DNA from: Parcubacteria group bacterium
GTDB lineage: Bacteria; Patescibacteriota; Minisyncoccia; Moranbacterales; UBA2206
Length of the DNA: 64,000 bases
Assembly: GCA_041671525.1 (NCBI GenBank)
Contig: JBAZBJ010000001.1
Location: 9,638-73,637, forward strand
Direction of reading: 5' to 3'
Below the pieces are notes generated by a model, which was given only the letters and a program-made list of their open reading frames with translations, did no database searches and had not been told where the DNA came from. Shown here in pieces: positions 1 to 64,000 of the stretch; positions within the stretch are counted from its first letter, which is position 1; each line of letters begins with the position of its first letter. A program made the translations under genes and the position numbers.

Positions 1-2
1 TG

Positions 3-419
3 ATTGTAATCTTTGCGACTGCGCTGGGAATTTTTTCATTGGCTGGCGACAAGCAAATAGATAACGCGCAGGATGAGCCAACAACCGTTGTAGCTGAAAA
101 GGCTATGTCGAAGCAGGCGTGCGAACATTATTATGAAGGTGAGGCGCAGGTTGCCGGCTGGTTGGTTAGCGCGGACGATGGAGACTTGGTCGTGCAGTTA
201 GCCCGGGCCGATCTGGAAAAAATGCCCAAGACGGCGCAGACTGTAGATAATTCCCAGGTGAAACTGGTGGATGCTTCGCCTGAGATCAAAAAAAGTCTCG
301 AAAAATCCAGCAGTGAAAAACCCGTTAGCATAACCATCAAGGGTTATGCGACCGTTTGCAATTCAGCCATGCCACTGATCAGTCTGGAGCCGGCCACGAT
401 TGCTTTCAAGAAAAGCTAA
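3..419 (+). CDS. hypothetical protein, 5' end cut by window edge
   Basis: Frame is open from nt 3; in-frame codons upstream of the tracked TTG at 39 read IVIFATALGIFSLAG (hydrophobic anchor-like); no family motif recognised. Confidence 0.35.
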   Translation: MVIFATALGIFSLAGDKQIDNAQDEPTTVVAEKAMSKQACEHYYEGEAQVAGWLVSADDGDLVVQLARADLEKMPKTAQTVDNSQVKLVDASPEIKKSLEKSSSEKPVSITIKGYATVCNSAMPLISLEPATIAFKKS

Positions 420-526
420 ATTATCATTAGGAAAATACAGCAGGTGTGCAAAAGTCGAGGATTCCTTGACTTTTTTGACCTGGGGGTGCTAAGCTACGGT
501 CAATAAAAGGTCAATCATTCGGTCAT

Positions 527-1555
527 ATGAAAATTACTAAAATCATCCGTAAATTGGGCGAGATCGGGAAGAAGTCCAATACTGCCGTTTGCGATGTCTT
601 TTTGTGCAAAACCAACCGGAAACGCGATCTGATCATTATCGCAATCTCGGTTTTTGTCGCTTCAATCATTATCGCGGATAGCCGTTATTCCCTGGTCAAT
701 CTGCTAAAGCGAAATATCCAGGCCAATAAAGTTGTTGAGGATACGGTTGCGGCTCCTGAGGTGAGGGTCTATGAGCAGGTCAAGGCGATCCAGGAAACCA
801 TCGATACGAGCAAGTGGAAAAATTATCAAAGTCAGTGGTATGGCGTGGAATTGAAATATCCCGAGCAGTGGGGAAACCCGATCCATCGATCTGCCACGCG
901 GGGAACCAAATGGGAATATCGTTCGCAATTTCGCAGTGAGACAGTTGGCGCGAACAATCCCTATGTCGGTTTTGATCTCGTGATCTATCCGATCGCTGTG
1001 ATTAAGGAGGCGACAAATACGGATGAATTTCCTAAAATCAAAAGTCCGGAGCTGAAGGAAAAGGAATCGTGCGCAATGTTCGATGGACATCTGATCGAAA
1101 CTGGAGACTATGCGGCCGAAGAAATTTATGTTCCGGCCGAAGATGATTGTTATGATGCGGCCTTGTATTTCAGTTTTACCCGGGACGCATATGTGTATAA
1201 TCTGGTACCGGTCATGCGTGATGGCTATGAGCGTACCAGTGATCCGATGGTGGATGTGGCGGATCATTTTCCTGAATTTTTTTCGGTGGCTTCGCAGTTA
1301 AGCACGATTGACATAGTGCGACCGAAACCGAAGGCGGTCGCAACTCCAACCCCAAAAGTTGTCAGCGCGCCGCAGCCGTATATCTATAAAAAAGACAGTG
1401 TAGGAAGACGGGTCTGTGGCACAAAAAATGATAAACCGGCCAAGAGCAAGAAAAACAAAAGTCGGCACATGGATATGGAATGTTGTCTGGATCCGGATGA
1501 ATATCCGAATCCGAACTGCTATTATGATCCGGCGAAATACGGAAAATATCTATAA
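527..1555 (+). CDS. hypothetical membrane-anchored/secreted protein with Cys-rich C-terminal tail
   Basis: 342-aa ORF; single N-terminal hydrophobic helix (LIIIAISVFVASIIIA); C-terminal HMDMECCLDPDEYPNPNCYYDP; followed by a terminator. Confidence 0.5.
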   Translation: MKITKIIRKLGEIGKKSNTAVCDVFLCKTNRKRDLIIIAISVFVASIIIADSRYSLVNLLKRNIQANKVVEDTVAAPEVRVYEQVKAIQETIDTSKWKNYQSQWYGVELKYPEQWGNPIHRSATRGTKWEYRSQFRSETVGANNPYVGFDLVIYPIAVIKEATNTDEFPKIKSPELKEKESCAMFDGHLIETGDYAAEEIYVPAEDDCYDAALYFSFTRDAYVYNLVPVMRDGYERTSDPMVDVADHFPEFFSVASQLSTIDIVRPKPKAVATPTPKVVSAPQPYIYKKDSVGRRVCGTKNDKPAKSKKNKSRHMDMECCLDPDEYPNPNCYYDPAKYGKYL

Positions 1556-1582
1556 ATAAAGAAAAGCATAGCAAGCATAACG

Positions 1583-1606
1583 AAAGCCGCCGCGGGCGGC
1601 TTTTTG
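1583..1606 (+). terminator. rho-independent terminator
   Basis: gccgcc-gcg-ggcggc hairpin followed by TTTTT just after the 527..1555 stop. Confidence 0.7.
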
Positions 1607-1696
1607 TGTGGATAGAATAAATGCTAACCAGGAGTGTATTATGGAAGACTGAACCGAACTTTTTTGCGAGTGAAATTTCGGAAAACAAATTTTTTT

Positions 1697-2752
1697 ATGA
1701 TGAAAAAGCGCATACATTGGGCTGTGGGTTTTCTGGGAATTGCAATCCTGGCTTTTGTCTTTGGCGGGGCGATTGCGGAAATCCGAGCAAGATTTTTTTC
1801 GCCTTCGGGGACGAGTGTGATTGAAGCGGGTGTGGCCCCAACGGAGGAGTCTGCAGCGGAAAAGACGGGAAATGATCAAGATGGCGTGGATCAATCCATG
1901 AGTGATCCGGCACCTGTTTCGGAACAAGCGCAAGTGCCGTCAACCGGTCAATCTGAGGACAGCTTTTCCTTCGCGATTCTCGGCGATACGCAGCGCTTTG
2001 ATGCGGCCAATTCCGCCGGTGGTTTTCAGCAGGCAGTGCGAGCGATCAACGGCAAGGATGTTGATTTTGTGATGACAGTTGGTGATCTGCTCTCGAGTTG
2101 TGACAAGGGCTGCGCCGGAAAGCTGGTGGAATGGCAAAAGATTATTGGCTTATTGGCGCCCAAAACCTATGCGGTGATGGGTAACCATGATCGGACGGGC
2201 AGAAGCACGGCGGATGAGGCTTGGCAAAAAGTGTTCGAGATGCCGACTAACGGGCCGGCCGGTTACAGCGAAATGGTTTATTCCTTTGATTTTAAAAATA
2301 CGCATTTCGTGGTTCTCAATAGCGAGAAACCTAAGGAGCATGTCATCAACAAAACACAGCGCGATTGGTTAGAATCTGATTTAGGAGCTAATAAAAAGGA
2401 AAATATTCTGGTTTTTTATCATGAGCCGGCGTACCCGGTCAGTTCCAAGATCGGCGAAAGTCTGGATTTTGAAAAAAAAGAGCGTGATGAGTTTTGGAAT
2501 ATTTTGACAAAATATCAGGTGACGGCAGTATTTAATGGGCATGAGCATATTTTTAGCCGGCGAAAAATTGGTAATATCTATCAATTTGTAGTGGGCAACA
2601 CTGATTCCTTTGATCATGACCTGCCCAAGCCGGGGGTGGCCGAATATAGCTTTCAGGGTAAGAGTTTCGCGGTGGTCAAGGTTACTGGGAGGGATATTTT
2701 TATCAGCCTGTATTCAGTGGAAGGTAAGTTGACAAATGAGTTTGGATTTTGA
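1697..2752 (+). CDS. calcineurin-like metallophosphoesterase with N-terminal membrane anchor
   Basis: Motifs AILGDTQ, VMTVGDLL, MGNHD, FNGHEH in canonical order; start moved to ATG 1697 (MMKKRIHWAVGFLGIAILAF anchor) rather than tracked 1634. Confidence 0.8.
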   Translation: MMKKRIHWAVGFLGIAILAFVFGGAIAEIRARFFSPSGTSVIEAGVAPTEESAAEKTGNDQDGVDQSMSDPAPVSEQAQVPSTGQSEDSFSFAILGDTQRFDAANSAGGFQQAVRAINGKDVDFVMTVGDLLSSCDKGCAGKLVEWQKIIGLLAPKTYAVMGNHDRTGRSTADEAWQKVFEMPTNGPAGYSEMVYSFDFKNTHFVVLNSEKPKEHVINKTQRDWLESDLGANKKENILVFYHEPAYPVSSKIGESLDFEKKERDEFWNILTKYQVTAVFNGHEHIFSRRKIGNIYQFVVGNTDSFDHDLPKPGVAEYSFQGKSFAVVKVTGRDIFISLYSVEGKLTNEFGF

Positions 2753-2814
2753 CCGAATAATATGACGTTCGGCACCACGATTCCCTTTTTTTCAGACAGT
2801 GGTATAATAAAAGC

Positions 2815-3873
2815 ATGCAACTCAAGAATTATAATGTCTATTTTTTCTTTTTTGTTTTGATCGCCATCACGGTGGTGGCCTATTTTATCATGCAGCCGTT
2901 TTTGGTGCCATTTCTGATCGCGGCGGTGTTGGCGCACTTGTTCAGTCCGTTGCACGGGATCCTTTCGAAATTTCTCAAAAGCAAGGGATTGGGTTCGGTG
3001 TTGGTGTGCCTGTTGGTCGCGCTGATCATCATCGTGCCGATCTTTGTAGTTTTGTCTTTGGTTGTCAATGAAATTCAGGATGTCATCAACCGCTTTACCA
3101 CTGATCCGGAGGCGGTCAAAAGCACGATAAACAATTTTTCCGGCAGTTTGACGACGTTGCCGATCTTCCATCTTTTTGCGCCGGAAAAATTCATCAATGA
3201 GGCTTCCATCATTTCCGCGGTCAAGAGTCTGTCGCAAAACGCCCTGACTATCCTGCAGAGCGCCTATCAGGGCGTGGCACACTTCATTTTTGTCACTTTT
3301 ATTATGTTCTTCTCGCTGTTCTATCTGCTGATCGACGGTCACCGACTGGTGAAAAAGATCATGCAACTGAGCCCGCTCGCGGACAAATACGAAAATATCC
3401 TGATCGCTAAATTCAATTCGATTACCCGCGCGACAATCAAGGGTACCATCCTGATCGGCATTATCCAAGGCACGATCGGGAGCATTCTCTTTTCCGCGAC
3501 GGGGGTGGCGTCGCCGGTCTTTTTCGGGGTCATCATGATGATTTCCTCGGTCATTCCTTCAATCGGTTCCGGTTTGGTTTGGCTGCCGGTTGGCGTGGTC
3601 ATGCTGCTTCTGGGACACACAACGGAAGGCATTACGATTCTGGTGGTGGGGGGATTGGTCATCAGCATGATTGATAACCTGGTGCAGCCGAAGCTGGTCG
3701 GCAAAGATACGCAGATGCATCCGCTTTTGATTTTGTTTGCCACCTTGGGTGGCATCGCTTTGTTCGGCTTCTCCGGCTTCATCGTGGGACCGATGCTCAT
3801 GTCACTTTTCGTGGCGTTGTGGGACATCTATGCGCTGGAATTCAAAGGTCAGTTGGATAATTATAATAAATAA
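2815..3873 (+). CDS. AI-2E family transporter (PerM/TqsA-like, UPF0118)
   Basis: 352-aa polytopic membrane protein with N- and C-terminal TM clusters around a central soluble loop; overall resemblance to AI-2E permeases (recognition from memory). Confidence 0.7.
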   Translation: MQLKNYNVYFFFFVLIAITVVAYFIMQPFLVPFLIAAVLAHLFSPLHGILSKFLKSKGLGSVLVCLLVALIIIVPIFVVLSLVVNEIQDVINRFTTDPEAVKSTINNFSGSLTTLPIFHLFAPEKFINEASIISAVKSLSQNALTILQSAYQGVAHFIFVTFIMFFSLFYLLIDGHRLVKKIMQLSPLADKYENILIAKFNSITRATIKGTILIGIIQGTIGSILFSATGVASPVFFGVIMMISSVIPSIGSGLVWLPVGVVMLLLGHTTEGITILVVGGLVISMIDNLVQPKLVGKDTQMHPLLILFATLGGIALFGFSGFIVGPMLMSLFVALWDIYALEFKGQLDNYNK

Positions 3874-3885
3874 AATGAACATCGG

Positions 3886-4374
3886 ATGTTTGAAGCGTTT
3901 ATAATTTTTGGCGCGAAATATTTGATTGTCCTTTCGGGGATTATTTTTTTGGCATATCTGTTGCAACAATCGGGAGACAAACAAAAGCAGATCATACTAT
4001 TTGCGATTATCAGTCTACCGACGATTTATGTGGCGGCCAAGCTGGCTTCGCTTGTGTATTTTGATCCGCGACCGTTTGTGGTTGGAAATTTCGCGCCACT
4101 CATCCCGCACGCGGCGGACAACGGTTTTCCTTCTGATCACACATTGTTGGCCGGCGCGCTCTCAGCGGTCATCTTTTTCTTCCATAAAAAAATCGGCCTA
4201 ATTTTGTTGGTGGTGGCGTTGGTGGTGGGGGGCGCTCGGGTTTTGGCCGGGGTGCATCACGCGGTGGATGTTGTGGGCAGTATAGGCATCGCATTTTTTG
4301 TCGCGTATTTGTTGCATAAATCAGTATTGCCGATTATGCTAAAATCCAAACTGTATACGCACTATTTGAGGTAA
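3886..4374 (+). CDS. PAP2-family phosphatase (undecaprenyl-diphosphatase-like)
   Basis: PSDHT and GGARVLAGVHHAVDV acid-phosphatase motifs in a 162-aa multi-TM protein. Confidence 0.75.
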   Translation: MFEAFIIFGAKYLIVLSGIIFLAYLLQQSGDKQKQIILFAIISLPTIYVAAKLASLVYFDPRPFVVGNFAPLIPHAADNGFPSDHTLLAGALSAVIFFFHKKIGLILLVVALVVGGARVLAGVHHAVDVVGSIGIAFFVAYLLHKSVLPIMLKSKLYTHYLR

Positions 4375-4444
4375 AAAATTGGCGGAATCAAAATCAGGGT
4401 GTATTATGAGGGAGAGGGATGAGCCCTTTCTTTTATTTTAGTCT

Positions 4445-6238
4445 ATGGCAGAAAAGAAGGACAATTTAAAGGCTGAAAAAAGTGGAGTAAACATCCGTGA
4501 TTTTTGGTTGCACCTTTGGACCTTGATAGTGCCCTTTCATGGGCAGATTTTTGGCGTGTTGGTGCTGATTATTTTTGCGGAAATAGTTAAGCTGAGCGGA
4601 CCGTATTTTTTGAAATTGATTATTGATAATTTGATGGCCTTTGATGCGACTAGAATAAAGGAGATACTAATTTTCATTGCGCTGATGTTTGCGTCTAATG
4701 AGGCGGGATCGCTTTTGAGCTATGTGATTGATGGAAAAATGTTTCAAATTTTAGGTGGTATCAATGAATATATTCCTCATCAAGCTTTGCAAAAGTTATT
4801 ATCACTGCCGCTGGGTTATCATGAAAAAGAAAACACTGGCAATAAGGTAGTAAAAATAACGCGTGGGGTGGACAAGATTGATAGTTTGCTTGGCAATTTG
4901 TCCTGGGAAGTCGTGCCAACAATTTTCCAGATAATTTTTACGGCTGCAGTTCTACTGTTTTTAGACTGGAGATTCTTTTTGATTTTATTGTTTTTTATTC
5001 CGATTTTTGTTTTTCTGACGCTGAAAGTTAACAAGGAGGTTTATCCGTATCGGCGTAAAAGATTTATGAGTCAGGATGAATCGGCCGGGGTGATGGCACA
5101 GGCGATTATTAATATTAACACGGTTAAATCATTCGTGCAGGAGAAAAAGGAGTCCACTAAATTTCAGAAAATTATCAGTCAGGTTAAAGATAATATTTGG
5201 CTAGAATTTAGCCGAATTATCAAATACAATGTTAAGCGAAATTTTGTTATCGATGTGGGTCGGGCCTTCATTTTAGTAGCGGGATTTTTTTTGGTTTGGA
5301 AAAACTCGATGTCGATTGGTAGTTTGGTTTTTGTTTACACGATTTCCGAAAAAGCTTTGCTTTCGCTATTTCGAATTTCGCGAATCTATGATCGAGTTAT
5401 GGAAAGTAGTGAAGCAATTGAGCGAATTTATAGTTTATCATTGGAAGAATCGGAAATTAAAAATGCCAAAAATGGCTTCAAACCAAAAAACATCGATGGT
5501 CAGATTGAATTTAAAAATGTGACCTTTTCCTATTCAGACAGTACACAAAAGGCCTTGAATAAAGTCAACTTTAGTATTAATGCCGGCTGTATGACAGCCT
5601 TGGTGGGTCCTTCGGGTGGCGGTAAAACGACGGTCGCGCGCATGGTGTATCGGCATTATGATCCAACCAAGGGAGATGTGCTGCTCGATGGCAAAAAATT
5701 GCAAGAATATGACCTGTATGCTTTTCGAAAATTCATCGCGATCGTGCCGCAGGAAGTGGAAATTTTTAATACGAGCGTAAAAGACAATATTGCTTACGCC
5801 AAATCGAATGCTAGTTTTCAGGAAGTGCAGGCGGCGGCGCGAATTGCCAACGCGGAGGAGTTTATCACCCAGCTTAAGGGCGGCTATGAAACGCTAGTGG
5901 GCGAGCGCGGCATCAAATTGTCGGGTGGTCAGCGGCAGCGGATCGGGATTGCGCGGGCGATTTTGGCCAATCCGCGAATTTTGATCTTTGATGAAGCGAC
6001 CAGCAGTCTGGATTCGTATAGTGAAAAACTGATCCAGGAAGCTATGGACAAAATCGTGAAGGGGCGAACCGTGATTGTGATTGCGCATCGCCTGAGTACG
6101 ATCAAAAAAGCCGACAAGATTGTGGTGCTGGAGAAGGGCAAAGTGATCGAGGAAGGCAGTCATTTTGAATTGGCACAGGTTAGTGGCGGGCTATATCAGA
6201 AATTGATCAAGTTGCAAGAAGTGGGCGACGTGGATTAA
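4445..6238 (+). CDS. ABC exporter, fused permease/ATPase (MsbA/multidrug type)
   Basis: N-terminal 6-TM domain; Walker A GPSGGGKTT, signature LSGGQRQRIGIARA, Walker B ILIFDEATSSLD. Confidence 0.9.
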   Translation: MAEKKDNLKAEKSGVNIRDFWLHLWTLIVPFHGQIFGVLVLIIFAEIVKLSGPYFLKLIIDNLMAFDATRIKEILIFIALMFASNEAGSLLSYVIDGKMFQILGGINEYIPHQALQKLLSLPLGYHEKENTGNKVVKITRGVDKIDSLLGNLSWEVVPTIFQIIFTAAVLLFLDWRFFLILLFFIPIFVFLTLKVNKEVYPYRRKRFMSQDESAGVMAQAIININTVKSFVQEKKESTKFQKIISQVKDNIWLEFSRIIKYNVKRNFVIDVGRAFILVAGFFLVWKNSMSIGSLVFVYTISEKALLSLFRISRIYDRVMESSEAIERIYSLSLEESEIKNAKNGFKPKNIDGQIEFKNVTFSYSDSTQKALNKVNFSINAGCMTALVGPSGGGKTTVARMVYRHYDPTKGDVLLDGKKLQEYDLYAFRKFIAIVPQEVEIFNTSVKDNIAYAKSNASFQEVQAAARIANAEEFITQLKGGYETLVGERGIKLSGGQRQRIGIARAILANPRILIFDEATSSLDSYSEKLIQEAMDKIVKGRTVIVIAHRLSTIKKADKIVVLEKGKVIEEGSHFELAQVSGGLYQKLIKLQEVGDVD

Positions 6239-6258
6239 ATAATCGGCAAAAAAATAGT

Positions 6259-6290
6259 AAAACAGTCCGCTGCGGTGGGCTGTTTTGCTT
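6259..6290 (+). terminator. rho-independent terminator
   Basis: aaaacag...ctgtttt stem with T-run right after the ABC exporter stop. Confidence 0.6.
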
Positions 6291-6372
6291 TAGCTGAGGC
6301 GTATATTTTTTGTGAAAGCTTTGTTTGAAGCCAAAAGGGGAGTTGGGGCGGAATATGGCTTGAAACACGGGA

Positions 6373-6401
6373 TTGACATTGCCCTGAATAAAAAGTATAC
6401 T
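6373..6401 (+). promoter_or_regulatory. sigma70-like promoter
   Basis: TTGACA (6373-6378), 17-nt spacer, TATACT (6396-6401); about 175 nt upstream of 6580 CDS. Confidence 0.6.
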
Positions 6402-6579
6402 GGATAGCACAATTCAAAAAGCTATAGTCCCGCAAAGGAACTTTTTTTATTGTAAGAGCACAATTGAATAACAATTTAATAGTCTCGAGTATCTCGCATC
6501 GATTCGAGTCGAAGCGGGTTGAGACGCATTAATCATTAAGGAAAAAAATATTTGTAGACAAAAAAATCACGGACGTTTT

Positions 6580-7407
6580 GTGGGGGCGATTGTGCTGGGC
6601 GCTGTCGTAGCGCTGATGCCAATCATGACTGTTGATGCAGAAGCGTCATCCGGATCTCCTTTGAAAAAAGCCATTGAATTTTCCAAGGAAAAAATAACCG
6701 GAGTGAAAAGCATAACGATCGATAATCAAGTTGGAGATCAGATTGAACAGGACGATGTAAAAAAGACGAAACAGGCGGAAGAGAAGCAACAAAAAAAGAA
6801 AAAAATACCGCGCGGAGTGACCAATCTGAGTGAAGTGGAAAAGGCCGTAGAGTTTGCCAGCGAAAAGACTGGGGTGCGCAAGGACTTTATTATGGGCATG
6901 TTGGTGGTGGAATCGGATTTGGGTCGCAATCCCGGCAAGTGTACGTATGGTGAGGTGGAGGCAGATGCCGAGAGATCTCACAAAAATGGCCAGTTAAGCG
7001 AGACGGCGTGGAACACCTTTCAGGAGAGGAAGAATTTGGTGAAATCGATTGCGGATGGTTTGGGCTATGACTATGAAAAATTACGAGTTTCGTGTAATCC
7101 GGCCAGCTATGCTGGTACCGGTGGCGCGATGGGTATTCCCCAATTCATGCCGGATACTTGGTTTGAATATAAGGATAGGGTGGCGGCTGTTGTTGGTAAA
7201 GAAAATCCGGATCCATGGAATGTTCTGGATGGCGTGACGGCCATGGCGCTCAAGGTAGCGGATGTGCCGGGCGTCGTTGAACATAATCAGTGGTCAGAGC
7301 GAGCAGCATCGAAGTTATATTTGTCAGGGACAACTTCTTGGCGTTATGATTGGTATGCATCAGAGATCCAATATTGGGCGAATAACTATGCGAAGCTGAT
7401 CGGCTAA
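6580..7407 (+). CDS. secreted lytic transglycosylase-like cell-wall hydrolase (GTG start)
   Basis: Signal-like N-terminus; GGAMGIPQFMPDTW motif typical of MltB/SLT_2-type lytic transglycosylases. Confidence 0.6.
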   Translation: MGAIVLGAVVALMPIMTVDAEASSGSPLKKAIEFSKEKITGVKSITIDNQVGDQIEQDDVKKTKQAEEKQQKKKKIPRGVTNLSEVEKAVEFASEKTGVRKDFIMGMLVVESDLGRNPGKCTYGEVEADAERSHKNGQLSETAWNTFQERKNLVKSIADGLGYDYEKLRVSCNPASYAGTGGAMGIPQFMPDTWFEYKDRVAAVVGKENPDPWNVLDGVTAMALKVADVPGVVEHNQWSERAASKLYLSGTTSWRYDWYASEIQYWANNYAKLIG

Positions 7408-7420
7408 ATTTCGACCAACA

Positions 7421-7456
7421 AAAAAGACCATCCTGCACACGCGGGATGGTCTTTTG
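7421..7456. terminator. bidirectional terminator between convergent genes
   Basis: aaaaagaccatcc-N10-ggatggtctttt: 9-bp perfect stem flanked by A-run and T-run. Confidence 0.7.
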
Positions 7457-7468
7457 TCAATTCTAATT

Positions 7469-9577
7469 CTAGAAAACCGGTTTGCCGGCGTTGCCACCAG
7501 AGATTTTGCTCTTGCTGCCGTCAGCTGAAATAATCTCGATTTTTGTCGTGACTTTGTCGGGCGCCAATTTTTTGGCGCTTTTCTCGGAAATTTTTTTGCC
7601 GCTGGATATTTTATAGTAAGTGATTTTTGTCTGTTGCGGCGCAAAAGCGACTTGCGGTTCCGGCAGATTTGTTTTTTGGGTGTCATACGGCGGGAAGCCG
7701 ACGTTTGGATATTCTTGGATAACCTGGGACATAAATTTGTTCCAGATCGGCGCGGCCACAAAAGAACCATCCGCGCCGGCGCGCATCGGTCGACTGTCGT
7801 TGTTGCCCGCCCAAACCCCGACCGCGATATAGGGCGTAAAGCCGACGGTCCAAGCATCACGAAATTCCTGAGTGGTTCCGGTTTTGGCAGCTACGGTGCG
7901 TCCGGGTATAAACAGCTTGTTGTTCGGCCCGAAGATCGGAGTACGCGCTTGGTTGTCGGAAAGAATCGAGTCAATCTTACGGGCGATTTGCGGGTCCAGC
8001 ACCGGCAAATTTTTTGGCGTGTTTTCCCGGATGATTTCCTTTTTATTATTGAGAATTTTCAAAATCGGATCAACCGGATTGCGCTTGCCATCATTAGCAA
8101 AAACGGAAAAGCCGGAAGTTTCATCCAGAAGGGTCACCTCGCCACCGCCGATGACCAGTGACAAGCCATAGCGGTTACGATCATTGAGGGTGGTGATGCC
8201 CAAGCGATGAGCAATTTCCAGCGCGTCATCGATGCCGACTTCACGTAGAGTTTTGATGGCGGGAACATTGAGTGACATGGAAAGTGCCTGGCGCATGGTC
8301 AGGACGCCGTGAAATTTGCCGTCATAATTACGGGGAACGTAGTTGCGTCCGGAACCGTCCGGACCGAAATTGGTTTGCGCGTCGAGCACCAGCGTTTCCG
8401 GTTGGAAACCTTTTTCAAAAGCTTTGGCATAGACAAATGGTTTGAAAGAGGATCCGGGTTGGCGCGGGCTAGTCGCCACGTTGACCTGTCCATCAATCGT
8501 TTGCGCGAAATAATCCTTGCTCCCCACCATGGCCAAAATCTGGCCATTTTGCGGATCGAGGGCGACCAGCGCGGCGTTCGTGGCGCCGTATCTTTTCAGA
8601 TTATAATCAGCGCTGTCCTGGATAATTTGTTCGGCCAATTTTTGTTTGTCATAATCCAGCGTGGTATAAATTTTCAGACCACCTTCCTCGATCATTTGGC
8701 GACCATAGTTTTGTTCCAGCTGACCTAGGACATAAAAAACAAAATGGGGCGCGTCAATAGATTGTTTGAAAGGGGTGACTTTTTGCAGAGTGTCTTCTTG
8801 GAGGGCGGCAATGACATCTTGCTTGCTAACAAAGTTTAAAGCGGCAATTTTTTCTAACACATCCTTTTGGCGAGCGCGAAGCTCATCCGTGTTATTGCCA
8901 TAGGGAGAATAGTAGGTTGGAGCCTTGGTCATGGCGGCGAGCATGGCGGCCTCGTCCAGAGTGAGATCTGCTGCTTTCTTGTTGAAATAGGTTTCCGCCG
9001 CCGCTTCGATGCCATAAGCGTTGGAGCCGTATGGCACCTCATTCAAATAGGCGTCCAGAATCTGATCCTTGGTATGTTTCCTTTCAATTTTAATGGCATA
9101 AACGGCCTCTAGAACTTTGCGCTTGAGGGTTTTTTCGCGATTGAGAAAGGCGTTCCGGGCGAGTTGCTGGGTGATGGTTGAGCCACCCTGGCTGGCACTG
9201 CCCTGTTCCAGATTAACTTTCAGGGCGCGCAGGATGGCGGTGGGATCAACGCCGTGGTGTTGGTAAAAGGAGTCATCCTCGGTGGCGACTGTGGCCACCC
9301 GTACAAAGTTGGGAATTTCTTCATGGCTGACAGTTTTGCGATTTTCTTCGCCGTGCACCTCATACAGCACGTGAGTGCCGGTGCGATCATAAACAACGCT
9401 GGTTTGGGCGATATGGCGAGTGTAGAGAGTTGTGCCCAGCGGAGTTTTAGCGATCAGATACAAAAAACCGGCCGTGCTAATGGCCGCAATCATCACAAAA
9501 ACATACAGGGAAATCAGCATAGTTTCCTTGAGGAAGAAGCGGAGGGTCAATTTCTGTTTTTTTGCTTTGCTACTCAT
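7469..9577 (-). CDS. class A penicillin-binding protein (glycosyltransferase + transpeptidase)
   Basis: GT51 motifs EDDSFYQHHGVD and GGSTITQQL; transpeptidase SSFKP (SxxK), SLN (SxN), KTGTT (KTG); N-terminal TM anchor. Confidence 0.9.
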   Translation of the reverse strand: MSSKAKKQKLTLRFFLKETMLISLYVFVMIAAISTAGFLYLIAKTPLGTTLYTRHIAQTSVVYDRTGTHVLYEVHGEENRKTVSHEEIPNFVRVATVATEDDSFYQHHGVDPTAILRALKVNLEQGSASQGGSTITQQLARNAFLNREKTLKRKVLEAVYAIKIERKHTKDQILDAYLNEVPYGSNAYGIEAAAETYFNKKAADLTLDEAAMLAAMTKAPTYYSPYGNNTDELRARQKDVLEKIAALNFVSKQDVIAALQEDTLQKVTPFKQSIDAPHFVFYVLGQLEQNYGRQMIEEGGLKIYTTLDYDKQKLAEQIIQDSADYNLKRYGATNAALVALDPQNGQILAMVGSKDYFAQTIDGQVNVATSPRQPGSSFKPFVYAKAFEKGFQPETLVLDAQTNFGPDGSGRNYVPRNYDGKFHGVLTMRQALSMSLNVPAIKTLREVGIDDALEIAHRLGITTLNDRNRYGLSLVIGGGEVTLLDETSGFSVFANDGKRNPVDPILKILNNKKEIIRENTPKNLPVLDPQIARKIDSILSDNQARTPIFGPNNKLFIPGRTVAAKTGTTQEFRDAWTVGFTPYIAVGVWAGNNDSRPMRAGADGSFVAAPIWNKFMSQVIQEYPNVGFPPYDTQKTNLPEPQVAFAPQQTKITYYKISSGKKISEKSAKKLAPDKVTTKIEIISADGSKSKISGGNAGKPVF

Positions 9578-9624
9578 ATTTATTACTACTGTTTTTATTG
9601 TAAATTATTTTGTTCTTTACGCAA

Positions 9625-9653
9625 TTGACAAAAGTTCATTAATGGACTATAAT
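9625..9653 (+). promoter_or_regulatory. sigma70-like promoter
   Basis: TTGACA (9625-9630), 17-nt spacer, TATAAT (9648-9653), upstream of KH-protein/trmD genes. Confidence 0.65.
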
Positions 9654-9763
9654 AAAGTTAATCGAAAATAAGGTGAGGAACCCTGCTGTGGCGGGGGCGG
9701 ATGGTTGGTCGAACTTCCAAAAATCATTTTGTTTTGAGATAATAAATTCATAGAATTACTAAA

Positions 9764-10087
9764 ATGGCAGAACAAGACAGGGACTTCGTTGAGTATGTTG
9801 TGAAACAAATTGTTAACAACCCAGACGCAGTCAAAGTAGAAAGAAAAATCGACGAAATGGGAGTTCTCATCTCCTTGGATGTTGATCCAAGCGACATGGG
9901 AATGGTCATTGGACGAGAAGGTGCCACCGCAAAAGCGCTGCGAACTCTTTTGAGAGTGATCGGAGCAAAAAACAATGCTCGAGTTAATCTGAAGATTAAC
10001 GAACCGGAGGGATCGGAAAGAAAACCTCGCGAAGATCGCGAACCTCGCGTTGAGCGCAGCATTGATGATGTTGTTGGGGGCCTATAA
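9764..10087 (+). CDS. KH-domain RNA-binding protein (YlqC/KhpA-like) with basic/acidic C-terminal tail
   Basis: VKVERKIDEMGVLISLDVDPSDMGMVIGREGATAKALRTLLRV = type II KH core with GxxG-like VIGREG; located just upstream of trmD as in many bacteria. Confidence 0.75.
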   Translation: MAEQDRDFVEYVVKQIVNNPDAVKVERKIDEMGVLISLDVDPSDMGMVIGREGATAKALRTLLRVIGAKNNARVNLKINEPEGSERKPREDREPRVERSIDDVVGGL

Positions 10088-10197
10088 TTTAGAAAACTAA
10101 CAACTTTTTTCTCCCTCTTTTTGGAGTGGAGAAGTTAGACAAAAGAGCCTGTAAAAAGGCTTTTTTGTTTGTTTTAAATGTGTTATTATAGAAATGT

Positions 10198-10896
10198 ATG
10201 AAATTTGAGATTATTACAATCTTCCCGCGGATTTTCGATTCCTATTTTGCCGAGTCGATTCTTGGACGTGCCCGCAAAGCCGGCCTGATTGAAATTAAAG
10301 CGCATGACTTGCGGGACTACGCTGAGGGCAAGCATAAGAAAGTCGACGACACGCCGTATGGCGGTGGCGCGGGGATGGTGATGAAGGTCGAACCGATATA
10401 TCGAGCTTTGGGCTCGATAATTTCCAATTTCCAATTTCCAATTTCCAATAAAATTCCAAAAACTAAAAACGAAAAAACAAAAACTAGGACCATTCTCTTT
10501 TCGGCCAAAGGTAAAAGATATACACAAGGAGATGCAAAAAGGCTAGCTAAATATGACCAGTTGATTTTGCTGTGTGGGCGCTATGAAGGCGTGGATGAGC
10601 GGGTGGCCAAGCATTTGATTGATGAGGAAATTTCCATCGGTGATTATGTGTTGACTGGTGGGGAAGTTCCAGCCATGCTTGTAATTGATTCGGTGGCGCG
10701 TCTGTTGCCTCAGGTTTTGGGCAACGCGCAGAGCGCCATCAATGAGTCGCACAGCGTTGCGGGCGAACTGGAGCACCCTCAATACACTAAACCGGAAGAA
10801 TTCAATGGCTGGAAAGTGCCGAAGGCTTTGCTCTCCGGCAATCACGGAGAAATCGCGGCGTGGCGGAAAAAGAATAGTAAAATAAGAAAGACGTAG
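10198..10896 (+). CDS. trmD: tRNA (guanine37-N1)-methyltransferase
   Basis: MKFEIITIFPRIF..., DDTPYGGGAGMVM, LLCGRYEGVDERV, ISIGDYVLTGGE motifs; carries a low-complexity insertion (see repeat 10419-10446). Confidence 0.9.
   Translation: MKFEIITIFPRIFDSYFAESILGRARKAGLIEIKAHDLRDYAEGKHKKVDDTPYGGGAGMVMKVEPIYRALGSIISNFQFPISNKIPKTKNEKTKTRTILFSAKGKRYTQGDAKRLAKYDQLILLCGRYEGVDERVAKHLIDEEISIGDYVLTGGEVPAMLVIDSVARLLPQVLGNAQSAINESHSVAGELEHPQYTKPEEFNGWKVPKALLSGNHGEIAAWRKKNSKIRKT
10419..10446 (+). repeat. perfect 7-nt tandem repeat (aatttcc x4) inside trmD
   Basis: Read directly: aatttcc aatttcc aatttcc aatttcc aat; encodes ISNFQFPISN in the trmD frame. Confidence 0.95.
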
Positions 10897-10930
10897 AGAC
10901 ACATTGCAATGCGTCTCTACAGGCGGAAAT

Positions 10931-12034
10931 ATGGCAAATGATAAACAAAAACCAGATCGAATATTGATTTATGCGACTTTTGCGTTGCTGGTTTTTGGAT
11001 TGATCATGATCGCTTCGGCCGGCCTGGCCTATTCAAAGAGTCGGTTTGCGGATCCATACTTTTTCTTTAAGCGGCAACTCTTGGGCGTATCGATCGGGTT
11101 GATTGCAATGTATCTCACTCAAAAAATAAGTTATAATTTTTGGAAAAAAATTTCTTTTCCAATATTCGCTCTCAGTGTTGTTCTTTTGATTTTGGTTTTT
11201 GTGCCGGGGATCGGGTCGAAAATTTATGGTGCCAGTCGTTGGCTTGCGATCGGTCCATTGTCTTTTCAGCCGGCGGAAATGTTGAAAATCAGTCTGATCA
11301 TCTATCTGGCAGCCTGGCTAGAAAGTCGGGGTGGACGCATCCGGGATTTTTTTGAGGGACTTTTGCCGTTCATTATGATTGTCGCAGTCATCAGCTTTTT
11401 GCTGATAAAGCAGCCAGACATGGGAACGCTGGGCGTTGTCATTCTGATTGCAACTACGATGTTTTTCCTTTCCGGTTCAAAGCTTTCCCACATTTTTTTG
11501 ATGGGTTCAGTCGGATTTATCGCACTCCTTGCGCTGATAAAAATCGAATCGTATCGGATGAACCGGTTGTTGGTTTTTTTGCATCCCGAACTGGATCCGC
11601 GCGGCATCGGCTATCAGATCAATCAGGCGCTCCTGGCCATCGGCTCTGGCGGTATTTTGGGCGTGGGGTTGGGGCGCAGCATCCAGAAGCTGAATTATCT
11701 GCCCGAGCCGGTCGGCGACTCAATTTTTGCCATAATCGGCGAGGAATTGGGACTGGTCGGCTGTGTCGTTCTGATTGCTCTATTTGTCACTTTATTGATG
11801 CGGGGATTGAAAATTGCCAAGAATGCGCCAGATATGTTTTCGCAACTAGTAGCGATCGGAATTGTGGCATGGATTTTTTCGCAGGCCTTCATCAATATCG
11901 CGGCGATTTCCGGACTCATCCCACTGACCGGGATTCCATTACCATTCATCAGCTATGGCGGCACCTCAATTGTTTTTTTGATGGCCGCCATCGGCATTTT
12001 ATTGAATATTTCCAAGCAAACCAAATTAACTTAA
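10931..12034 (+). CDS. ftsW: FtsW/RodA/SpoVE-family peptidoglycan polymerase
   Basis: 10-TM SEDS protein; GASRWLAIGPLSFQPAE, KQPDMGT motifs; ATG 10931 preferred over tracked TTG 10904; followed by murG-murC. Confidence 0.85.
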   Translation: MANDKQKPDRILIYATFALLVFGLIMIASAGLAYSKSRFADPYFFFKRQLLGVSIGLIAMYLTQKISYNFWKKISFPIFALSVVLLILVFVPGIGSKIYGASRWLAIGPLSFQPAEMLKISLIIYLAAWLESRGGRIRDFFEGLLPFIMIVAVISFLLIKQPDMGTLGVVILIATTMFFLSGSKLSHIFLMGSVGFIALLALIKIESYRMNRLLVFLHPELDPRGIGYQINQALLAIGSGGILGVGLGRSIQKLNYLPEPVGDSIFAIIGEELGLVGCVVLIALFVTLLMRGLKIAKNAPDMFSQLVAIGIVAWIFSQAFINIAAISGLIPLTGIPLPFISYGGTSIVFLMAAIGILLNISKQTKLT

Positions 12035-12048
12035 TTTAAACTAATCAT

Positions 12049-13161
12049 ATGAAAATTGTTTTGACGGGTGGCGGCACAGGTGGACATATTATTCCTCTGA
12101 TAACGGTCGCGAAAAAAATTCAAGAAAATGCTGGAGTGAGCGGCGAGGTCGAATTTTTATTCATCGGTCCCAAGGGAAAGCTGGAAGATGATCTGATGGC
12201 AGGCGCCGGAATTCCGACCAAGGGCGTGTTGGTTGGCAAAATGCGGCGCTATTTTTCCTTCCATCATTTTCTGGATCCATTCAAAGTTTTGATCGGTATC
12301 ATTCAATCCTTGTGGCATTTGCTGGTCTTTATGCCGGACGCAATTTTTTCCAAAGGTGGTTACGCTTCAGTGCCGGTGGTTTTGGTCGGGTGGCTGTATC
12401 GCATTCCGATTTTGATCCATGAGTCCGACAGCATTCCTGGCATGACCAATGATGTGCTGGGCAAATTGTCCACCCGCGTGGCGGTTTCCTATCCGGAAGC
12501 GGAAAAAGATTTTGCGGCGACGCAGGTCGTGCTGACCGGCAACCCGTTGCGCGCGGATATTAACCAGGGTGACGCGGCCACGGGGCGCGCCAAGTTTTCT
12601 TTCACCGATTCCAAAAAAATTATTTATATAACAGGAGGTTCACAGGGTGCGCGGAATATAAATGATAAAATCATAAATATTTTGCCAGAATTATTGCATA
12701 AATATCAAATCATACATCAAACCGGCAGAAATAATTATGATGAAGTTGTGCATCGAGCCGCTGAAATGGGAATTAAGGCTGGTCGTGAGGGATATGTTCC
12801 GATTGCGTTTGCTGGTGAGGAATTAAAGGATATTTATGCGATGGCTGATTTGATAATATCTCGTGGAAGTGCCAATACTATTTCCGAAATTGCGGCTAAT
12901 GCCAAGCCCGCCATCCTTGTACCACTGATTAATTCGGCCAATGATCATCAGAAGATGAATGCCTATTCGATTGCGCGCACTGGCGGTTGCATCGTGTTGG
13001 AGGAAAATAATCTGGGAGAGAATCTGCTCCTGGGCAAAATTGAGGAGATTATGAACAGCGAAGAGCTGCGCGCCGGATTGTCCCAAAATATCCGGGGCTT
13101 TTATCATCCGGACGCGGCGGAAAAAATCGCGGCTGGAATTTTAAGTATGATTGCTCGCTAA
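12049..13161 (+). CDS. murG: UDP-GlcNAc:lipid I N-acetylglucosaminyltransferase
   Basis: LTGGGTGGHIIPL N-terminal G-loop; GT28 architecture; dcw-type neighbourhood. Confidence 0.9.
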   Translation: MKIVLTGGGTGGHIIPLITVAKKIQENAGVSGEVEFLFIGPKGKLEDDLMAGAGIPTKGVLVGKMRRYFSFHHFLDPFKVLIGIIQSLWHLLVFMPDAIFSKGGYASVPVVLVGWLYRIPILIHESDSIPGMTNDVLGKLSTRVAVSYPEAEKDFAATQVVLTGNPLRADINQGDAATGRAKFSFTDSKKIIYITGGSQGARNINDKIINILPELLHKYQIIHQTGRNNYDEVVHRAAEMGIKAGREGYVPIAFAGEELKDIYAMADLIISRGSANTISEIAANAKPAILVPLINSANDHQKMNAYSIARTGGCIVLEENNLGENLLLGKIEEIMNSEELRAGLSQNIRGFYHPDAAEKIAAGILSMIAR

Positions 13162-13224
13162 TATTCGCGAATTTTAAAACAAATAAATTCGAATTAATTT
13201 GATTAAACATTAGAAACTATTAGC

Positions 13225-14589
13225 ATGTTAGATCTGAAAAAAATAAAGAAAGTCTATTTCATCGGCATAAAGGGTTCGGGCGTGGTAGCAATTGTGGAAA
13301 TTTTGCAGAAGCTGGGCATCGCAGTGACCGGCTCAGACACGGCGGAAAAATTTTTTACTGACGAAGTGTTACAAAGATTGGGCGTCAAATACGTCGAAGG
13401 TTTTGCGGTGGAAAATATTCCGACAGACGTGGATCTGGTGGTATATTCGACCGCTTATCGTGAAGATAATAATGTGGAATTTGCGGAAGCAAAAAAAAGA
13501 AAGCTGGAAATGCGTAGTTATCCGGAAATGGTGGGCGAATTGTTCAATAAAAAATATGGTATCGCCGTCTGTGGCACGCATGGTAAGACCACCATTTCTT
13601 CAATGCTAGCCGACATTTTGAAAAATATCGGCGCCGATCCGAGCGCGATCATCGGCAGCCGGGTGACAGCTTGGGGGTCAAACGCGTTGATCGGCCAGGG
13701 TGAATTTTTTGTGTTGGAAGCGGATGAATTTCAAAATAAATTGAAATTATATGAACCCAAAGCGGTGATTTTGACTAGCATGGATTGGGATCATCCCGAC
13801 ACGTACCCGACCTTCGCGGAATATAAACAAGCCTTTGCGGATTTTGTGGGCAAGATTCCCAAAACAGGATTTTTGGTGGTGTGGGGCGACAGTGTGGCGA
13901 CCAACGAGGCGGCCTGCGCTTGTCAGTGTAATATTATCAAGTACGGATTTCAAAATGATAATGATGTGGTAATTACCAAAAAGGGCAATGGAAAGTTTTC
14001 AATTAAATTTTCTGAAAAAGATTTGGGAGAATTCGAAACGCAGTTGGTCGGCGAGCATAATTTATTGAACGCGGCGGCGGTGATTGCTGTCTGCCATCAG
14101 CTAAACCTGGACATGGAAAAAGTGCGGGCAGCCTTGCGCCAATTTAAGGGTACCTCGAGACGTTTTGAATACATCGGGCAACGGAATGGCGCGATTTTGA
14201 TCGATGATTATGGTCACCACCCGGAAGAAATCAAAGCCACGCTCAAAGGCGCGCGCGAGAAATATCCAGACAAAAATTTGATCGCGGTTTTTCATCCGCA
14301 TTCCTATTCACGCACCGAAGCGCTGCTGCAAGACTTCGCGCAGTCTTTTGATGACGCGGATCAAGTAATTGTCTTGGATATCTATGGCAGCGCGCGGGAA
14401 AACACGGGCAAGGTCAGTTCACCGGACCTGGTAAAATTGATTAATAAATATATGCGTGACAAGGCGGAGCATATTCCAACCATCGACGAAGCGGTGGAAT
14501 CTTTGCAAGACAAAATTACCGATCAGGATGTGGTCCTGGCCATCGGCGCGGGCAATGTTTTTGAGGTAGTGAAGAAATTGAAGGAATAA
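13225..14589 (+). CDS. murC: UDP-N-acetylmuramate--L-alanine ligase
   Basis: FIGIKGSGVVA, CGTHGKTT P-loop, DDYGHHPEE motifs of Mur ligases (MurC type). Confidence 0.9.
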   Translation: MLDLKKIKKVYFIGIKGSGVVAIVEILQKLGIAVTGSDTAEKFFTDEVLQRLGVKYVEGFAVENIPTDVDLVVYSTAYREDNNVEFAEAKKRKLEMRSYPEMVGELFNKKYGIAVCGTHGKTTISSMLADILKNIGADPSAIIGSRVTAWGSNALIGQGEFFVLEADEFQNKLKLYEPKAVILTSMDWDHPDTYPTFAEYKQAFADFVGKIPKTGFLVVWGDSVATNEAACACQCNIIKYGFQNDNDVVITKKGNGKFSIKFSEKDLGEFETQLVGEHNLLNAAAVIAVCHQLNLDMEKVRAALRQFKGTSRRFEYIGQRNGAILIDDYGHHPEEIKATLKGAREKYPDKNLIAVFHPHSYSRTEALLQDFAQSFDDADQVIVLDIYGSARENTGKVSSPDLVKLINKYMRDKAEHIPTIDEAVESLQDKITDQDVVLAIGAGNVFEVVKKLKE

Positions 14590-14600
14590 TTTAAAATAAT

Positions 14601-15443
14601 ATGTCAGAAAATTGGCCAAAAACGAATACGCCAGATGCTTCGTCGTTAGAAAAAACGGGGGAATCAGGAGAGCAGAAAAACATTGCTGAGGCGTTGAAAA
14701 AAATTGACGGTGCGGATATTTTTGATAAGAATTACCTTGAAAAAATCAAGATTGTTGTATTTGGGTATGACCAAAGAAAAGTAGGCGTTTTTGAAAATGG
14801 AAGCATGCATGATACCGGAACGGAAGAATTTTCCTTACAAGATTTTATGCAAGGCAAGAGAACTGATTTTGTGGGGATACATCCAAAAAGTGAGTTTATG
14901 GAGCTTGATTTGACGAAGCTCGCTGACAAGCAGTTTTTGCCATTCCTATTCTTTGACGGAAAATTGCAATATGAAGAATTGGTGGTACATGAAATGGCAC
15001 ACACTCTGTTCGATTTGCAATATAAGGCTGCAAATGGTGATTATGAAGATCGAGACGGTCTGACGGATGTATCTGAAAAATATCGAGAATACGTAGTGAA
15101 TGAAATAAAAAGTTTATTTGGTGCAAAATATCCTAAGCTGGAATTGGATAATTTTTCCTTTAGTCGGCAACAAATTGCAGAAATTTTCGCTTTCGCATAT
15201 CAGCGTGAATATTGCAATAGATCCAATGAAAATATGGAGGTGCATGTTGAGTTGCAGGCGAGGGGAAAAGAATTTTTAACAGAGCCTGAAAAGATATTGG
15301 CCGACTTTAATAAAAAAAATGAGAGAAATTGTTCCATGACAGATTTTTATGAGGAGAATCATATTTTGTCCTTGCTGGTTGTGCCATTATTGGAAGAAAA
15401 ATACCCAAATTTTAAGGAAAGAATAAAATTTTTCAATTTATAA
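14601..15443 (+). CDS. hypothetical protein with HExxH motif (possible zinc-metallopeptidase fold)
   Basis: 280-aa ORF; only recognisable feature VVHEMAHTLF. Confidence 0.45.
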   Translation: MSENWPKTNTPDASSLEKTGESGEQKNIAEALKKIDGADIFDKNYLEKIKIVVFGYDQRKVGVFENGSMHDTGTEEFSLQDFMQGKRTDFVGIHPKSEFMELDLTKLADKQFLPFLFFDGKLQYEELVVHEMAHTLFDLQYKAANGDYEDRDGLTDVSEKYREYVVNEIKSLFGAKYPKLELDNFSFSRQQIAEIFAFAYQREYCNRSNENMEVHVELQARGKEFLTEPEKILADFNKKNERNCSMTDFYEENHILSLLVVPLLEEKYPNFKERIKFFNL

Positions 15444-15484
15444 CAATGACAAAACAGAACAAAAATATATACAATCCTGATTTT

Positions 15485-15499
15485 GGACACTGGGTGTTC
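15485..15499. repeat. degenerate REP-like 15-mer unit (ggacactgggtgttc)
   Basis: One-mismatch copy of the GGACAC-NNN-GTGTCC palindrome, 23 nt upstream of the Y1 transposase start. Confidence 0.7.
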
Positions 15500-15521
15500 A
15501 AAAGAGTAGAATAAAATAAAA

Positions 15522-16160
15522 ATGCGAAAAATTGAGTTTAAAAACGGGGAATATTATCATATTTATAATCGGGGTGTTGAAAAGCGCGATATTTTTCTGA
15601 ATGATTTTGATTATCTGAGATTTTTGAAAGCCCTGAATGAATTTAATAGGGTTGATTCAATCGGCAGTATTTTTGAGCAGGGTATCCGAGATAAGAAGAC
15701 AACATTTGGACACCCAGTGTCCAAATTGGTGGAGATTAATGCATATTGCATAAATCCTAATCATTATCATTTAATTCTAAGGCAATTGCAGGATAAAGGA
15801 ATTGAAAAATTTATGCATAAGGTTGGTATGGGATATGCAAAATATTTTAACCATAAATATAAACATTCAGGCGTTGTGTTTCAGGGAGGGTTTCAGGCGA
15901 TCCATATTGATTCCAATGAATATCTTTTATATCTTTCTGTTTATGTAAACAAGAATAATTTTATTCACGGATATGGTAAGAATGATTGGAAATATTCGAG
16001 CGTATTGGATTATTTGGGTAAACGCAAGGACGAGTTATGTAGTAAGGATGTTGTTTTGGGGCAATTTAAAAGTATTGAGGAATATAAGGAATTTATGGAG
16101 GTTAATGCGCTACACTTAAAGGAGAAAAAAGAAATGGAAAAATATTTATTAGAGGAATAA
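15522..16160 (+). CDS. IS200-like Y1 (HUH) transposase, REP-associated tyrosine transposase (RAYT)-like
   Basis: GEYYHIYNRGVEKRDIF N-terminus, HUH motif NHYHLIL, catalytic-Tyr region YLLYLSVYVNKNN; flanked by palindromic REP-like units. Confidence 0.8.
   Translation: MRKIEFKNGEYYHIYNRGVEKRDIFLNDFDYLRFLKALNEFNRVDSIGSIFEQGIRDKKTTFGHPVSKLVEINAYCINPNHYHLILRQLQDKGIEKFMHKVGMGYAKYFNHKYKHSGVVFQGGFQAIHIDSNEYLLYLSVYVNKNNFIHGYGKNDWKYSSVLDYLGKRKDELCSKDVVLGQFKSIEEYKEFMEVNALHLKEKKEMEKYLLEE
15708..15722. repeat. REP-like 15-mer unit inside the transposase CDS (ggacacccagtgtcc)
   Basis: Exact palindromic unit; encodes FGHPVSK. Confidence 0.8.
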
Positions 16161-16169
16161 CAAGGCAAA

Positions 16170-16202
16170 GACACCCAGTGTCCTTTTGGACACTGGGTGT
16201 CC
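16170..16202. repeat. REPIN-like doublet hairpin
   Basis: gacacccagtgtcc-tttt-ggacactgggtgtcc; the 40-nt aaagacacccagtgtccttttggacactgggtgtccaaa string is identical to the copy at 17299-17331. Confidence 0.9.
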
Positions 16203-16212
16203 AAAATTCATT

Positions 16213-17277
16213 ATGAAATTTGAATGGCAAGGCCCGTTGCGGCCGAATGAAAAACCGTCGAAAGAAGAAATAAAAAATCCTACCAAAAAAACGGTAGAGA
16301 CGCAATTTATTGCGTCTAAATCTGACGAAAAGCCGGAAGACGTCAAAAAACCCGAAAATGTCGAACAAGAACTCTCGCCGGAGGTGATTGAGATGATTAT
16401 GGGGAAGGTGCAGGATATAAATGAAATTGGCACTGCTTATTCTGTTGTAACTAGTGGTAGGGATACAACCAAGAATATTTTGAAAGATGGTTTTTTGGGA
16501 AATAATTGGACTTCTAATAAGGAGTCCTGGGCAAAAAAAATAAGGAAAGAGAAAAAAGGCGTGGTCTTTTTTAATATCGTAGGCACCGAACGGGATAGGA
16601 CTGATTTTAAGAAAAATTCCTTGAATGAATACAATGCGATAGCGAAATCATATTACTTCAAACAAAAAGGTCGAGAAATAGCAATAATTTTTGATTTAAA
16701 ACCATTCAGGCCAGCCAGCCCTCACAAATACAAATATGCAGACAGAGAAAAGCAAGAGGGTCGTACTTTTCGCTACGCACGTGATTATGATATGAACTAC
16801 GAAATTGAAGACCACATAACTCCAAGTCGAGAAACTGCAAAACAATTTTATGAGGGAGAATTATATGATGAATATGGTGGTGTAGATAATATGAAACACA
16901 ATGGCTTATTAGAAAAAGAACATAAATTTAGCGAGGATGAATGGGCGCTATGGATACCAAAAGTTGATACGGAACGCGGCTTTACCCTGTCGTATCGGAT
17001 ACCACCAAGATTATTCAAGGGCATTGTCTTTCAACCAGATACTGATTACTTAAAAATTGAAAAATTAACGCCAGAAAGAATGTCGGAGGAGACAAAAAAC
17101 ATTGCTTTGATTATGAAAGAGGCTTGTGGTGAAAAAACTGAATTATATTTACCCATTTATGATAAAACAGGCAACCTTCTCTGGCCCAAACAAATGTCCT
17201 ACGAAGAAGTGAAAAAGTTTGTGGCGGAGAGGGCGGAGAAAAAAGCAGAAGTAGATTCTGAAACAAGTTCAGAATGA
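16213..17277 (+). CDS. hypothetical protein bracketed by two identical REPIN-like hairpins
   Basis: ATG 16213 (tracked start 16186 lies inside the hairpin); 354 aa, K/E-rich ends, no recognised motif. Confidence 0.55.
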   Translation: MKFEWQGPLRPNEKPSKEEIKNPTKKTVETQFIASKSDEKPEDVKKPENVEQELSPEVIEMIMGKVQDINEIGTAYSVVTSGRDTTKNILKDGFLGNNWTSNKESWAKKIRKEKKGVVFFNIVGTERDRTDFKKNSLNEYNAIAKSYYFKQKGREIAIIFDLKPFRPASPHKYKYADREKQEGRTFRYARDYDMNYEIEDHITPSRETAKQFYEGELYDEYGGVDNMKHNGLLEKEHKFSEDEWALWIPKVDTERGFTLSYRIPPRLFKGIVFQPDTDYLKIEKLTPERMSEETKNIALIMKEACGEKTELYLPIYDKTGNLLWPKQMSYEEVKKFVAERAEKKAEVDSETSSE

Positions 17278-17298
17278 CAATATATGAAAGCGCATAAA

Positions 17299-17331
17299 GA
17301 CACCCAGTGTCCTTTTGGACACTGGGTGTCC
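17299..17331. repeat. REPIN-like doublet hairpin (second copy)
   Basis: Identical to 16170-16202 including aaa flanks. Confidence 0.9.
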
Positions 17332-17336
17332 AAATA

Positions 17337-20102
17337 ATGATAATGCCAAAAGAAAATAAAAATATCTATAACCTGACTTCGGACGAAGTATTAAAGAGAT
17401 TTGATGCTTCGCTTCAAGGCCTCTCAATTCAGGAGGCGGAGAAGCGGCTCAGGGAATTTGGGGCGAATAAGTTGCAGCGCAAACAGAATTGGAAGTGGTT
17501 GAAATTGATTTGGAATCAATTTAATGATGCGTTGGTCTGGATTTTGTTGGTGGCGGCGGGGTTGGCGGCGCTTTTTCGGGAGTGGCGGGATGTGACGATC
17601 ATTTTGATCATTGTCGCGATCAATTCGATCATCGGCTTTTTGCAAGAATTCAAAGCCGAGCGGATTTTGGATAGCATCAAAAAATTGACTACTGACAAGG
17701 CAGTGGTGATTCGCGGCGGGGTGCGCCAGGAAATTGAGGCGGCGGAATTGGTGGTGGGCGACGTGGTGGCGCTCACTAGCGGCGACAGCGTGCCGGCCGA
17801 TGGGTATCTTATCGAAGCGTACGATTTGCGCGTCAATAGTTTTATTTTTACCGGTGAATCGAAACCGGAAACCAAAAAAGTCGGCGTGATGGAAAATCAT
17901 CCGGTTTTGGCGGACATTGATAATATGGTTTTTTCCGGGGAAACGATTGCGACGGGCGAGGCGAAATTTGTGGTGACGGGCACGGGCATGGGCACGGAAC
18001 TGGGGAAGATTGCCAATCTGACCCAGGAAGTCAAAGAAGATCTGACGCCGATGCAGAAGCAGATGCGTTCTTTGGGGCGCCAAGTGACGATTCTTTCGAT
18101 TTTGATTGGAGTCGTGGTGATGATTGCCGGGCAATATTTCAAGATGTCACTCTATGACAACTTTTTGTTTGCCTTGGCCTTGGCGGTGTCGGTTGTGCCG
18201 GAAGGATTGCCAGCCGCGATTTCAGTGGCGCTGTCACTCGGAATGAAGCGCTTGCTCAAGGAAAATGTGCTGGCCAAAAAATTGAACGCCGTGGAAACGC
18301 TGGGCTCGGTCAACATTATCTGCACGGACAAAACCGGCACGATTACGAAAAATGAATTAATGGTAACTCGGGTGGTGGTGAATGATGAAATCCTGGAAGT
18401 TTCCGGCTCGGGCTATGAACCAGTCGGCAACTTCTCAAAAAATGGAAAAATAATCAAGACTGGTGAAATTGAAAATTTGGAATTGCTGATGCGGATCGGG
18501 ACTTTGTGCAATGGGGCAAGCCTGCTGAAGGAAGGTGGACAGTGGAAAATCATTGGTGATCCGACTGAAGGCGCGATCGTGGTAGTTGGCAAAAAATATA
18601 ATGACGCGGATGGCTATTTTGTCAAAGGCGAAACGAAAATCACCGAAAATCCTTTTTCCTCCGAGAGGATGCGGATGAGTGTGGTGTATAAGGGTGATTT
18701 GGGGGTTCCGGGAAGTTTGGGAATAGTTTCTTATGTGAAGGGTTCACCGGATGTGCTTTTGGAATTGTGCACACAAAAAAAAGTTGGTGACAAAATTTCG
18801 GAATTTACGCCAGCGGAAAAAGAACAGACCAAGGAAATTTATAACCAAATGTCAGCGCAGGCGTTGCGGGTGTTGGCGTTTGCGTATCGTGAATTACCCT
18901 CACCCCCAGCCCCTCTCCCAGGGGGCGAGGGGGGTTTTAGCGTTGGGGAAGCAGAAAAAAATCTTATCTGGGTAGGGATGATGGCGATGATTGATCCGCC
19001 ACGGCTGGACGTGACGGCGGCCATTGCCGAATGCAAGACGATGGACATCAAGGTTATTATGATTACCGGCGATTATGAAATCACCGCCAAAGCCATCGCG
19101 AAAAATATCGGCTTGATTGATGACAAAAATAAATATGAAATTATCAATGGAAAAACACTGAGCATTTTGAAAGATCGGGAAGTTTATCAAAAAATCAAAG
19201 CGGGGGATGTGGTGTTCGCGCGCATCGCGCCGGAACAGAAGTTGCGGATTGCGACCATTTTGAAAAACAACAAACAGGTGATTGCGATGACCGGCGACGG
19301 GGTCAATGACGCGCCGGCGTTGAAATATGCGGACATCGGGGTGGCGATGGGAATCATCGGCACGGATGTGTCCAAAGAAGCCGGCGACATGATTTTGCTG
19401 GATGATAATTTTGCTTCGATTGTCCATGGCATCAAGGAGGGGAGGACGATTTTTCAAAATCTCAAAAAATTTGTGCACTATGTTTTGACTTCTAATGCCA
19501 GTGAACTTTTGACCGTAATTTTTGGCGTGCTGCTGCAAATCCCGGCGCCGATCATGGCGGTGCAGATTTTGTCGATCGATCTGGCGACGGATGTTTTTCC
19601 ATCTTTTTCTTTGGGTCTGGAGCCGCCGGAGCCCGGGACGGACAAAAAAGTTATTAATTCCAAAGGCGCAATCATTGGCTGGAAAGGCTTTAGGCGCATC
19701 ATTTATCTGGGCATCATTATGGCCACCGCCGGAACAGTGGCCTTCCTCTGGTCGATGCTGCGCGGCGGCTGGTATTTCGGCGAGGCCGTGACGGCCGACA
19801 TGGCGCTTTATGTGAAGTCCACCACGGTGACCTACGCGGTGCTGGCCATGACGCAGATGGCTAATCTGTTGCAATCACGCAGTGAAAAATTGTCGCCGTT
19901 TGAACTCGGATTTTTCAAAAACAAATATGCGATTGGTTCAATTTTCATCTCAATCGCAATTCTGCTATCATTCATGTATGTGCCGCTGTTGCAAAAATAT
20001 CTGCACATGAGCCCGATCGATTGGAAAGATTGGCTGGCAGTGGTTGTATCAGTTATAGCAGTATTCTTGTGGGAGCAGGGGCGAAAAGCGGAAGAAAAAT
20101 AA
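17337..20102 (+). CDS. P-type cation-transporting ATPase (Ca2+/Mg2+-type, P2-like)
   Basis: TGES (FTGESKP), phosphorylation site ICTDKTGTITKNE, hinge MTGDGVNDAPALK; 10-TM layout; ATG 17337 preferred because 17307 lies in the REP hairpin. Confidence 0.9.
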   Translation: MIMPKENKNIYNLTSDEVLKRFDASLQGLSIQEAEKRLREFGANKLQRKQNWKWLKLIWNQFNDALVWILLVAAGLAALFREWRDVTIILIIVAINSIIGFLQEFKAERILDSIKKLTTDKAVVIRGGVRQEIEAAELVVGDVVALTSGDSVPADGYLIEAYDLRVNSFIFTGESKPETKKVGVMENHPVLADIDNMVFSGETIATGEAKFVVTGTGMGTELGKIANLTQEVKEDLTPMQKQMRSLGRQVTILSILIGVVVMIAGQYFKMSLYDNFLFALALAVSVVPEGLPAAISVALSLGMKRLLKENVLAKKLNAVETLGSVNIICTDKTGTITKNELMVTRVVVNDEILEVSGSGYEPVGNFSKNGKIIKTGEIENLELLMRIGTLCNGASLLKEGGQWKIIGDPTEGAIVVVGKKYNDADGYFVKGETKITENPFSSERMRMSVVYKGDLGVPGSLGIVSYVKGSPDVLLELCTQKKVGDKISEFTPAEKEQTKEIYNQMSAQALRVLAFAYRELPSPPAPLPGGEGGFSVGEAEKNLIWVGMMAMIDPPRLDVTAAIAECKTMDIKVIMITGDYEITAKAIAKNIGLIDDKNKYEIINGKTLSILKDREVYQKIKAGDVVFARIAPEQKLRIATILKNNKQVIAMTGDGVNDAPALKYADIGVAMGIIGTDVSKEAGDMILLDDNFASIVHGIKEGRTIFQNLKKFVHYVLTSNASELLTVIFGVLLQIPAPIMAVQILSIDLATDVFPSFSLGLEPPEPGTDKKVINSKGAIIGWKGFRRIIYLGIIMATAGTVAFLWSMLRGGWYFGEAVTADMALYVKSTTVTYAVLAMTQMANLLQSRSEKLSPFELGFFKNKYAIGSIFISIAILLSFMYVPLLQKYLHMSPIDWKDWLAVVVSVIAVFLWEQGRKAEEK
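18897..18936 (+). repeat. GC-rich imperfect palindrome embedded in-frame in the ATPase gene
   Basis: ccctcacccccagcccctctccc-agg-gggcgaggggggtt; cccctctccc / gggcgagggg pair with one mismatch; translated PSPPAPLPGGEGG. Confidence 0.7.
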
Positions 20103-20105
20103 TCT

Positions 20106-21059
20106 ATGCTGAATATTCAAGAAAACATTTCACTTGCAAAATATACGACGTTCCGCATCGGCGGGCCGGCGAGGTTTTTTGTGGAAGTGGAGAATGCCGA
20201 AGAAATTGCAGAGGCGATCGAATATGCCCAAAATAATAAATTTAAATTTTTCATCCTGGGTGGCGGCTGCAATGTGCTGGTTTCTGACAGTGGCTTTGAT
20301 GGTTTGGTCATCCGGATCAAGAATACTTTGTTCATGATTCATGACGTTTCTGTCGGATGTGGCGCCGGAGTGCCGCTGGCCAAGGTGGTCAAAGATTCGA
20401 TTGAGAGCGGTCTAACTGGCATGGAGTGGGCGGCGGGAATTCCGGGCACGGTCGGTGGGGCGATCCGTGGCAATGCTGGGGCGTTCGGCGGCGAGATGGC
20501 GCAGGGCATAAACACCGTGAACTTTATCGATCCGGCGGAGCTGTATGAAGAGGATAACAAAACCGTCAAGATCAAAACTTTTTCCGCGGCGGACTGTCAG
20601 TTTGCGTATCGCAACAGTATCTTCAAGCAAAATCCAAATCTGATCATTCTGTCAGCCAGTCTGAGGTTGGAAAAGGGAGACCGGGCAGAGAGTGAAAAGA
20701 AGGTCAAGGATATTTTGGCGCAAAGGAGTTCCAATCAGCCCAAAGGTGCCAGTGCTGGATCATATTTCATCAATCCGGTCGTCAGCAATCCGGAACTGCT
20801 CGCGGAATTTGAAAAGGAGACTGGTCAGAAAAGCAGAGGAGGAAAATTGCCGTCGGGCTGGCTGATTGCCAGGGCGGGGTTGAGAGGCAAAAAAATCGGT
20901 GGGGCGCTGGTAAGTATGGAGCACGCAAATTTTATCGTGAACACCGGCACGGCCACCGCAGAAGACATAACCGCTTTGGACAGTCTGGTGAAACAACAAG
21001 TGCGGGATAAATTCGGCGTGCAGCTGCAGGAAGAAGTACAATATTTGGGATTTAATTAA
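20106..21059 (+). CDS. murB: UDP-N-acetylenolpyruvoylglucosamine reductase
   Basis: TTFRIGGPA, ILGGGCNVL, AGSYFINP motifs of MurB. Confidence 0.9.
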   Translation: MLNIQENISLAKYTTFRIGGPARFFVEVENAEEIAEAIEYAQNNKFKFFILGGGCNVLVSDSGFDGLVIRIKNTLFMIHDVSVGCGAGVPLAKVVKDSIESGLTGMEWAAGIPGTVGGAIRGNAGAFGGEMAQGINTVNFIDPAELYEEDNKTVKIKTFSAADCQFAYRNSIFKQNPNLIILSASLRLEKGDRAESEKKVKDILAQRSSNQPKGASAGSYFINPVVSNPELLAEFEKETGQKSRGGKLPSGWLIARAGLRGKKIGGALVSMEHANFIVNTGTATAEDITALDSLVKQQVRDKFGVQLQEEVQYLGFN

Positions 21060-21073
21060 TTTAAGATAATCAT

Positions 21074-21445
21074 ATGACAACAGAAAAAAGCATTCGCATG
21101 TTTTTCAAGGGTTTGAAAATTGATGATCGCACCGAAGACTATGTCACCAAAAAAATCAAAGCAATCGAGAAAATTTTGGACAAGGTGACACGGGTGGAGA
21201 TCGAAATTGATATGGATAAGAAAAAGGGAAAATTCCGGGTGGAGGTGATGATCAAAACGCCGTATAAGCTGTATCGCGCCGAAGAATCAACGGAAAGCGT
21301 GGAGGGTTCAATTGACGCGGTGGAGCAGGAAATCAAGAGTCAGGTCAAAAAAGACATCGAAAAGATCCGGACGTTGAGATTGCGCGGCAAACGCTCGATC
21401 AAGAAAAAAACGGTGCTCGACAAAGACGCGCGGTTCCGGAAATAG
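21074..21445 (+). CDS. hpf: ribosome hibernation promoting factor / RaiA family
   Basis: 123-aa protein; KGLKIDDRTEDYVTKKI...RVEIEI...FRVEVMI...YRAEES..S.EGSIDAV pattern typical of sigma54-modulation/HPF proteins. Confidence 0.75.
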   Translation: MTTEKSIRMFFKGLKIDDRTEDYVTKKIKAIEKILDKVTRVEIEIDMDKKKGKFRVEVMIKTPYKLYRAEESTESVEGSIDAVEQEIKSQVKKDIEKIRTLRLRGKRSIKKKTVLDKDARFRK

Positions 21446-21466
21446 GCAACTTTGCTTCAAATAAAG

Positions 21467-21494
21467 CTCTTCTCAGAAATGGGAAGAGTTTTAT
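21467..21494 (+). terminator. rho-independent terminator
   Basis: ctcttc-N10-gaagag stem followed by tttta. Confidence 0.65.
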
Positions 21495-21548
21495 AATTGC
21501 CGAAAAAGCTTTGTTTAAAGCAAAAAATCAGATTTAGAGAGCTGGCTA

Positions 21549-21577
21549 TTGACAGATCCGGCTTTTCATGCTAGACT
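21549..21577 (+). promoter_or_regulatory. sigma70-like promoter
   Basis: TTGACA (21549-21554), 17-nt spacer, TAGACT (21572-21577). Confidence 0.6.
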
Positions 21578-21677
21578 ATTTGGTTGTTCGTTACAAATTT
21601 TTTATAGCGGAGGCGGGCTTATTTTTTAAATAAGTCCAATTAATAACAATCCTAAGAAAATTCCTGGGAGGGAAAAA

Positions 21678-22232
21678 ATGAACAAGAAGATGTTAGTTTT
21701 TGTAGTTTTGGCGATTATCGTAATGTTCGGCGTTAGCGATGTTTTCGCTAACGGATCACAGCGCGCTGATGGAGGAGTGAAGATTGCCCTGAAGGCGCCG
21801 TATGACCTCATCTATCCGATCAATGTTCCAACTGACGTCAAGGGGTTTGGTGTCGTGGAGGATGTCCAGGAATACGATTCCTGGTTCTGCGATAATGACC
21901 AGACCATTGAGGTTAAGAATAAATACAAGGTATTTTCCTTGCCGGTTAGGGTTTCCGAAATGAACAAGTGGAATGTCGGTAAACTTAGTCTCACTGGGGC
22001 TGACTCGTCCGGTCTCATGCGCGATATAACCGGCTACATGTCTGCTGATCCGGCAGGCAAAACAGTTTACGTGGAGTTCGCCGGGCAGTACTGCGCGCAA
22101 CAATTTGAGCAGTATTATGACGATGCTCGTCAGACGTGGATGTGTCGCGTGCAGCCGGAGATGGTATGCAACGCTCCGGAATATTATCTCAACGGGCGGC
22201 TACTTTTAACAGTAGTACCATACCTGAGGTAG
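21678..22232 (+). CDS. hypothetical secreted protein
   Basis: Signal peptide MNKKMLVFVVLAIIVMFGVSDVFA; four Cys; no family recognised. Confidence 0.55.
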   Translation: MNKKMLVFVVLAIIVMFGVSDVFANGSQRADGGVKIALKAPYDLIYPINVPTDVKGFGVVEDVQEYDSWFCDNDQTIEVKNKYKVFSLPVRVSEMNKWNVGKLSLTGADSSGLMRDITGYMSADPAGKTVYVEFAGQYCAQQFEQYYDDARQTWMCRVQPEMVCNAPEYYLNGRLLLTVVPYLR

Positions 22233-22237
22233 AAAGC

Positions 22238-22285
22238 AAGCAGCTATGTTTCGATAACTCGAAACCTCTAGCTGCTTTTTATTTT
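22238..22285 (+). terminator. rho-independent terminator (long compound hairpin)
   Basis: aagcagcta...tagctgctt outer stem with inner gtttcga-taac-tcgaaac stem, then TTTTT. Confidence 0.75.
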
Positions 22286-22361
22286 TGAAAATGTGGATAA
22301 CTTGCTATGTATTTTTCGCGTTATCTATGGCATAATAAAAGCATAAAATAACTAAAACAAA

Positions 22362-22922
22362 ATGAACAAAAAAATCGCCACGGAGTTTGCTTTTGGGATT
22401 ATAATCATTATTGCTATCATTGTTGGCGGAGCAGTTTGGCTTTCCGGCAATCAGAAAGCAGAAGCGCCGACATCGAATGTCAAAACAACGCAGCCAGCAC
22501 CGCAACCTGCGGCAACTGATGAAACCGCCGACTGGCAGACGTATCGGAATGAGAAGTATGGGTTTGAGTTTCAGTATCCGAGGGGGTGGAATGTTAAAGA
22601 AATTCAGGATGGCGTAATTGCTCTGTCTAAGGATAATTTGCCAAAAAATACAATAAATATAAATATTACCAATAATACAGAAGGTAAGAGCTTGGGTGAA
22701 ATTACCCAAGAGAGAATTGCTAACCTGCAAATTCAAAAAAACTCCACCGATGTGTTTTTGGGCGGGCTGCCAGCTAAGCGAGTGAAAGACAATGGAATTG
22801 TTACTTACAACGGAGTCTATTCAATTAACAAAGAGCATATTTATTATCTGTATATTTCCGAAGAGTCTCAATTGAATGCAACTTTTAATCAAATACTTTC
22901 CACCTTCAAATTTACAGAATAG
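22362..22922 (+). CDS. hypothetical membrane-anchored exported protein
   Basis: N-terminal TM (FAFGIIIIIAIIVGGAVWL) then soluble domain; no family recognised. Confidence 0.5.
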   Translation: MNKKIATEFAFGIIIIIAIIVGGAVWLSGNQKAEAPTSNVKTTQPAPQPAATDETADWQTYRNEKYGFEFQYPRGWNVKEIQDGVIALSKDNLPKNTININITNNTEGKSLGEITQERIANLQIQKNSTDVFLGGLPAKRVKDNGIVTYNGVYSINKEHIYYLYISEESQLNATFNQILSTFKFTE

Positions 22923-23032
22923 CTCACTAAATCAGAAAACCTTCTCCTTGCCGAGAGGGTTTTTGTTTGGTAGAATAAAGGAGTTTTAATGACTAAATAA
23001 CGACGCTTAACCTCTTCCGTCCGCGGCGGACA

Positions 23033-23056
23033 CCTTCTCCTTAAATAAGGAGAAGG
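23033..23056 (+). promoter_or_regulatory. perfect 10-bp hairpin sequestering the Shine-Dalgarno sequence upstream of secA
   Basis: ccttctcctt-aaat-aaggagaagg; 3' arm contains AAGGAG; 5' arm resembles the anti-SD 16S tail. Confidence 0.5.
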
Positions 23057-23079
23057 GAATATGGAAGAAAACACTTTTT

Positions 23080-25713
23080 ATGGCATTTTTTAGCAGTATT
23101 TTTGGCTCAAATACACGGGAAATCAAGAAACTTCAACCCATCGTGGACAAGATCAATTCCTTCGGTCCGGAGTATCGCAAGCTGTCCGATGAAGAGCTGA
23201 AAGCCAAAACGCAAGAATTCAAGGAGCGCATAACCAAAGGAGAAACGCTGGATGAAATTTTGCCGGAGGCTTTTGCGGTGGTGCGGGAAGCGGCGGACCG
23301 GGTGATTCAGGAGCGGCATTTTGACACGCAGCTAATCGGCGGCATCGTGCTGCACAGCGGCAAGATTGCGGAAATGAAAACGGGTGAAGGCAAAACCTTG
23401 ACCTCGACTTTGCCGATCTATTTGAATGCGCTCTCTGGCCACGGTGTGCACGTGGTGACCGTCAATGATTATTTGGCCAAACGCGATTGCAACTGGATGG
23501 GTTCCATCTTCAATTTTCTGGGTGTGTCCACGGCCTGTATCATCCATGATGCGTCATATCTGTATGAACCGAAAATTTTGGATGCCAACGAAGTGACGGT
23601 GGAGATGGAAAATCTGCGGGAAGTTTCACGGCGCGAAGCGTATGCGGCCGACATTACCTATGGCACTAACAATGAATATGGTTTCGATTATTTGCGCGAC
23701 AATATGGTGCCGAGTCTGCCACAGATGGTGCAGCGCGAACTCAATTATGTGATTGTGGATGAAGTGGATTCCATCTTGATCGATGAGGCGCGCACGCCGC
23801 TGATCATTTCGGCACCGGACACGGAATCGACCAAGCTCTATCAGCAATTTGCGCAACTCGTGCCCAGATTGAAAAAGGATGAAGATTTTGAGGTGGATGA
23901 AAAAATGAAAGCCGTGGTCATCACGGACGCGGGAATTTCCAAAATGGAAAGCTGGTTGGGCGTGGGCAATATTTATGAAAGTGGCAAGATAAATTATGTG
24001 CATCATCTGGAACAGGCCTTGAAGGCACAGGTGATTTTTCAGCTAGATCGTGATTATGTGGTCAAGGACGGCGAAGTGATTATTGTGGATGATTTCACTG
24101 GCCGGTTGATGCAAGGGCGTCGCTACAGTGAGGGTTTGCATCAGGCCATTGAAGCCAAGGAAAAAGTGGCGGTGCAAAAAGAATCACGGACGCTCGCGAC
24201 CATCACTTTTCAGAATTATTTCCGCATGTACAACAAAATTTCGGGCATGACCGGCACGGCGCTGACGAGCGCGGAAGAATTTTTCAAGGTATACAAGATG
24301 GACGTGATGGAAATCCCGACCAACAAGCCGCTGGTGCGTAAAGATTTGCCGGACGTGGTGTATAAAACGGAAAAAGGTAAATTTGATGCCATCGCGGAAA
24401 AAATCAAGGAATTGAACCAGACCGGGCAGCCGGCGCTGGTGGGCACCATTGCCATTGAAAAATCAGAATATCTGAGTGCGCTTTTGACGCGCCACGGCGT
24501 GCCCCACGAAGTTTTGAACGCCAAAAACCACGAACGGGAGGCACAGATTGTGGCCAAAGCGGGGCAGAAAGGCTCAGTGACCATTGCCACCAACATGGCG
24601 GGACGCGGAACCGACATCAAGCTGGGTGAGGGTGTGCGGGAAGTGGGCGGGTTGTATATTATCGGCACCGAGCGGCACGAAGCGCGCCGCATCGACAATC
24701 AGCTGCGTGGCCGCGCCGGTCGTCAAGGTGACCCGGGTGTGTCCGAATTTTATGTTTCGCTGGAAGACGAATTGATGCGGCGTTTCGGCGGTGACAAATT
24801 GAAAAGCATGATGGATCGCCTGGGCTTGCCGGAAGATCAGCCGATCCAGAACGGCATCATTTCCAAAACCATCGAAAACGCGCAATCGAAAATTGAAGGT
24901 TTTAACTTTGATATTAGAAAACACGTCTTGGATTATGACGACGTGATGAACAAACAGCGCGAAGTGGTGTATAAAAAACGGAAAGAGATTTTGGAAGCGC
25001 AAGACACCAAGAATGAAATGCTGGAAAACATCAAAGAAGAACTGGAGCGGCTGGTATCTTTTCACGCGGTGGGGGAAGAAGGCGAGTGGCAGATCAAGGA
25101 AATTTTTGAGAATTTCAAGAGTATCGTGCCAGCAGAGGAAGGAGTCTTGGTGAAAATGGAAGAAATCCAAAACAACAAACGGGAAAATTCGGCGGAGAAG
25201 ATCACGTCAATGGTGGAATATTTGGTCGGCCTGGCCAAGGAGAATTATAACAAAAAAGAGCAGGAAGTCGGCACGGATCAGCTGCGCTATTTGGAAAAAT
25301 CCATCATGCTGCAAACCATCGACATGATGTGGATGAATCATCTGGACGAGATTGATTACTTGCGCGAAGGCATCGGGTTGCGTGGCTATGGTCAGCGCGA
25401 TCCATTGATCGAATACAAGCGCGAAGCGTTTGGGATGTTTTCGCATCTGATGGAAAATGTCCGCTCATCGATCGTGCACACAATTTTCAAGATCAATGTC
25501 GTGGCGGCTCCACAGACGGAAGCACAACCGAAAAACTTGCAATTCAAAGGCGCGGCGGAAGAAGTGGAACAATTCGGCGCGGCCAAGGAGGCGGACACGA
25601 ATCAGAAATCTGAAGCCAAACAGATGCCAATTATTAATAAAGATAATGTGGGCAGGAATGACCCGTGCCCGTGCGGCTCAGGCAAGAAATATAAGAACTG
25701 TTGTGGGAAGTAG
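23080..25713 (+). CDS. secA: preprotein translocase ATPase SecA
   Basis: N-terminus SIFGSNTREIKKL, Walker A MKTGEGKTL, DEAD-like VDEVDSILIDEARTPLIIS, C-terminal zinc finger CPCGSGKKYKNCCG. Confidence 0.95.
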   Translation: MAFFSSIFGSNTREIKKLQPIVDKINSFGPEYRKLSDEELKAKTQEFKERITKGETLDEILPEAFAVVREAADRVIQERHFDTQLIGGIVLHSGKIAEMKTGEGKTLTSTLPIYLNALSGHGVHVVTVNDYLAKRDCNWMGSIFNFLGVSTACIIHDASYLYEPKILDANEVTVEMENLREVSRREAYAADITYGTNNEYGFDYLRDNMVPSLPQMVQRELNYVIVDEVDSILIDEARTPLIISAPDTESTKLYQQFAQLVPRLKKDEDFEVDEKMKAVVITDAGISKMESWLGVGNIYESGKINYVHHLEQALKAQVIFQLDRDYVVKDGEVIIVDDFTGRLMQGRRYSEGLHQAIEAKEKVAVQKESRTLATITFQNYFRMYNKISGMTGTALTSAEEFFKVYKMDVMEIPTNKPLVRKDLPDVVYKTEKGKFDAIAEKIKELNQTGQPALVGTIAIEKSEYLSALLTRHGVPHEVLNAKNHEREAQIVAKAGQKGSVTIATNMAGRGTDIKLGEGVREVGGLYIIGTERHEARRIDNQLRGRAGRQGDPGVSEFYVSLEDELMRRFGGDKLKSMMDRLGLPEDQPIQNGIISKTIENAQSKIEGFNFDIRKHVLDYDDVMNKQREVVYKKRKEILEAQDTKNEMLENIKEELERLVSFHAVGEEGEWQIKEIFENFKSIVPAEEGVLVKMEEIQNNKRENSAEKITSMVEYLVGLAKENYNKKEQEVGTDQLRYLEKSIMLQTIDMMWMNHLDEIDYLREGIGLRGYGQRDPLIEYKREAFGMFSHLMENVRSSIVHTIFKINVVAAPQTEAQPKNLQFKGAAEEVEQFGAAKEADTNQKSEAKQMPIINKDNVGRNDPCPCGSGKKYKNCCGK

Positions 25714-25762
25714 GAGCTGAAAACAAAGTCGTTTCCGTCCGCAAATAAGCGGATAAATGGGG

Positions 25763-25792
25763 AAAACCCGTGCGAAGAGCACGGGTTTTTTC
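25763..25792 (+). terminator. rho-independent terminator
   Basis: aaaacccgtgc-gaaga-gcacgggtttttt. Confidence 0.85.
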
Positions 25793-25896
25793 TATGCCGA
25801 AAACCCCCGATCTCGATAATAATTTGCAAGTCTAAAAGGTCGAGGCCGGCGGCGCCATAGTCCGCATAAGTTTACAAAAGCTGACAAAACAACGAT

Positions 25897-26148
25897 ATGA
25901 AAAATCTAACGAAAACAATAAAAAGCATACGCAGCGAAGTGCGCGGAAAAGACATGCAAGGTCGCATCCGGGCAAAAGCTGAATTGCTGGCGCAAGATCT
26001 TGAGGAAGATATTTCGGATGAGGTCGGGGAACTCATGGGAAAGCTCACGACCGAATTCACGGAAGGATCAGAGATCGAATTGGCAGGCTATGTCTTCGAT
26101 CAGATCAGGCAAGCATTGCTTGACGAGATCAAAAAGCAACTTAAATAA
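25897..26148 (+). CDS. hypothetical protein (phage block)
   Basis: 83-aa acidic helical ORF, no motif. Confidence 0.4.
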   Translation: MKNLTKTIKSIRSEVRGKDMQGRIRAKAELLAQDLEEDISDEVGELMGKLTTEFTEGSEIELAGYVFDQIRQALLDEIKKQLK

Positions 26149-26498
26149 AATCACAGTCGGATGCATATCGCACGGCTGGTGATCAACCTAATTTATGACC
26201 GCAATAACTTGCGAGCACGCAAAGAAAACATTTGTATGCGTCACCCAATTTCTGACATTGATGGTGATGCTCGACATGATGCTTCTCTTCCTCTCGCTAG
26301 CTCAAATTGCTTCGGGAGGTCAGAGCGGATATTGGGATCCATTCTGGCAATCACAAGCGCGAATGGTGGTGGCTATTCTTAAATGAAAAATCACTTGCCA
26401 TGCTGAATGCATCCTGACCAATAATCAAGGTTTCCGATTTCTGAACAGCCATTCACCCGGCAACTGATTTCAGGGGTCGGAAACCTGCTGAAAACAAG

Positions 26499-26873
26499 AT
26501 GGGAATCGATATTTATGCGCACTGGAAAAACCAAACACCCAAACAAAAGCAGGAGCAGATGACAGGTTTTTCCACGGCGCACGGACACGTGGGATATCTG
26601 CGGGAAGCCTACCACGGCAACCCATATGCAACTCACTACATGTTCCAAGAAGTTTTTGCCAAGAAGGGGGAAGCGAAAATTCCAGCTAAAATCTTACGCG
26701 AACGATTGCCGAGGACTCTCGAACTGGTCGAAGAGCGAGAGCGCAGAATCTATAAGCAAATGAGAAGCAAACAGATCGACAGGATCAAAAAAAGCTTCGT
26801 TGATTTCGTGAAATTGTGCGAGCAAAAAGAAAAACAAACCAAGGAGTCTTGCACGATAGTGGCTGACTATTGA
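26499..26873 (+). CDS. hypothetical protein (phage block)
   Basis: 124-aa ORF abutting the next ORF (stop 26873, next ATG 26875). Confidence 0.45.
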   Translation: MGIDIYAHWKNQTPKQKQEQMTGFSTAHGHVGYLREAYHGNPYATHYMFQEVFAKKGEAKIPAKILRERLPRTLELVEERERRIYKQMRSKQIDRIKKSFVDFVKLCEQKEKQTKESCTIVADY

Positions 26874-26874
26874 T

Positions 26875-27108
26875 ATGAATTATTTATTCAACCTTGAATG
26901 GGATGAGCTTCCCGAGGAATTGCGGGAAGAAAAAATAAGCCAGTATATTATCGATGGCGGAAAGCGCCAATGCGAGAAGTGTGAGGGAGAAGATATCTAT
27001 TGCAAAGTATGCAAAGGTCTCGGACAGGTTGATCCTGATCCCGATGATTTGCACGAACAGGAAGAAGCGGAAGAATGCATCAAAGCTCATTTCCCCATTT
27101 ATTTCTAA
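26875..27108 (+). CDS. hypothetical zinc-ribbon protein (phage block)
   Basis: CEKCEGEDIYCKVCKGLG = two CxxC pairs. Confidence 0.45.
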   Translation: MNYLFNLEWDELPEELREEKISQYIIDGGKRQCEKCEGEDIYCKVCKGLGQVDPDPDDLHEQEEAEECIKAHFPIYF

Positions 27109-27183
27109 CAGCTCTCATTAGTCCTGGTTTTGAAAAAATATCAGGCGGGAAACAGGGGGCTGTTTCCCTTTCGCCAAAAAAAT

Positions 27184-28104
27184 ATGGAAGACGAAATATC
27201 ATCGATAATTCCAAACACGACTCAAATTCCACATCTCATCATACGAGGGTGGATGCCTCTTTTGAGCGACGTAGAACTCAGAGTGCTTCTTGTTGTAGCT
27301 GATCAGACGTTGGGGTGGATCGAGGATCCGGAAACAAAAAGACGCAAAGAAAAGGATTGGATAAGTCAGAGTCAGCTGATGAAAAAAATAAGCCGGAGCG
27401 ATCGGGCGATTCAAAACTCGCTCAAACGATTAGTGGACGAACTGAGAATTATCCAAGCCCATGATGAATTAGGAGAGCTTTTGGATTCACCGCAAAAGCG
27501 CATGAAGTGCGGCGGAAAAATATTCTATCGTCTCAGTCTGAAACATCCTCATCAAGCCACCCCCGAAAATAGTTCGGGGGCAGTAAAATCCGCTGAGCAT
27601 TCACAACCCCCGAAAAGTCTTCGGGCGAAAAAATTTCGGGCTACAAAAGAAACTGTTTTTACAAAGAAGTCCTATCGGACAAGCGCGCTTGCCGGGGATA
27701 AAAAAATAATTCCAACCCGCTATTTTTTCGGAAAGTTCAGGCAGCTGTGTCAGGCAATCAGAAATACTGAGCCGATCTTCGTGAAGTTCAAGGACGGAAA
27801 ACTATTAAGTCACGCACTATGCCATTTGACTGAATTCCAGTTGGAGCTAGAACTCATATGGTTTTTGCAAAACAAAAAAGAAATGAATCCGAGCTTGGGA
27901 GCGGCGCTGTGCAAAGAGGTGATCAGAGATTTTATAAAAGCAAGTTATCGGGAGTATGGATTTTACAGAAATTTGGAACGGGTCGCGATGCAACATAGCA
28001 GTACAAAAAATACAAATGCAACCAATGAAGTCGAAGAAGAGAGGAAAATGATTGAAGCGCTTGAAAGACTAAAGAAATCATTCAGTGTTTTGCGGAGAAA
28101 TTAA
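27184..28104 (+). CDS. hypothetical protein, possible phage replication/wHTH DNA-binding protein
   Basis: N-terminal LSDVELRVLLVVADQTLGW...SQSQLMKKISRSDRAIQNSLKRLVDE resembles wHTH replication-organiser N-domains (weak, from memory); ATG 27184 or TTG 27130. Confidence 0.35.
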   Translation: MEDEISSIIPNTTQIPHLIIRGWMPLLSDVELRVLLVVADQTLGWIEDPETKRRKEKDWISQSQLMKKISRSDRAIQNSLKRLVDELRIIQAHDELGELLDSPQKRMKCGGKIFYRLSLKHPHQATPENSSGAVKSAEHSQPPKSLRAKKFRATKETVFTKKSYRTSALAGDKKIIPTRYFFGKFRQLCQAIRNTEPIFVKFKDGKLLSHALCHLTEFQLELELIWFLQNKKEMNPSLGAALCKEVIRDFIKASYREYGFYRNLERVAMQHSSTKNTNATNEVEEERKMIEALERLKKSFSVLRRN

Positions 28105-28154
28105 TAAGCATGTGAATTGATAAAAAATTTCTTCAGAGAAACAAAAACAAACAA

Positions 28155-29411
28155 ATGAAACATTTAGATTTATTTTCTGGTATCGGCGGTTTTGCCTACG
28201 CAATCGATCAGGTATGGCCTGGAGCCGAACATATATTTTGCGATAACGATAAATTTTGCCAGCAAGTTTTGAAAAAACACTGGCCCAACTCGAAAATTTA
28301 TGGAGATATACGAGCTATACGGTCAAGGAGATTTATTGCCGACTCCGACAGTGACAGATGCATCGGAAGGGGCAAGAAAATCAACACAACAAAAACCAAC
28401 AAGCAAACACAGCGTAACCTTAAAAAATATTATGCAAAAATTAACATCCTTACCGGAGGCTTCCCATGTCAACCTTTCTCCCAAGCCGGAAAAAGGCGAG
28501 GCACAGAAGATGACCGTTATCTCTGGCCAGAAATGCTTCGAGTCATCCGTCTTACAAAACCGAACTGGGTCATTGCTGAAAATGTGCGCGGATTACTTAC
28601 TATGCAAGGCGGAGTGGTATTCGAACAAGTGTGTCTTGACCTGGAAGATTCCGGCTACGAAGTCCAGCCGTTTATTATTCCAGCTGTCGCCGTCAACGCT
28701 CCGCACAGAAGAGACAGGATCTGGTTTGTTGCTCACGCCATCAGCGATACAGCCGATAGAAAGAAAAAATGCGGAAAGCTATCTGAAGCGGCAGATAAAC
28801 AGGAACAAAACGGGACACAATACGGTTCCTCCCGGCAATCTCTACGAACAGCTTTTGGCGAAAGGTGCAAAAGATTTAAGAAAAACGAATCTGTGGCCCA
28901 GGATGTTGGGAACGCCAAAAGCGCAAGACAGTCGAGCATCAATGAAAGACAGGGGAAAGCACAATATGGGAGAGCAGGTGCAGGCAGCGATAAATGCATT
29001 ACTCCCAACGCCAAGAGTAAGCGAAAAGGAAGGCTCTCCAGTGAAAAATGCGGAACTGCGAAATGGACGGTGGAGCAGAATGAATCAAAAGGGAGTGAGA
29101 TTCGGAGTGAAGGTAAAAGATGTGTTGGCGGTGTTGCCTACGCCGAGAGCAGGAAATCCGGGAAGCAGACCAAATGGCAAGGGTGGGAAAATTTTGAACG
29201 AAGAGATTGGGAAAGAATCTGGATTGAAGTTGCAGCCGAACTTTGTGGAGTGGATGATGGGCTACCCGCAAAATTGGACGGACTTGAATTATCAAAATCA
29301 AGACATCGAATAGAAAGATTAAAAGCCCTCGGAAATGCAATTGTTCCACATGTGGCAGTTGAAATTATGAGAGCGATTAAAGAAGCTGATGAAGGCATTA
29401 GCAATACTTGA
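28155..29411 (+). CDS. DNA (cytosine-5)-methyltransferase, phage type
   Basis: Motif I DLFSGIGG, IV GGFPCQPFS, VI AENVRGLL, VIII PHRRDRIWFVA, X LKALGNAIVP, all in one uninterrupted frame. Confidence 0.8.
   Translation: MKHLDLFSGIGGFAYAIDQVWPGAEHIFCDNDKFCQQVLKKHWPNSKIYGDIRAIRSRRFIADSDSDRCIGRGKKINTTKTNKQTQRNLKKYYAKINILTGGFPCQPFSQAGKRRGTEDDRYLWPEMLRVIRLTKPNWVIAENVRGLLTMQGGVVFEQVCLDLEDSGYEVQPFIIPAVAVNAPHRRDRIWFVAHAISDTADRKKKCGKLSEAADKQEQNGTQYGSSRQSLRTAFGERCKRFKKNESVAQDVGNAKSARQSSINERQGKAQYGRAGAGSDKCITPNAKSKRKGRLSSEKCGTAKWTVEQNESKGSEIRSEGKRCVGGVAYAESRKSGKQTKWQGWENFERRDWERIWIEVAAELCGVDDGLPAKLDGLELSKSRHRIERLKALGNAIVPHVAVEIMRAIKEADEGISNT
28300..29313 (+). CDS. 337-codon ORF in the +1 frame fully embedded in the C5-MTase gene (5 LPTP-type repeats and a FVEWMMGYPQNWT box); coding status unresolved
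   Basis: No stop for 1014 nt; LLPTPTVTD, LLLTPSA, MLGTPKAQD, LLPTPRVSE, VLPTPRAGN, LQPNFVEWMMGYPQNWTDL. Confidence 0.4.
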   Translation: MEIYELYGQGDLLPTPTVTDASEGARKSTQQKPTSKHSVTLKNIMQKLTSLPEASHVNLSPKPEKGEAQKMTVISGQKCFESSVLQNRTGSLLKMCADYLLCKAEWYSNKCVLTWKIPATKSSRLLFQLSPSTLRTEETGSGLLLTPSAIQPIERKNAESYLKRQINRNKTGHNTVPPGNLYEQLLAKGAKDLRKTNLWPRMLGTPKAQDSRASMKDRGKHNMGEQVQAAINALLPTPRVSEKEGSPVKNAELRNGRWSRMNQKGVRFGVKVKDVLAVLPTPRAGNPGSRPNGKGGKILNEEIGKESGLKLQPNFVEWMMGYPQNWTDLNYQNQDIE

Positions 29412-29522
29412 GGAGTTTGGGACCCAATAGTCTGACTCTTCGAGTGTGGCTAATCCACACATTTTGCCTGCTGGTCGACAGGCAGTTGAAAGATAAAAAA
29501 TAATAAAGAAAAGTTAAAACAT

Positions 29523-29780
29523 ATGGAACAAGATCAGAACTTATTGGAGGAGATTTTGCGGGCTATCGTTAATTATCCTGCAGAGGTGCAGGTAGAAAGG
29601 CACGTCGATGAAATGGGAGTTCTCCTCTCTGTAAAACTTGGAGAAGGTGATGCTGGAATTGTGATCGGAAAAGACGGACGCGCTATTAAGGCGATACGCG
29701 CGATTATGAGTCTTGTCGGTCGCAAGAGCAAAGCTCGTCTTAGTGTTCGACTCGATGTGCCGGACCTGCCAAGAGCGTAG
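29523..29780 (+). CDS. KH-domain RNA-binding protein, phage-block paralog of 9764..10087
   Basis: VQVERHVDEMGVLLSVKLGEGDAGIVIGKDGRAIKAIRAIMSLV aligns residue-for-residue with the chromosomal KH protein. Confidence 0.7.
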   Translation: MEQDQNLLEEILRAIVNYPAEVQVERHVDEMGVLLSVKLGEGDAGIVIGKDGRAIKAIRAIMSLVGRKSKARLSVRLDVPDLPRA

Positions 29781-29867
29781 GATCAGCATCGGAAGTGCAC
29801 TAATCAAAACGGCGGCGTTGCCGCTACGGGCAGGACAAATAAACAAAATCTGTCAAAACAAATAATT

Positions 29868-30173
29868 ATGAACAGAACTAAAAAAGGAAAACTTTTCGAG
29901 CGGAAAGCATACGATATTATTCTGCAAGAAGGTTATTGGATTGAAAAAGCTCGTGTTGCGAAATTTCAACCCCAAGATCTTTTCGGATGTTGGGATTTGA
30001 TAGCTGTCGATAAGAAAAATATTCGCTTTATTCAAGTCAGCACTGAACGCTTCAGTTCGCGATCAAGGGCTGATCAGGAAAGAATGATGGCTTTTCCCAA
30101 ACCGCCGCATACATCAAAAGAATACTGGCGATGGAATGTTAAAAAAGATAAATTCGAAATAATAACAATATGA
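29868..30173 (+). CDS. hypothetical protein, possible PD-(D/E)xK / resolvase-like nuclease
   Basis: GKLFERKA...DLFGCWDLIAVD...IRFIQVS spacing resembles E...D...(E/Q)xK nucleases; weak. Confidence 0.3.
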   Translation: MNRTKKGKLFERKAYDIILQEGYWIEKARVAKFQPQDLFGCWDLIAVDKKNIRFIQVSTERFSSRSRADQERMMAFPKPPHTSKEYWRWNVKKDKFEIITI

Positions 30174-30466
30174 AAACAAGACTTGAAACATTGGAGTTGA
30201 TTCACGACTCATTATTGGAGGAAAAGCTGCGATTGGAAATAGCCATTTTGAACATGGAAGATCGTGGCGACGATGACGTTATAGTTCCGCGCATGACACC
30301 ATTCAGCCTAGACGGACAAAAAACCAAGAAAGAACTTGCAGCTGAGTTTCAGGAGCGGATCGAAAAAGTCGAAAACGCCATGCTTAAAACAAAAAAATTA
30401 ATAGAAGAAGAATATGTTCGCACTAAAAATATTCCAAAAGAAATCCCAGTCGGAGAAAATAAATAA
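30170..30466 (+). CDS. hypothetical coiled-coil protein
   Basis: 98-aa ORF overlapping previous stop by 4 nt. Confidence 0.4.
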   Translation: MKTRLETLELIHDSLLEEKLRLEIAILNMEDRGDDDVIVPRMTPFSLDGQKTKKELAAEFQERIEKVENAMLKTKKLIEEEYVRTKNIPKEIPVGENK

Positions 30467-30622
30467 ATCCATCGATAGCGTTTCTATCCCCCGTGAACTT
30501 TTAGCCGAAACTCAAAGTCGACGCATTGATATGATTCAAAGGGAAGAAGAAATTGAAGTGAATATGGATCTTTCGAAATGGATGCGCTTTTTAATTCGAA
30601 TCAAATTATTCTTAACACGTTT

Positions 30623-31894
30623 ATGGATAAAAATTCAAAAATAATAAAAATTTCAGATCTCAAACATCCGTCCTATAACCCGCGGGAAATCAAGAGTGAT
30701 GACGTCGATGCTTTGAAGCGGTCTATTGAAAGATTCGGACTTCGGGGACTCGTAACGATCAACACTCATAAGGGTCGCGACGGTTTCATTGTGGGCGGTA
30801 ACTTGACTGTTATGGTACTTAAGGAGTTGGGGTGGGAAACGATACCGAAAGAAAACGTGGACCTGGTAGACCTTAACGAAAAAGAAGAAAAAGCATTGAG
30901 TCTGGCATTAAATAAAATTGCCGAACGACGAAGCTGGAATGATGAAAAGTTGGCTGAACTTATGGTAGAGCTCAACCAGTCAGATTTTGACTTGACAGTA
31001 ACTGGTTTCAATGAGGTTGAAATCAGTAATCTTCTTGATACGCAGATACTTGATGAGCCGGAAGACGAGGAAGATAAAACTGCTGAAGAGGAATATGAGG
31101 AAATAAAAAAACCGGAGTCAAAATATGGCGAGATATATAAGCTGGGAAGGCATCGTCTCATGTGCGGGGATGCAACGAAAATAGAGGATGTGAAAAAACT
31201 GATGGAGGCTGTAAAGGCTGATATGGTTTTTACTGATCCGCCGTATAACGTCGCTCATGTGAGTCATGAAAAAAGCGGTAAATTTCCTACAGAGCAGGGA
31301 AGGATTTTGGGCGACCAACAGAGCCAGGAAGACTTCGAAGCATTCAGTGAAAAAGTGTTTGCCAATTACCATGAAATTCTGAAACCCGGCTCGACGATTT
31401 ATGTCTGCACCGGCTACACTAGTTATCCGCTCTGGTACTACGAAATGCTGAATTCGGGCTTTGAATTTTCATCGACGATAGTGTGGGTCAAACCATCTTT
31501 TTCTATCGGATGGAGCGATTACAAAAAACAATACGAACAGATCATGAAAGCCAAGAGAAGCAAGAGCAAAACCAAGGCTCAGCCATTAATATATGGCTGG
31601 AAAAAGGGCGAGAGGCATTTTTTCTTTGGAGATAATAACGAGAGTGACGTGTGGGAATTTCCCAGAAAGGCAGTTACTAAAATGGAGCATCCGACGGAAA
31701 AACCAGAGTGGCTCATCATGCGGGCGATTAAGAATTCCAGCCGAATGGGTAATATCATCGTTGATTTCTTCGGCGGATCAGGCAGTACGCTTTTTGCCGC
31801 AAACAAACTAGGTCGCACCTGTTATCTGTTGGAACTTGATCCGTGCTGGTGCGATGTCATTCGAAAACGTTGGAACAATGTAAAGCAAAAATAA
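30623..31894 (+). CDS. ParB-like N-terminal domain fused to N6/N4 DNA methyltransferase
   Basis: ParB-N-like KISDLKHPSYNPREI...GLRGLVTIN; MTase motif IV FTDPPYN and motif I DFFGGSGST; ATG 30623 preferred over 30578. Confidence 0.8.
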   Translation: MDKNSKIIKISDLKHPSYNPREIKSDDVDALKRSIERFGLRGLVTINTHKGRDGFIVGGNLTVMVLKELGWETIPKENVDLVDLNEKEEKALSLALNKIAERRSWNDEKLAELMVELNQSDFDLTVTGFNEVEISNLLDTQILDEPEDEEDKTAEEEYEEIKKPESKYGEIYKLGRHRLMCGDATKIEDVKKLMEAVKADMVFTDPPYNVAHVSHEKSGKFPTEQGRILGDQQSQEDFEAFSEKVFANYHEILKPGSTIYVCTGYTSYPLWYYEMLNSGFEFSSTIVWVKPSFSIGWSDYKKQYEQIMKAKRSKSKTKAQPLIYGWKKGERHFFFGDNNESDVWEFPRKAVTKMEHPTEKPEWLIMRAIKNSSRMGNIIVDFFGGSGSTLFAANKLGRTCYLLELDPCWCDVIRKRWNNVKQK

Positions 31895-31907
31895 CTTCAC
31901 GACAATT

Positions 31908-32471
31908 ATGGCAAAGCTGGCAATTACAACATCTAAAATGCCTGGAGAGACGGAGCAGCAATACACCGCCTGGCTTTTGTATTGTGAAGCAGGAAGTCTT
32001 AGAAAGACATTTGGCCTGTGGGACAAGGTTGGGCAAAGCTTGGGTGAAGCTGGGGCAGAATTCGTCGACAGGCTGGGCAAGAAACCGAGCGATACGACTC
32101 TGGAGAATTGGTCGAAAAAGTTTCGCTGGGTCGAACGTAAAGAGCTCAAACTAACCGAAGATTTGGAAGGACTTCGTAAAAAGGCGCAAGAAATAAAACA
32201 GAAAAAAGTTTTTGTGATAGGTGAGATTTTCTGGGAAAAAATTCAGTCACTGAAGAAGCAGATGAAAAAAGGCGAAGGTGCGACAGTGGATGAGATTAAA
32301 AAATTATGGGAAATGTTTCGCACAGAGATGGGGGAGTCTTTGGGCAAGCATGAGCTGAGCATTAGGGAAGAAGAACAGAAGCCACCGACTGCAGAAGAGC
32401 AGGAGCTAGGAGAAGCAATAGACGAATCTATCAAAGCATTTTATGAACGAAAAGGAAAAGCAAAAAAATAG
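31908..32471 (+). CDS. hypothetical protein, possible terminase small subunit (position-based)
   Basis: Immediately upstream of and overlapping the terminase large subunit; helical, basic N-terminus. Confidence 0.35.
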   Translation: MAKLAITTSKMPGETEQQYTAWLLYCEAGSLRKTFGLWDKVGQSLGEAGAEFVDRLGKKPSDTTLENWSKKFRWVERKELKLTEDLEGLRKKAQEIKQKKVFVIGEIFWEKIQSLKKQMKKGEGATVDEIKKLWEMFRTEMGESLGKHELSIREEEQKPPTAEEQELGEAIDESIKAFYERKGKAKK

Positions 32472-33984
32472 CATTTTGTATTGGATCAAAGAGAATGGAG
32501 TAAAGAGTGAAAGCGGTGATCCGATTGAATTTTCCGATCACCGCTTCATGTTGGATATTTATTCAGACCGTACGCCTGTGCAGGTTATACGCAAGGGTTC
32601 CCAGATCGGAGCAAGCACGATGGAGATTTTGCGGGCAATTCATGCAGCACGGTTCTGGGGAATCAATCAGATATACACCCTTCCCACGGCTGATGATGTG
32701 GCTGAGTTCGTGAAAAGCAAAGTAAATCGCATCATGAAAATAAATGCATGCATTCTGGACGGAGTGAGCGGCAGGGACGTGGATTCCATTGAGCAGAAAC
32801 AGATAGGAAAATCATTCTTGTTTTTCAAGGGAACTTACACGGAAAAAGAAGCGATCATGCTCACGTCTGACCGCAACATACATGACGAGCTGGATAAATC
32901 CAAGGCCGAGGTTATTCGCGATTATACGAGTCGCATGGGATTTTCAAAAATAAGAAGCCAACATTACTTCTCGACTCCGACTGTTCCCGATGTGGGAGTT
33001 GACAGACTTTTTGGACAATCTGACCAGAAGCACTGGCGCTTCAATTGCCCTCATTGCGATCATGAACAGCACATGGAATGGGAAAAGAACGTGGACCGTG
33101 AGCGAAGAATCTATATTTGTCAGAAATGCAGAAAGGAAATAACTCCGCGCTGGGCATGTGATAACGGAAGATGGGTGGCAAGATATCCAGGAGAAGCGAT
33201 AAGCGGATATTGGATAAGTCAGATGATATGCCCATGGCGCTCAGCAGCTGACCTTCTGACGGAAGAATCCAATGCCGAGGATTTGCGGTATTTCTATAAT
33301 TTCGTTTTGGGATTACCGTACATTGCCGCTGATCAGAAAATTCCCCAGGGACTGTTTCTTCGTAATATCACCAATGAGGAAGCTGAAACCTCAGGCTGGA
33401 ACGTTATGGGAGCGGACACGGGAGACGAGAATCACGTAGTGATTGGCAATGCCAAAGGGATATTCTGGATCGGCAAAATCAAGGATCGCCCGAATAAAAC
33501 ACGTTGGGAATATATGGCTGAACTCATTCAATTTTATGATATACGGGTTTGCGTTATTGATGCCATGCCGTGGACTGAAGAAGCACTGCGTCTGGCTCGT
33601 CAGTTTCCGTATCGCGTCTATGTCAATTTTTACAAGGAAGACCCGAAAATGCTGGAGGTCATTCGCTGGAGCGATGAAGCGGAAGAAGGCGAAAAAGTTT
33701 TCGAGGAAGAGGTGAAGGTGCTCACTTCGCGTAACCGTATTATTGACGATACCATCTCCTCATTGCGTAGAGGCGAGATAAAATTTGCCATGAAGCCAAA
33801 TGACGCGACTTTTCGAATGCTCATAGACCATTCTCAGACAATGTATGCAAGAACGGTAACAAACCAATACGGTCAGGAAAAACGAGAATGGGAAACGACT
33901 ACCGGCACGGATCACGCCTGGCACGCCCTAATTTATTGGCATATAGCTTTCAAAAAAAGATTAAAATATGAACCGAACAAATAA
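32443..33984 (+). CDS. phage terminase large subunit (GpA-like)
   Basis: N-terminal ATPase region (VIRKGSQIGAST, LTSDRNIHDELD), central CPHCDHEQ...CQKCRKE zinc ribbon, C-terminal nuclease-like half; resembles Terminase_GpA family (from memory). Confidence 0.65.
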   Translation: MNEKEKQKNSILYWIKENGVKSESGDPIEFSDHRFMLDIYSDRTPVQVIRKGSQIGASTMEILRAIHAARFWGINQIYTLPTADDVAEFVKSKVNRIMKINACILDGVSGRDVDSIEQKQIGKSFLFFKGTYTEKEAIMLTSDRNIHDELDKSKAEVIRDYTSRMGFSKIRSQHYFSTPTVPDVGVDRLFGQSDQKHWRFNCPHCDHEQHMEWEKNVDRERRIYICQKCRKEITPRWACDNGRWVARYPGEAISGYWISQMICPWRSAADLLTEESNAEDLRYFYNFVLGLPYIAADQKIPQGLFLRNITNEEAETSGWNVMGADTGDENHVVIGNAKGIFWIGKIKDRPNKTRWEYMAELIQFYDIRVCVIDAMPWTEEALRLARQFPYRVYVNFYKEDPKMLEVIRWSDEAEEGEKVFEEEVKVLTSRNRIIDDTISSLRRGEIKFAMKPNDATFRMLIDHSQTMYARTVTNQYGQEKREWETTTGTDHAWHALIYWHIAFKKRLKYEPNK

Positions 33985-34195
33985 TCAAAAATCAATAATG
34001 CCGGCAGGGCATGAACGCAATATAATCCTGTCAGACATAGCCAAGGATATCACTTCAATCGAAGAAGAGGGATTCGGCAGGGTTGTGATAGAAATAAAAA
34101 GCGGAAAAATCGTGAACTGGTGGAAAGTGGCTTCGCGTACCAGGCGCGGTTTTCTCAAAAGAATGAAAGACAGCCACGGCGAGTCGATGCTATAA
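33968..34195 (+). CDS. hypothetical small protein (YezD/DUF2292-like?)
   Basis: GFGRVVIEIKSGKIVNWWKV resembles the DUF2292 beta-hairpin motif; weak. Confidence 0.3.
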   Translation: MNRTNNQKSIMPAGHERNIILSDIAKDITSIEEEGFGRVVIEIKSGKIVNWWKVASRTRRGFLKRMKDSHGESML

Positions 34196-34569
34196 AGACC
34201 GAATTCAAAAAGTAAAAATCTTTACAAAATATTTACCAATTTTTTACCGAAAATTATCACTGCTGCAGTTATAATAATTCCAGCAAGATGAATTTCTTGG
34301 AGATTAAAAAGGTTCTTGTCCGGAGTATTTCAGAGAGGGAGGAATATTACGGAGGGTCGATGCGAACCAGTATCTCAGAATATAATTTTTTAAGGTAATA
34401 ATACGATTTCGCAATTGGCATCCGAATATATAAGCGTTCTGCAAAGAAAACACTCTTACGGGTGCGCGCCTTTCTTTGTGGGCGTTTTCGGTTTGTTTTT
34501 GCGTATGGGCAAATAGGATTTAAAATGATAGAATATCTGTGTTGCATAAAATATCAGCGTTCAAAAAAT

Positions 34570-35241
34570 ATGCGAATTTTGGTTATAGATGATGATCCGA
34601 AAATAGCTGAGTTTCTGAAATCGAATCTGGAAGTCGAGCTTTTTGCAGTGGATGTGGCAACGGATGGAGAAAAAGGATCTTATCTGGCTCGCTCTAATGA
34701 TTATGATCTGGTTATTCTGGACAATGTGCTTCCGAAGAAAATAGGCATAGAGGTGTGCCGTGAAATTCGCGAGAGAAAGAAAGGAGTCAGGATATTGATG
34801 CTTTCCGCATTATCGGATATCGCGACCAAAGTAGACCTTCTGGATGGAGGTGCGGATGATTACCTTACTAAACCATTTTCCTTCAAAGAGTTACTATCCA
34901 GAGTGAAAGCATTGATGCGTCGCCCCAATATTGCCGTCAATGAAATTGTTAATATAGGCGATCTGATTATAGATACAAGTAATCATGAAGTTACGCGTGG
35001 AAAAAAGAAGATACGTCTTACCCGCAAAGAGTTCATGCTTTTGGAATATCTTGCCAAGAATGCAGGACGCACATTGACTCAGGGAGATATACTTGAGCAC
35101 GTGTGGGACATGGAGCTGGACGTTTTTTCCAATACGCTGAAGTCGCACATAAGAAACCTGCGTGCCAAGATAGACAGCGGAAGGAAAGAGAGCATTATTC
35201 AAACGGTAAACGGTAGAGGATATAAAATAGAATTGAACTGA
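34570..35241 (+). CDS. OmpR-family response regulator
   Basis: MRILVIDDD, DLVILD, LTKPF receiver motifs; C-terminal winged helix LTRKEFMLLEYL...VNGRGYKI; ATG 34570 preferred over tracked 34462. Confidence 0.9.
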   Translation: MRILVIDDDPKIAEFLKSNLEVELFAVDVATDGEKGSYLARSNDYDLVILDNVLPKKIGIEVCREIRERKKGVRILMLSALSDIATKVDLLDGGADDYLTKPFSFKELLSRVKALMRRPNIAVNEIVNIGDLIIDTSNHEVTRGKKKIRLTRKEFMLLEYLAKNAGRTLTQGDILEHVWDMELDVFSNTLKSHIRNLRAKIDSGRKESIIQTVNGRGYKIELN

Positions 35242-35450
35242 TTTCTCAACTTTTTCTTTACCTTTTCTTTACCTCGTTTTGATACAATGGAAACATGATT
35301 CTTGGTCGAGGAATTATTTTTATCAAAATAATAACAATAAGAAAATGAAAAAGAAAATCATCAAGAAAATTTTGACAAGCAAAAAGCTTAGACATGCAGT
35401 CCCACTGAGCGCATTTGTGGTGTCAATCGCAAGCGTCGCTCAACCCTGGG

Positions 35451-36917
35451 ATGCCATATAAAACTATTAACGAGCAATCAATAAAAGACAGGGTCATCGG
35501 AGCCCGCATTTTTTTCAAGCGTCTTTTTGCAAAGGTTGCTCGTTTTTCGTATAAAAAATTACTAGAGTCAAAAGCTGTCCGTGAGGAGCAGCGTGGAAAA
35601 GAATTTATCCTCAATGTCATACTGATCAGTTCGATAGTCCTTTCCGGCATATTCAGCTTCCTTGCTTTTTTCGGTTCAATAACTGAAAGTCATTACAGTG
35701 GAATACCCATCGGAACAGCGACAATAGTCTTTGGATTTTTTCTGATACTCTATCTTTTATCAAGAAACAAATTGTTCATGATTTCTTCGTATTTGCTGGT
35801 TCTGACATTTTTTCTTTTCACCACATATACCGTGTACCGCTGGGGAGTTGAACTTCCTCAGGGACTGATAACATATGCGCTCATTATCGTAATAGCGGGG
35901 ATACTTGTCAGTGCCCGTTTTGCCTTCGAGATGACGTTTGTGATTTCATCGGTTGTTATCATTCTCACCTATTTCCAGATAAGCAATATCACGCATCCGA
36001 AACTATATTGGAAACCTGAAGCTTTAATGATGAATGATGCGGTTGAATTCGCCATTACCTTCATGATAATTTCCGTCGTGTCCTGGTTATATAACCGTGA
36101 AATAGCAAGCTCACTTAAACGGGCGATAAGATCAGAAGAAGAACTCAAAAAAGAACGGGACATGTTGGAGATAAGAGTTAGGGAAAGAACAGAGGAGCTG
36201 GAAAAGATCCAGGCGGAAAAGATGAACCAGGCCGCAAGATTCATAGAATTCGGCAAAATATCCTCGGGACTTTTTCACGATCTAATCAATCACATGACAT
36301 TCTTGTTTTTCAATATAGAAAAAGCCAGTGACTCCAGTCAGCAAGAGCTGGTTCAAATAAAAGAGCAGCTAAGGCAGGCAAACGAGACCAAAGACGTTTT
36401 AATGGATTACATAGATGCCGCAAAGAAACAAATTCAAAACCAAAAATCGGACTCGATGTTTTCAATGAAAAAAGAAATATTAAGTATTATTAAGATATTG
36501 GGATACAAGTTGAAAATAGAAAATGTCGAGATAAATCTTGCGGGCGAGTTCGATATCGTTACTTATGGAAATCCGATAAAATTCAATCAGATCATAATAA
36601 ACATAGTCTTGAACGCATTGGATGCTTATGAAAGTGGCGAACAGAAAGAGAGAAGCATAAACATAAATCTGAACAAGTCTGACGGCAATGCAGTGACCAT
36701 CATTGAAGATTGGGCAGGTGGAATACCGGAAGAAATAAAGGATAAAATATTCGAGCCATTTTTTACCACCAAGGGTCCTGAAAAAGGAGCAGGAATAGGC
36801 CTTACGACTGTGAAAAATATAGTCGAAGAAGAGTTTGGCGGGACAATAAGACTCGAAAGCGTCTTGGGACAAGGTTGCAAATTCATAATAGAAATACCAA
36901 TCAGAAATGAATCTTGA
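35451..36917 (+). CDS. sensor histidine kinase (multi-TM sensor domain)
   Basis: About 6 TM helices, coiled coil, H-box SSGLFHDLINHM, N-box NIVLNALDA, G1 EDWAGGIPEE, G2 GAGIGLT; start ATG 35451 or TTG 35415. Confidence 0.85.
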   Translation: MPYKTINEQSIKDRVIGARIFFKRLFAKVARFSYKKLLESKAVREEQRGKEFILNVILISSIVLSGIFSFLAFFGSITESHYSGIPIGTATIVFGFFLILYLLSRNKLFMISSYLLVLTFFLFTTYTVYRWGVELPQGLITYALIIVIAGILVSARFAFEMTFVISSVVIILTYFQISNITHPKLYWKPEALMMNDAVEFAITFMIISVVSWLYNREIASSLKRAIRSEEELKKERDMLEIRVRERTEELEKIQAEKMNQAARFIEFGKISSGLFHDLINHMTFLFFNIEKASDSSQQELVQIKEQLRQANETKDVLMDYIDAAKKQIQNQKSDSMFSMKKEILSIIKILGYKLKIENVEINLAGEFDIVTYGNPIKFNQIIINIVLNALDAYESGEQKERSININLNKSDGNAVTIIEDWAGGIPEEIKDKIFEPFFTTKGPEKGAGIGLTTVKNIVEEEFGGTIRLESVLGQGCKFIIEIPIRNES

Positions 36918-38868
36918 TAAGGACATAGAAAATGCTATATCTTCAGGTATTAATTACTTGAGCCAGAAACAAAAACGAGATGGAAGTTTTTCCAATCGTG
37001 TTTCGACTTCCAAAAATTTCAGTAGCTATGAAGAAAATCAATCCGCCTTTCCCACAAGTCTGATATTATCTAGTCTGAACAGTTTTCCGAATATGGGAGA
37101 ACTGGGAAAAATAAAGAATAATGTTTCAAAATTCATTTTGGGTCAGCGAAGCGAGTTTTGGTCATGGAATTATTGGAAAAGGAATTCTGCTGAAAGCAGT
37201 AAGTCGCCATATCCTGAAGACCTGGATGACACATGCTGCGCCGTGGCTGCTTTGACGGGATACGATTCCAAGTCCGTTTCCGCCGGAGCGATAGCCAAGG
37301 TAATTAATCTTCTGGCATACAGTGAAAGCAAGGAGGGCGGTCCGTATTTCACCTGGATCACTCCACCGGATGCGAACAAGGGCTGGAAGGACACAGACCT
37401 TGCAGTCAACAGCAATGTGGGCTACTTTCTTTCGCTTCAGGATGTGACTTTGCCGAGCATAGTCTCGCTTACAGAAAAAGCAATCGCTTCCGATAAATAT
37501 GATTCCCCGTATTATCATTCGGAGAATTCCGTGATTTATTTTATTTCCAGATGGTACAAGGGGAAAAAGAAAAGCAAGGCTCTTTCATATCTTCTTGAAA
37601 AGAGGCAATGCAACCACTCCTGGGGCAATCCATTGGAAACCGCATTGGCCATCAGTGCACTCATAAATTTCGGATACGAAAAAGAAAAACTAGAAAGAAG
37701 CATTGAATATATTTTACGACACCAAAAATCAGGTGGATGGAAAGAGCATCCGTTCGTAATAGAATTCATCAAAAAGAAGCGGAAGCATTATGCCGGCAGC
37801 TCAGAGTTGACGACCGCATTCTGTCTTGAAGCTTTGGGAAAATTTTCGACTCCGGACAAAAAAATGAAGAGCAAAGGAAAACTGGCAGACAGCAAGCAAC
37901 AAAAGATGCGCAAGAGAATAATCGAAATGTCAGATCGAAGATTTTCGGAATTAAGCTCCGAACTCTCGGAAAGTTTTTTGGCTGCCAGAAAGAAGATATT
38001 GAAAGGAGACAAAGGGGATCAGATAATGTTGCTGCCATATTATTTCCAAAAATCACTGGGGCAAAAAGAGATAGATGAACGCTTGATTGCGGAGCTGGGT
38101 GCCACCAGCCTTTACGGGTGGACAGCTTACACGATTTACGACGATTTTCTGGATGGCGAAGGAGATCCGAAACTTTTGTCTCTGGCAAACATTTGTCTCA
38201 GGGAATTGACTTCGATATATTCGGTGAATTTTTCGAATGACGAGAAGTTCCTTAGTTTCTTCGGAAAGATAATGGACAGGATTGATTCGGCCAATTCGTG
38301 GGAGGCATCAAATTGCCGGGCGAAAATAGTAGGCTCATGCCTGATGATTCCAGAAAGACTGCCGGAATACGAAAACATGGAAAAATTAGCCGACAGGTCT
38401 ATTGGGCACGCTCTTGGAGCAGCAGCGATTCTTTATCTGAATACGAATGAAACGGAATCAGAAGAAATGAAAAACTTAATTTCATTTTTTGAAAATTACA
38501 TCATAGCACGACAGCTTAACGATGATGCACATGATTGGGAGGAAGATTTGAAAAGAGGACAATTGAGTCCTGCAGTAGTTTCCGTTTTGAAGAGATATGC
38601 GAAACCGAATGCCTCCAAGAATAATGGAGAGTTGGATCTGAAAAAACAGCTGAAGCAATTGCAGAAAATATTCTGGTACGACGTCATCCATGAAATATGC
38701 GATAAAGCACTTTTTCATATTAAGGAGTCCAGAAAAAATCTGGAAAGTATTAAGGGGCTTAAGGACAAAGCCATCTTTGAAAGCATGCTTGGAGCCGTTG
38801 AAGAATCAGCCCAAAAAGCCGTTACTGAGCAAAAAGAAATGCTGGAGTTCCTGGAAGAATACAGGTAA
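36907..38868 (+). CDS. fusion protein: prenyltransferase/squalene-cyclase-like alpha/alpha toroid (DxDD) + class I terpenoid-synthase-like domain
   Basis: PEDLDDTCCA (DLDDT at 37219-37233); DDFLD (38140-38154); NDDAHDWEE (38518-38544), 126 aa after the DDxxD box; overlaps the kinase stop by 11 nt. Confidence 0.55.
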   Translation: MNLDKDIENAISSGINYLSQKQKRDGSFSNRVSTSKNFSSYEENQSAFPTSLILSSLNSFPNMGELGKIKNNVSKFILGQRSEFWSWNYWKRNSAESSKSPYPEDLDDTCCAVAALTGYDSKSVSAGAIAKVINLLAYSESKEGGPYFTWITPPDANKGWKDTDLAVNSNVGYFLSLQDVTLPSIVSLTEKAIASDKYDSPYYHSENSVIYFISRWYKGKKKSKALSYLLEKRQCNHSWGNPLETALAISALINFGYEKEKLERSIEYILRHQKSGGWKEHPFVIEFIKKKRKHYAGSSELTTAFCLEALGKFSTPDKKMKSKGKLADSKQQKMRKRIIEMSDRRFSELSSELSESFLAARKKILKGDKGDQIMLLPYYFQKSLGQKEIDERLIAELGATSLYGWTAYTIYDDFLDGEGDPKLLSLANICLRELTSIYSVNFSNDEKFLSFFGKIMDRIDSANSWEASNCRAKIVGSCLMIPERLPEYENMEKLADRSIGHALGAAAILYLNTNETESEEMKNLISFFENYIIARQLNDDAHDWEEDLKRGQLSPAVVSVLKRYAKPNASKNNGELDLKKQLKQLQKIFWYDVIHEICDKALFHIKESRKNLESIKGLKDKAIFESMLGAVEESAQKAVTEQKEMLEFLEEYR

Positions 38869-38929
38869 TAGAGAACAGTAGGGAATGTTTGGGGCTGTAA
38901 GCAAAAGCAAACCGGCTTTGGGGTGGTTA

Positions 38930-38985
38930 TACCAATTCGGCACAAAATACGCCCGTTGGCCCAAATTTGGCCAAATAACGGGTCC
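38930..38985 (+). repeat. inter-module repeat copy 1 (short form)
   Basis: Core cccgttggcccaaatttggccaaata (38952-38977) matches cores at 48889, 52336, 57487. Confidence 0.7.
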
Positions 38986-39105
38986 ATAAAAAGACTAGCC
39001 AATCAATGGGAATGGTGCAATAATAGTAATATGTATCGATGATTATTACTAAACAAAAAGCACTAACATTAGTACTTGCAATAAGATTTAAGGTGTTTAA
39101 AAAAT

Positions 39106-40887
39106 ATGGCAAATAACAAACAAAAACTAGAACTTACATGGATTGGAAAAGATAATTCTGAGTATGACATTGCCAACATTGAACCTCGTATTTTGGAAGA
39201 AAATGCAGACCTTTCTAATTGTGAGAAAGATCCCAACACTGAAAACATGATTATTCATGGGGATAACCTTCTTGCGCTTAAGGCACTCTTGCCAGAGTAT
39301 GAAGGCAAAATAAAATGTATCTATATGGATCCACCATATAATACTGGAAATGCATTTGAGCATTACGATGATAGTGTGGAACATAGTACATGGCTTTCTC
39401 TTATGAAGCCAAGATTGGAATTACTAAAAATGCTTTTGAGTGATGACGGAGTATTGTGCATACAATTAGATGATGTCGAGCAAGCTTATTTAAAAGTATT
39501 GCTTGATGAAGTATTCGGGCGATCAAATTTTATTAATCAAGTAAGTGTTAAAATGAAGCAGACGGCTGGCGCAAGTGGGGGCGGTGAAGATAAACGACTT
39601 AAAAAAAATATAGAGTACATATTAATTTATACAAAAAACTACCAAGCATTTCCAAAATTTAATGAGGTATTGGAAGAAGAAAATCTTTTTGATCTTATTA
39701 ATGAAATGAGAGATCAAGGTAAAAGTTGGAAATATACTAGGGTTTTTATGTCCATGGGGAGCCGTTCATTTTTCTCTGAAATACAGGACGGATCTGGATT
39801 ACCTATTAAAATTTACAAACACAGTGATGTTAAAATAAGTACCATACCTGAATTGATGAAAGCAGAGGGATTAACTGAAGAAGAAACTTACTTTAAATAT
39901 TTTGATAAAATATTTAGAGATACCAACGCTCAGAGTTCAATACGAACAAGGGTTATGGACGCAACAAAAGGCGCAGGGGATTTTTTTAGTATCGATTACG
40001 TTCCACGCTCGGGTAAATCTAAGGGTCAAACAGTAACCTCCTTTTACAAAGGCAATAATAGAGATTTAATTGCTTGGTTAAAGGATGTGGCAGTAAAGAA
40101 AAAAAATTCCATAGTAAAGCTAGAAAAACTTGGAACGTACTGGGAAGGTTTTCCTTTAAATAATTTAACGAAAGAGGGTGGAGTTTTATTCCCGAATGGC
40201 AAGAAGCCAGAAGCTCTAGTTCAAAGAATTTTGGACTTGATATCGAGTGAAGGCGATTTTGTACTCGATTCATTTCTTGGCTCAGGTACTACTACTGCAG
40301 TTGCGCATAAAACTGGAAGAAAGTATATAGGCATCGAAATGGGGGATCATGCATACACACATTGCAAAGTACGAATGGATAAGGTAATAGACGGATCGGA
40401 TCAAGGTGGTATAAGTAGAGCAGTCGAGTGGCAAGGTGGTGGTGGATATAAATTTTATGAACTGGCTCCAAGTTTTATTACTAAAGATGAATTTGGCAAT
40501 GCTGTAATTGATGTTTTTTATGATGATTCCAAACTCATCAAAGCAATGTGTAAGTTGATGAGCTTTGCTTATCAGCCAAGTAAAACAGAATATTGGAAAC
40601 ATGGTGTTGGGCAAGGAAAGAACTATCTTTATGTGACAACCCAACTTCTTACTAGTGGGATGATTCAACAAATTGCTGGACGTCTAACCGAAGGAGAGTC
40701 GTTGATTATTTGTCCCAAGAAATTTGAACCAGGTGCGGATAAAATTGATAGACGCATTACAATCAAAAAAATACCACAATCAATTTTAAAAGCATGTCAT
40801 TTTGGTAAAAAAGAATATCTACTTCCAATTAAAGAATCCGCTGTGGAAGAGATTGAAATTGAAGCGGAGGAAGATGATAACGAATAA
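39106..40887 (+). CDS. mod: Type III restriction-modification methyltransferase (Mod, N6-adenine, beta class)
   Basis: Motif IV CIYMDPPYNTG near N-terminus, motif I DSFLGSGTTTAVA near C-terminus; followed by overlapping res gene. Confidence 0.85.
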   Translation: MANNKQKLELTWIGKDNSEYDIANIEPRILEENADLSNCEKDPNTENMIIHGDNLLALKALLPEYEGKIKCIYMDPPYNTGNAFEHYDDSVEHSTWLSLMKPRLELLKMLLSDDGVLCIQLDDVEQAYLKVLLDEVFGRSNFINQVSVKMKQTAGASGGGEDKRLKKNIEYILIYTKNYQAFPKFNEVLEEENLFDLINEMRDQGKSWKYTRVFMSMGSRSFFSEIQDGSGLPIKIYKHSDVKISTIPELMKAEGLTEEETYFKYFDKIFRDTNAQSSIRTRVMDATKGAGDFFSIDYVPRSGKSKGQTVTSFYKGNNRDLIAWLKDVAVKKKNSIVKLEKLGTYWEGFPLNNLTKEGGVLFPNGKKPEALVQRILDLISSEGDFVLDSFLGSGTTTAVAHKTGRKYIGIEMGDHAYTHCKVRMDKVIDGSDQGGISRAVEWQGGGGYKFYELAPSFITKDEFGNAVIDVFYDDSKLIKAMCKLMSFAYQPSKTEYWKHGVGQGKNYLYVTTQLLTSGMIQQIAGRLTEGESLIICPKKFEPGADKIDRRITIKKIPQSILKACHFGKKEYLLPIKESAVEEIEIEAEEDDNE

Positions 40888-43711
40888 ACATATGATTCCA
40901 CAAGAAGCACTAAAATACATCAATGGCGCTATGAGTTTGCGTGCTCCACAAGTAAAAAGCTTAGAACTCTTTGCAAATTATTTGGAGTCACAATCTGGTC
41001 AGAAATTACTTGCACGCATGAAAAAGGAAACACGAGGTAATATTGCAGAGATTATGGCGGAAAGTAAAAAATATTTTAGTACTAAATCTGAAACCAAAGA
41101 ATTTGAAGAATTTGAGCGAGCTTTTCCTGCTTATACCCTTGCTTTAGCTACTGGCGTTGGAAAAACAAGATTAATGGGTGCTTTTGTGGCTTATTTATAT
41201 TTGGTTTATAACATACAGCATTTTTTAATCGTGGCACCAAACTTGACCATTTTCCGTAAACTACTTGAAGATTTTAGTAAGGCAAGTAATCCTAAGTATG
41301 TTTTTAAGGGTGTTCAGGAAATAAATCCGAATACTACAAAAATAATTACAACAGATAATTATACAAATCAGAGAGGAAAAACTCTTTTTGATAATCAGAT
41401 TGAAATCAATATTTTTAATATTCAACAATTTGCCCAGAAAGACATGACGAGTGAGCGTGGAATAACTAAAGCATGGGAAACTGCAGGTGAATCATATTTT
41501 GATTATTTGAAATCACATAATGATCTCGTGGTAATGCTAGACGAAGCTCATCACTATCATGCCGATGCTGCTCTTGGAGCATTGGATATACTCGACCCTC
41601 TCTTTGGCTTGGAAATGACCGCTACACCATATTTAGGCACGCGAGGTTCAGGGAAAAATGCAAGACAAATTAGAATGAAAAATGTTCTATATTCTTATAA
41701 TCTTGGTGATGCCATCAGGGGAAAATTAGTTAAGGATCCGTGGATAGGCACGGAGGCCGATGTGGATTTTGGTCAGTTTGATTCTGAATCAATTGAAACG
41801 GATGCGCGCAAGCTCCAATTGGCAGTATTTTTTCATGAGCGTGCAAAAAATGCATTGAGGGAATATGCATTGGAAAATAACGTGCCAAGAGTGAAACCAG
41901 TGTTATTAGTTGTTGCAAAAAACACTACTCACGCTGCAGAGTTGCGGGCCCTGATTGATAGTGATGATTTTCGCGGAGGAGAATTTAAGGGAAAAGTTAT
42001 TGAAATACATACTAAGCTTCATGGTGATGAAGCGGATGAAAATATTGAAAAATTAATTTCACTTGAACATCCTGATAACATAGTGGAAGTTGTGATTCAC
42101 GTTAACATGTTAAAAGAAGGATGGGATGTGACAAATGTCTATACGATTGCGCCATTGCGTGAATCTGCAGCTGCAATTTTAACTGAACAAACAATTGGGC
42201 GTGGATTGCGATTGCCATATGGAGAACGAACGGGAGTGCCATTAGTGGATAGACTAGTTCTTGTTGCTCATGAACAATTTGCTAAGGTTGTTGCACTTGC
42301 GAAAGATTCTCCATTGATCCAAGGTCAAGTAGAAGCAGTTTCAGAAGTAGAAGTCAAAGAAGTAAAAGTATTAACCGAGGTTCAATCGGTTGTTCTTGAT
42401 ACTGTTAAAGATGAAATAACTCACAACGAAGTAGTAATGGAAGAACTGCAAAAGAAAGCGGAAGAATTAGTTTCAGTCATTCCACGGATAGATGCAATGG
42501 ATATTGGTTTGCGAGAAAAATTTATTGCAACAAAAAAAGATGAATTAGTCGGAGACTTATCCAAGGAAACAATAAAAAATCTCACTTTTTCTAGCTATCA
42601 CGGTCAACAGTCTTCGCCAGCAAGTCCATCTTTTGTGACTGGGACTTTGTTTGGATCTTTTAGTGACGGAGCAAAAGATGAGCTTGCTAAAATTGCTCAA
42701 AAATCAGTAGAAACAATGGAGGAAAGAAATATTCCAATTCCGCGACTAACGATTACCCCACATTTTGGAGAACTTGTAATAAATTCATTTGACTTAGAAG
42801 CAAGTTTATTACATACATACACAAATGAACGTGCAATTCTTGAAGAGCAATTGCAAAATGATCGCGGAAAAAATTTGCTTGGCGAAGACGTTCCTGGGCG
42901 CCGAACGACAGAGATGACAAGGGTTAATAGTTTTGGTGCGAGCAATGGGCAAACTCCCCAAAGTGCTATTATTGGCGCGCTTTTAGATTTTCCATTAATA
43001 GATTATGATGATCCAAATCAAAAGGAATTATTGCTGAAATTGGCAGGACAGGCAGTGGGACATTATCGCTCAAAAGCGATTGATGAAGATAATCTGGCAT
43101 TGATTATTGATAGTAATGTCCACTCTATTGCTGAAGATATCAATAAACAAATTTTAGCACACCAAGAATTGAAATCTGAAAGTTATTTGGAATCTGAGGT
43201 GGAAGAACCAAAACCATATTTGGAGCAATATAATATTTCATTGTCCATTGGTGAAAAACCAGTTTCTCTTGAATCACAACTCAACACTTTTAGTGCTAAA
43301 TTTACTTACGGACAATTTCAAAGGGCATGTCATTCGATGTATCGCTTTGATTCTTCTGATGAAGTTCGATTAGCATATCTATTGGATAGTGATGAATCAG
43401 TGGAAGATTGGCTTCGACCAGCTCCGAACCAATTTGAGGGATTATATTGGCGTAATGTGGAGGGTGAATCGCACCGCTATGAACCTGATTTCGTTGTGGA
43501 ATTTGAAAGTGAGATAGTTATGATTGAAGTAAAGCCAGAATTAGAAATTCATGATTTAAGCGTGCAAGCAAAAAAACAAACTGCAGAAAAGTATTGTGAG
43601 GTAGTCAATAAGAATATTGGAAAGTTTGGGATAGTAAAGCCTTGGAGATATGTGATTATTCCAACGGAAAAAATTACAATCCAGTCGACAGTGGCAAGTT
43701 TAGCGATTTAA
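40874..43711 (+). CDS. res: Type III restriction enzyme Res subunit (SF2 helicase + C-terminal PD-(D/E)xK nuclease)
   Basis: Helicase motifs LATGVGKTR, MLDEAHHY, NMLKEGWDV, QTIGRGLRL; C-terminal YEPDFVVEFESEIVMIEVKPE; ATG 40874 overlaps mod stop by 14 nt (alternative ATG 40892). Confidence 0.85.
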   Translation: MITNKHMIPQEALKYINGAMSLRAPQVKSLELFANYLESQSGQKLLARMKKETRGNIAEIMAESKKYFSTKSETKEFEEFERAFPAYTLALATGVGKTRLMGAFVAYLYLVYNIQHFLIVAPNLTIFRKLLEDFSKASNPKYVFKGVQEINPNTTKIITTDNYTNQRGKTLFDNQIEINIFNIQQFAQKDMTSERGITKAWETAGESYFDYLKSHNDLVVMLDEAHHYHADAALGALDILDPLFGLEMTATPYLGTRGSGKNARQIRMKNVLYSYNLGDAIRGKLVKDPWIGTEADVDFGQFDSESIETDARKLQLAVFFHERAKNALREYALENNVPRVKPVLLVVAKNTTHAAELRALIDSDDFRGGEFKGKVIEIHTKLHGDEADENIEKLISLEHPDNIVEVVIHVNMLKEGWDVTNVYTIAPLRESAAAILTEQTIGRGLRLPYGERTGVPLVDRLVLVAHEQFAKVVALAKDSPLIQGQVEAVSEVEVKEVKVLTEVQSVVLDTVKDEITHNEVVMEELQKKAEELVSVIPRIDAMDIGLREKFIATKKDELVGDLSKETIKNLTFSSYHGQQSSPASPSFVTGTLFGSFSDGAKDELAKIAQKSVETMEERNIPIPRLTITPHFGELVINSFDLEASLLHTYTNERAILEEQLQNDRGKNLLGEDVPGRRTTEMTRVNSFGASNGQTPQSAIIGALLDFPLIDYDDPNQKELLLKLAGQAVGHYRSKAIDEDNLALIIDSNVHSIAEDINKQILAHQELKSESYLESEVEEPKPYLEQYNISLSIGEKPVSLESQLNTFSAKFTYGQFQRACHSMYRFDSSDEVRLAYLLDSDESVEDWLRPAPNQFEGLYWRNVEGESHRYEPDFVVEFESEIVMIEVKPELEIHDLSVQAKKQTAEKYCEVVNKNIGKFGIVKPWRYVIIPTEKITIQSTVASLAI

Positions 43712-43736
43712 AAATAGCAAAGAAAGATAAATAGTT

Positions 43737-44474
43737 ATGAATACATTCAAGCAATCAGCAATTGAAGTGCTGAAAAAAGCAGGAAAGCCTTTGCATTATA
43801 CTGAAATCACTCGGTTAGCTTTGGAATCGGGAATTTTGGAAACTGAGGGTGCAACGCCTGAATCTTCAATGAACGCCCAAATTACAGTAGATATCAAAAA
43901 CAAGGGCAAAGGCTCGGATTTCATGAAAACCGCACCCGGAACTTTTACACTTAATCATGATAAAAAAGAGGTAAAGCAAACACCTAAAATTATAGAAGCC
44001 GAAAAAGAGGCGGAAGAGAGGCTGGTAGTCGAAAGCGGATTCACCGGAAAAGGCGGAGAGCATCTGGTTTGCAGTGAACTTCTTTTTCGCGGTTTCAACG
44101 CTAGTATCATGAGTGTGGATGTCGGAATGGATATTGTGGCAGTAAAAGGAAATCAGCTCTTCGGAATACAGGTAAAAACTTCAAATCTGAATCGTTTCGA
44201 TACATATGTTTTTGATATTCGGAAAGTATCATTCGAGCGTCACAGTAGTGGCAGCATATTTTACATATTTGTTTTACATGGAGAAAAACAGAACCGTTTT
44301 TTGATTTTGCCTTTTCTTGAAATAGAAAAGAAGGTTCATGAAAAAGCAATATTGGAAGTGGGTCAAGGCAAGCGCTATCGTGTGAATATTAAATTCAGGA
44401 ATGATCATGTATATCTGGGGAACAAGGAACATGAAATGGGATATTTTTTGGATAACTGGAATTCGATAAAATAG
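43737..44474 (+). CDS. HARE-HTH domain fused to a PD-(D/E)xK-like nuclease domain
   Basis: N-terminus FKQSAIEVLKKAGKPLHYTEITRLALESG...TPESSMNAQITVDI...GTFTL (HARE-HTH pattern); C-terminal GEHLVCSELL...DVGMDIVAV...GIQVKTS. Confidence 0.55.
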   Translation: MNTFKQSAIEVLKKAGKPLHYTEITRLALESGILETEGATPESSMNAQITVDIKNKGKGSDFMKTAPGTFTLNHDKKEVKQTPKIIEAEKEAEERLVVESGFTGKGGEHLVCSELLFRGFNASIMSVDVGMDIVAVKGNQLFGIQVKTSNLNRFDTYVFDIRKVSFERHSSGSIFYIFVLHGEKQNRFLILPFLEIEKKVHEKAILEVGQGKRYRVNIKFRNDHVYLGNKEHEMGYFLDNWNSIK

Positions 44475-44526
44475 TTTTTAACAATGGAATAAATAGATTA
44501 TTGATATTCAGTGTAATTGAGGCGAT

Positions 44527-46536
44527 ATGATTAGTAATACTTCAAAATTAAAAATTTTTGGCATAATCAATGAGATCTTTCACAACAGATTCTTTTTATT
44601 AGTGTTTTTTGGTCTAATCTTTGTCTCGCTAAACTGGTTTTTTGTTGGAAATCTTTTTCCAGATCCTGATGTTTTAAACCTTTGGTTTTATTCGGGTATT
44701 TTTATGGTTTTATTTTCACTTCTTTTTATCGAGCCTTACTATACTTCTCCCAAAAATGTAATTACAAATGCCGTTCCATTATTACTTGTTTTTCTTTCAA
44801 TAAAAAGCAGTTTTGAAAATAAATTTCCATGGTGGCTTGCAATGACTATTCTTCTGTCGCTTCTAATTGCGTCAATAGTTGCGATTGCCTTAGAGGATAA
44901 AAACAAAAGCCCCGAACACAACAAAAATAAGATTGCCGAATGGTTAAAAAATTTTGTTGTTTTGTTTGGTCAAGGCAAAATTTTATATTCAGCAGTTTTC
45001 CTTTATTTTCTTTTTACGTATTATTCAACGCAAAACACCTATACATTAATTTTGCTTATCATTTGGTTTTTTATTTTAGCAATAGATCCAAAAAAGATAA
45101 AAAGCACATTTATTATAAATACCAAAGAATTATCTGAGAATGCAATCGGTGAAATTTTTGGTGTTCAATCCAAGAAGATTTTCCTGGTTAAACTTTTTGA
45201 TGATAGGAAGGGTATTTTGAAATTTGATATTGTTAAGTTTAGGTATTCAATGCAAGATTCAAATGATTTTTTAATGTCAGGTATTGTTTTTGATACGTAT
45301 CTGCTTAATCAAGAGAAATGGGCAAAGATTCTACAATTAGGCAAAATAGCAAAAAACAGCTCTGGTTCTGAAAAAAATGTTGTCTATAAAGTATCCGATA
45401 AGGAAGAAATCTCTACCTTAGAAAAAGAACTGCGTACAGACAATTTTGTAGGTATAGTGATTGAGGGTTCAAATATAGGAAAGATTAAATTTGAATACTC
45501 AAAAAAACAAGATGATCTACAAGAGGGAGATTTGGTTGAATTAAGAACCAATGGTAGAAGATTATTTTATCAAGTAGTTAATGGCGTCACTGAAAAAGAA
45601 AGTCTTGAACATCGAAATGAAACTGGTTTTATCAAGGGCGAGGCAATTCAACTCGGAGAATGGATAAATGACGAGCTGTCCTTTCAAAAGTATGGTTGGG
45701 TTCCATCTATTAATATCCCAATTTTTAAAGCGGATACGTCCGATATTGAGGTAAAAAGTTTTAAATATCCTGATTACAAACTCGGAATAATTCCGAATAC
45801 ATCATTGCCATCCGTTATTAATTTGGCTGATGCTGTTAGTCACCATATGGCACTTCTTGGGGTCACTGGATCAGGAAAATCTTTTCTTGCGCGCGAAATT
45901 ATAAATCAACTCAAGCAAGACACTAAGGTTATTTGCATTGATTTTACTGGTGAATGGGAAAAAGAATTGAATAAATATGATATCAAAAATACACTATTAG
46001 GTGGTGCGAATATTAATAATTTTTTGGAAAATGATGAAGGAAAAGTTGGTATTGTTGGATTGTCAGCCATGTCTAATACTTCTGAAGTAATACAGCAAAC
46101 AGAAAAACTATTTGAAACTATATTTAATTTTGCAAAAGAAAAATACAATCAAAACACGCCGGTTAAAATATCATTAGTACTCGAAGAGGCACACACTATT
46201 ACTCCGGAAACTTCCTTTTTGGGAGACCTTGGAGATTATGGATCCAATAAAGCTTTAGTTAATAAGATGAGTCAGGTTGCTTTGCAAGGAAGAAAATATG
46301 GAGTTGGAATGATGATTATTGCTCAAAGAACTGCAAATGTCTCCAAAACAGTTTTGACTCAATGCAACACAGTAATTTGTTTTCAAGCATTTGACGAAAC
46401 TAGTTTTAATTTCTTAGGAAACTATGTTGGCAAGGATCTTGTTTCAACTCTTCCAAATTTAAAACAATATCATGCAATTGTTACTGGCAAGGCAATAAAA
46501 TCAAATGTCCCTATGATTATTGATCTAAAAAGATAA
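44527..46536 (+). CDS. membrane-anchored HerA/FtsK-like (DUF87-type) ATPase
   Basis: About 6 N-terminal TM helices; Walker A LLGVTGSGKSF, Walker B ISLVLEEAH, MMIIAQRTANVSK...VICFQ typical of HerA-clade ATPases. Confidence 0.65.
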   Translation: MISNTSKLKIFGIINEIFHNRFFLLVFFGLIFVSLNWFFVGNLFPDPDVLNLWFYSGIFMVLFSLLFIEPYYTSPKNVITNAVPLLLVFLSIKSSFENKFPWWLAMTILLSLLIASIVAIALEDKNKSPEHNKNKIAEWLKNFVVLFGQGKILYSAVFLYFLFTYYSTQNTYTLILLIIWFFILAIDPKKIKSTFIINTKELSENAIGEIFGVQSKKIFLVKLFDDRKGILKFDIVKFRYSMQDSNDFLMSGIVFDTYLLNQEKWAKILQLGKIAKNSSGSEKNVVYKVSDKEEISTLEKELRTDNFVGIVIEGSNIGKIKFEYSKKQDDLQEGDLVELRTNGRRLFYQVVNGVTEKESLEHRNETGFIKGEAIQLGEWINDELSFQKYGWVPSINIPIFKADTSDIEVKSFKYPDYKLGIIPNTSLPSVINLADAVSHHMALLGVTGSGKSFLAREIINQLKQDTKVICIDFTGEWEKELNKYDIKNTLLGGANINNFLENDEGKVGIVGLSAMSNTSEVIQQTEKLFETIFNFAKEKYNQNTPVKISLVLEEAHTITPETSFLGDLGDYGSNKALVNKMSQVALQGRKYGVGMMIIAQRTANVSKTVLTQCNTVICFQAFDETSFNFLGNYVGKDLVSTLPNLKQYHAIVTGKAIKSNVPMIIDLKR

Positions 46537-46544
46537 TAGCTTAT

Positions 46545-48062
46545 ATGAAATTATCAAAAACAAACTTTCTGATATGCCTCGATTGTGCAAAAAATGCTTG
46601 GTTGAAAATTCACAAGCCGGAGGTATATAAGAAAAAGGCACTTTCTTCTTTTGAGTTGAATATTATTGATACCGGAAATCAAATTGATGAACTTGCACGT
46701 GGTCTTTTCCCCGGTGGAATTCTTGTTGAAAACCGCGATGATGCAGAACGTACAAGAAAGCTCTTGAAAGAAAAGACTGCTGTGATTTATCAGCCTGTTT
46801 TTGCAACTGAAAAATATCTTGCAGTCGCTGATATTTTCGTCTTTAACACGAATACAAATGCTTATGATCTATATGAGGTGAAATCATCAACAATTTCGGA
46901 AGAGAGTGGGGGAAGAAAAACTGAAGATTATTTGATAGACATGGCTTTTCAAAAGAATGTTCTGAATGATTTGAGTATTGAGGTTGGAACTCTTAATTTG
47001 ATTAGGCTTAATAAAAAATATGTTCGTTCTGGCGACATTAACTTAAAAGAACTATTTTTTATAGAGGACTTAACTAATAAGGTAAATGAGAAACTAAAGG
47101 ATATTAAGCAGAAAATGGAAGGAGCCTATGAGCTGTTATCCAGCGAAGATGAGCCAAGGGGCAATTGCGATTGTATCTTGAAAGGAAAAAATGCGCATTG
47201 TACTACTTCTTGGTATTCAAATTCTGATTTGCCAGAATATTCCGTTCATTCAATTTCAAGAATCGGCACTAACAAGAAAAAATTGGCCGAGTTGGTGGAC
47301 GGTGGAATTTTAAGTATTTATGATGTGCCTGCTGATTTCAAATTATCTGACAATCAAAGAAGGCAGGTGGATACGGCGCAGTCTGGCAAGGAATATATTG
47401 ATAAAAAAGGCATTGCTGAATTTTTAGGAACGATGAAATATCCATTGTCATTTCTTGATTATGAAACATACCCATCAGCTTTGCCAAGATATAATGGGTA
47501 CAGTCCATATCAGCAAATAACTTTTCAATTTTCACTGCATGTGATTGACTCACACGAGAGCGAATTGGAACATTATGATTTTATCTATACCGATCAAGGT
47601 TGTCCTGATGAAAGTTTTGCAAAAGCACTGGAAAAGCATCTCCCTAAAACAGGAAGTGTTATTGTTTGGAATCAGAGTTTTGAAAAAAGCAGAAATGAGG
47701 AAATCGGGAAGCACTTGCCGGAGTATCGTAATTTTATGCAAAGTGTAAACAATAGAGTTGTTGACCTGATGATTCCATTTTACGGAAAAACCACAATGTA
47801 TGATCATCCAGAATTCAAGGGAAGTGCTTCAATAAAATATGTTTTGCCGGCTCTTGTTCCTCATCTTTCATATAAAGATTTGCATATTCAAGAAGGTGGT
47901 ACCGCATCAGATACTTGGAATCGCATTGTGTCAGGGGAATATTCTGAAGATGAAAAAAATATGAAAGTGCAGGCGCTCAAAAATTATTGCCATCTTGATA
48001 CTTTAGCTATGGTTGAAATTTGGAGGAAGTTGAAATCAGTTAAAAAAGATTTTTTAGAATAA
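46545..48062 (+). CDS. DUF2779-like protein: Cas4/RecB-like PD-(D/E)xK nuclease + RNase-H-fold (DEDD-like) exonuclease
   Basis: N-terminus MKLSKTNFLICLDCAKNAWLK; ADIFVF...YDLYEVKSS; Cys cluster CLDC...CDCILKGKNAHC; FLDYETY, VWNQSFEKSRNEE, HLDTLAM. Confidence 0.55.
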   Translation: MKLSKTNFLICLDCAKNAWLKIHKPEVYKKKALSSFELNIIDTGNQIDELARGLFPGGILVENRDDAERTRKLLKEKTAVIYQPVFATEKYLAVADIFVFNTNTNAYDLYEVKSSTISEESGGRKTEDYLIDMAFQKNVLNDLSIEVGTLNLIRLNKKYVRSGDINLKELFFIEDLTNKVNEKLKDIKQKMEGAYELLSSEDEPRGNCDCILKGKNAHCTTSWYSNSDLPEYSVHSISRIGTNKKKLAELVDGGILSIYDVPADFKLSDNQRRQVDTAQSGKEYIDKKGIAEFLGTMKYPLSFLDYETYPSALPRYNGYSPYQQITFQFSLHVIDSHESELEHYDFIYTDQGCPDESFAKALEKHLPKTGSVIVWNQSFEKSRNEEIGKHLPEYRNFMQSVNNRVVDLMIPFYGKTTMYDHPEFKGSASIKYVLPALVPHLSYKDLHIQEGGTASDTWNRIVSGEYSEDEKNMKVQALKNYCHLDTLAMVEIWRKLKSVKKDFLE

Positions 48063-48063
48063 T

Positions 48064-48798
48064 ATGAGAAATGAAGAATTAAGTGATAAAACAATAAATG
48101 AAATATGCAAACTCCCTTGTCGCATGTGTGATTTAGGGACTAATCATATTGTTTTAAAATCAATCGAAAATCATTGGTTAGAGGATGAGGCGGAGATATA
48201 TGGATGGGATAAATTTGAAATTGTGAAGTGTCAAGGATGTGATCAAATATCTTTTCGTTCCATAACGAGTTGTTCAGAGGATTATGCTACTGACTGTGAG
48301 ACTGGGGATATGATTTATTTAGAGCGTGAGAAGCTTTATCCTGGTAGGATTATTGGGAGAAAAAGCCTGGATGATGTTTATTTTTTGCCATTTGAAATAA
48401 GGGGTATGTATAACGAGACGCATGGAGCTATGTGTGCCAAACTAAATGTTTTATCGGGGGCAGGAGTAAGAATTTTAGTTGAATCAATATGCAAACAACA
48501 GAATGCAGAAGGTAAAGACCTAGAAAAAAGAATTGATGATTTAGTCTTAAAGGGGGTATTAACAAATCAAGAAGCTGAAACTTTGCACGGCACGAGAATG
48601 TTAGGAAATAGATCTGTGCATGAAATTATTACTCCGAAGGATGTTGAGTTGGATATTGCAATGGATATTGTAGAGAATTTAATTAGAAAGGTTTATATAA
48701 TACCGAAAAAAGCGGAAAAACTTCCAAAGCGAATAAATAGAAAAATAGCTCCGAAGGTTGAACCTTCGGAAAAAATAGATGAGGAAATAGCTAAGTAA
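48064..48798 (+). CDS. zinc-ribbon + DUF4145-like protein
   Basis: CRMCDLGTNH...CQGCDQISF ribbon; C-terminal helical domain ...AGVRILVESICK...LHGTRMLGNRSVHE resembling DUF4145. Confidence 0.5.
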   Translation: MRNEELSDKTINEICKLPCRMCDLGTNHIVLKSIENHWLEDEAEIYGWDKFEIVKCQGCDQISFRSITSCSEDYATDCETGDMIYLEREKLYPGRIIGRKSLDDVYFLPFEIRGMYNETHGAMCAKLNVLSGAGVRILVESICKQQNAEGKDLEKRIDDLVLKGVLTNQEAETLHGTRMLGNRSVHEIITPKDVELDIAMDIVENLIRKVYIIPKKAEKLPKRINRKIAPKVEPSEKIDEEIAK

Positions 48799-48829
48799 TG
48801 CTGCTTACCTGGATAAGCGAATATTCTGC

Positions 48830-48920
48830 GGTTTGTGCGAATTTCGGCGAGGGTAGTGGCGATTTACCCGAATAGACCACGAAAGTCACCCGTAGGCCAA
48901 AATTTGGCGAAATAGGCGCT
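48830..48920 (+). repeat. inter-module repeat copy 2
   Basis: Core cccgtaggccaaaatttggcgaaata (48889-48914) plus upstream tagtggcgatttacccgaatagacc segment shared with copies 3 and 4. Confidence 0.7.
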
Positions 48921-48975
48921 GAAATCTTCAATTGTATTCAGGATAATATTTATTCGGGTCAATTTTATTTTTTTG

Positions 48976-48984
48976 TGGTATAAT
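48976..48984 (+). promoter_or_regulatory. extended -10 promoter element (TGgTATAAT)
   Basis: tggtataat about 40 nt upstream of the 49023 ATG. Confidence 0.5.
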
Positions 48985-49022
48985 TTAAAAAGATTTGTGA
49001 TGTGTATTAAGATAAGAATTTT

Positions 49023-49772
49023 ATGCCACCTAGTGAACGAAATACTAAAATTGTGATTACTGAATCGGGAAACAGATGCGCTTTTTCTTTTGGAAAAGAG
49101 ATTTGCAATGAGATTTTAGTAAAAGAAAATAATGGTGGAGGAGTTGCTTTTATCGGTGATATCGCCCATATAAAGGGTGAAAATGAGGGATCAGCTAGAT
49201 ATGATGAAAATATGGTCAAGGGGGATAGAAATAACTCCGAAAATCTTATGGTGTTGTGTAAAAATCATCATAAGACTATAGATGACCAAGAAGATGTTTA
49301 TACAGTCGAAGTATTATTGAAAATGAAAGACAATCATAGAAAATGGGTAATTGATAAAACCAATAAGGCACTTCCCGAAATAACGTTTATTGAACTTGCG
49401 ACTGTTACTCAATTTTTAATGAGAAACGCATCCCCAGTTGATGTCATAGAGGGAATTTGCCCCAAGGACAAAATTAAAAAGAATGGCTTGAGTGCTGAAG
49501 TTGAAAATCAAATCACGATGGGAATGTCTAGGGTGAGGCTTGTTCAAAATTATATAAGCCAATCACTGGATTCTGAATTCGGTGAAAAACTAAAGCAAGG
49601 ATTTATTACTGAATACGGCAGGTTAATATCTGATGAGAAACTTCAAGGAGATGATGTTTTCGATAGTTTGTTAGATTTTGCTTCAAACAGTAGTGGCGAC
49701 TTTAAGAATAGAGCTGCTGGACTCGCAGTTCTCACATATTTTTTTGAGCAATGTGATATTTTTGAAAAATGA
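49023..49772 (+). CDS. HNH endonuclease effector with C-terminal helical domain (ABC-3C-type effector)
   Basis: GDIAHIKGENEG...NNSENLMVLCKNHHKTID = H-N-H; first gene of a three-gene set ending with a DUF2326-like ATPase. Confidence 0.6.
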   Translation: MPPSERNTKIVITESGNRCAFSFGKEICNEILVKENNGGGVAFIGDIAHIKGENEGSARYDENMVKGDRNNSENLMVLCKNHHKTIDDQEDVYTVEVLLKMKDNHRKWVIDKTNKALPEITFIELATVTQFLMRNASPVDVIEGICPKDKIKKNGLSAEVENQITMGMSRVRLVQNYISQSLDSEFGEKLKQGFITEYGRLISDEKLQGDDVFDSLLDFASNSSGDFKNRAAGLAVLTYFFEQCDIFEK

Positions 49773-49990
49773 TTCTTCCAACAAAACACATACAAACAAA
49801 AAGATCACTTATTGGTATGGGAGCAGGGATACTATCTATGCTCGATAAGCCATATAATGTTTCTTCGTTATGGCACAGGGCTAAAAAGCTTCCAGAGGTA
49901 AGAACATTTGAAACGTTTGTGATAACGTTAGATTTTTTGTTTGCATTGGACGCCATAGGAATGGAAAATGGATTTATAAATAAAAAATAA
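49769..49990 (+). CDS. 73-aa middle component of the three-gene ABC-3C-type set
   Basis: Start overlaps upstream stop (ATGA); small helical protein between effector and ATPase. Confidence 0.5.
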   Translation: MILPTKHIQTKRSLIGMGAGILSMLDKPYNVSSLWHRAKKLPEVRTFETFVITLDFLFALDAIGMENGFINKK

Positions 49991-49996
49991 AAAAAG

Positions 49997-51748
49997 ATGC
50001 GAATTTTTTCAGTAAAATCAGACAGAGAAACATTCAAGGAGGTTATATTGGAACCTGGATTTAATGTTGTATTGGCGGAAAGAACAAAGGAATCTTCAAG
50101 TAGGGATTCAAGAAACGGTCTGGGAAAATCATCACTGATTCATATTATTCGATTTTGTTTGGGCAGTGGTATAAATAAAACTCTTGAGAGCGAGAAGCTT
50201 GCTGATTGGACCTTTACACTAGATATTGAATTGGGAGGTAAAAATTACTCCATATCAAGGAATACCGGAAATAAAAATAAGATTATTATTGATGGTGATT
50301 GCTCTGATTGGCCAATAAGGCCAGAGGTTGATTCTTTTGCTGGCAGAAGTAGGCAAATAATGAGCGTTACTGATTGGGTTAAAGTTTTAGGAAAATTATC
50401 ATTCGATATGAATTTTTCATATCCTGATTTTAGTTACGTCCCTACTTTCGGTAGTTGTAGAGCCTATTTTATTAGGAATAGCGAGGAAGGTGGAATGCTA
50501 GATCCATTTAAACAAAGAGGTAACCAATTAGAATGGGACAAACAGATAAACAATGCCTTTTTATTGGGCTTAGACTGGACATATGCAAGTAAATGGCAGG
50601 TTTTGAAAGATAGAAAGAAAATTATAAATCAGCTAAAGAATGAGGCACAAAGTGGGATGCTTAAGGATATGGAGGGAAGCATTGGAGAGCTAGAGGCTAA
50701 AAAGATAAGATTGGAGAATGAAATAGTCAAGCAGGCGGAGCAACTAAAAAATTTCAATGTCCACCCTCAATATCAGGAAATAGAAAGAGAAACTAATGAT
50801 ATTACTGTAAAAATCCACGACCTTTCAAACGATAATATTAGTGATAAAAGTCTTTTGGGTTATTATGAAAATAGCTTTGAAGAGGAAGGGGATGTTGATG
50901 TAAATATCGTAAATAAAGTCTATGAAGAGGCTGGTGTTGTCTTGCCTAATGGTGTTAAAAAAAGACTTGAGGATGTTAAGGAGTTTCATAAAAAAATAAT
51001 TGTTAACAGAAAAGATTTTCTTGTTTCTGAGATTGCTCGATTAAAAGAAAATTTTAGCAGAAGAGATAATGAAAAATTGAATCTATGTGAAAGGCGGAAA
51101 GAATTGTTTGAGATATTGAATTCCCATAAAGCCTTAGATGAATATACGAAAATGCAACAGTATGCGCTGAAATTAACAAGTGAGTTTAATGATATTTCAA
51201 AAAGGATAGATAATCTTAAAAGGTTTGAACAAGGAAAAAGTGCGCTAAAAATAGATTTGGAATTAGTACAACAAGAGGCGAGGGTTAGCTTGGATGAAAG
51301 AAGTGAGATTAAAAATAAAGCCATTAACCAATTTAATGTTAATTCCGAGATACTTTATGAATCTCCAGGAAATCTTTCGATAGATGTTTCTTCGAATGGA
51401 TATGAATTTGGTGTGACCATTGAGAGAGAGGGAAGCCACGGAATAAAAAATATGAAGATTTTATGTTATGATATTATGCTTTCAAAATTGTGGGCCGATA
51501 AGGGGATGTCTTTCCCATTAATTCACGATAGTGTTCTTTTTGCAGATGTGGATGAAAGACAAGTAGCTTTAGCATTGGAATTGGCAGTTAAAGAATCAGA
51601 AAGCAGAGGATTTCAGTATATTTGTACGCTAAACTCAGATACTATTCCTTATAATGACTTCAGTAAAGGATTTGATATAAATAAATTTGTTAGAAAAACA
51701 TTTACAGACTCGAGCGAAGACGGTGGTTTATTTGGTATACGTTTTTAG
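49997..51748 (+). CDS. ABC/SMC-like ATPase with long coiled-coil insert (DUF2326/YydD-like)
   Basis: N-terminal FNVVLAERTKESSSRDSRNGLGKSSLIHII P-loop region, about 250-aa coiled coil, C-terminal PLIHDSVLFADVDERQ (Walker B/D-loop-like). Confidence 0.6.
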   Translation: MRIFSVKSDRETFKEVILEPGFNVVLAERTKESSSRDSRNGLGKSSLIHIIRFCLGSGINKTLESEKLADWTFTLDIELGGKNYSISRNTGNKNKIIIDGDCSDWPIRPEVDSFAGRSRQIMSVTDWVKVLGKLSFDMNFSYPDFSYVPTFGSCRAYFIRNSEEGGMLDPFKQRGNQLEWDKQINNAFLLGLDWTYASKWQVLKDRKKIINQLKNEAQSGMLKDMEGSIGELEAKKIRLENEIVKQAEQLKNFNVHPQYQEIERETNDITVKIHDLSNDNISDKSLLGYYENSFEEEGDVDVNIVNKVYEEAGVVLPNGVKKRLEDVKEFHKKIIVNRKDFLVSEIARLKENFSRRDNEKLNLCERRKELFEILNSHKALDEYTKMQQYALKLTSEFNDISKRIDNLKRFEQGKSALKIDLELVQQEARVSLDERSEIKNKAINQFNVNSEILYESPGNLSIDVSSNGYEFGVTIEREGSHGIKNMKILCYDIMLSKLWADKGMSFPLIHDSVLFADVDERQVALALELAVKESESRGFQYICTLNSDTIPYNDFSKGFDINKFVRKTFTDSSEDGGLFGIRF

Positions 51749-51769
51749 AAATAAAGACAAATCCAGAAA

Positions 51770-51797
51770 ACAAAAATACAGTCATTTTATTTGACTG
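51770..51797 (+). terminator. rho-independent terminator
   Basis: acagtca-ttttatt-tgactgt followed by TTTTTTT. Confidence 0.75.
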
Positions 51798-51820
51798 TTT
51801 TTTTATGTAGCACATAGTCA

Positions 51821-51849
51821 CATGCGAGTTGACTGCCAAGGCTTAAAAG
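51821..51849 (+). promoter_or_regulatory. sigma70-like promoter
   Basis: TTGACT (51821-51826), 17-nt spacer, TAGAAT (51844-51849). Confidence 0.6.
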
Positions 51850-52034
51850 GCTAGAATAAGGCTAACAATTGAATTGGCCTAAACCTTGCTTTTCGGTAAG
51901 GCATGGTCTGAAATCCATGAACATAATAACGGTCTTCTGATCGGTATCATGTTCATGGTCTTATCTCGAAAGGGATATGGGTAGCTCGCAAGGGTTGCCA
52001 CCGACGGGAGACCTTTTTTGTATTCAAAAAAACA

Positions 52035-52256
52035 ATGGATGATCAACGCAAAAGAAATTTGGAATTTCAAATGGATAGTGGGGAATTGCACGCACAGATG
52101 GCAACAGTGTTGAATTTGGTCAGGGAGGATGCGACTTCGAAAGGTTGGAATCAGAAACACGAAGAAATGCTCAGAGGAACCATCGAGGATCTGATGTTTA
52201 TACATGATCATTACAACCTGTTTTTCAAACCGAAAAAACATCAGAATTACGAATAA
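52035..52256 (+). CDS. hypothetical 73-aa protein downstream of a long structured leader
   Basis: ORF only; no motif. Confidence 0.35.
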   Translation: MDDQRKRNLEFQMDSGELHAQMATVLNLVREDATSKGWNQKHEEMLRGTIEDLMFIHDHYNLFFKPKKHQNYE

Positions 52257-52263
52257 TGGACTT

Positions 52264-52365
52264 TGCGCGATTTTGGCACATTTAAGCAAATTACAACCCT
52301 AGTGGCATATTTGATCGGACGAGGAGCAAAAACAGCTTGTAGGGCAGAATTTGGCGAAATACGGA
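52264..52365 (+). repeat. inter-module repeat copy 3
   Basis: Core cttgtagggcagaatttggcgaaata (52336-52361) and upstream tagtggcatatttgatcgg segment. Confidence 0.65.
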
Positions 52366-52509
52366 CAACCCTCGATGTTTTTTGATGGTTTTTCTAATTT
52401 TATATTTGACGAATAAAAGAGTCGAACTTTTTGAATGTGTTTGCTTGAATAAATCTAGGCTTAATGATATTATAAAATCAAGTAAAAAGGCCTAATATAT
52501 AGCAAAATT

Positions 52510-53154
52510 ATGAAATTGTTGCTGACATCCACAGGATTTACAAATCAAAAAATACGAGACTTTTTTGTTTCTCAATTTGACGCACTTGAAAATAAGAAAG
52601 CTTGCTTGATTTATACAATAAGACAGGAAGGTGATTGGCAGTGGGTTGAACGTTATGATAGCGAACTGAAAGAGATAGGCTTGCAATATGACGGTGTAAA
52701 TATTTCAGAGGAAAAAGATCTGTCTGATTTACAGGAATATGACATTTATTATGTTTGTGGCGGTAATACTTTTTACATACTTGGTAGACTTAGAAAAACT
52801 AACCTAGACAAGGTTATTTTGAAGGCGGTTGAAGAAGGAAAATTTTATGTTGGTGTGAGTGCAGGTTCTATTGTTGTAGGCCCTGATATTGAAGTTGCTG
52901 GGATTGGTGAAGGAGATGAAAATGACATCAATCTTTCTGATTTAAGCGGATTTAATTGGGTGCCCTTTCATATTTCTCCTCATTATACAGAACAAGACAA
53001 AAACGATGTTGAGGAATTTTATAATAAAAGAAAAGAATCACTAATAGCACTCACGGATGACCAAGCATTGTTTGTAACTGACAAAGAAGTGTTGCTTGTT
53101 GGAAATAAAGGCGTGACTGAGTTATCTGAACTTAATATTATAGACGAAGAATAA
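52510..53154 (+). CDS. peptidase S51 (dipeptidase E-like)
   Basis: MKLLLTSTGF, YVCGGNTFYIL, YVGVSAGSIV (nucleophile Ser), FHISPHY. Confidence 0.75.
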   Translation: MKLLLTSTGFTNQKIRDFFVSQFDALENKKACLIYTIRQEGDWQWVERYDSELKEIGLQYDGVNISEEKDLSDLQEYDIYYVCGGNTFYILGRLRKTNLDKVILKAVEEGKFYVGVSAGSIVVGPDIEVAGIGEGDENDINLSDLSGFNWVPFHISPHYTEQDKNDVEEFYNKRKESLIALTDDQALFVTDKEVLLVGNKGVTELSELNIIDEE

Positions 53155-53179
53155 TAAAAAATATAAATTTATTTCTATT

Positions 53180-53665
53180 ATGTTTGGAGAATCAAAAAAT
53201 ATTATACCGCTTGGAAAAGGACTTGAATTGCAAGAAAAAAAGGAGCAACAGAATGTCGAAAGTATAAGGGCTGGAATCGCTAATCTTCAAGATGGAAAAG
53301 AAAAATTTGAAGAGTGGCAAAGAATTGCTCTTGAGCATGGTGATGAGCAGAATGCTCTTCTGTATGAAGTTGAAGCACTCGAAAATGAAATGCTCATTAT
53401 GGAAGGTGAGATTCTTTGCAGCGAATCTGATATTATGCAAATTGAAAGATGGCAGCAACATTTCAGTCATGTGATGGATGTAGATAGTAAACGTGAAGCG
53501 GAAGAGCGTATTGATGACATTGATTCTGAACTGGAATTCATATCTGATTATTTGGATTCGTTGCTTGAGGACGTTAATGCTGACGAAATAAAAAAGCAAA
53601 AAATTCAAGAACTATTAAAGAAGAAAGAAAGGTTGGAGGTTGAGAGATTAAATTATTCTAAATAA
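53180..53665 (+). CDS. hypothetical acidic coiled-coil protein
   Basis: 161-aa E/Q/L-rich ORF. Confidence 0.4.
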   Translation: MFGESKNIIPLGKGLELQEKKEQQNVESIRAGIANLQDGKEKFEEWQRIALEHGDEQNALLYEVEALENEMLIMEGEILCSESDIMQIERWQQHFSHVMDVDSKREAEERIDDIDSELEFISDYLDSLLEDVNADEIKKQKIQELLKKKERLEVERLNYSK

Positions 53666-53670
53666 TAAAC

Positions 53671-54264
53671 ATGAAGACAATTATTTTTGATTTTGATGGT
53701 GTAATTCATGATACTTTTGAATTGGCATATAAAATTAACGTTGAGCTTTTTGGCAAGCAATTGACTGAAGAAAATTACAGAGATTTTTTCAATGGGAATA
53801 TTTTTGAAAGTGCAAAGGTTACCAAGGATGATAATGATAAATTTTTCAAATTGCAAAATGAAGCATTTAAGTATTTAAAGATAGACGAAAGTATTAAACA
53901 GCATCTAGAAAAATTAGCTGAAGAGTATTCATTGTTCATCATTTCTTCCAATCAAGAAGAGGCACTGGACACCTATTTTCAAAATAATAATTTCACTCAT
54001 ATCTTCAAGGAAATATTAGGAGCAGAAACGCATCAATCTAAAGTGGAAAAATTCAAGTATCTATTTGAGAAATATAACCTAGAGGCTGATGATTGTATTT
54101 TTGTTACAGATACGTTGGGTGATATATTGGAGGGCAATAAAGTAGGCGTCAGAACAATTGCGGTAGATTTTGGTTTTCACAAACGAGACAGACTTGAAAA
54201 GGGAAAACCTTTCAGGATAGTCTCAAGTTTTGATGAAATATTAGAAGTAATAAAAAACGTGTAA
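53671..54264 (+). CDS. HAD-superfamily hydrolase
   Basis: Motif I IIFDFDGVIHDT, motif II IISSN, motif IV FVTDTLGD. Confidence 0.75.
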   Translation: MKTIIFDFDGVIHDTFELAYKINVELFGKQLTEENYRDFFNGNIFESAKVTKDDNDKFFKLQNEAFKYLKIDESIKQHLEKLAEEYSLFIISSNQEEALDTYFQNNNFTHIFKEILGAETHQSKVEKFKYLFEKYNLEADDCIFVTDTLGDILEGNKVGVRTIAVDFGFHKRDRLEKGKPFRIVSSFDEILEVIKNV

Positions 54265-54267
54265 AAT

Positions 54268-54936
54268 ATGAAAATTAATATTGACCTAATTCCTAATAAT
54301 AAATCCCTCCCTAAGGAGGATTTAGAACTTGTTAGAAAAGTAATACTAAAACATGCCAAAAAAGTTGAAAGCATGTTACCTTTTAAGGTGCAGAATTTTA
54401 CTTTCACTGTGTATGCATGGGACAAGGATGGAATTGGTGCATTTACAAAGGCAGAAGATTGGGTACATATCAATATTAATTACGGGCAGTTAATAATCAA
54501 GGGAGTCCCTAATGAAAAACTTATAGATAAATTAATCTATATAATTTATCACGAGATGCACCATGCTTGTAGAGGATATGTAGGTTTTCTACCTAAAAAT
54601 GAGCAGCATATTTTAATCAGTTCTATAATCTCTGAAGGACTGGCTGACCATTTTGCAATCGAGCAATATCCAAGTAAAAATATTCTGGAAACTATAGGCT
54701 ATGATATGGCTGAGATTTCTTCATGGATTAAAAAACTAGGAAAAGTCTTATGGAATAAGGAAAGCGATGACGATTCGTGGTTATTTGGTGGAAAGGAAAA
54801 ACCAAAATTACTCGGATATAAAATTGGCAGATATATAATTCAAGAAGTTAAAGAAAAGCAACCAAAGTTAAATTCAATCAATTTAATAAGTACAAGTTCC
54901 GAAAAGATTCTCAAATTGAGCGGAATTAATTTCTAA
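54268..54936 (+). CDS. predicted zinc-dependent protease-like protein (DUF2268-like)
   Basis: IIYHEMHHACRG HExxH motif, SEGLADHF downstream. Confidence 0.5.
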   Translation: MKINIDLIPNNKSLPKEDLELVRKVILKHAKKVESMLPFKVQNFTFTVYAWDKDGIGAFTKAEDWVHININYGQLIIKGVPNEKLIDKLIYIIYHEMHHACRGYVGFLPKNEQHILISSIISEGLADHFAIEQYPSKNILETIGYDMAEISSWIKKLGKVLWNKESDDDSWLFGGKEKPKLLGYKIGRYIIQEVKEKQPKLNSINLISTSSEKILKLSGINF

Positions 54937-54949
54937 TAATTCAAAAAAT

Positions 54950-55417
54950 ATGAATGATATAAAAATCAGAAAAGCTGGTGAAGAAGATTTTCCTGCTGTA
55001 TTTTCTTTGATAAAGGAACTTGCTGTTTTTGAAAAGTGTCCAGAAAAGGTCACAAATTCTGTTGAACAAATGAAAAATGAAAAGGATTTTTTCCAGTGCC
55101 ATGTGGCTGAGAATGGCAGCAAAGAGATTGTAGGCATGACCGTGTTCTTTTTTTCTTATCATACATGGGTTGGCAAGTCATTGTATTTTGATGATTTATA
55201 TGTGAAAGAAACTTATAGAGGTAAACAAATAGGTAAAAAATTACTTGCAAAAATCTTTGAAATTGCAAAAGAGGAAAATTGCAAAAGAATAAGTTGTTTG
55301 GTTTCAGAATGGAATAATCCTGCGATTGAGTTATATAAAAAATATGGCGTTTACATTGATTCTGGGTCAAAAAGTTTTAATTTTGATGAAGGTGGCATTA
55401 AGAATTTCAAATTATAA
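54950..55417 (+). CDS. GNAT-family N-acetyltransferase
   Basis: 155 aa; acetyl-CoA loop YRGKQIGKKLL; IRKAGEEDFPAVFSLI N-terminus. Confidence 0.8.
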   Translation: MNDIKIRKAGEEDFPAVFSLIKELAVFEKCPEKVTNSVEQMKNEKDFFQCHVAENGSKEIVGMTVFFFSYHTWVGKSLYFDDLYVKETYRGKQIGKKLLAKIFEIAKEENCKRISCLVSEWNNPAIELYKKYGVYIDSGSKSFNFDEGGIKNFKL

Positions 55418-55510
55418 TGCAATTTGATATGAAGTAATGTGCCAAACATTTACGATATAAAATAAACGTAGGCGCTGATTTGTTTTCGAATAACAATAGA
55501 AATCAACAAT

Positions 55511-56608
55511 ATGAACAAACAAGAAACAATGGGTTACAAAATAGCAAACACGGAAAGTTCTGAAAAAGAAAAAGATGCAGAACAACAAATATTAAATGCT
55601 CTATCGCATGAGTATGGTCTTTCAGTTCTGAAATTTCTCAAAGAGCCAGAAAAGGGAATAAGTTCCAAGAACTTGATCGTTTCCTCTAAAGACGGCAGTA
55701 GTTACTTTATTAAATGTTTTAAAAAAGCTGATGCTGAGAGAGTTAATGTTTCAGAAAATGCAGCATGCTTTATTGGTGAAAATTCAGATTTGCCAGTAGT
55801 GCTTCCCTTGAAAAATAAAGAAGGTGGATTGCACGTTGTTATTGATGGTCAAACGTATTCAATTTTCCCTAACATACCCCATGTTCAATATTCCCCCGAA
55901 TCAGCGTCTGAGTGGGTTGAGCTTTCAAGAAATCTCGGGCAGTTCTTGGGAAAAATTCATTTAGTTTCTCAGAAGACAGAAATTCCCGAAACGATAGAAA
56001 TGATTTCAAGATGGACCCCGGATGATCCAAAGGAAGCGATTGCTATATATGAAAAAATAAAAAGTATAATTGAACGCAAAACAACCACAGATGAATATGA
56101 TCAGAAGGCACTTGAATTTATCCAATTAAAAACTGATTTGATTGCACAAAATGAATTTACAAAAAGAGACCAACAGCCCCTTGTTGTTTGTCATGGTGAT
56201 TACCACAAAGACAATCTGCTTTTAAATGAGCAAGGAGAAATAACTGGAATTTGTGATTGGGATATAAGCGGCAAGGCGAATCCTTATGTCGAATTTGTTA
56301 GGTCTTTTAGTATGTGCGTTATCAGGAGGGATTTTGATAATTTGCAGGACAAAAAAGAAATGGCGAAAGCTTTTCTGGATGGTTACAGAAGTAACTGTGG
56401 ATTTGTTTTCAATGTTGAAGAATTGAAATACGCAATAGAATCTTGGTATCAAAAATTGCTAACGTCTCCGTGGCCACTTCCTGAGCATTATTATTCTTTA
56501 GGTGATGCTAATAAAACTGATAATATATTATACTCAGAATATAAAAAGGTGATTTTCCTTCGTGATAGGAGAAATGAGCTTCTTGATTTAATTTGTTCTT
56601 GCTTATAA
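55511..56608 (+). CDS. aminoglycoside/homoserine-kinase-type phosphotransferase (APH family)
   Basis: Catalytic loop VVCHGDYHKDNLLL and ICDWD metal-binding motif. Confidence 0.75.
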   Translation: MNKQETMGYKIANTESSEKEKDAEQQILNALSHEYGLSVLKFLKEPEKGISSKNLIVSSKDGSSYFIKCFKKADAERVNVSENAACFIGENSDLPVVLPLKNKEGGLHVVIDGQTYSIFPNIPHVQYSPESASEWVELSRNLGQFLGKIHLVSQKTEIPETIEMISRWTPDDPKEAIAIYEKIKSIIERKTTTDEYDQKALEFIQLKTDLIAQNEFTKRDQQPLVVCHGDYHKDNLLLNEQGEITGICDWDISGKANPYVEFVRSFSMCVIRRDFDNLQDKKEMAKAFLDGYRSNCGFVFNVEELKYAIESWYQKLLTSPWPLPEHYYSLGDANKTDNILYSEYKKVIFLRDRRNELLDLICSCL

Positions 56609-56721
56609 TGCATCATAAATATGAATAAATCACAAGTATCTAGCCCAGAGGAAAGAATTAGATATGCAGAAGAATTGAAAAAATACTAAGCTGGTAATAA
56701 TAAGCAACTAACATAAAAACA

Positions 56722-57033
56722 ATGAAAAAAACAATCATTCTTTTGGGGAGTATCTTTTTAATAACTTCTTTAAATAGATTGTTGTTGGCAATAATTATCT
56801 TGCCAATTATCTACTTTGTTTATAAGGGAAACAAAAAGGCGATGATTCTTGCTGGCATATATTCAGGTATTTTAACGATTGTGAATATAGCAGTTTATAT
56901 TGAAAATAATCGTAATGAGCAGGGCGACTTTTATTCCAGTCTAATGCCAGCTTATATTTATTTAGGTCTGTATATTTTAGCTTTAGTTTTTCTGAAAAAA
57001 TCTTATAAAGCAGAAAAGTTAAAAAAGGTATAA
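56722..57033 (+). CDS. small membrane protein (3 TM)
   Basis: 103-aa hydrophobic ORF. Confidence 0.45.
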   Translation: MKKTIILLGSIFLITSLNRLLLAIIILPIIYFVYKGNKKAMILAGIYSGILTIVNIAVYIENNRNEQGDFYSSLMPAYIYLGLYILALVFLKKSYKAEKLKKV

Positions 57034-57050
57034 TTTTTTATTTAAAACAG

Positions 57051-57329
57051 ATGGAAAATCAAAAAGCGATACAAAATGAATCTTTTATGGATAAAATCAA
57101 AAGTATTCATTGGATTGTTCAGATTATAATTTTTGGCGGATTGCTCTCGCTTATTTTTTCTGGGGATTTTAAGAATTTGGCAGGGGCTATGCTTATTTTG
57201 TCTTTGTATTCCGCCTATTCCTTGTTTAGACCATCTCTCAAAAATAGAAGATTGTTTTATCTTCTTCTTGCAGTGATATCGTTTATCAGTGTCTTTGTTT
57301 TAATAGCTATCGGACAATTATTGGCTTAG
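57051..57329 (+). CDS. small membrane protein (3 TM)
   Basis: 92-aa hydrophobic ORF. Confidence 0.45.
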   Translation: MENQKAIQNESFMDKIKSIHWIVQIIIFGGLLSLIFSGDFKNLAGAMLILSLYSAYSLFRPSLKNRRLFYLLLAVISFISVFVLIAIGQLLA

Positions 57330-57411
57330 GAGTTAAATGTTTTGTTTAACGAATCTCCAAAAAATAATCATCAGAAATGGTGACCTTCATGTTTTTTTGG
57401 AAATATTTTGA

Positions 57412-57515
57412 GTCCGCAAAATTCGGACGTTTCAGTGGGGAGTCGGATATTGTGGTACAGTTTACCGAATGAGACCCCAATAGACGCGTGTTGGACGAAA
57501 TTTGGGCTTGTTCGG
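57412..57515 (+). repeat. inter-module repeat copy 4 (most diverged)
   Basis: ttgtggtacagtttaccgaatgagacc and cgtgttggacgaaatttgggcttgt align with copies 2 and 3. Confidence 0.55.
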
Positions 57516-57597
57516 AGCTGATTTCTTTACTTAGAAGTCATTTTGCGATAAAATATTGATATAGGGATACTTCAATTTTATTGCATGAAAAGAAACC

Positions 57598-59829
57598 ATG
57601 AAAGGAGTTGAATTCGGAGAACCCCAATATGCGGCGGCAATGGAATCGAAAGACCGATCCCGTGGCGTTTCCGAAAAGGAGATATTGGATCAGTTTTCCA
57701 AGAAAGAACAAAAAGAAATAAAATATAAACAAAGAGTACTTGCATCGCTTGCCTATTTTATAGGCAAGGATTTTGAAATTCCTGTTGAATTGAATCAACC
57801 CGGAGGCGGATGGCACTGGAATTTTAAAGACAATAAAATCGGAATCGATCCCAAAGATCTCTTGGAAAAACCTTTGGACTATTTGCGTTATCTCATCTGC
57901 CATGAGGGAAGTCACCGCAGAATTTCCAGGACAGATTTCATCCCCGTGGAAACATGGCAGCAGCCGGGTTTTTCCTACATGATGAATGCCATCGAGGATC
58001 CGAGGGTGGATAATTTCGTCGCGGAAAACTATCCGAAATTCAATGAATTTTCACAGCATTTCCATGATGTAGAAATAGAAAATTTGGAAAATAAATATAA
58101 AGAAGAATCTAAAGAAAAGCTCGGTCATCAGCCACGGTTCATTCAGGCCGGCTTTGAATATCTGAGACTCTGGTATAAAGAAACGCAAGGGCAAGCTACG
58201 GAAATAAGTAAAGATTTGCCTCAAGAAGTCCAGCAAGTCGTTCAAAAAACCATAGCTTCAGCTAGGGATTCCTGGTGGCGTTATCCTTTGAAGGGAGAAG
58301 CTGATTCGAACGACGACCTGATAAAAAACTACGCTAAAGTTTCATATGAAATAAATCTCGACGAAGTGTGGCCGGAATTCAAAAAACTGGTTGACGAGGA
58401 TATGAAAGATCAGAACATGCAGGAGTCTCTCAAGGATATGCAATCCAAAGAGCAGCAGGAAGGAAAGGGCCAGGGCGTGCCCCAGCAATTGAAAGATCAG
58501 TTGTCTCCTCAGCAGCAAAAAGAATTGGAGGATGCGATTGATAAAGCAATTGAAGAAGTCAAAAAAGAAAGAGAAAAAAACAAAGCCGAAGCTGGAAAAG
58601 ATGGAGAAAAACCAAAGGATGGATCAGAGGCAGGCGAAGGCGAGCCGAAGGACGGATCTGGAAAGGGCGAAGGTCAACCGCAGGAAGGACAAGGTGGGAA
58701 GCCCATAGATCTCGATTCTCTTTCGGAAGGTTTGAAACAAAAAATAAAAGAATTTATAGATTCACTTCCGCCTGAAAAGAAAAGAGAACTTCAGCAAAGA
58801 GCCGAAAAAGAAATCAAAGGTCTGGAACAGAAAATAAATGAAGAGCTGGAAGGAAAACTTTCTGAAAATCCGCAACAAAAAGTTGAGCGATCTGCAGAGG
58901 GAAAACCTGAAGGCAAAAAAACAGAGTCCGCTCCAGAGCAACCGCGGTCTGATTTTGACAGGGAGCAGGAAGAGCAGAGAAAAAAAGATCTTGATAAATA
59001 CAGGGACATTCTGGAAAAGTCTCTTGAGAAAGATGCAAATATTTACGAGAGATACAGGAGTGAAGTGCTGCCGGTAATCGAAAGTCTGGAAAATGATTTG
59101 CGGGAAATTTTTGTCGCCCGCAGAGCAAGCAGATGGAAAAGTGGATTCAAAACTGGTAAGAGGATAGATATCAAAACTAGAATTCAGGAAAAAGCCAAGG
59201 GTATTTCTCCCGTTGAAAGCAAGGCATGGCAAAAACGTGAGCTTCCTTCTGAAAAGGATTATGCAATTTCAATATTAGTGGATCTTTCAGGATCAATGTC
59301 TGGACAAAAAATACAGGAAACATTTAAGGCTTTGATCGTGTTGTCCGAAGTGCTGAACAAGCTTTCCATAAAAACCGAGATTCTCGGATTCAATGATCGT
59401 CTGTATGAGTATCAGACATTCGGCGAAAGTTTTTCACGCGAAATCAGAGAAAACATGGGAGGAGCCCTGCGAGAAGTTGATAACCATAACGGCGGTCGCG
59501 CAGATTATAATGATGACGGCTGGGCACTTCAGGAAACTTCGCATCGCCTGGCTCGGCAAAAGGCGAACGAGAAATTCATCATGGTGCTTTCCGACGGTGT
59601 GCCGGAAGCGTCTCCGCAGCACAGAGGATCAGAGTTTGATTTGAACAGAGTGGTCAATCACATTACGCAGGAATCCGATCAAAAACTTATCGGTCTAGGA
59701 ATCGGCAGTGGTACTGGTCATGTTGAGAAATATTATCCGAACAGTCTTGCAAATATCAATGTAAAAGAGATGGCTGAAAAGTTGGCTGACACGATCAGAG
59801 AAATGATTGTGAATTATCAAAATTTTTGA
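57598..59829 (+). CDS. metallopeptidase-like (HExxH) N-domain + charged linker + C-terminal vWA domain protein (CobT/DUF2201-like partner of AAA ATPases)
   Basis: LICHEGSHR and NAIEDPRVDN N-domain; long K/E/Q/G-rich middle; vWA MIDAS ILVDLSGSM ... VLSDG. Confidence 0.65.
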   Translation: MKGVEFGEPQYAAAMESKDRSRGVSEKEILDQFSKKEQKEIKYKQRVLASLAYFIGKDFEIPVELNQPGGGWHWNFKDNKIGIDPKDLLEKPLDYLRYLICHEGSHRRISRTDFIPVETWQQPGFSYMMNAIEDPRVDNFVAENYPKFNEFSQHFHDVEIENLENKYKEESKEKLGHQPRFIQAGFEYLRLWYKETQGQATEISKDLPQEVQQVVQKTIASARDSWWRYPLKGEADSNDDLIKNYAKVSYEINLDEVWPEFKKLVDEDMKDQNMQESLKDMQSKEQQEGKGQGVPQQLKDQLSPQQQKELEDAIDKAIEEVKKEREKNKAEAGKDGEKPKDGSEAGEGEPKDGSGKGEGQPQEGQGGKPIDLDSLSEGLKQKIKEFIDSLPPEKKRELQQRAEKEIKGLEQKINEELEGKLSENPQQKVERSAEGKPEGKKTESAPEQPRSDFDREQEEQRKKDLDKYRDILEKSLEKDANIYERYRSEVLPVIESLENDLREIFVARRASRWKSGFKTGKRIDIKTRIQEKAKGISPVESKAWQKRELPSEKDYAISILVDLSGSMSGQKIQETFKALIVLSEVLNKLSIKTEILGFNDRLYEYQTFGESFSREIRENMGGALREVDNHNGGRADYNDDGWALQETSHRLARQKANEKFIMVLSDGVPEASPQHRGSEFDLNRVVNHITQESDQKLIGLGIGSGTGHVEKYYPNSLANINVKEMAEKLADTIREMIVNYQNF

Positions 59830-59841
59830 TATAATAAAAAC

Positions 59842-60939
59842 ATGAAAAATTCTTACGAAGCAATTTTTGGTTTAGGAGGAAAAAAGAAAGATGAGGAAAA
59901 AAAATCATCTGAAAGTAAGCCTGTTTCTGGAGAAAATCCAGTTGAACAAGAACAATCCTCCTCTGAACTGGAAAATGCAACAAGCATAAAAAAAGAAATT
60001 TTAGAAATAACTCAGGGAAAAAACCTTGAGGATTTGGCGTTGGAAGATTTGCAAAAAGTTCTGGCGAAATACAAAGAAATGGAAATTGCTCTCGGGCTTC
60101 CTGAGGCAGAACCGAAGGGTGACGTTCGCGAGCAGATGCAACGCGCGAAAGAAATTATGGGAGAAGATTTTTTCGCTCATGAAGAAATAGAAAAAGCATT
60201 CGGCTTTAAAGTTAGTCCTGAGCTAATTCCCGAAGTTCCTTTTTCACGTGAAGATCTGGAACGCGCAAGAGAATTGAATCAGTTCCTTATTCTGAGAGTA
60301 GACAAAACCGGTGACGGAAAGCCCTTGACGTTGGCGAAAATGAATGAGCTTCTCGGAGGAAAAACAAAAGACGGCAGCAAAGCCTTGTATGCCGATGATG
60401 AAAGCGGCAGTGGAAAGATAGAAGACGATTCATGGTACAAAGATGAAGATTTCGCGTTGAAGGATGTGCCGAAACTTTCATGGGCACTTGTAAGCAAGGA
60501 AGTCATTTCATCTTCTCCTGACAAAAACTATCTGGATCAGACATCTGAAATAGTGGACTATCTGAAGAATGAAGTTTTTAAGGGAAAAGAAATTCCTGTT
60601 GAATTCCAGTCTGCGATTTCTGAATTTGAAAAATCAAAAGACGGAATAGAAAAGCTCATGAATGAAGATTGGGAAAAAGCAGCTGAAAAACTCGAAGGAC
60701 TTGCAATCACCAAACTTACCAGGCAGACGCCAGCTGAAGCTATCTATGATATTTTTGTTTATTTTCAAAATAAAGGAGAAAGATTATTGGAAAATATGTA
60801 TACCTGGACTTCACGCCGGAGCTCTGACGGCAAGCTTGTGCTTGTTGGCGGCTTCGATTCCGACGGTGCGGATGTCAGTAGCCACAGGCCTGACGATTCC
60901 CACGACAGTCTCGGCGTGTCTTTCTCCCGCAGTCTTTGA
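59842..60939 (+). CDS. DGR target protein 1 (stand-alone variable C-terminal domain)
   Basis: C-terminal roughly 265 aa clearly paralogous by eye to the C-terminus of 61414..63513; last 126 nt = variable repeat VR1. Confidence 0.75.
   Translation: MKNSYEAIFGLGGKKKDEEKKSSESKPVSGENPVEQEQSSSELENATSIKKEILEITQGKNLEDLALEDLQKVLAKYKEMEIALGLPEAEPKGDVREQMQRAKEIMGEDFFAHEEIEKAFGFKVSPELIPEVPFSREDLERARELNQFLILRVDKTGDGKPLTLAKMNELLGGKTKDGSKALYADDESGSGKIEDDSWYKDEDFALKDVPKLSWALVSKEVISSSPDKNYLDQTSEIVDYLKNEVFKGKEIPVEFQSAISEFEKSKDGIEKLMNEDWEKAAEKLEGLAITKLTRQTPAEAIYDIFVYFQNKGERLLENMYTWTSRRSSDGKLVLVGGFDSDGADVSSHRPDDSHDSLGVSFSRSL
60813..60938 (+). repeat. DGR variable repeat VR1
   Basis: 126 nt aligned without gaps to TR 63811-63936; 10 mismatches, all at TR adenines. 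Confidence 0.9.
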
Positions 60940-60975
60940 AGATTTGAGATTTGAATTTTGAATATTTGAAAAGAA

Positions 60976-60992
60976 TTTTTGCGAAGCAAAAA
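60976..60992 (+). promoter_or_regulatory. hairpin 37 nt downstream of VR1 (tttttgc-gaa-gcaaaaa)
   Basis: Identical hairpin at the identical offset after VR2; may double as terminator. Confidence 0.6.
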
Positions 60993-61009
60993 ATTAAAAG
61001 AAATATATT

Positions 61010-61411
61010 ATGCAAGAAGAAATACGAAAATTTTTGGAAATGACGAACGGTTCCACGGAGCTGTGTCTTATGATAGCGCAAGATGACCAGGAGCTCGCAA
61101 CCGTTGAAAAGGAAGTCAGCGATGCCGGATTCCAAAAAACCAAAAATATCAGAGAAATATTCAATGCGATAAAAAACGGGACCAAAATATATTTCACCTT
61201 GGGCGAAGCCCTTGGAAACAATATATACAACATTTTAGCTCAATATCCCACGGGACAGGTTACTGCAAATGACGGTCAGAAAAATCTGGTTGCGAATCCT
61301 GATTATAAAAATGGATCAGTTTTGATTTTGATAACAAAAGAAAATTTAGAAAAAATTGAGAAAAGCGAAAAAAGTCTGCTGAGAATTGCAGGCTTGACTT
61401 GGCAAAAATAA
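61010..61411 (+). CDS. hypothetical 133-aa protein between the two DGR targets
   Basis: ORF abutting the ATPase gene (stop 61411, next ATG 61414); no motif recognised. Confidence 0.45.
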   Translation: MQEEIRKFLEMTNGSTELCLMIAQDDQELATVEKEVSDAGFQKTKNIREIFNAIKNGTKIYFTLGEALGNNIYNILAQYPTGQVTANDGQKNLVANPDYKNGSVLILITKENLEKIEKSEKSLLRIAGLTWQK

Positions 61412-61413
61412 TC

Positions 61414-63513
61414 ATGACACCAGAAACACAAAAATTTCAGGAAAAAGTTGTCGACAGGGCAACAACCCCAATAGCAGAAACGGAACATTCCGTTGCTTAT
61501 TTGGGCGTCGAACTTCCAAAAGGAAAGGGTGGCGATTTTTGTCCGAAACGGGAAAACTATCAGGGTTATATCAATGAAGAGTTTTCGCTGGAACTGCAGA
61601 GAAAAATAGCTACATCCTGGAAACTTGACCAGCCTATTTTGATTGAGGGAGGAACCAGCATCGGAAAAACCACTACTGTGAGAAAAATGTGCGCAGAACT
61701 CGGCTATGAAGTTTATTACAAGAACCTTAACGGAACAACGGATGTCGAAGATCTGATGGGAAGGTATGTGCCGAATCCTGACAGGAAAACTGCCAATGAT
61801 CCCGAATACAAATGGGCTGACGGACCTGTTACTCAGGGACTCCGACAGGACAGTGAAAAAATAAAAGTGATAATTTTGGATGAATATAACTCTGCCAATC
61901 CGAACATTGTCATTCGTTTGCATGAAGTGCTGGACGAATTGGAAAAGAACGGAGAGGTTGTGCTTGCCGAGGATGCATCGGAAAGAGTCAAAGTTGGCAA
62001 AACAAGAACCAAAGTTATCGCACTTACGAATCCTCCAGGAAAGGGATATCTCGACCGACAACCTCTTGATCCTGCTCAGCTTCGTCGTTGGAATTATCAA
62101 AAGGAAGTGTCTGAATTGCCGAAGGACACCTTTTCAGGATCGGTTGATATCATGTTTCATCTGAAGCCTGAAACAAAAGAAATGGCGGAGGAAAAGTTTT
62201 TGCTTTCAAGCGATGTTGAAATTCCAATCGGTGAGCTTCGGGAAGTTCCTGGCATGAAAGAATTGGTTGAAAAATACAAGGAATTCCATCATGCTGCAAA
62301 AGAACTTTTGAAGAACAGGAAGATTGGTCAGGATCAGCCGCAGGCTTTCATGTACGATGACCGCATGGAACCGCAGAGAGTGCTGAAATTCATTCAGAAT
62401 TTTTATCGCGGCGATATCAATGAAGTGTGGAAAGAAGCTCTCAGATATTTCTATGTGAACAAACTCGAAGATGATACCGACAAGCAGAAATTGCTTGAGC
62501 TTATCAATGCAATCGAATATGCCCAGCCAGCAGAATCAAGGCGCAAGGGACTGGAACGTGAAGGTGCGGGCGCCGAAGCAATGGCAAAAGCTGAGACTCC
62601 TGAAGAAAAGGAAAGACTTCGAACGCTTGCGGAAATCGAACGTGTCAGAAAAAGAATAGAGGAAAGCGGAAAAGTGCCGGACGGATTTTTTGAGGAAAAA
62701 AGAGAAGGACTAAGCGGAGCCTTGGCTGAACAGATTAAAAATGCCAAAGAAATTCTGGGCAAAAAAGATGTTTTGGGGATAGAAGAAATCGAAAATACAT
62801 TCGGAATAAAAGTGCGGGCGGAAGACGTGCCAAACATTCCTTTCTCCAAAGAAGAATTGGAAAAAGCCAAGGAACTTGGACAATTCCTGATTCTTCGCGT
62901 AGGGGAGGGATCAGACGGCAAGAAATTGACCATGGAAAACATGCATGGAATTCTGTCGGATGAATTCAAAAAAGAAGGTCTTGGTAAGATTCTGCATGAA
63001 ATTTCCTGGTATAAAGATGAGGATTTCTTCAAAAAAGAAACGCCTAAACTTTCCTGGTCTTTGGTAAGCAAGGAAGTCGTTCCGGATTCGACAAACAAAA
63101 ATTATCTGCAGCAAACCGAACGCATGATTGATTATGTTCAAGATTCGGTTTTCAAGGGAAAGACCATGCCGAAAGAATACCAAGATGCTCTTCGTGAATT
63201 TGCCGAGAAGAAATCCACAATACAAAAAATGATGAGCGATGACTGGCAGAAGGCTGCCGAGATGCTGGCGGAACTTTCCATAAACAAACTAACAAGGCAA
63301 TCACCTTCTGAATTCATTTATGATATGATCGCTTATTTGAAGAGCAACAAAGAAAGATTAATGGAAAATATGTATACCTGGACCATGCGCCGGTACTCTG
63401 GCGGCGAGCTTGTGCTTGTTGGCGGCTTCGATTCCGACGGTGCGGGTGTCAGGGGCCGCAGGCCTGGCCATTCCCGCGTCTATCTCGGCGTGTCTTTCTC
63501 CCGCAGTCTTTGA
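61414..63513 (+). CDS. AAA_5/MoxR-CobS-type ATPase fused to DGR-variable C-terminal domain (DGR target 2)
   Basis: Walker A ILIEGGTSIGKTTTV, Walker B VIILDEYNSANPNI, LTNPPGKGY...LDPAQLRRW; C-terminal domain paralogous to 59842..60939; last 126 nt = VR2. Confidence 0.8.
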   Translation: MTPETQKFQEKVVDRATTPIAETEHSVAYLGVELPKGKGGDFCPKRENYQGYINEEFSLELQRKIATSWKLDQPILIEGGTSIGKTTTVRKMCAELGYEVYYKNLNGTTDVEDLMGRYVPNPDRKTANDPEYKWADGPVTQGLRQDSEKIKVIILDEYNSANPNIVIRLHEVLDELEKNGEVVLAEDASERVKVGKTRTKVIALTNPPGKGYLDRQPLDPAQLRRWNYQKEVSELPKDTFSGSVDIMFHLKPETKEMAEEKFLLSSDVEIPIGELREVPGMKELVEKYKEFHHAAKELLKNRKIGQDQPQAFMYDDRMEPQRVLKFIQNFYRGDINEVWKEALRYFYVNKLEDDTDKQKLLELINAIEYAQPAESRRKGLEREGAGAEAMAKAETPEEKERLRTLAEIERVRKRIEESGKVPDGFFEEKREGLSGALAEQIKNAKEILGKKDVLGIEEIENTFGIKVRAEDVPNIPFSKEELEKAKELGQFLILRVGEGSDGKKLTMENMHGILSDEFKKEGLGKILHEISWYKDEDFFKKETPKLSWSLVSKEVVPDSTNKNYLQQTERMIDYVQDSVFKGKTMPKEYQDALREFAEKKSTIQKMMSDDWQKAAEMLAELSINKLTRQSPSEFIYDMIAYLKSNKERLMENMYTWTMRRYSGGELVLVGGFDSDGAGVRGRRPGHSRVYLGVSFSRSL
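63387..63512 (+). repeat. DGR variable repeat VR2
   Basis: 126 nt aligned without gaps to TR; 20 mismatches, 19 at TR adenines, 1 at a T (TR 63877). Confidence 0.9.
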
Positions 63514-63549
63514 AAATTTGAGATTTGAATTTTGAATATTTGAAAAGAA

Positions 63550-63566
63550 TTTTTGCGAAGCAAAAA
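63550..63566 (+). promoter_or_regulatory. hairpin 37 nt downstream of VR2 (tttttgc-gaa-gcaaaaa)
   Basis: Same sequence and offset as after VR1. Confidence 0.6.
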
Positions 63567-63810
63567 TTAGTTCATGGAGATGATAGATTTTGGATGGCTG
63601 TGAATCTTTTGTATCTTTATTTCATACAAAGTATCCATGGCTAATGTAGGTATGTTTACGGATATGCCTCGCCAAGTTCTAAAGACTGCTTATATTCCTC
63701 CAGTACAGATAGCCGAAAGGTGAGTCTGTCGCGTTTTCATACAAATGAGACCCGCTTTCCTCGCGGAAGCGCGAATCGTTGCTGCCAAAGAAGGAGGAAT
63801 ATAAAAAGGG

Positions 63811-63936
63811 ACGCCGGAACTCTGACGGCAAGCTTGTGCTTGTTGGCAACTTCGATTCCGACGGTGCGAATGTCAATAGCAACAGGCCTGACAATTCCAA
63901 CGACAATCTCGGCGTGTCTTTCTCCCGAAGTCTTTG
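63811..63936 (+). mobile_element. DGR template repeat (TR), non-coding copy of the target 3' end
   Basis: No start codon (in-frame TGA at 63746-63748, no ATG after it); AAC/AAT-rich (would read NVNSNRPDNSNDN); 28 of 126 positions are A by my count; donor of all VR differences. Confidence 0.9.
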
Positions 63937-63966
63937 CCCCGTCTTAACTGGCGGGGTTTTCCTTTT
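63937..63966 (+). other. hairpin plus T-run directly after TR (ccccgtc-ttaact-ggcgggg tttt)
   Basis: 7-bp stem with one G-U pair; could be a terminator or part of the DGR RNA. Confidence 0.4.
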
Positions 63967-64000
63967 CCGGCTTGAGACTCTTGATCCAGCCGCCAAGCAT

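What the first reader, a model, noticed from the sequence alone, without database searches (positions are those of the whole stretch)
57598..63513. DGR targets wired into a vWA / AAA(MoxR-CobS-like) module; one variable domain is fused directly to the ATPase
The locus reads, in order:
- a 743-aa protein with an HExxH metallopeptidase-like N-domain (LICHEGSHR, NAIEDPRVDN), a long charged linker and a vWA domain (ILVDLSGSM);
- a 365-aa stand-alone DGR target;
- a 133-aa unknown protein;
- a 700-aa AAA_5-type ATPase whose C-terminal roughly 265 aa is the second DGR target;
- then TR.

vWA plus MoxR-type ATPase pairs are established as chaperone-like or conflict-system modules, but their ligands are generally unknown. 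Here a hypervariable binding domain is covalently coupled to the NTPase and duplicated as a free protein. This suggests an NTP-driven recognition or surveillance device whose specificity is reprogrammed by the DGR. All genes are tightly spaced and co-oriented. I cannot say from memory whether this exact architecture has been described.
Basis: partly seen in the sequence, partly recalled or inferred. Interest (0 to 1): 0.7.

Follow-up and report, generated by a model that had tools for sequence, protein, structure and literature searches.

The report
DGR-reprogrammed ATPase–vWA–protease cassette in CPR
A tiny-genome (CPR) bacterium carries a conserved gene cassette in which a mutagenic retroelement keeps rewriting the binding tip of a motor ATPase that is always partnered with a vWA-domain protein carrying a predicted zinc-protease domain and with a small unknown protein; the ATPase fusion was already known, but its fixed partners appear not to have been described.

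Summary
Four co-oriented genes sit at 57598-63513. They encode an HExxH–linker–vWA protein, a free DGR target, a 133-aa unknown protein and an AAA_5 ATPase with a C-terminal target domain. A TR follows at 63811-63936. TR-to-VR mismatches fall at TR adenines in 10 of 10 (VR1) and 19 of 20 (VR2) cases. The window ends inside a minus-strand avd gene. The closest strain (L078) carries avd and the RT directly downstream.

In 75 species-level genomes, nearly all Patescibacteria, the HExxH-vWA gene lies just upstream of the ATPase in 61 of 63 loci, and the 133-aa gene in 53 of 63. The ATPase almost always has a ~250-300-aa C-terminal extension with a VR at its 3' end. An RT lies within 5 kb in 27 of 43 loci. 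Loci without an RT keep intact catalytic motifs.

Literature already calls the AAA–CLec fusion the commonest CPR DGR target, and MoxR–vWA–DGR conflict systems are described in other phyla. What appears new is the obligate vWA-protease and small-protein partnership, with the variable domain on the ATPase. The CLec fold is only weakly supported. A cytoplasmic ATP-driven recognition and proteolysis function is plausible but inferred.

The parts
57598..59829 (+). 743-aa partner protein. It has an N-terminal HExxH (gluzincin-like) domain at aa 1-270, with HEGSH at aa 102-106 and E133/D134. A charged linker of about 235 aa follows (aa 266-500). The C-terminal vWA/CobT_C domain carries the MIDAS motif DLSGS (aa 552-743).
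   Evidence: ORF. Pfam CobT_C E = 8e-15 and VWA E = 2.5e-7. HExxH, E133/D134 and MIDAS are invariant or at least 90% conserved in 66 and 40 homologues. The AF2 model has pLDDT 77.8, and its top Foldseek hits are jannalysin, selecase and abylysin (probability 0.6-0.9, E >= 0.3).
59842..60939 (+). 365-aa free-standing DGR target. A charged N-terminal ~95 aa is followed by a paralogue of the ATPase's C-terminal target domain.
   Evidence: ORF. No Pfam, NCBIfam or PHROG hit. 56% identical to ATPase aa 441-704. Direct repeats D1-D4 at an offset of about 2574 nt.
60813..60938 (+). VR1, the variable repeat at the 3' end of the free target gene.
   Evidence: 10 of 10 mismatches to TR are at TR adenines. 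It differs from the orthologous VR in close strains at 17-21 of 126 positions, mostly at TR-A sites.
60939..60993 (+). Conserved 3' flank of VR1 that is absent from TR. It ends in the stem-loop TTTTTGC-GAA-GCAAAAA (60976-60992). It is a candidate cis element for retrohoming target recognition.
   Evidence: About 55 nt are near-identical between the VR1 and VR2 flanks. Stem-loops lie downstream of 24 of 60 VRs against 56 of 375 control windows, Fisher p = 1.9e-5. The functional role is inferred.
61010..61411 (+). 133-aa conserved protein of unknown fold and function (QYPTGQ motif). It is the third constant component, and its stop overlaps or abuts the ATPase start.
   Evidence: ORF. Found directly upstream of the ATPase in 53 of 63 loci. 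No Pfam, NCBIfam, PADLOC, PHROG or PDB-sequence match.
61399..63513 (+). 704-aa ATPase-target fusion (alternative ATG start at 61414). The AAA_5 core is at aa 80-230, with Walker A GGTSIGKTT and Walker B ILDE. A conserved middle region and a charged linker follow. The C-terminal target domain is aa 441-704 (62719-63510).
   Evidence: ORF. AAA_5 E = 1e-13. The best PDB sequence relatives are Midasin AAA modules (E = 1e-24 to 4e-29), NorQ (1.6e-4) and CobS (0.017). The Walker A lysine (K90) and Walker B D161/E162 are invariant. The C-domain model has pLDDT 96.9.
63387..63512 (+). VR2, the variable repeat at the 3' end of the ATPase gene.
   Evidence: 19 of 20 mismatches to TR are at TR adenines. 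It differs from orthologous VRs in close strains at 18-20 of 126 positions, mostly at TR-A sites.
63513..63568 (+). Conserved 3' flank of VR2, with the stem-loop AATTTTTGC-GAA-GCAAAAATT (63548-63568).
63811..63936 (+). TR, the template repeat (28 adenines, 8 AAY codons in the VR frame).
   Evidence: It is nearly identical to the TR of strain L078, with 1 difference in 126 nt.
63936..63957 (+). GC-rich stem-loop (8 pairs) with a T tract immediately after TR, overlapping the avd stop codon.
   Evidence: Terminator-like site. Its role (TR-RNA 3' structure or a bidirectional terminator) is not tested.
63944..64000 (-). 3' end of the avd accessory gene (…MLGGWIKSLKPEKENPAS*), which runs off the window. 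By synteny the RT gene follows on the + strand just beyond the window.
   Evidence: Translation. The homologous L001 ORF is bAvd PF22296, E = 1.8e-20. L078, the closest strain, has avd (-) and then the RT (+) right after TR. An Avd hit is present in 41 of 44 RT-bearing loci.

Best explanation
This is one copy of a conserved Patescibacteria (CPR) cassette. Its order is [HExxH zinc-peptidase-like domain – charged linker – vWA/MIDAS protein] – (optional free target) – [133-aa protein] – [MoxR/CobS/midasin-type AAA+ ATPase fused to a DGR-diversified binding domain] – TR – avd (opposite strand) – RT.

Shown:
- The anatomy and its conservation.
- Adenine-specific diversification that is recent at the strain level.
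- Intact catalytic motifs.
- No predicted membrane or secretion segments.

Inferred mechanism: the ATPase forms a ring, as its relatives do, and so displays several copies of the hypervariable domain in the cytoplasm. The vWA protein docks on it as the usual MoxR-type co-factor. Its MIDAS site holds a peptide, and its tethered metallopeptidase domain is the output. The 133-aa protein is a regulatory or adaptor subunit. Binding of a ligand to the variable domain is coupled by ATP hydrolysis to remodelling and/or proteolysis. The ligand is most plausibly a protein of a phage or other invader. The DGR keeps renewing the specificity. The free paralogue acts as a second receptor or a competitor.
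For: - DGR signature.
- RT and avd by synteny in the closest strains.
- Recent activity: between the window, L078 and L002 the TR differs at 1 of 126 nt (window vs L078). The VRs differ at 12-22 of 126, 75-94% of them at TR-A sites, against about 1-9 differences per 100 nt in flanking DNA.
- Conserved partnership in 75 species-level genomes: vWA-HExxH upstream in 61 of 63 loci, the 133-aa gene in 53 of 63, RT within 5 kb in 27 of 43, and the VR at the ATPase 3' end in 22 of 43.
- Motifs: the Walker A lysine and Walker B Asp-Glu are invariant. HExxH, E133/D134 and MIDAS are conserved, including in loci with no RT.
- ATPase relatives: Midasin, NorQ, CobS and CbbQ, all vWA/MIDAS-partnered AAA+ proteins.
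- N-domain fold hits are to minimal zincin proteases.
- No hydrophobic segment in any of the four proteins: maximum 19-aa Kyte-Doolittle hydropathy is 1.16 or less.
- Published parallel: MoxR–vWA–DGR 'ternary' conflict systems, and the sensor model of Doré et al. 2024.
Against: - No functional data of any kind exist for this cassette.
- PADLOC finds no defence-family match.
- 15 of 43 loci have no RT nearby yet keep all motifs. The machine can therefore work with a fixed specificity, which fits a housekeeping role as well as an immune one.
- Flanking genes in L001 are ordinary chromosomal genes (ParA/ParB, TopA, DprA, ABC transporter), not a defence island.
- MoxR-type ATPases are mostly maturation chaperones, not immune proteins.
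- Protease activity, ring formation and the vWA–ATPase contact are all inferred.
- The CLec fold of the variable domain is only weakly supported.
Confidence: 0.45

Rival explanations
1. Programmable chaperone or quality-control machine. The triad is a housekeeping MoxR/CobS-like maturation or remodelling system of CPR cells. The DGR-variable domain adapts its client range, for example to proteins or peptides taken up from changing host bacteria, rather than sensing invaders.
For: - The characterised relatives (NorQ/NorD, CbbQ/CbbO, CobS/CobT, midasin) are assembly or remodelling factors, and they are the best sequence matches.
- The module persists with intact motifs in 15 of 43 loci without an adjacent RT.
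- The chromosomal context is housekeeping genes.
- There is no PADLOC hit.
Against: A housekeeping client would not need about 1e15 possible specificities or strain-level VR turnover. The conserved tethered metallopeptidase is not a feature of the known maturation systems. Scores against the CobS and CobT equivalog models are far below cut-off.
Confidence: 0.22
2. Loose association only. A DGR repeatedly targeted the C-terminus of a conserved ATPase operon because it is a tolerant insertion site. The variable domain acts on its own, as the free 365-aa paralogue does, and the vWA-protease and ATPase activities are irrelevant to it.
For: - A free-standing copy of the same domain exists in this and at least 14 other loci.
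- The scaffolds of the fused domain differ between clades. Only the last ~45 residues are detectably homologous, which shows modular exchange.
Against: The fusion is kept in nearly all of 58 complete ORFs (median 683 aa) across deeply diverged CPR lineages, and even when the scaffold is exchanged. That argues for selection on physical coupling to the ATPase. The gene order vWA – 133-aa – ATPase – TR – avd/RT is nearly invariant.
Confidence: 0.12
3. Cell-surface attachment protein. This is the usual reading of CPR DGR targets: the variable domains mediate adhesion to host cells.
For: General statements in reviews that CPR DGRs diversify attachment or membrane proteins.
Against: None of the four proteins has a signal-peptide-like or transmembrane-like hydrophobic segment. 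The variable domain is fused to an ATPase that needs cytoplasmic ATP. Roux et al. also note that CPR clade-2 targets typically lack transmembrane domains.
Confidence: 0.04
4. Mobile-element or phage cargo. The cassette belongs to a prophage or other mobile element and serves its biology, as with phage CobS/CobT-like pairs or virus tail-assembly MoxR–vWA pairs.
For: PHROG families annotated CobS-like and CobT match the ATPase and the vWA protein. The cassette's G+C (0.41-0.44) is higher than that of the 14 kb upstream (0.33-0.35). The flanking genes differ between the window and L001.
Against: Phage homologues are remote (about 22-33% identity over partial regions, none covering 80% of the query). 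No phage structural or integrase genes appear in the flanks examined. Roux et al. place CPR DGRs in an almost entirely cellular clade.
Confidence: 0.05

Closest known systems
CPR DGR targets with an AAA ATPase N-terminal domain (Paul et al. 2017 as cited by Doré et al. 2024, PMC10907252; 'UVR4 / Midasin, category g1' of Wu et al. 2018, PMC5758913; DGR clade 2 of Roux et al. 2021)
   Same: The same object: a Patescibacteria DGR whose target is an AAA_5/Midasin-like P-loop ATPase with a C-terminal VR. The cassette has avd, TR and RT, and multiple targets are frequent.
   Different: The papers I could read say nothing about the HExxH-vWA protein or the 133-aa protein. Wu et al. could not assign a fold to the VR domain, and Roux et al. 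call CPR targets domain-less. Paul et al. 2017 itself was not readable here, so prior mention of the vWA neighbour cannot be excluded.
MoxR–vWA 'ternary' conflict systems linked to DGRs (VMAP and iSTAND systems of Kaur et al. 2020, PMC7159879; Thiohalocapsa and cyanobacterial DGR clade 5 of Doré et al. 2024)
   Same: A MoxR-clade AAA+ ATPase, a vWA/MIDAS protein and a third component in one operon, with a DGR-diversified FGS/CLec-type domain and a peptidase as likely output.
   Different: - The variable domain is on the ATPase, not on the vWA protein.
- The peptidase is an HExxH domain on the vWA protein, not a trypsin or caspase on a VMAP protein.
- The third component is a 133-aa protein with no VMAP or iSTAND match.
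- The hosts are ultrasmall CPR cells, not multicellular bacteria.
- According to Doré et al. 2024, most CPR RTs form a separate clade (clade 2 of Roux et al.) distant from clade 5.
MoxR-type AAA+ / vWA co-factor pairs: CobS–CobT, NorQ–NorD, CbbQ–CbbO, BchI–BchD, and midasin with its MIDAS domain
   Same: An AAA_5 ATPase with Walker A/B motifs, a partner with an acidic or charged linker and a C-terminal MIDAS vWA domain (CobT_C), and adjacent genes.
   Different: Not orthologues. TIGR01650 CobS scores 14.9 bits against a cut-off of 558, and TIGR01651 CobT scores 30 against 759. The known pairs have no hypervariable domain, no HExxH domain and no DGR.
STAND NTPase–CLec DGR targets (nSTAND/NACHT fused to VR-bearing CLec domains; Doré et al. 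2024)
   Same: The logic is an NTPase covalently joined to a C-terminal DGR-variable binding domain, proposed to be an antigen sensor.
   Different: The NTPase class differs (STAND versus MoxR/midasin-type AAA+), as do the partners.
FtsH-type AAA proteases (my own knowledge, not tested here)
   Same: An AAA+ ATPase combined with an HExxH zinc metalloprotease.
   Different: Here the two activities are on separate polypeptides bridged by a vWA domain. There is no membrane anchor. The ATPase belongs to the MoxR/midasin clade rather than the classical clade.

Membership tests
Diversity-generating retroelement (DGR) | TR/VR repeat pair whose differences are almost all at TR adenines | tested here: met
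   VR1 10 of 10 and VR2 19 of 20 mismatches at TR-A. Chance probabilities are 3e-7 and 6e-12.
Diversity-generating retroelement (DGR) | DGR-type reverse transcriptase adjacent to TR | tested here: inconclusive
   Not in the window, which ends 64 nt after TR. An RVT_1 RT is present right after TR and avd in the closest strains, L078 and L001, and within 5 kb in 27 of 43 homologous loci.
Diversity-generating retroelement (DGR) | Avd accessory protein | tested here: met
   The window's 63944-64000 (-) encodes the Avd C-terminus. The homologue in L001 is bAvd PF22296, E = 1.8e-20. An Avd hit is present in 41 of 44 RT loci. Only the last 18 codons lie in the window.
Diversity-generating retroelement (DGR) | VR at the C-terminus of the target, with adenines at codon positions 1-2 (AAY codons) | tested here: met
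   Both VRs end at the stop codon. 26 of 28 TR adenines are at positions 1-2, with 8 AAY codons.
Diversity-generating retroelement (DGR) | Evidence of ongoing diversification | tested here: met
   Between close strains the TR is conserved (1 of 126) while the VRs differ at 12-22 of 126, mostly at TR-A sites. No read-level population data were available.
C-type lectin / FGE-sulfatase fold DGR target domain | The VR-bearing domain adopts the CLec/FGE fold | tested here: inconclusive
   The AF2 model has pLDDT 96.9. Foldseek against PDB gives no hit below E = 0.06. Most of the top 50 are FGE, pFGE, EgtB, SenA, PvdO or Mtd, with about 60-80 aligned columns for the FGE/Mtd entries and TM 0.13-0.19. 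BFVD gives nothing significant. Pfam FGE-sulfatase matches 0 of 23 class-A and 1 of 11 class-B domains, the latter at E = 1e-3. The class A and class B VR segments are homologous (hhalign E = 1.5e-5).
MoxR–vWA ternary conflict systems (Kaur et al. 2020) | MoxR-clade AAA+ ATPase with an adjacent vWA/MIDAS protein | tested here: met
   AAA_5 and CobT_C/VWA. Relatives are Midasin, NorQ, CobS and CbbQ. MIDAS DxSxS is conserved. Adjacency holds in 61 of 63 loci. The helix-2 insert that defines the clade was not examined.
MoxR–vWA ternary conflict systems (Kaur et al. 2020) | Third component of a defined type (VMAP, iSTAND, FtsH or beta-propeller) | tested here: not met
   The third gene is a 133-aa protein with no match in Pfam, NCBIfam, PADLOC, PHROGs or PDB sequences. 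The authors' own VMAP and iSTAND profiles were not available.
MoxR–vWA ternary conflict systems (Kaur et al. 2020) | Effector or FGS domain fused C-terminally to the vWA component | tested here: not met
   The vWA protein ends with the vWA domain. The variable domain is on the ATPase in the window and in its homologues.
Aerobic cobaltochelatase CobS/CobT | Scores above the equivalog cut-offs of TIGR01650 (CobS) and TIGR01651 (CobT) | tested here: not met
   14.9 bits against a cut-off of 558.55, and 30.4 against 759.05. Some sources nevertheless name homologues 'cobalamin biosynthesis protein CobT'.
Gluzincin-type (HExxH + Glu) zinc metallopeptidase | Invariant HExxH and a downstream acidic third ligand | tested here: met
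   H102, E103, H106, E133 and D134 are invariant in 40 homologues and at least 90% conserved in 66. 64 of 66 keep both the HExxH and MIDAS motifs.
Gluzincin-type (HExxH + Glu) zinc metallopeptidase | Zincin catalytic fold | tested here: inconclusive
   The model has pLDDT 77.8. The top Foldseek hits are projannalysin, selecase and proabylysin (probability 0.6-0.9, TM 0.5-0.6 on the target), with LTA4H, BlaR1, IrrE and ZmpA further down, but all at E >= 0.3. No Pfam peptidase family matches.
Gluzincin-type (HExxH + Glu) zinc metallopeptidase | Peptidase activity | not testable with these tools
   Needs biochemistry.

The most novel reading that the evidence does not exclude
The cassette is a self-contained, cytoplasmic, adaptive recognition-and-destruction machine. 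An AAA+ ring displays several copies of a DGR-programmable receptor that captures invader proteins. ATP hydrolysis hands them to, or switches on, a MIDAS-tethered zinc protease. On this reading it is a diversifying, antibody-like immune protease and a main defence of CRISPR-poor CPR bacteria, mechanistically distinct from the VMAP and STAND systems of multicellular bacteria.
Probability: 0.2. Interest if true: 0.85.

Novelty: new variant of a known kind. Interest (0 to 1): 0.5.

Why it matters
DGRs are exceptionally common in CPR bacteria, but what their main targets do is an open question. Reviews default to host attachment, and large surveys call the CPR targets domain-less.

The commonest CPR target type belongs to a fixed three-protein module: an ATPase with a variable domain, a vWA protein with a predicted zinc-peptidase domain, and a small subunit. 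All parts look cytoplasmic. This recasts the question as one about an intracellular ATP-driven machine.

It also ties CPR DGRs conceptually to the MoxR–vWA–DGR conflict systems of cyanobacteria and purple sulfur bacteria. And it gives a compact set of four soluble proteins that can be expressed and tested in vitro without culturing a CPR organism.

Tried and rejected
- Exact-sequence look-ups of the window's ATPase, its vWA protein and the 100%-identical P0121 found no contig. An exact 64-nt scan of metagenome contigs found nothing. The window's own continuation could therefore not be read, and the RT is inferred from L078 and L001.
- My first TR/VR scan returned nothing because of invalid BLAST scoring parameters. 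It was repeated correctly.
- The split into 'fused' and 'AAA-only' homologues suggested by tblastn was wrong. ORF analysis showed that the 'AAA-only' proteins also carry a C-terminal extension with a VR, of a different sequence class.
- DUF2201_N, SprT or any other Pfam peptidase family for the N-domain: no hit even at E = 1.
- The 133-aa protein as Avd: rejected. It is acidic, has no bAvd match and persists without an RT, and the real avd lies on the minus strand after TR.
- Sequence-profile searches of both classes of target domain against PDB: no meaningful hit.
- Foldseek of the target domain against viral models: no significant hit.
- PADLOC: no defence-family assignment.
- Paul et al. 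2017 could not be read by DOI or by PMC id.
- I did not use the last protein-database search or the representative-library search, because neither would change the verdict.

Full report
**1. What is in the window**

Four ORFs lie on the + strand at the stated coordinates: 57598-59829 (743 aa), 59842-60939 (365 aa), 61010-61411 (133 aa) and 61399-63513. The last is 704 aa from a TTG start. An ATG at 61414 would give 699 aa and matches the start called in L001. The gaps are 12 nt, 70 nt and a 13-nt overlap.

Pfam places CobT_C and VWA at aa 552-706 of the first protein, and AAA_5 at aa 80-230 of the last. The 365-aa and 133-aa proteins match nothing in Pfam, NCBIfam, PADLOC or PHROGs. None of the four proteins has a hydrophobic segment that could be a signal peptide or membrane helix, and all four are acidic.

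**2. The DGR is real and was recently active**

Three 126-nt repeats are present: VR1 60813-60938, VR2 63387-63512 and TR 63811-63936.

- All 10 TR-to-VR1 mismatches and 19 of 20 TR-to-VR2 mismatches are at TR adenines. With 28 A in 126 nt, the chance probabilities are 3e-7 and 6e-12.
- 26 of 28 TR adenines sit at codon positions 1-2. There are 8 AAY codons and 17 variable codons, giving about 1.6e15 possible peptides per VR.
- No further TR-like sequence exists elsewhere in the 64 kb.

The window stops 64 nt after TR, so the RT is not in it. Its last 57 nt encode, on the minus strand, MLGGWIKSLKPEKENPAS*. This is the C-terminus of an Avd protein. The homologous ORF in L001 is bAvd (PF22296, E = 1.8e-20) and lies between TR and an RVT_1 reverse transcriptase. 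The closest strain I could find is L078, whose ATPase N-terminal part is 99% identical. It has avd (-) and then the RT (+) directly after TR.

Comparing the window with L078 and L002 shows recent activity. The TRs differ at 1 of 126 positions (window vs L078). The orthologous VRs differ at 12-22 of 126 positions, 75-94% of them at TR-A sites. Flanking DNA differs at about 1-9 per 100 nt. Diversification has therefore occurred since these strains split.

Both VRs are followed by about 55 nt of near-identical sequence that TR lacks. It ends in a GC-GAA-GC-apex stem-loop. Such stem-loops follow 24 of 60 VRs in related loci against 56 of 375 control windows (p = 1.9e-5). I read this as the target-recognition element known from other DGRs. 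That reading is my own knowledge and was not tested.

**3. The cassette is conserved, and that is the main new result**

The ATPase has more than 400 homologues of about 700 aa, named Patescibacteria, Parcubacteria and similar where a name is given.

A scan of one genome per GTDB species gave 75 loci. Counting only loci with enough flank to judge:

- The HExxH-vWA gene lies upstream on the same strand within 3 kb in 61 of 63 loci.
- The 133-aa gene lies directly upstream of the ATPase in 53 of 63 (tblastn at E <= 1e-4, so this is a lower bound).
- The ATPase ORF has a median length of 683 aa (n = 58).
- An RT lies within 5 kb downstream in 27 of 43 loci, and in 1 more elsewhere in the locus.
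- A VR ends within 40 nt of the ATPase stop in 22 of 43.
- A further VR in a separate gene occurs in 14 of 43. It lies either between the vWA and 133-aa genes, as here, or after the ATPase.
- Avd is found in 41 of 44 RT-bearing loci, and sits divergently upstream of the RT in 40 of those 41.

Fifteen of 43 loci have no RT in the 5-10 kb examined. Their vWA proteins keep HExxH and MIDAS in 13 of 13 cases, and their ATPases keep Walker A in 10 of 11. The three-protein module is thus the constant, and the DGR is a frequent but dispensable attachment. Alternatively the DGR acts from elsewhere in the genome, which I did not test.

**4. The parts**

*ATPase.* The Walker A lysine (K90, within GGTSIGKTT) and the Walker B Asp-Glu (D161, E162, within ILDE) are invariant in 17 diverse homologues. 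The best solved relatives by sequence profile are Midasin AAA modules (E down to 4e-29), NorQ (1.6e-4), CobS (0.017) and CbbQ (1). These are the MoxR/chelatase/midasin group that works with vWA/MIDAS partners (Kaur et al. 2020). Scores against the CobS and CobT equivalog models are far below cut-off, so the source label 'CobT' is a misnomer. Phage CobS/CobT-like proteins are only remote relatives.

*vWA protein.* H102, E103, H106, E133, D134, the MIDAS motif DLSGS and the SDG motif are invariant or at least 90% conserved. A charged linker of about 235 aa separates the two domains. The N-domain model (pLDDT 77.8) finds the minimal zincins projannalysin, selecase and proabylysin first (probability 0.6-0.9, TM 0.5-0.6 normalised to the ~105-aa targets). 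LTA4H, BlaR1, IrrE and ZmpA come lower, all with E >= 0.3. Together with the motif this makes a gluzincin-like peptidase likely but not proven.

*133-aa protein.* A conserved QYPTGQ motif is its only feature. There is no family or structure match. It is not Avd.

*Variable domain.* The model of aa 441-704 is very confident (pLDDT 96.9, pTM 0.94). It has no significant structural neighbour in PDB or in the viral models. Most of the PDB hit list is nevertheless FGE, pFGE, EgtB, SenA, PvdO or Mtd, which are proteins of the FGE/C-type-lectin fold class. The FGE and Mtd alignments span about 60-80 columns, with TM 0.13-0.19.

Across the family the fused domain comes in several sequence classes. The window's class ends …LGVSFSRSL. 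Another class ends …VGFRVAVVL, which from my own knowledge resembles the usual CLec-type DGR ending. Profile comparison finds the two classes homologous only over the last ~45 residues, that is the VR (probability 80%, E = 1.5e-5). Pfam FGE-sulfatase is hit by 1 of 11 class-B and 0 of 23 class-A domains.

My reading is that the VR-bearing strands are CLec/FGE-like and sit on a large, mostly helical scaffold that is new and has been exchanged during evolution. The CLec assignment remains inconclusive.

**5. Most likely mechanism**

Shown: the anatomy, its conservation, the intact motifs, the apparently cytoplasmic location and active diversification.

Inferred from what is established for MoxR-type ATPase/vWA pairs (summarised by Kaur et al. 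2020): the ATPase oligomerises, the vWA protein binds it and holds a peptide at its MIDAS site, and ATP hydrolysis drives a conformational change through the charged linker.

Here the ATPase ring would also carry several hypervariable binding domains, and the vWA protein carries a peptidase. The simplest model is that binding of a variable ligand is coupled to remodelling and/or cleavage. Because specificity is renewed continually and differs between close strains, a fast-evolving ligand such as a phage or mobile-element protein is the most plausible. This is the same logic that Doré et al. 2024 propose for MoxR–vWA–DGR and STAND–CLec systems.

I put this at about 0.45. The main rival, at about 0.2, is a client-adaptable chaperone or processing machine. 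It is favoured by the housekeeping nature of the relatives, the ordinary chromosomal context, the RT-less loci and the lack of any PADLOC match. Surface attachment is disfavoured by the absence of export signals and by the fusion to an ATPase.

**6. Comparison with what is known, and novelty**

- Doré et al. 2024 state, citing Paul et al. [quoted passage not shown]
- Wu et al. 2018 describe a CPR target class with a Midasin/P-loop domain and an unassigned VR fold.
- Roux et al. 2021 describe the CPR clade-2 targets as lacking recognisable domains.
- Kaur et al. 2020 describe MoxR–vWA ternary systems with DGR-diversified FGS domains fused to the vWA component, mainly in cyanobacteria. They left CPR organisms out of their multicellularity statistics, and their text mentions neither CobS nor CobT.

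The fusion itself is therefore known, and the general theme of MoxR + vWA + DGR is known. In six literature searches I found nothing on four points:

- the near-obligate HExxH-vWA and 133-aa partners of the CPR ATPase targets;
- the placement of the variable domain on the ATPase with the peptidase on the vWA protein;
- the persistence of the module without an RT;
- the exchange of scaffolds around a homologous VR.

Paul et al. 2017 could not be read, which is the main caveat.

I rate this a new variant of a known kind, with interest 0.5.

Noticed in passing
window 51876-51999 (+): Full-length match to the Rfam LOOT RNA motif (RF03000, 80.2 bits against a gathering score of 46.4). It is the only Rfam hit in the window, about 5.6 kb upstream of the cassette.
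   Followed up: no
window 1-64000: Stepwise G+C. It is about 0.44-0.49 over most of 1-34 kb (with a dip to 0.38-0.41 at 14-18 kb), falls to 0.33-0.38 between 38 and 58 kb, and rises again to 0.41-0.44 over the DGR cassette. No tRNA gene occurs in the whole 64 kb.
   Followed up: no
window 63936-63957 (+): An 8-bp GC-rich stem-loop followed by a T tract starts at the last base of TR and overlaps the stop codon of the convergent avd gene. It could be a bidirectional terminator or part of the TR-RNA structure.
   Followed up: no
window 60939-60993 and 63513-63568: The two VRs share about 55 nt of near-identical 3' flank that TR lacks, ending in a GC-GAA-GC stem-loop. Similar stem-loops are enriched downstream of VRs in related loci (24 of 60 against 56 of 375 controls, p = 1.9e-5).
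   Followed up: partly
L058:10013-12826: One homologue is a 938-aa ATPase with two VRs in the same ORF, both matching one TR. These look like tandem variable domains on a single ATPase.
   Followed up: no
L043:9950-11893 and other RT-less loci (L019, L021, L022, L052, L065, L068, L073, L074, L077): The full cassette occurs without any RT or TR within 8-10 kb downstream. L043's C-terminal tail is Asn-rich (…ANARWNHPTNSNVNIGFRVAVVLST), as if it were close to an unmutated template. These may be frozen targets or targets served in trans.
   Followed up: partly
L053:9956-11047; L071:10311-10400; L047:9947-11197: In a few loci the ATPase ORF is short or broken (363, 29 and 416 aa) while VRs and the RT are still present nearby. 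These may be pseudogenes, frameshifts or assembly errors.
   Followed up: no
L031, L036, L040, L043, L061, L064, L070 ('Gammaproteobacteria'); L047, L077 ('Pseudomonadales'); L037 ('Micrarchaeota archaeon'); L051 ('Anaerolineaceae'); L063 ('Bdellovibrionales'); L072 ('Geobacteraceae'): Several genome records carrying this otherwise Patescibacteria-specific cassette are labelled as unrelated phyla. This probably reflects mis-binning or mislabelled MAGs rather than horizontal transfer.
   Followed up: no
L003:2260-2811 and 3319-4299: A second, independent TR/VR pair and RT lie about 6 kb upstream of the cassette in the same locus, so one genome can carry more than one DGR.
   Followed up: no
window 61399 / 61414: The ATPase start is ambiguous. 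A TTG at 61399 overlaps the 133-aa gene by 13 nt, and an ATG at 61414 lies 2 nt after its stop. Gene callers chose differently in close relatives (704 aa in P0001, 700 aa in P0007/L001).
   Followed up: partly

Follow-up and report, generated by a model that had tools for sequence, protein, structure and literature searches.

Diversity-generating retroelements (DGRs) of CPR/Patescibacteria are reportedly the subject of Paul et al. 2017. In Bordetella phage BPP-1 the DGR is ordered mtd-avd-TR-brt, and Handa et al. (bioRxiv 10.1101/2023.10.23.563531) presented the structure of its RNP together with a survey of stem-loops and 'Stop' duplexes spanning 40 nt upstream and 100 nt downstream of the template repeat (TR). 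A TR-(avd)-RT architecture, termed B3, is typical of CPR DGRs (the 'CPR set'; Wu et al. 2018, PMC5758913), and the DGRs of CPR/Patescibacteria correspond to clade 2 of Roux et al. 2021 (PMC8144416). Among the CPR targets of Wu et al. are some that bear P-loop NTPase/Midasin-type AAA motifs (VR class UVR4), the fold of the variable repeat (VR) being left undecided (PMC5758913). DGR-diversified FGS domains have also been described in MoxR-vWA 'ternary' conflict systems (Kaur, Burroughs, Iyer, Aravind 2020, PMC7159879).

In this study, we analysed a 64-kb stretch of DNA from Patescibacteria (CPR), hereafter the window, and read the region in Table 1 as the targets and template of a chromosomal DGR, a reading in which, taken jointly with the template-RNA mechanism set out below, we have high confidence. 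As judged from sequence comparison, the gene order is shown to be targets, TR, avd on the opposite strand and RT, and the locus has the 'B3' TR-(avd)-RT architecture already catalogued for CPR bacteria. Shared with CPR DGRs are the host group, the inverted avd gene order, the multiple targets and the C-terminal VR, as well as targets without membrane or known domains.

Table 1. Positions of the features in the window
Feature	Position	Strand	Remarks
vWA-domain protein, 743 aa	57598..59829	+	first gene of conserved cassette; Pfam CobT_C, VWA, VWA_CoxE
Target gene 1, 365 aa	59842..60939	+	disordered K/E-rich N-terminus and 'Cdom'
VR1	60813..60938	+	10/10 mismatches with TR at TR adenines
Post-VR1 array, five TTTGA units	60935..60969	+	spacing 8, 7, 7, 8 nt
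Hairpin after VR1	60974..60995	+	AATTTTTGC-GAA-GCAAAAA(A)TT
133-aa protein	61010..61411	+	conserved cassette member; adjoins AAA_5 gene in relatives
Target gene 2, 699 aa	61414..63513	+	MoxR/dynein-type AAA+ ATPase fused to Cdom
VR2	63387..63512	+	19/20 mismatches with TR at TR adenines
Post-VR2 TTTGA array	63509..63543	+	pattern search and comparison with relatives
Hairpin after VR2	63548..63568	+	AATTTTTGC-GAA-GCAAAAATT
Structured 5' domain of TR RNA, ~170 nt	63639..63810	+	covariation, folding, covariance model
First element of 5' domain	63639-46	+	GGCUAAUG
P1 helix	63648-56/63661-69	+	
Primer-like strand	63681-87	+	AAAGACU
Invariant G and C	63688 and 63689	+	
P2 helix, 12 bp	63690-63701/63793-63804	+	closes just upstream of TR
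P3 helix	63705-09/63725-29	+	
Junction	63730-44	+	
P4 helix	63744-48/63776-80	+	
Linker before TR	63805-10	+	
TR	63811..63936	+	3' tail AGUCUUUG = 63929-36, pairs with 63681-87
Hairpin CCCCGUC-UUAACU-GGCGGGG and U-rich tract	63937..63966	+	directly 3' of TR; terminator-like site
3' end of avd, last 18 codons and stop	63944..64000	-	gene runs on past window

On recount, the three gap-free 126-nt copies described in an earlier note on this DNA were found where it had placed them, and its tallies agreed with ours. Every VR1 mismatch (7 A>G, 3 A>C) falls on one of the 28 adenines among the 126 nt of TR (A28 C35 G31 T32), a coincidence that the note had already estimated as tiny and that has a hypergeometric p of 6.8e-8. 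In VR2 the sole exception among 20 mismatches is T63877>G, the others comprising 12 A>G, 4 A>C and 3 A>T (p = 8e-15 for at least 19 on A); the TR and VR peptides quoted earlier are likewise correct. That no retroelement is involved, and that three paralogous repeats arose through mutation or gene conversion with TR as a pseudogene fragment, is scarcely credible: the two target genes are indeed paralogues, but 29 of the 30 differences are confined to one base and not spread over all four, the flanks of the VRs beyond the 126 nt are unrelated to those of TR, the orthologous locus has Avd and RT adjoining, and the same A-biased pattern recurs in 18 related loci (650 of 746 TR/VR mismatches at A, in 35 pairs). 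Ordinary divergence of the repeats is ruled out by the same base spectrum. The original reading as adenine-specific mutagenic retrohoming is thus borne out by the A-specific mismatches and, as described below, by the Avd and RT of a sister contig and by transfer from TR to VR.

TR is rich in AAY, 26 of its 27 in-frame adenines occupy codon position 1 or 2, and its stop codon is gone (TTTGA>TTTGC). It could not be translated as a gene, as had been noted, given a TGA in frame at 63746-63748 and no start codon 3' of it in that frame. A63928 is the sole third-codon-position A in TR; its counterpart is C in nearly every VR across 18 genomes, the change being synonymous, and on this sequence pattern a single A/C position is the discriminator that sets TR apart from VR. 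In each Cdom-bearing target the final ~40 residues are encoded by the VR, and about 10^14 protein variants are encodable.

The sister contig (L001) is syntenic with window positions 57597-64000 at 91-95% identity; similarity starts exactly at 57597, and the left flank of L001 is not syntenic. Since the RT lies outside the window, its presence at the locus rests on L001, in which a search past the point corresponding to nt 64000, as had been suggested, recovered both genes: bAvd on the minus strand, and then RT 412 nt after TR. The RT had been expected just downstream, which holds in L001, with avd intervening on the opposite strand. The L001 Avd scores 88 bits against NF033474 (NCBIfam equivalog cutoff 80) and also matches Pfam PF22296, while the RT matches RVT_1 and bears LGNLTSQ and YADD; the motifs GxPLGNxTSQ and RYxDDF are invariant in 12 of 12 RTs compared. 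The earlier statement that the window contains neither RT nor Avd is correct for RT and has to be amended for Avd, whose C-terminal 18 residues are encoded at 63947-64000 (54 nt, minus strand; stop TAA at 63944-63946) and end in MLGGWIKSLKPEKENPAS before the stop. By tblastn, window positions 63950-64000 agree with the L001 Avd at 17 of 17 aligned residues, the last residue before the stop being S in the window and G in L001.

Comparison of the two lineages also bears on activity. Their TRs are identical at 125 of 126 positions, and the single difference, C49T in L001, is also present in both L001 VRs; at the level of sequence, information is shown to have moved from TR to VR after the lineages split. 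VR1 differs from its L001 orthologue at 17 positions (16 TR-A sites and the TR-substitution site) and VR2 at 18 (16 TR-A sites, position 49 and T63877), which places 32 of 35 differences at TR-A. Because orthologous VRs differ almost only there, the element is, by this signature, recently active. A decaying or inactive DGR, with the VR differences as fossils of past activity, would fit a window that shows no RT, the split or frameshifted RTs of three relatives (L004, L012, L029) and the one non-A change in VR2; it is nevertheless quite improbable, as TR is intact and nearly identical to its sister, the VR differences are nearly all at A against a background identity of 91-95%, both VR reading frames are open, and the RNA helices and IMH are all intact.

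Upstream of TR, RNAalifold identified 21 pairs in the structured domain, 15 of them with compensatory changes. In alignment A3, 89% of cells were paired, compared to 40-47% with partners slid, and 0 of 500 shuffles matched the observed pairing values. P3 and P4 fold in 16 of 16 genomes from differing sequences, and when the window RNA was folded by itself, the MFE structure (z = -3.4) contained P1, P2, P3 and also the long-range duplex. No Rfam family matched the domain at E <= 1. Covariance model R1 matched once in the window and at 49 other places, which belong to about 40 RT-anchored loci and in every case lie on the RT strand, upstream of avd. Across loci the AAAGACU motif, which precedes P2 by 2 nt, changes in step with the 3' tail of TR (permutation test 0/20000), the covarying pairs including CACACU/AGUGUG, AACACU/AGUGUU, AGAUU/AAUCU, UUAGACU/AGUCUAA, GAAACU/AGUUUC and AGCACU/AGUGCU; it counts against our reading that some sublineages have a conserved internal mismatch in this duplex. 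When 24 loci were searched for a sequence exactly complementary to the tail hexamer, 21 had one upstream and only 2 had one in the 200 nt downstream. Most loci have a stable hairpin of differing sequence directly after TR, usually followed by a T-run, and in the window this hairpin and the avd stop codon overlap. A point against our reading is that the window yielded no clean -10 box.

The targets carry signals of their own. The TTTGA array pattern occurs exactly twice in the window, once per VR (0.02 expected), and the first unit of the post-VR1 array contains the stop codon. TTTGA/CTTG arrays with a period of about 8 nt come after the listed VRs of 18 genome loci, and most VRs in 12 metagenome DGR loci whose targets are different have one too; none stands after TR. 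Relatives usually have a GC-rich hairpin at the post-VR hairpin place. In the literature searched, we found no mention of the 5' RNA domain, the upstream primer-like strand or the post-VR TTTGA array, and no description of the TR/VR A/C discriminator.

We propose that TR is transcribed as a separate RNA of ~330 nt (about 63639-63960), whose folded leader would probably start DNA copying from the side opposite to that of the textbook system; we infer the RNA ends, the priming nucleotide and the helix roles by analogy. AAAGACU and the tail AGUCUUU (63929-35) would form a 7-bp duplex, setting A63928 as the first template base, facing the invariant G63688. P2, 2 nt further on, would close just upstream of TR, so that the 118-nt template is predicted to be looped out between this helix and the primer:tail duplex. 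Such wiring would be that of the Bordetella template:primer and 'cPRT Stop' duplexes, except that primer and Stop strands would precede TR, where Bordetella has them in the downstream spacer. The hairpin right after TR may be Avd-binding stem-loop and terminator in one. Adenine-mutagenised cDNA would then replace VR as far as the IMH, the putative marks of which are the C facing A63928 in the VR:TR comparison, then the TTTGA array, then the hairpin.

It is conceivable, if rather unlikely, that the DGR is genuine but its upstream RNA domain has no part in priming and acts instead as a leader or in stability or regulation. The primer would then come, as in Bordetella, from the region 3' of TR that is antisense to avd, or synthesis would be target-primed. 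Of the 278 Avd-containing DGRs surveyed by Handa et al., CPR ones among them, 207 have putative Avd-binding stem-loops and up/downstream 'Stop' duplexes, and a hairpin lies just 3' of TR here too; however, the tail complement has a fixed place upstream and is rare downstream, it covaries with TR-specific tail bases not shared with VR, a T-rich tract follows the 3' hairpin, and the 2 nt between motif and P2 equal the Sp56/Sp59 spacing of Bordetella. With BPP-1 the locus shares adenine mutagenesis, Avd and RT, and IMH/IMH* logic. The RNA layout predicted here also matches that of BPP-1: the TR 3' end pairs with a primer strand, 2 nt on comes a duplex of about 12 bp with its partner immediately upstream of TR, a stem-loop and an A-rich single strand come next, and another stem-loop adjoins the 3' end of TR. 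The locus departs from BPP-1 in that the putative primer and Stop strands precede TR, where BPP-1 has them in the 3' spacer, in that the orientation of avd is reversed, and in that copying would begin at an A mismatched to G (TR G117 in BPP-1). Its target signal is an AT-rich TTTGA array and not a GC-rich IMH with cruciform, and its target is cytoplasmic-looking, not a phage tail fibre.

The vWA gene, the AAA_5 target and the DGR are co-located in at least 11 Patescibacteria loci (genomes). The 133-aa gene, for whose product searches gave no family match, lies beside the AAA_5 gene in L001, L003-L006, L011, L012, L014, L026 and L027. Homologues of target 1 number 152, every one of them from Patescibacteria or metagenomes; the protein matches no Pfam family, and neither signal peptide nor TM segment is visible in it. 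Target 2 matches Pfam AAA_5 (1e-13, residues 75-225), with Walker A GGTSIGKT and Walker B IILDE, and is 55% identical to target 1 over the C-terminal about 265-275 aa. Cdom, as delimited by sequence, is shown to be a conserved, cytoplasmic-looking domain that is found on its own as well as joined to a MoxR-like AAA+ ATPase. It had been likened to FGE/C-type-lectin scaffolds, which is not established: Pfam, NCBIfam and PDB profile searches gave no match, and the proposed fold comparison yielded a confident AlphaFold (AF2) model of target 1 (pLDDT 88.6) but only sub-threshold FGE-domain matches in Foldseek (E >= 0.37, 60-79 residues).

Like the MoxR-vWA ternary systems, the locus combines genes for a MoxR-type AAA+ ATPase and a vWA protein with a third, small gene and with a C-terminal module made hypervariable by the DGR. 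There, the variable FGS/C-type-lectin domain is usually on the vWA protein, whereas here the variable domain is on the ATPase and also alone, without a detectable FGS signature; their hosts are cyanobacteria or gammaproteobacteria, and here CPR. PADLOC models had no match to the cassette. The system probably serves to diversify, in an anticipatory manner, an intracellular module for binding or sensing that is coupled to the MoxR-vWA machine.

The repeats at the right end of the window belong to a genuine, recently active diversity-generating retroelement (DGR) of the already known CPR type. The earlier note had described three 126-nt copies, a template repeat (TR) and two variable repeats (VR1 and VR2) at the 3′ ends of two target genes, and their positions proved exact. 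Our recount also reproduced its mismatches: ten between VR1 and TR, all on TR adenines (seven A>G, three A>C), and 20 between VR2 and TR, 19 of them on TR adenines and the remaining one T63877>G. Given the TR composition of A28 C35 G31 T32, this concentration on adenines has hypergeometric probabilities of 6.8e-8 (VR1) and 8e-15 (VR2). Similarity between TR and VR drops sharply at both edges of the 126 nt; VR1 and VR2 are alike in their flanks because the target genes are paralogues. TR itself is non-coding, as had been reported, with an in-frame TGA and no start codon after it, and the VR-terminal TGA is TGC in TR. The in-frame adenines of TR (n = 27) fall at first (12) and second (14) codon positions and once at the third; eight codons are AAY, and the number of encodable protein variants is ~10^14. 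Across the family, 650 of 746 TR/VR mismatches lie on TR adenines (35 pairs, 18 loci).

Recent activity is apparent from a near-identical relative. A search with target 1 returned a 94% identical homologue (P0001) located on a 69-kb sister contig (L001), which aligns with the window at 91-95% identity and runs on beyond its end. A single base separates the two TRs, C in the window and T in L001 at position 49, and this T is present in both L001 VRs. The VR1 orthologues differ at 17 sites, comprising 16 TR-adenine sites and position 49, and the VR2 orthologues at 18, comprising 16 TR-adenine sites, position 49 and the T63877 site, and within L001 each VR departs from the TR at adenines alone (19 and 18 sites). 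At the level of sequence comparison, this is direct evidence that, since the two lineages split, both VRs have received sequence from TR under adenine mutagenesis. The locus is one more well-documented CPR DGR, with evidence of activity that is unusually clean, from two near-identical genomes.

The same contig bears on the enzymes. L001 carries a 121-aa avd gene on the minus strand, matching PF22296 (bAvd) and NF033474 ('DGR protein Avd'; 88.2 bits, cutoff 80), and after it an RT gene (RVT_1 at 3e-23) with the motifs LGNLTSQ and RYADDF (YADD), which are invariant among 12 related RTs. The earlier statement that the window holds no Avd was slightly wrong: the last 18 codons at the window end, on the minus strand, read ...MLGGWIKSLKPEKENPAS* and match the C-terminus of L001 Avd, with 17 of 17 aligned residues identical by tblastn. 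The expectation of an RT just downstream is supported by L001, from which we infer an RT in the window's own contig, beyond the window end 64 nt past TR. With adenine-specific mismatches, and with Avd and an RVT_1-type RT after TR in L001, the original reading as a DGR is borne out. Window end and L001 together give the order TR, inverted avd, RT on the TR strand, which is architecture B3; about 20 genome loci and most of 80 metagenome loci share the order TR-(avd)-RT, and Wu et al. (2018, PMC5758913) report architecture B3 for 90% of their CPR DGR set.

Some loci depart from this order. One related locus (L003) has a second (avd)-RT pair ~2 kb upstream of its vWA gene and a further Avd after TR, pointing to two DGRs within the 14 kb of this locus. 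In three others (L004, L012, L029) the RT match is split into two tblastn pieces, suggesting frameshifted or interrupted genes or assembly errors; the TR/VR differences at these loci are still A-biased. At the other end of the cassette, nothing is detectably shared between the window and L001 upstream of the vWA start codon, where L001 has UvrB and a DsbA-like gene and the window an APH-family kinase and two small membrane proteins; either the genomes have been rearranged or the whole ~8-kb cassette has moved.

Positions of features in the window and in related loci (window coordinates unless a locus is named)
Feature	Position	Strand	Remark
LOOT RNA (RF03000)	51876-51999	+	
Segment similar to L001	57597-64000		starts at the vWA start codon
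Target 1	59842..60939		365 aa
VR1	60813-60938		
Target 2	61414..63513		699 aa, AAA_5::Cdom fusion
VR2	63387-63512		
RNA domain	63639-63810		helices P1-P4, 5′ of TR
Primer-like strand	63681-87		AAAGACU
Nucleotides after it	63688, 63689		G, C
P2	63690-701:63793-804		
In-frame TGA	63746-48		
TR	63811-63936		
First template base (putative)	63928		A, TR position 118
TR tail	63929-35		AGUCUUU
Hairpin 3′ of TR	63937-63956	plus	
RT of L001	14572-15612	plus	346-362 aa
Second (avd)-RT pair of L003	4510-5865		
Split RT of L004	10124-11199		
Split RT of L012	12116-13232		
Split RT of L029	11574-12556		
RNA domain with displaced 5′ half, L007	7310-7787		P1, motif, P2 5′ strand
RNA domain with displaced 5′ half, L012	11100-11579		P1, motif, P2 5′ strand
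Post-primer sites of L043/L045	5364, 5581		
Post-primer sites of L051	445, about 690		

TR is always preceded by a spacer without coding function, at least about 230 nt long. In an alignment of 16 loci this spacer shows conserved blocks and two helices rich in compensatory changes, and its P3 and P4 hairpins are formed in every genome from unrelated sequences. A motif within it is complementary to the TR tail, and this pairing covaries; when tails were shuffled among loci, the observed pairing was reached in 0/20000. In the full-length alignment, 89% of cells are paired against 40-47% with slid partners, and double changes occur at 20 pairs, values reached in 0/500 shuffles. RNAfold applied to the window RNA alone recovered P1, the long-range duplex, P2, P3 and the 3′ hairpin (z = -3.4). 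A covariance model of the domain, run on the 80 metagenome loci, which had been collected by RT and mostly lack the variable domain of our targets (Cdom), matched about 40 of them, always on the RT strand and upstream of avd. The motif/tail pairs there include GAAACU/AGUUUC, AGCACU/AGUGCU and UUACACU/AGUGUAA, and, with one mismatch, GGAGAUACU/AGUCUCUCC. The tail hexamer has an exact complement upstream in 21/24 loci and within 200 nt downstream in 2/24. We had considered this pairing as a pseudoknot and rejected that; it is a nested long-range helix around P2 and TR. A further alternative, that the AAAGACUGC motif pairs with VR DNA instead of TR RNA, was rejected as the primary interaction, because the motif tracks tail bases found in TR but not in VR (L014, L016, L023, L024), so RNA-RNA pairing comes first; pairing of the motif to VR at the G:C position is speculation. 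Rfam 15 gave no match to the TR leader.

The ends of this RNA are also marked. A TAnnnT-type -10-like box stands 1-13 nt before GGCUAAUG in 31/35 loci, in roughly half of them at 6-8 nt, and in several a TG precedes the box; most relatives have a clear sigma-70-type promoter for the TR RNA, but the window has no convincing one. On the 3′ side, TR is followed by a hairpin and a T-run. The window's hairpin, on the plus strand, coincides with the last avd codons and, in its loop, the stop codon, on the minus strand, and in L001 its stem is kept through G-U to G-C and C-G to U-G changes. In L007 and L012, P1, the motif and the P2 5′ strand lie ~416-418 nt upstream of TR and the J/P4/P2-3′ part still adjoins TR, which implies that ~300 nt have been inserted within P3; the insertion ends in TAA and may hold a small ORF. 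Elsewhere in the window, the LOOT RNA is a full-length Rfam match (80.2 bits, E = 1.7e-13; gathering score 46.4) unrelated to the DGR, and no tRNA was found in the 64 kb.

Two further signals are found at the VR ends. The 3′-most variable adenine is TR position 96. Beyond it, A63928 is C in nearly all of 35 VRs (18 genome loci), and this position is usually C also in VRs of DGRs with other targets. As it is the sole third-codon-position A of TR and its change to C is synonymous (CGA/CGC), protein selection does not explain the difference; A118, beyond the 3′ limit of transfer, would act as a putative marker of IMH (VR) versus IMH* (TR), the signals at the 3′ boundary of transfer. Directly 3′ of each VR are five TTTGA units at spacings of 8, 7, 7 and 8 nt, then a hairpin, a five-unit pattern with two occurrences in the window against 0.02 expected. 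Arrays of TTTGA or CTTG with a period of ~8 nt were listed after the VRs of 18 genome loci; in 12 metagenome loci whose targets are unrelated they follow most VRs, and in none of these 18 and 12 loci does one follow TR. The array is a candidate target-recognition element.

In the Bordetella RNP, TR117-129 is paired to Sp47-56, with Sp A56 as the priming nucleotide; 2 nt on, Sp59-70 forms the 'cPRT Stop' duplex with avd369-379, just upstream of TR, then come a short stem-loop and unpaired adenosines, and an Avd-binding stem-loop lies just 3′ of TR (bioRxiv 10.1101/2023.10.23.563531). Here, similarly, the primer-like strand is followed by G63688 and C63689 and then P2, with compensatory changes in both the primer:tail helix and P2; the other strand of P2 stops 6 nt short of TR. 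Then come P3 and an A/U-rich junction, and a hairpin stands directly at the 3′ end of TR. Whereas the Bordetella primer and Stop strands lie in the spacer downstream of TR, here they lie 5′ of it, the wiring being otherwise the same, and this placement fits the inverted avd, which leaves no room for a downstream spacer. By this analogy, and with the covariation, cis-priming at about U63687, with A63928 as first template base, appears the somewhat likelier arrangement. The cis-priming strand, the 'Stop' helix and the stem-loops would then sit in a ~170-nt domain 5′ of TR with its own promoter, and the RNA would end at the hairpin directly after TR. The nucleotide directly following the primer strand (G63688 in the window) is in every case mismatched to the TR base (A63928) and usually complementary to the VR base, pairing as G:C at most loci, as C:G in L043 and as a G:T wobble in L079 and in L080, so that it may set the IMH/IMH* distinction of self from target. 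This nucleotide is not always G: it is C in L043 (TR base U, VR base G) and A in L051 (TR base C), with the TR mismatch kept in both. At odds only slightly better than even, we propose that the RNA of CPR (B3) DGRs is a circular permutation of that of Bordetella, with G63688 maybe the IMH/IMH* discriminator and the periodic TTTGA/CTTG array after VR a new kind of DGR target-recognition element. In the literature searched, Paul et al. 2017 aside, we found no earlier description of the 5′ RNA domain, and upstream of TR Handa et al. (bioRxiv 10.1101/2023.10.23.563531) looked at no more than 40 nt. The literature also yielded no reconstituted CPR-clade DGR, and Bordetella provides the sole RNP structure available.

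In the domain being diversified, the earlier note had seen a loose likeness to FGE and C-type-lectin domains. An AlphaFold model (61 homologues) has a pLDDT of 88.6, above 95 across residues 100-365, and Foldseek returned no match at E ≤ 1e-3 in PDB and BFVD; a PDB profile search gave nothing even at E ≤ 10, and Pfam and NCBIfam held no match. The top sub-threshold PDB Foldseek matches were mostly FGE, CarF and EgtB (FGE or EgtB at E 0.37-1 over 60-79 columns), with FGE and CarF alignments of 56-79 columns only. These matches offer a hint, no more, of a lectin-like C-terminal sub-structure, and because no Foldseek match reached E ≤ 1e-3 we leave the fold unassigned and refrain from calling it C-type lectin.

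Among genomes sampled at one per species, 36 loci were found to encode Cdom, nearly all labelled as Patescibacteria MAGs or unclassified bacteria, with five Gammaproteobacteria and one Methanosarcinales. By tblastn, the recurrent module comprises vWA, a 133-aa protein, AAA_5::Cdom, one to three free Cdom genes, TR, (avd) and RT; the AAA_5 and vWA genes are conserved together. Target 2 has intact Walker A and Walker B motifs, and its AAA_5 domain belongs to the MoxR/dynein/midasin branch. Neither target shows a signal peptide or hydrophobic segment, in agreement with CPR DGR targets without membrane domains (Roux et al. 2021, PMC8144416). Wu et al. (2018, PMC5758913) noted CPR targets with a Midasin/P-loop NTPase motif (target category g1, VR class UVR4) without deciding on the fold of their VR. 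The 133-aa protein and Cdom have no family in Pfam, NCBIfam or PADLOC, and weak Kelch, Csx1 and mad8 matches from these searches were discarded as noise. Exact look-ups of three window proteins found no record. The TR scaffold, scanned as exact DNA, had no match in viral, genome or metagenome collections, so the source contig is absent from these. Lone Cdom genes, without RT or Avd within 10 kb, were examined at their 3′ ends (L008, L019-L022, L028, L031): they end in CCCGCAGT, except L019 and L021 (CCCGC only) and L031 (CCCGTAGT), and are followed by TTTGA, CTTG or related repeats. Lone genes with this VR-end signature are probably targeted from a distance, by a DGR located elsewhere; the Cdom copies of L010, L025, L032 and L035 are without VR-end signals. 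The closest functional analogue is found in the MoxR-vWA systems with DGR-diversified FGS domains of cyanobacteria, ternary systems of a MoxR AAA+ ATPase, vWA and a VMAP third component, with a hypervariable FGS fused to vWA (Kaur et al. 2020, PMC7159879). AAA_5 and vWA are common to both, but the variable domain is carried by vWA there and by the ATPase here, without a detectable FGS signature.

Taken to the family as a whole, the abundant CPR-type DGRs have a common, covariation-supported RNA domain, which predicts the cDNA start, the cDNA stop and the distinction of TR from VR. An RNA of ~330 nt with RT and Avd makes a directly testable minimal system and a compact candidate for engineered targeted mutagenesis. 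For the organisms, the targets point to diversified intracellular recognition in genome-reduced symbionts, in which a MoxR-like ATPase and a free variable-domain copy beside vWA parallel the MoxR-vWA conflict systems that have been proposed for multicellular bacteria.
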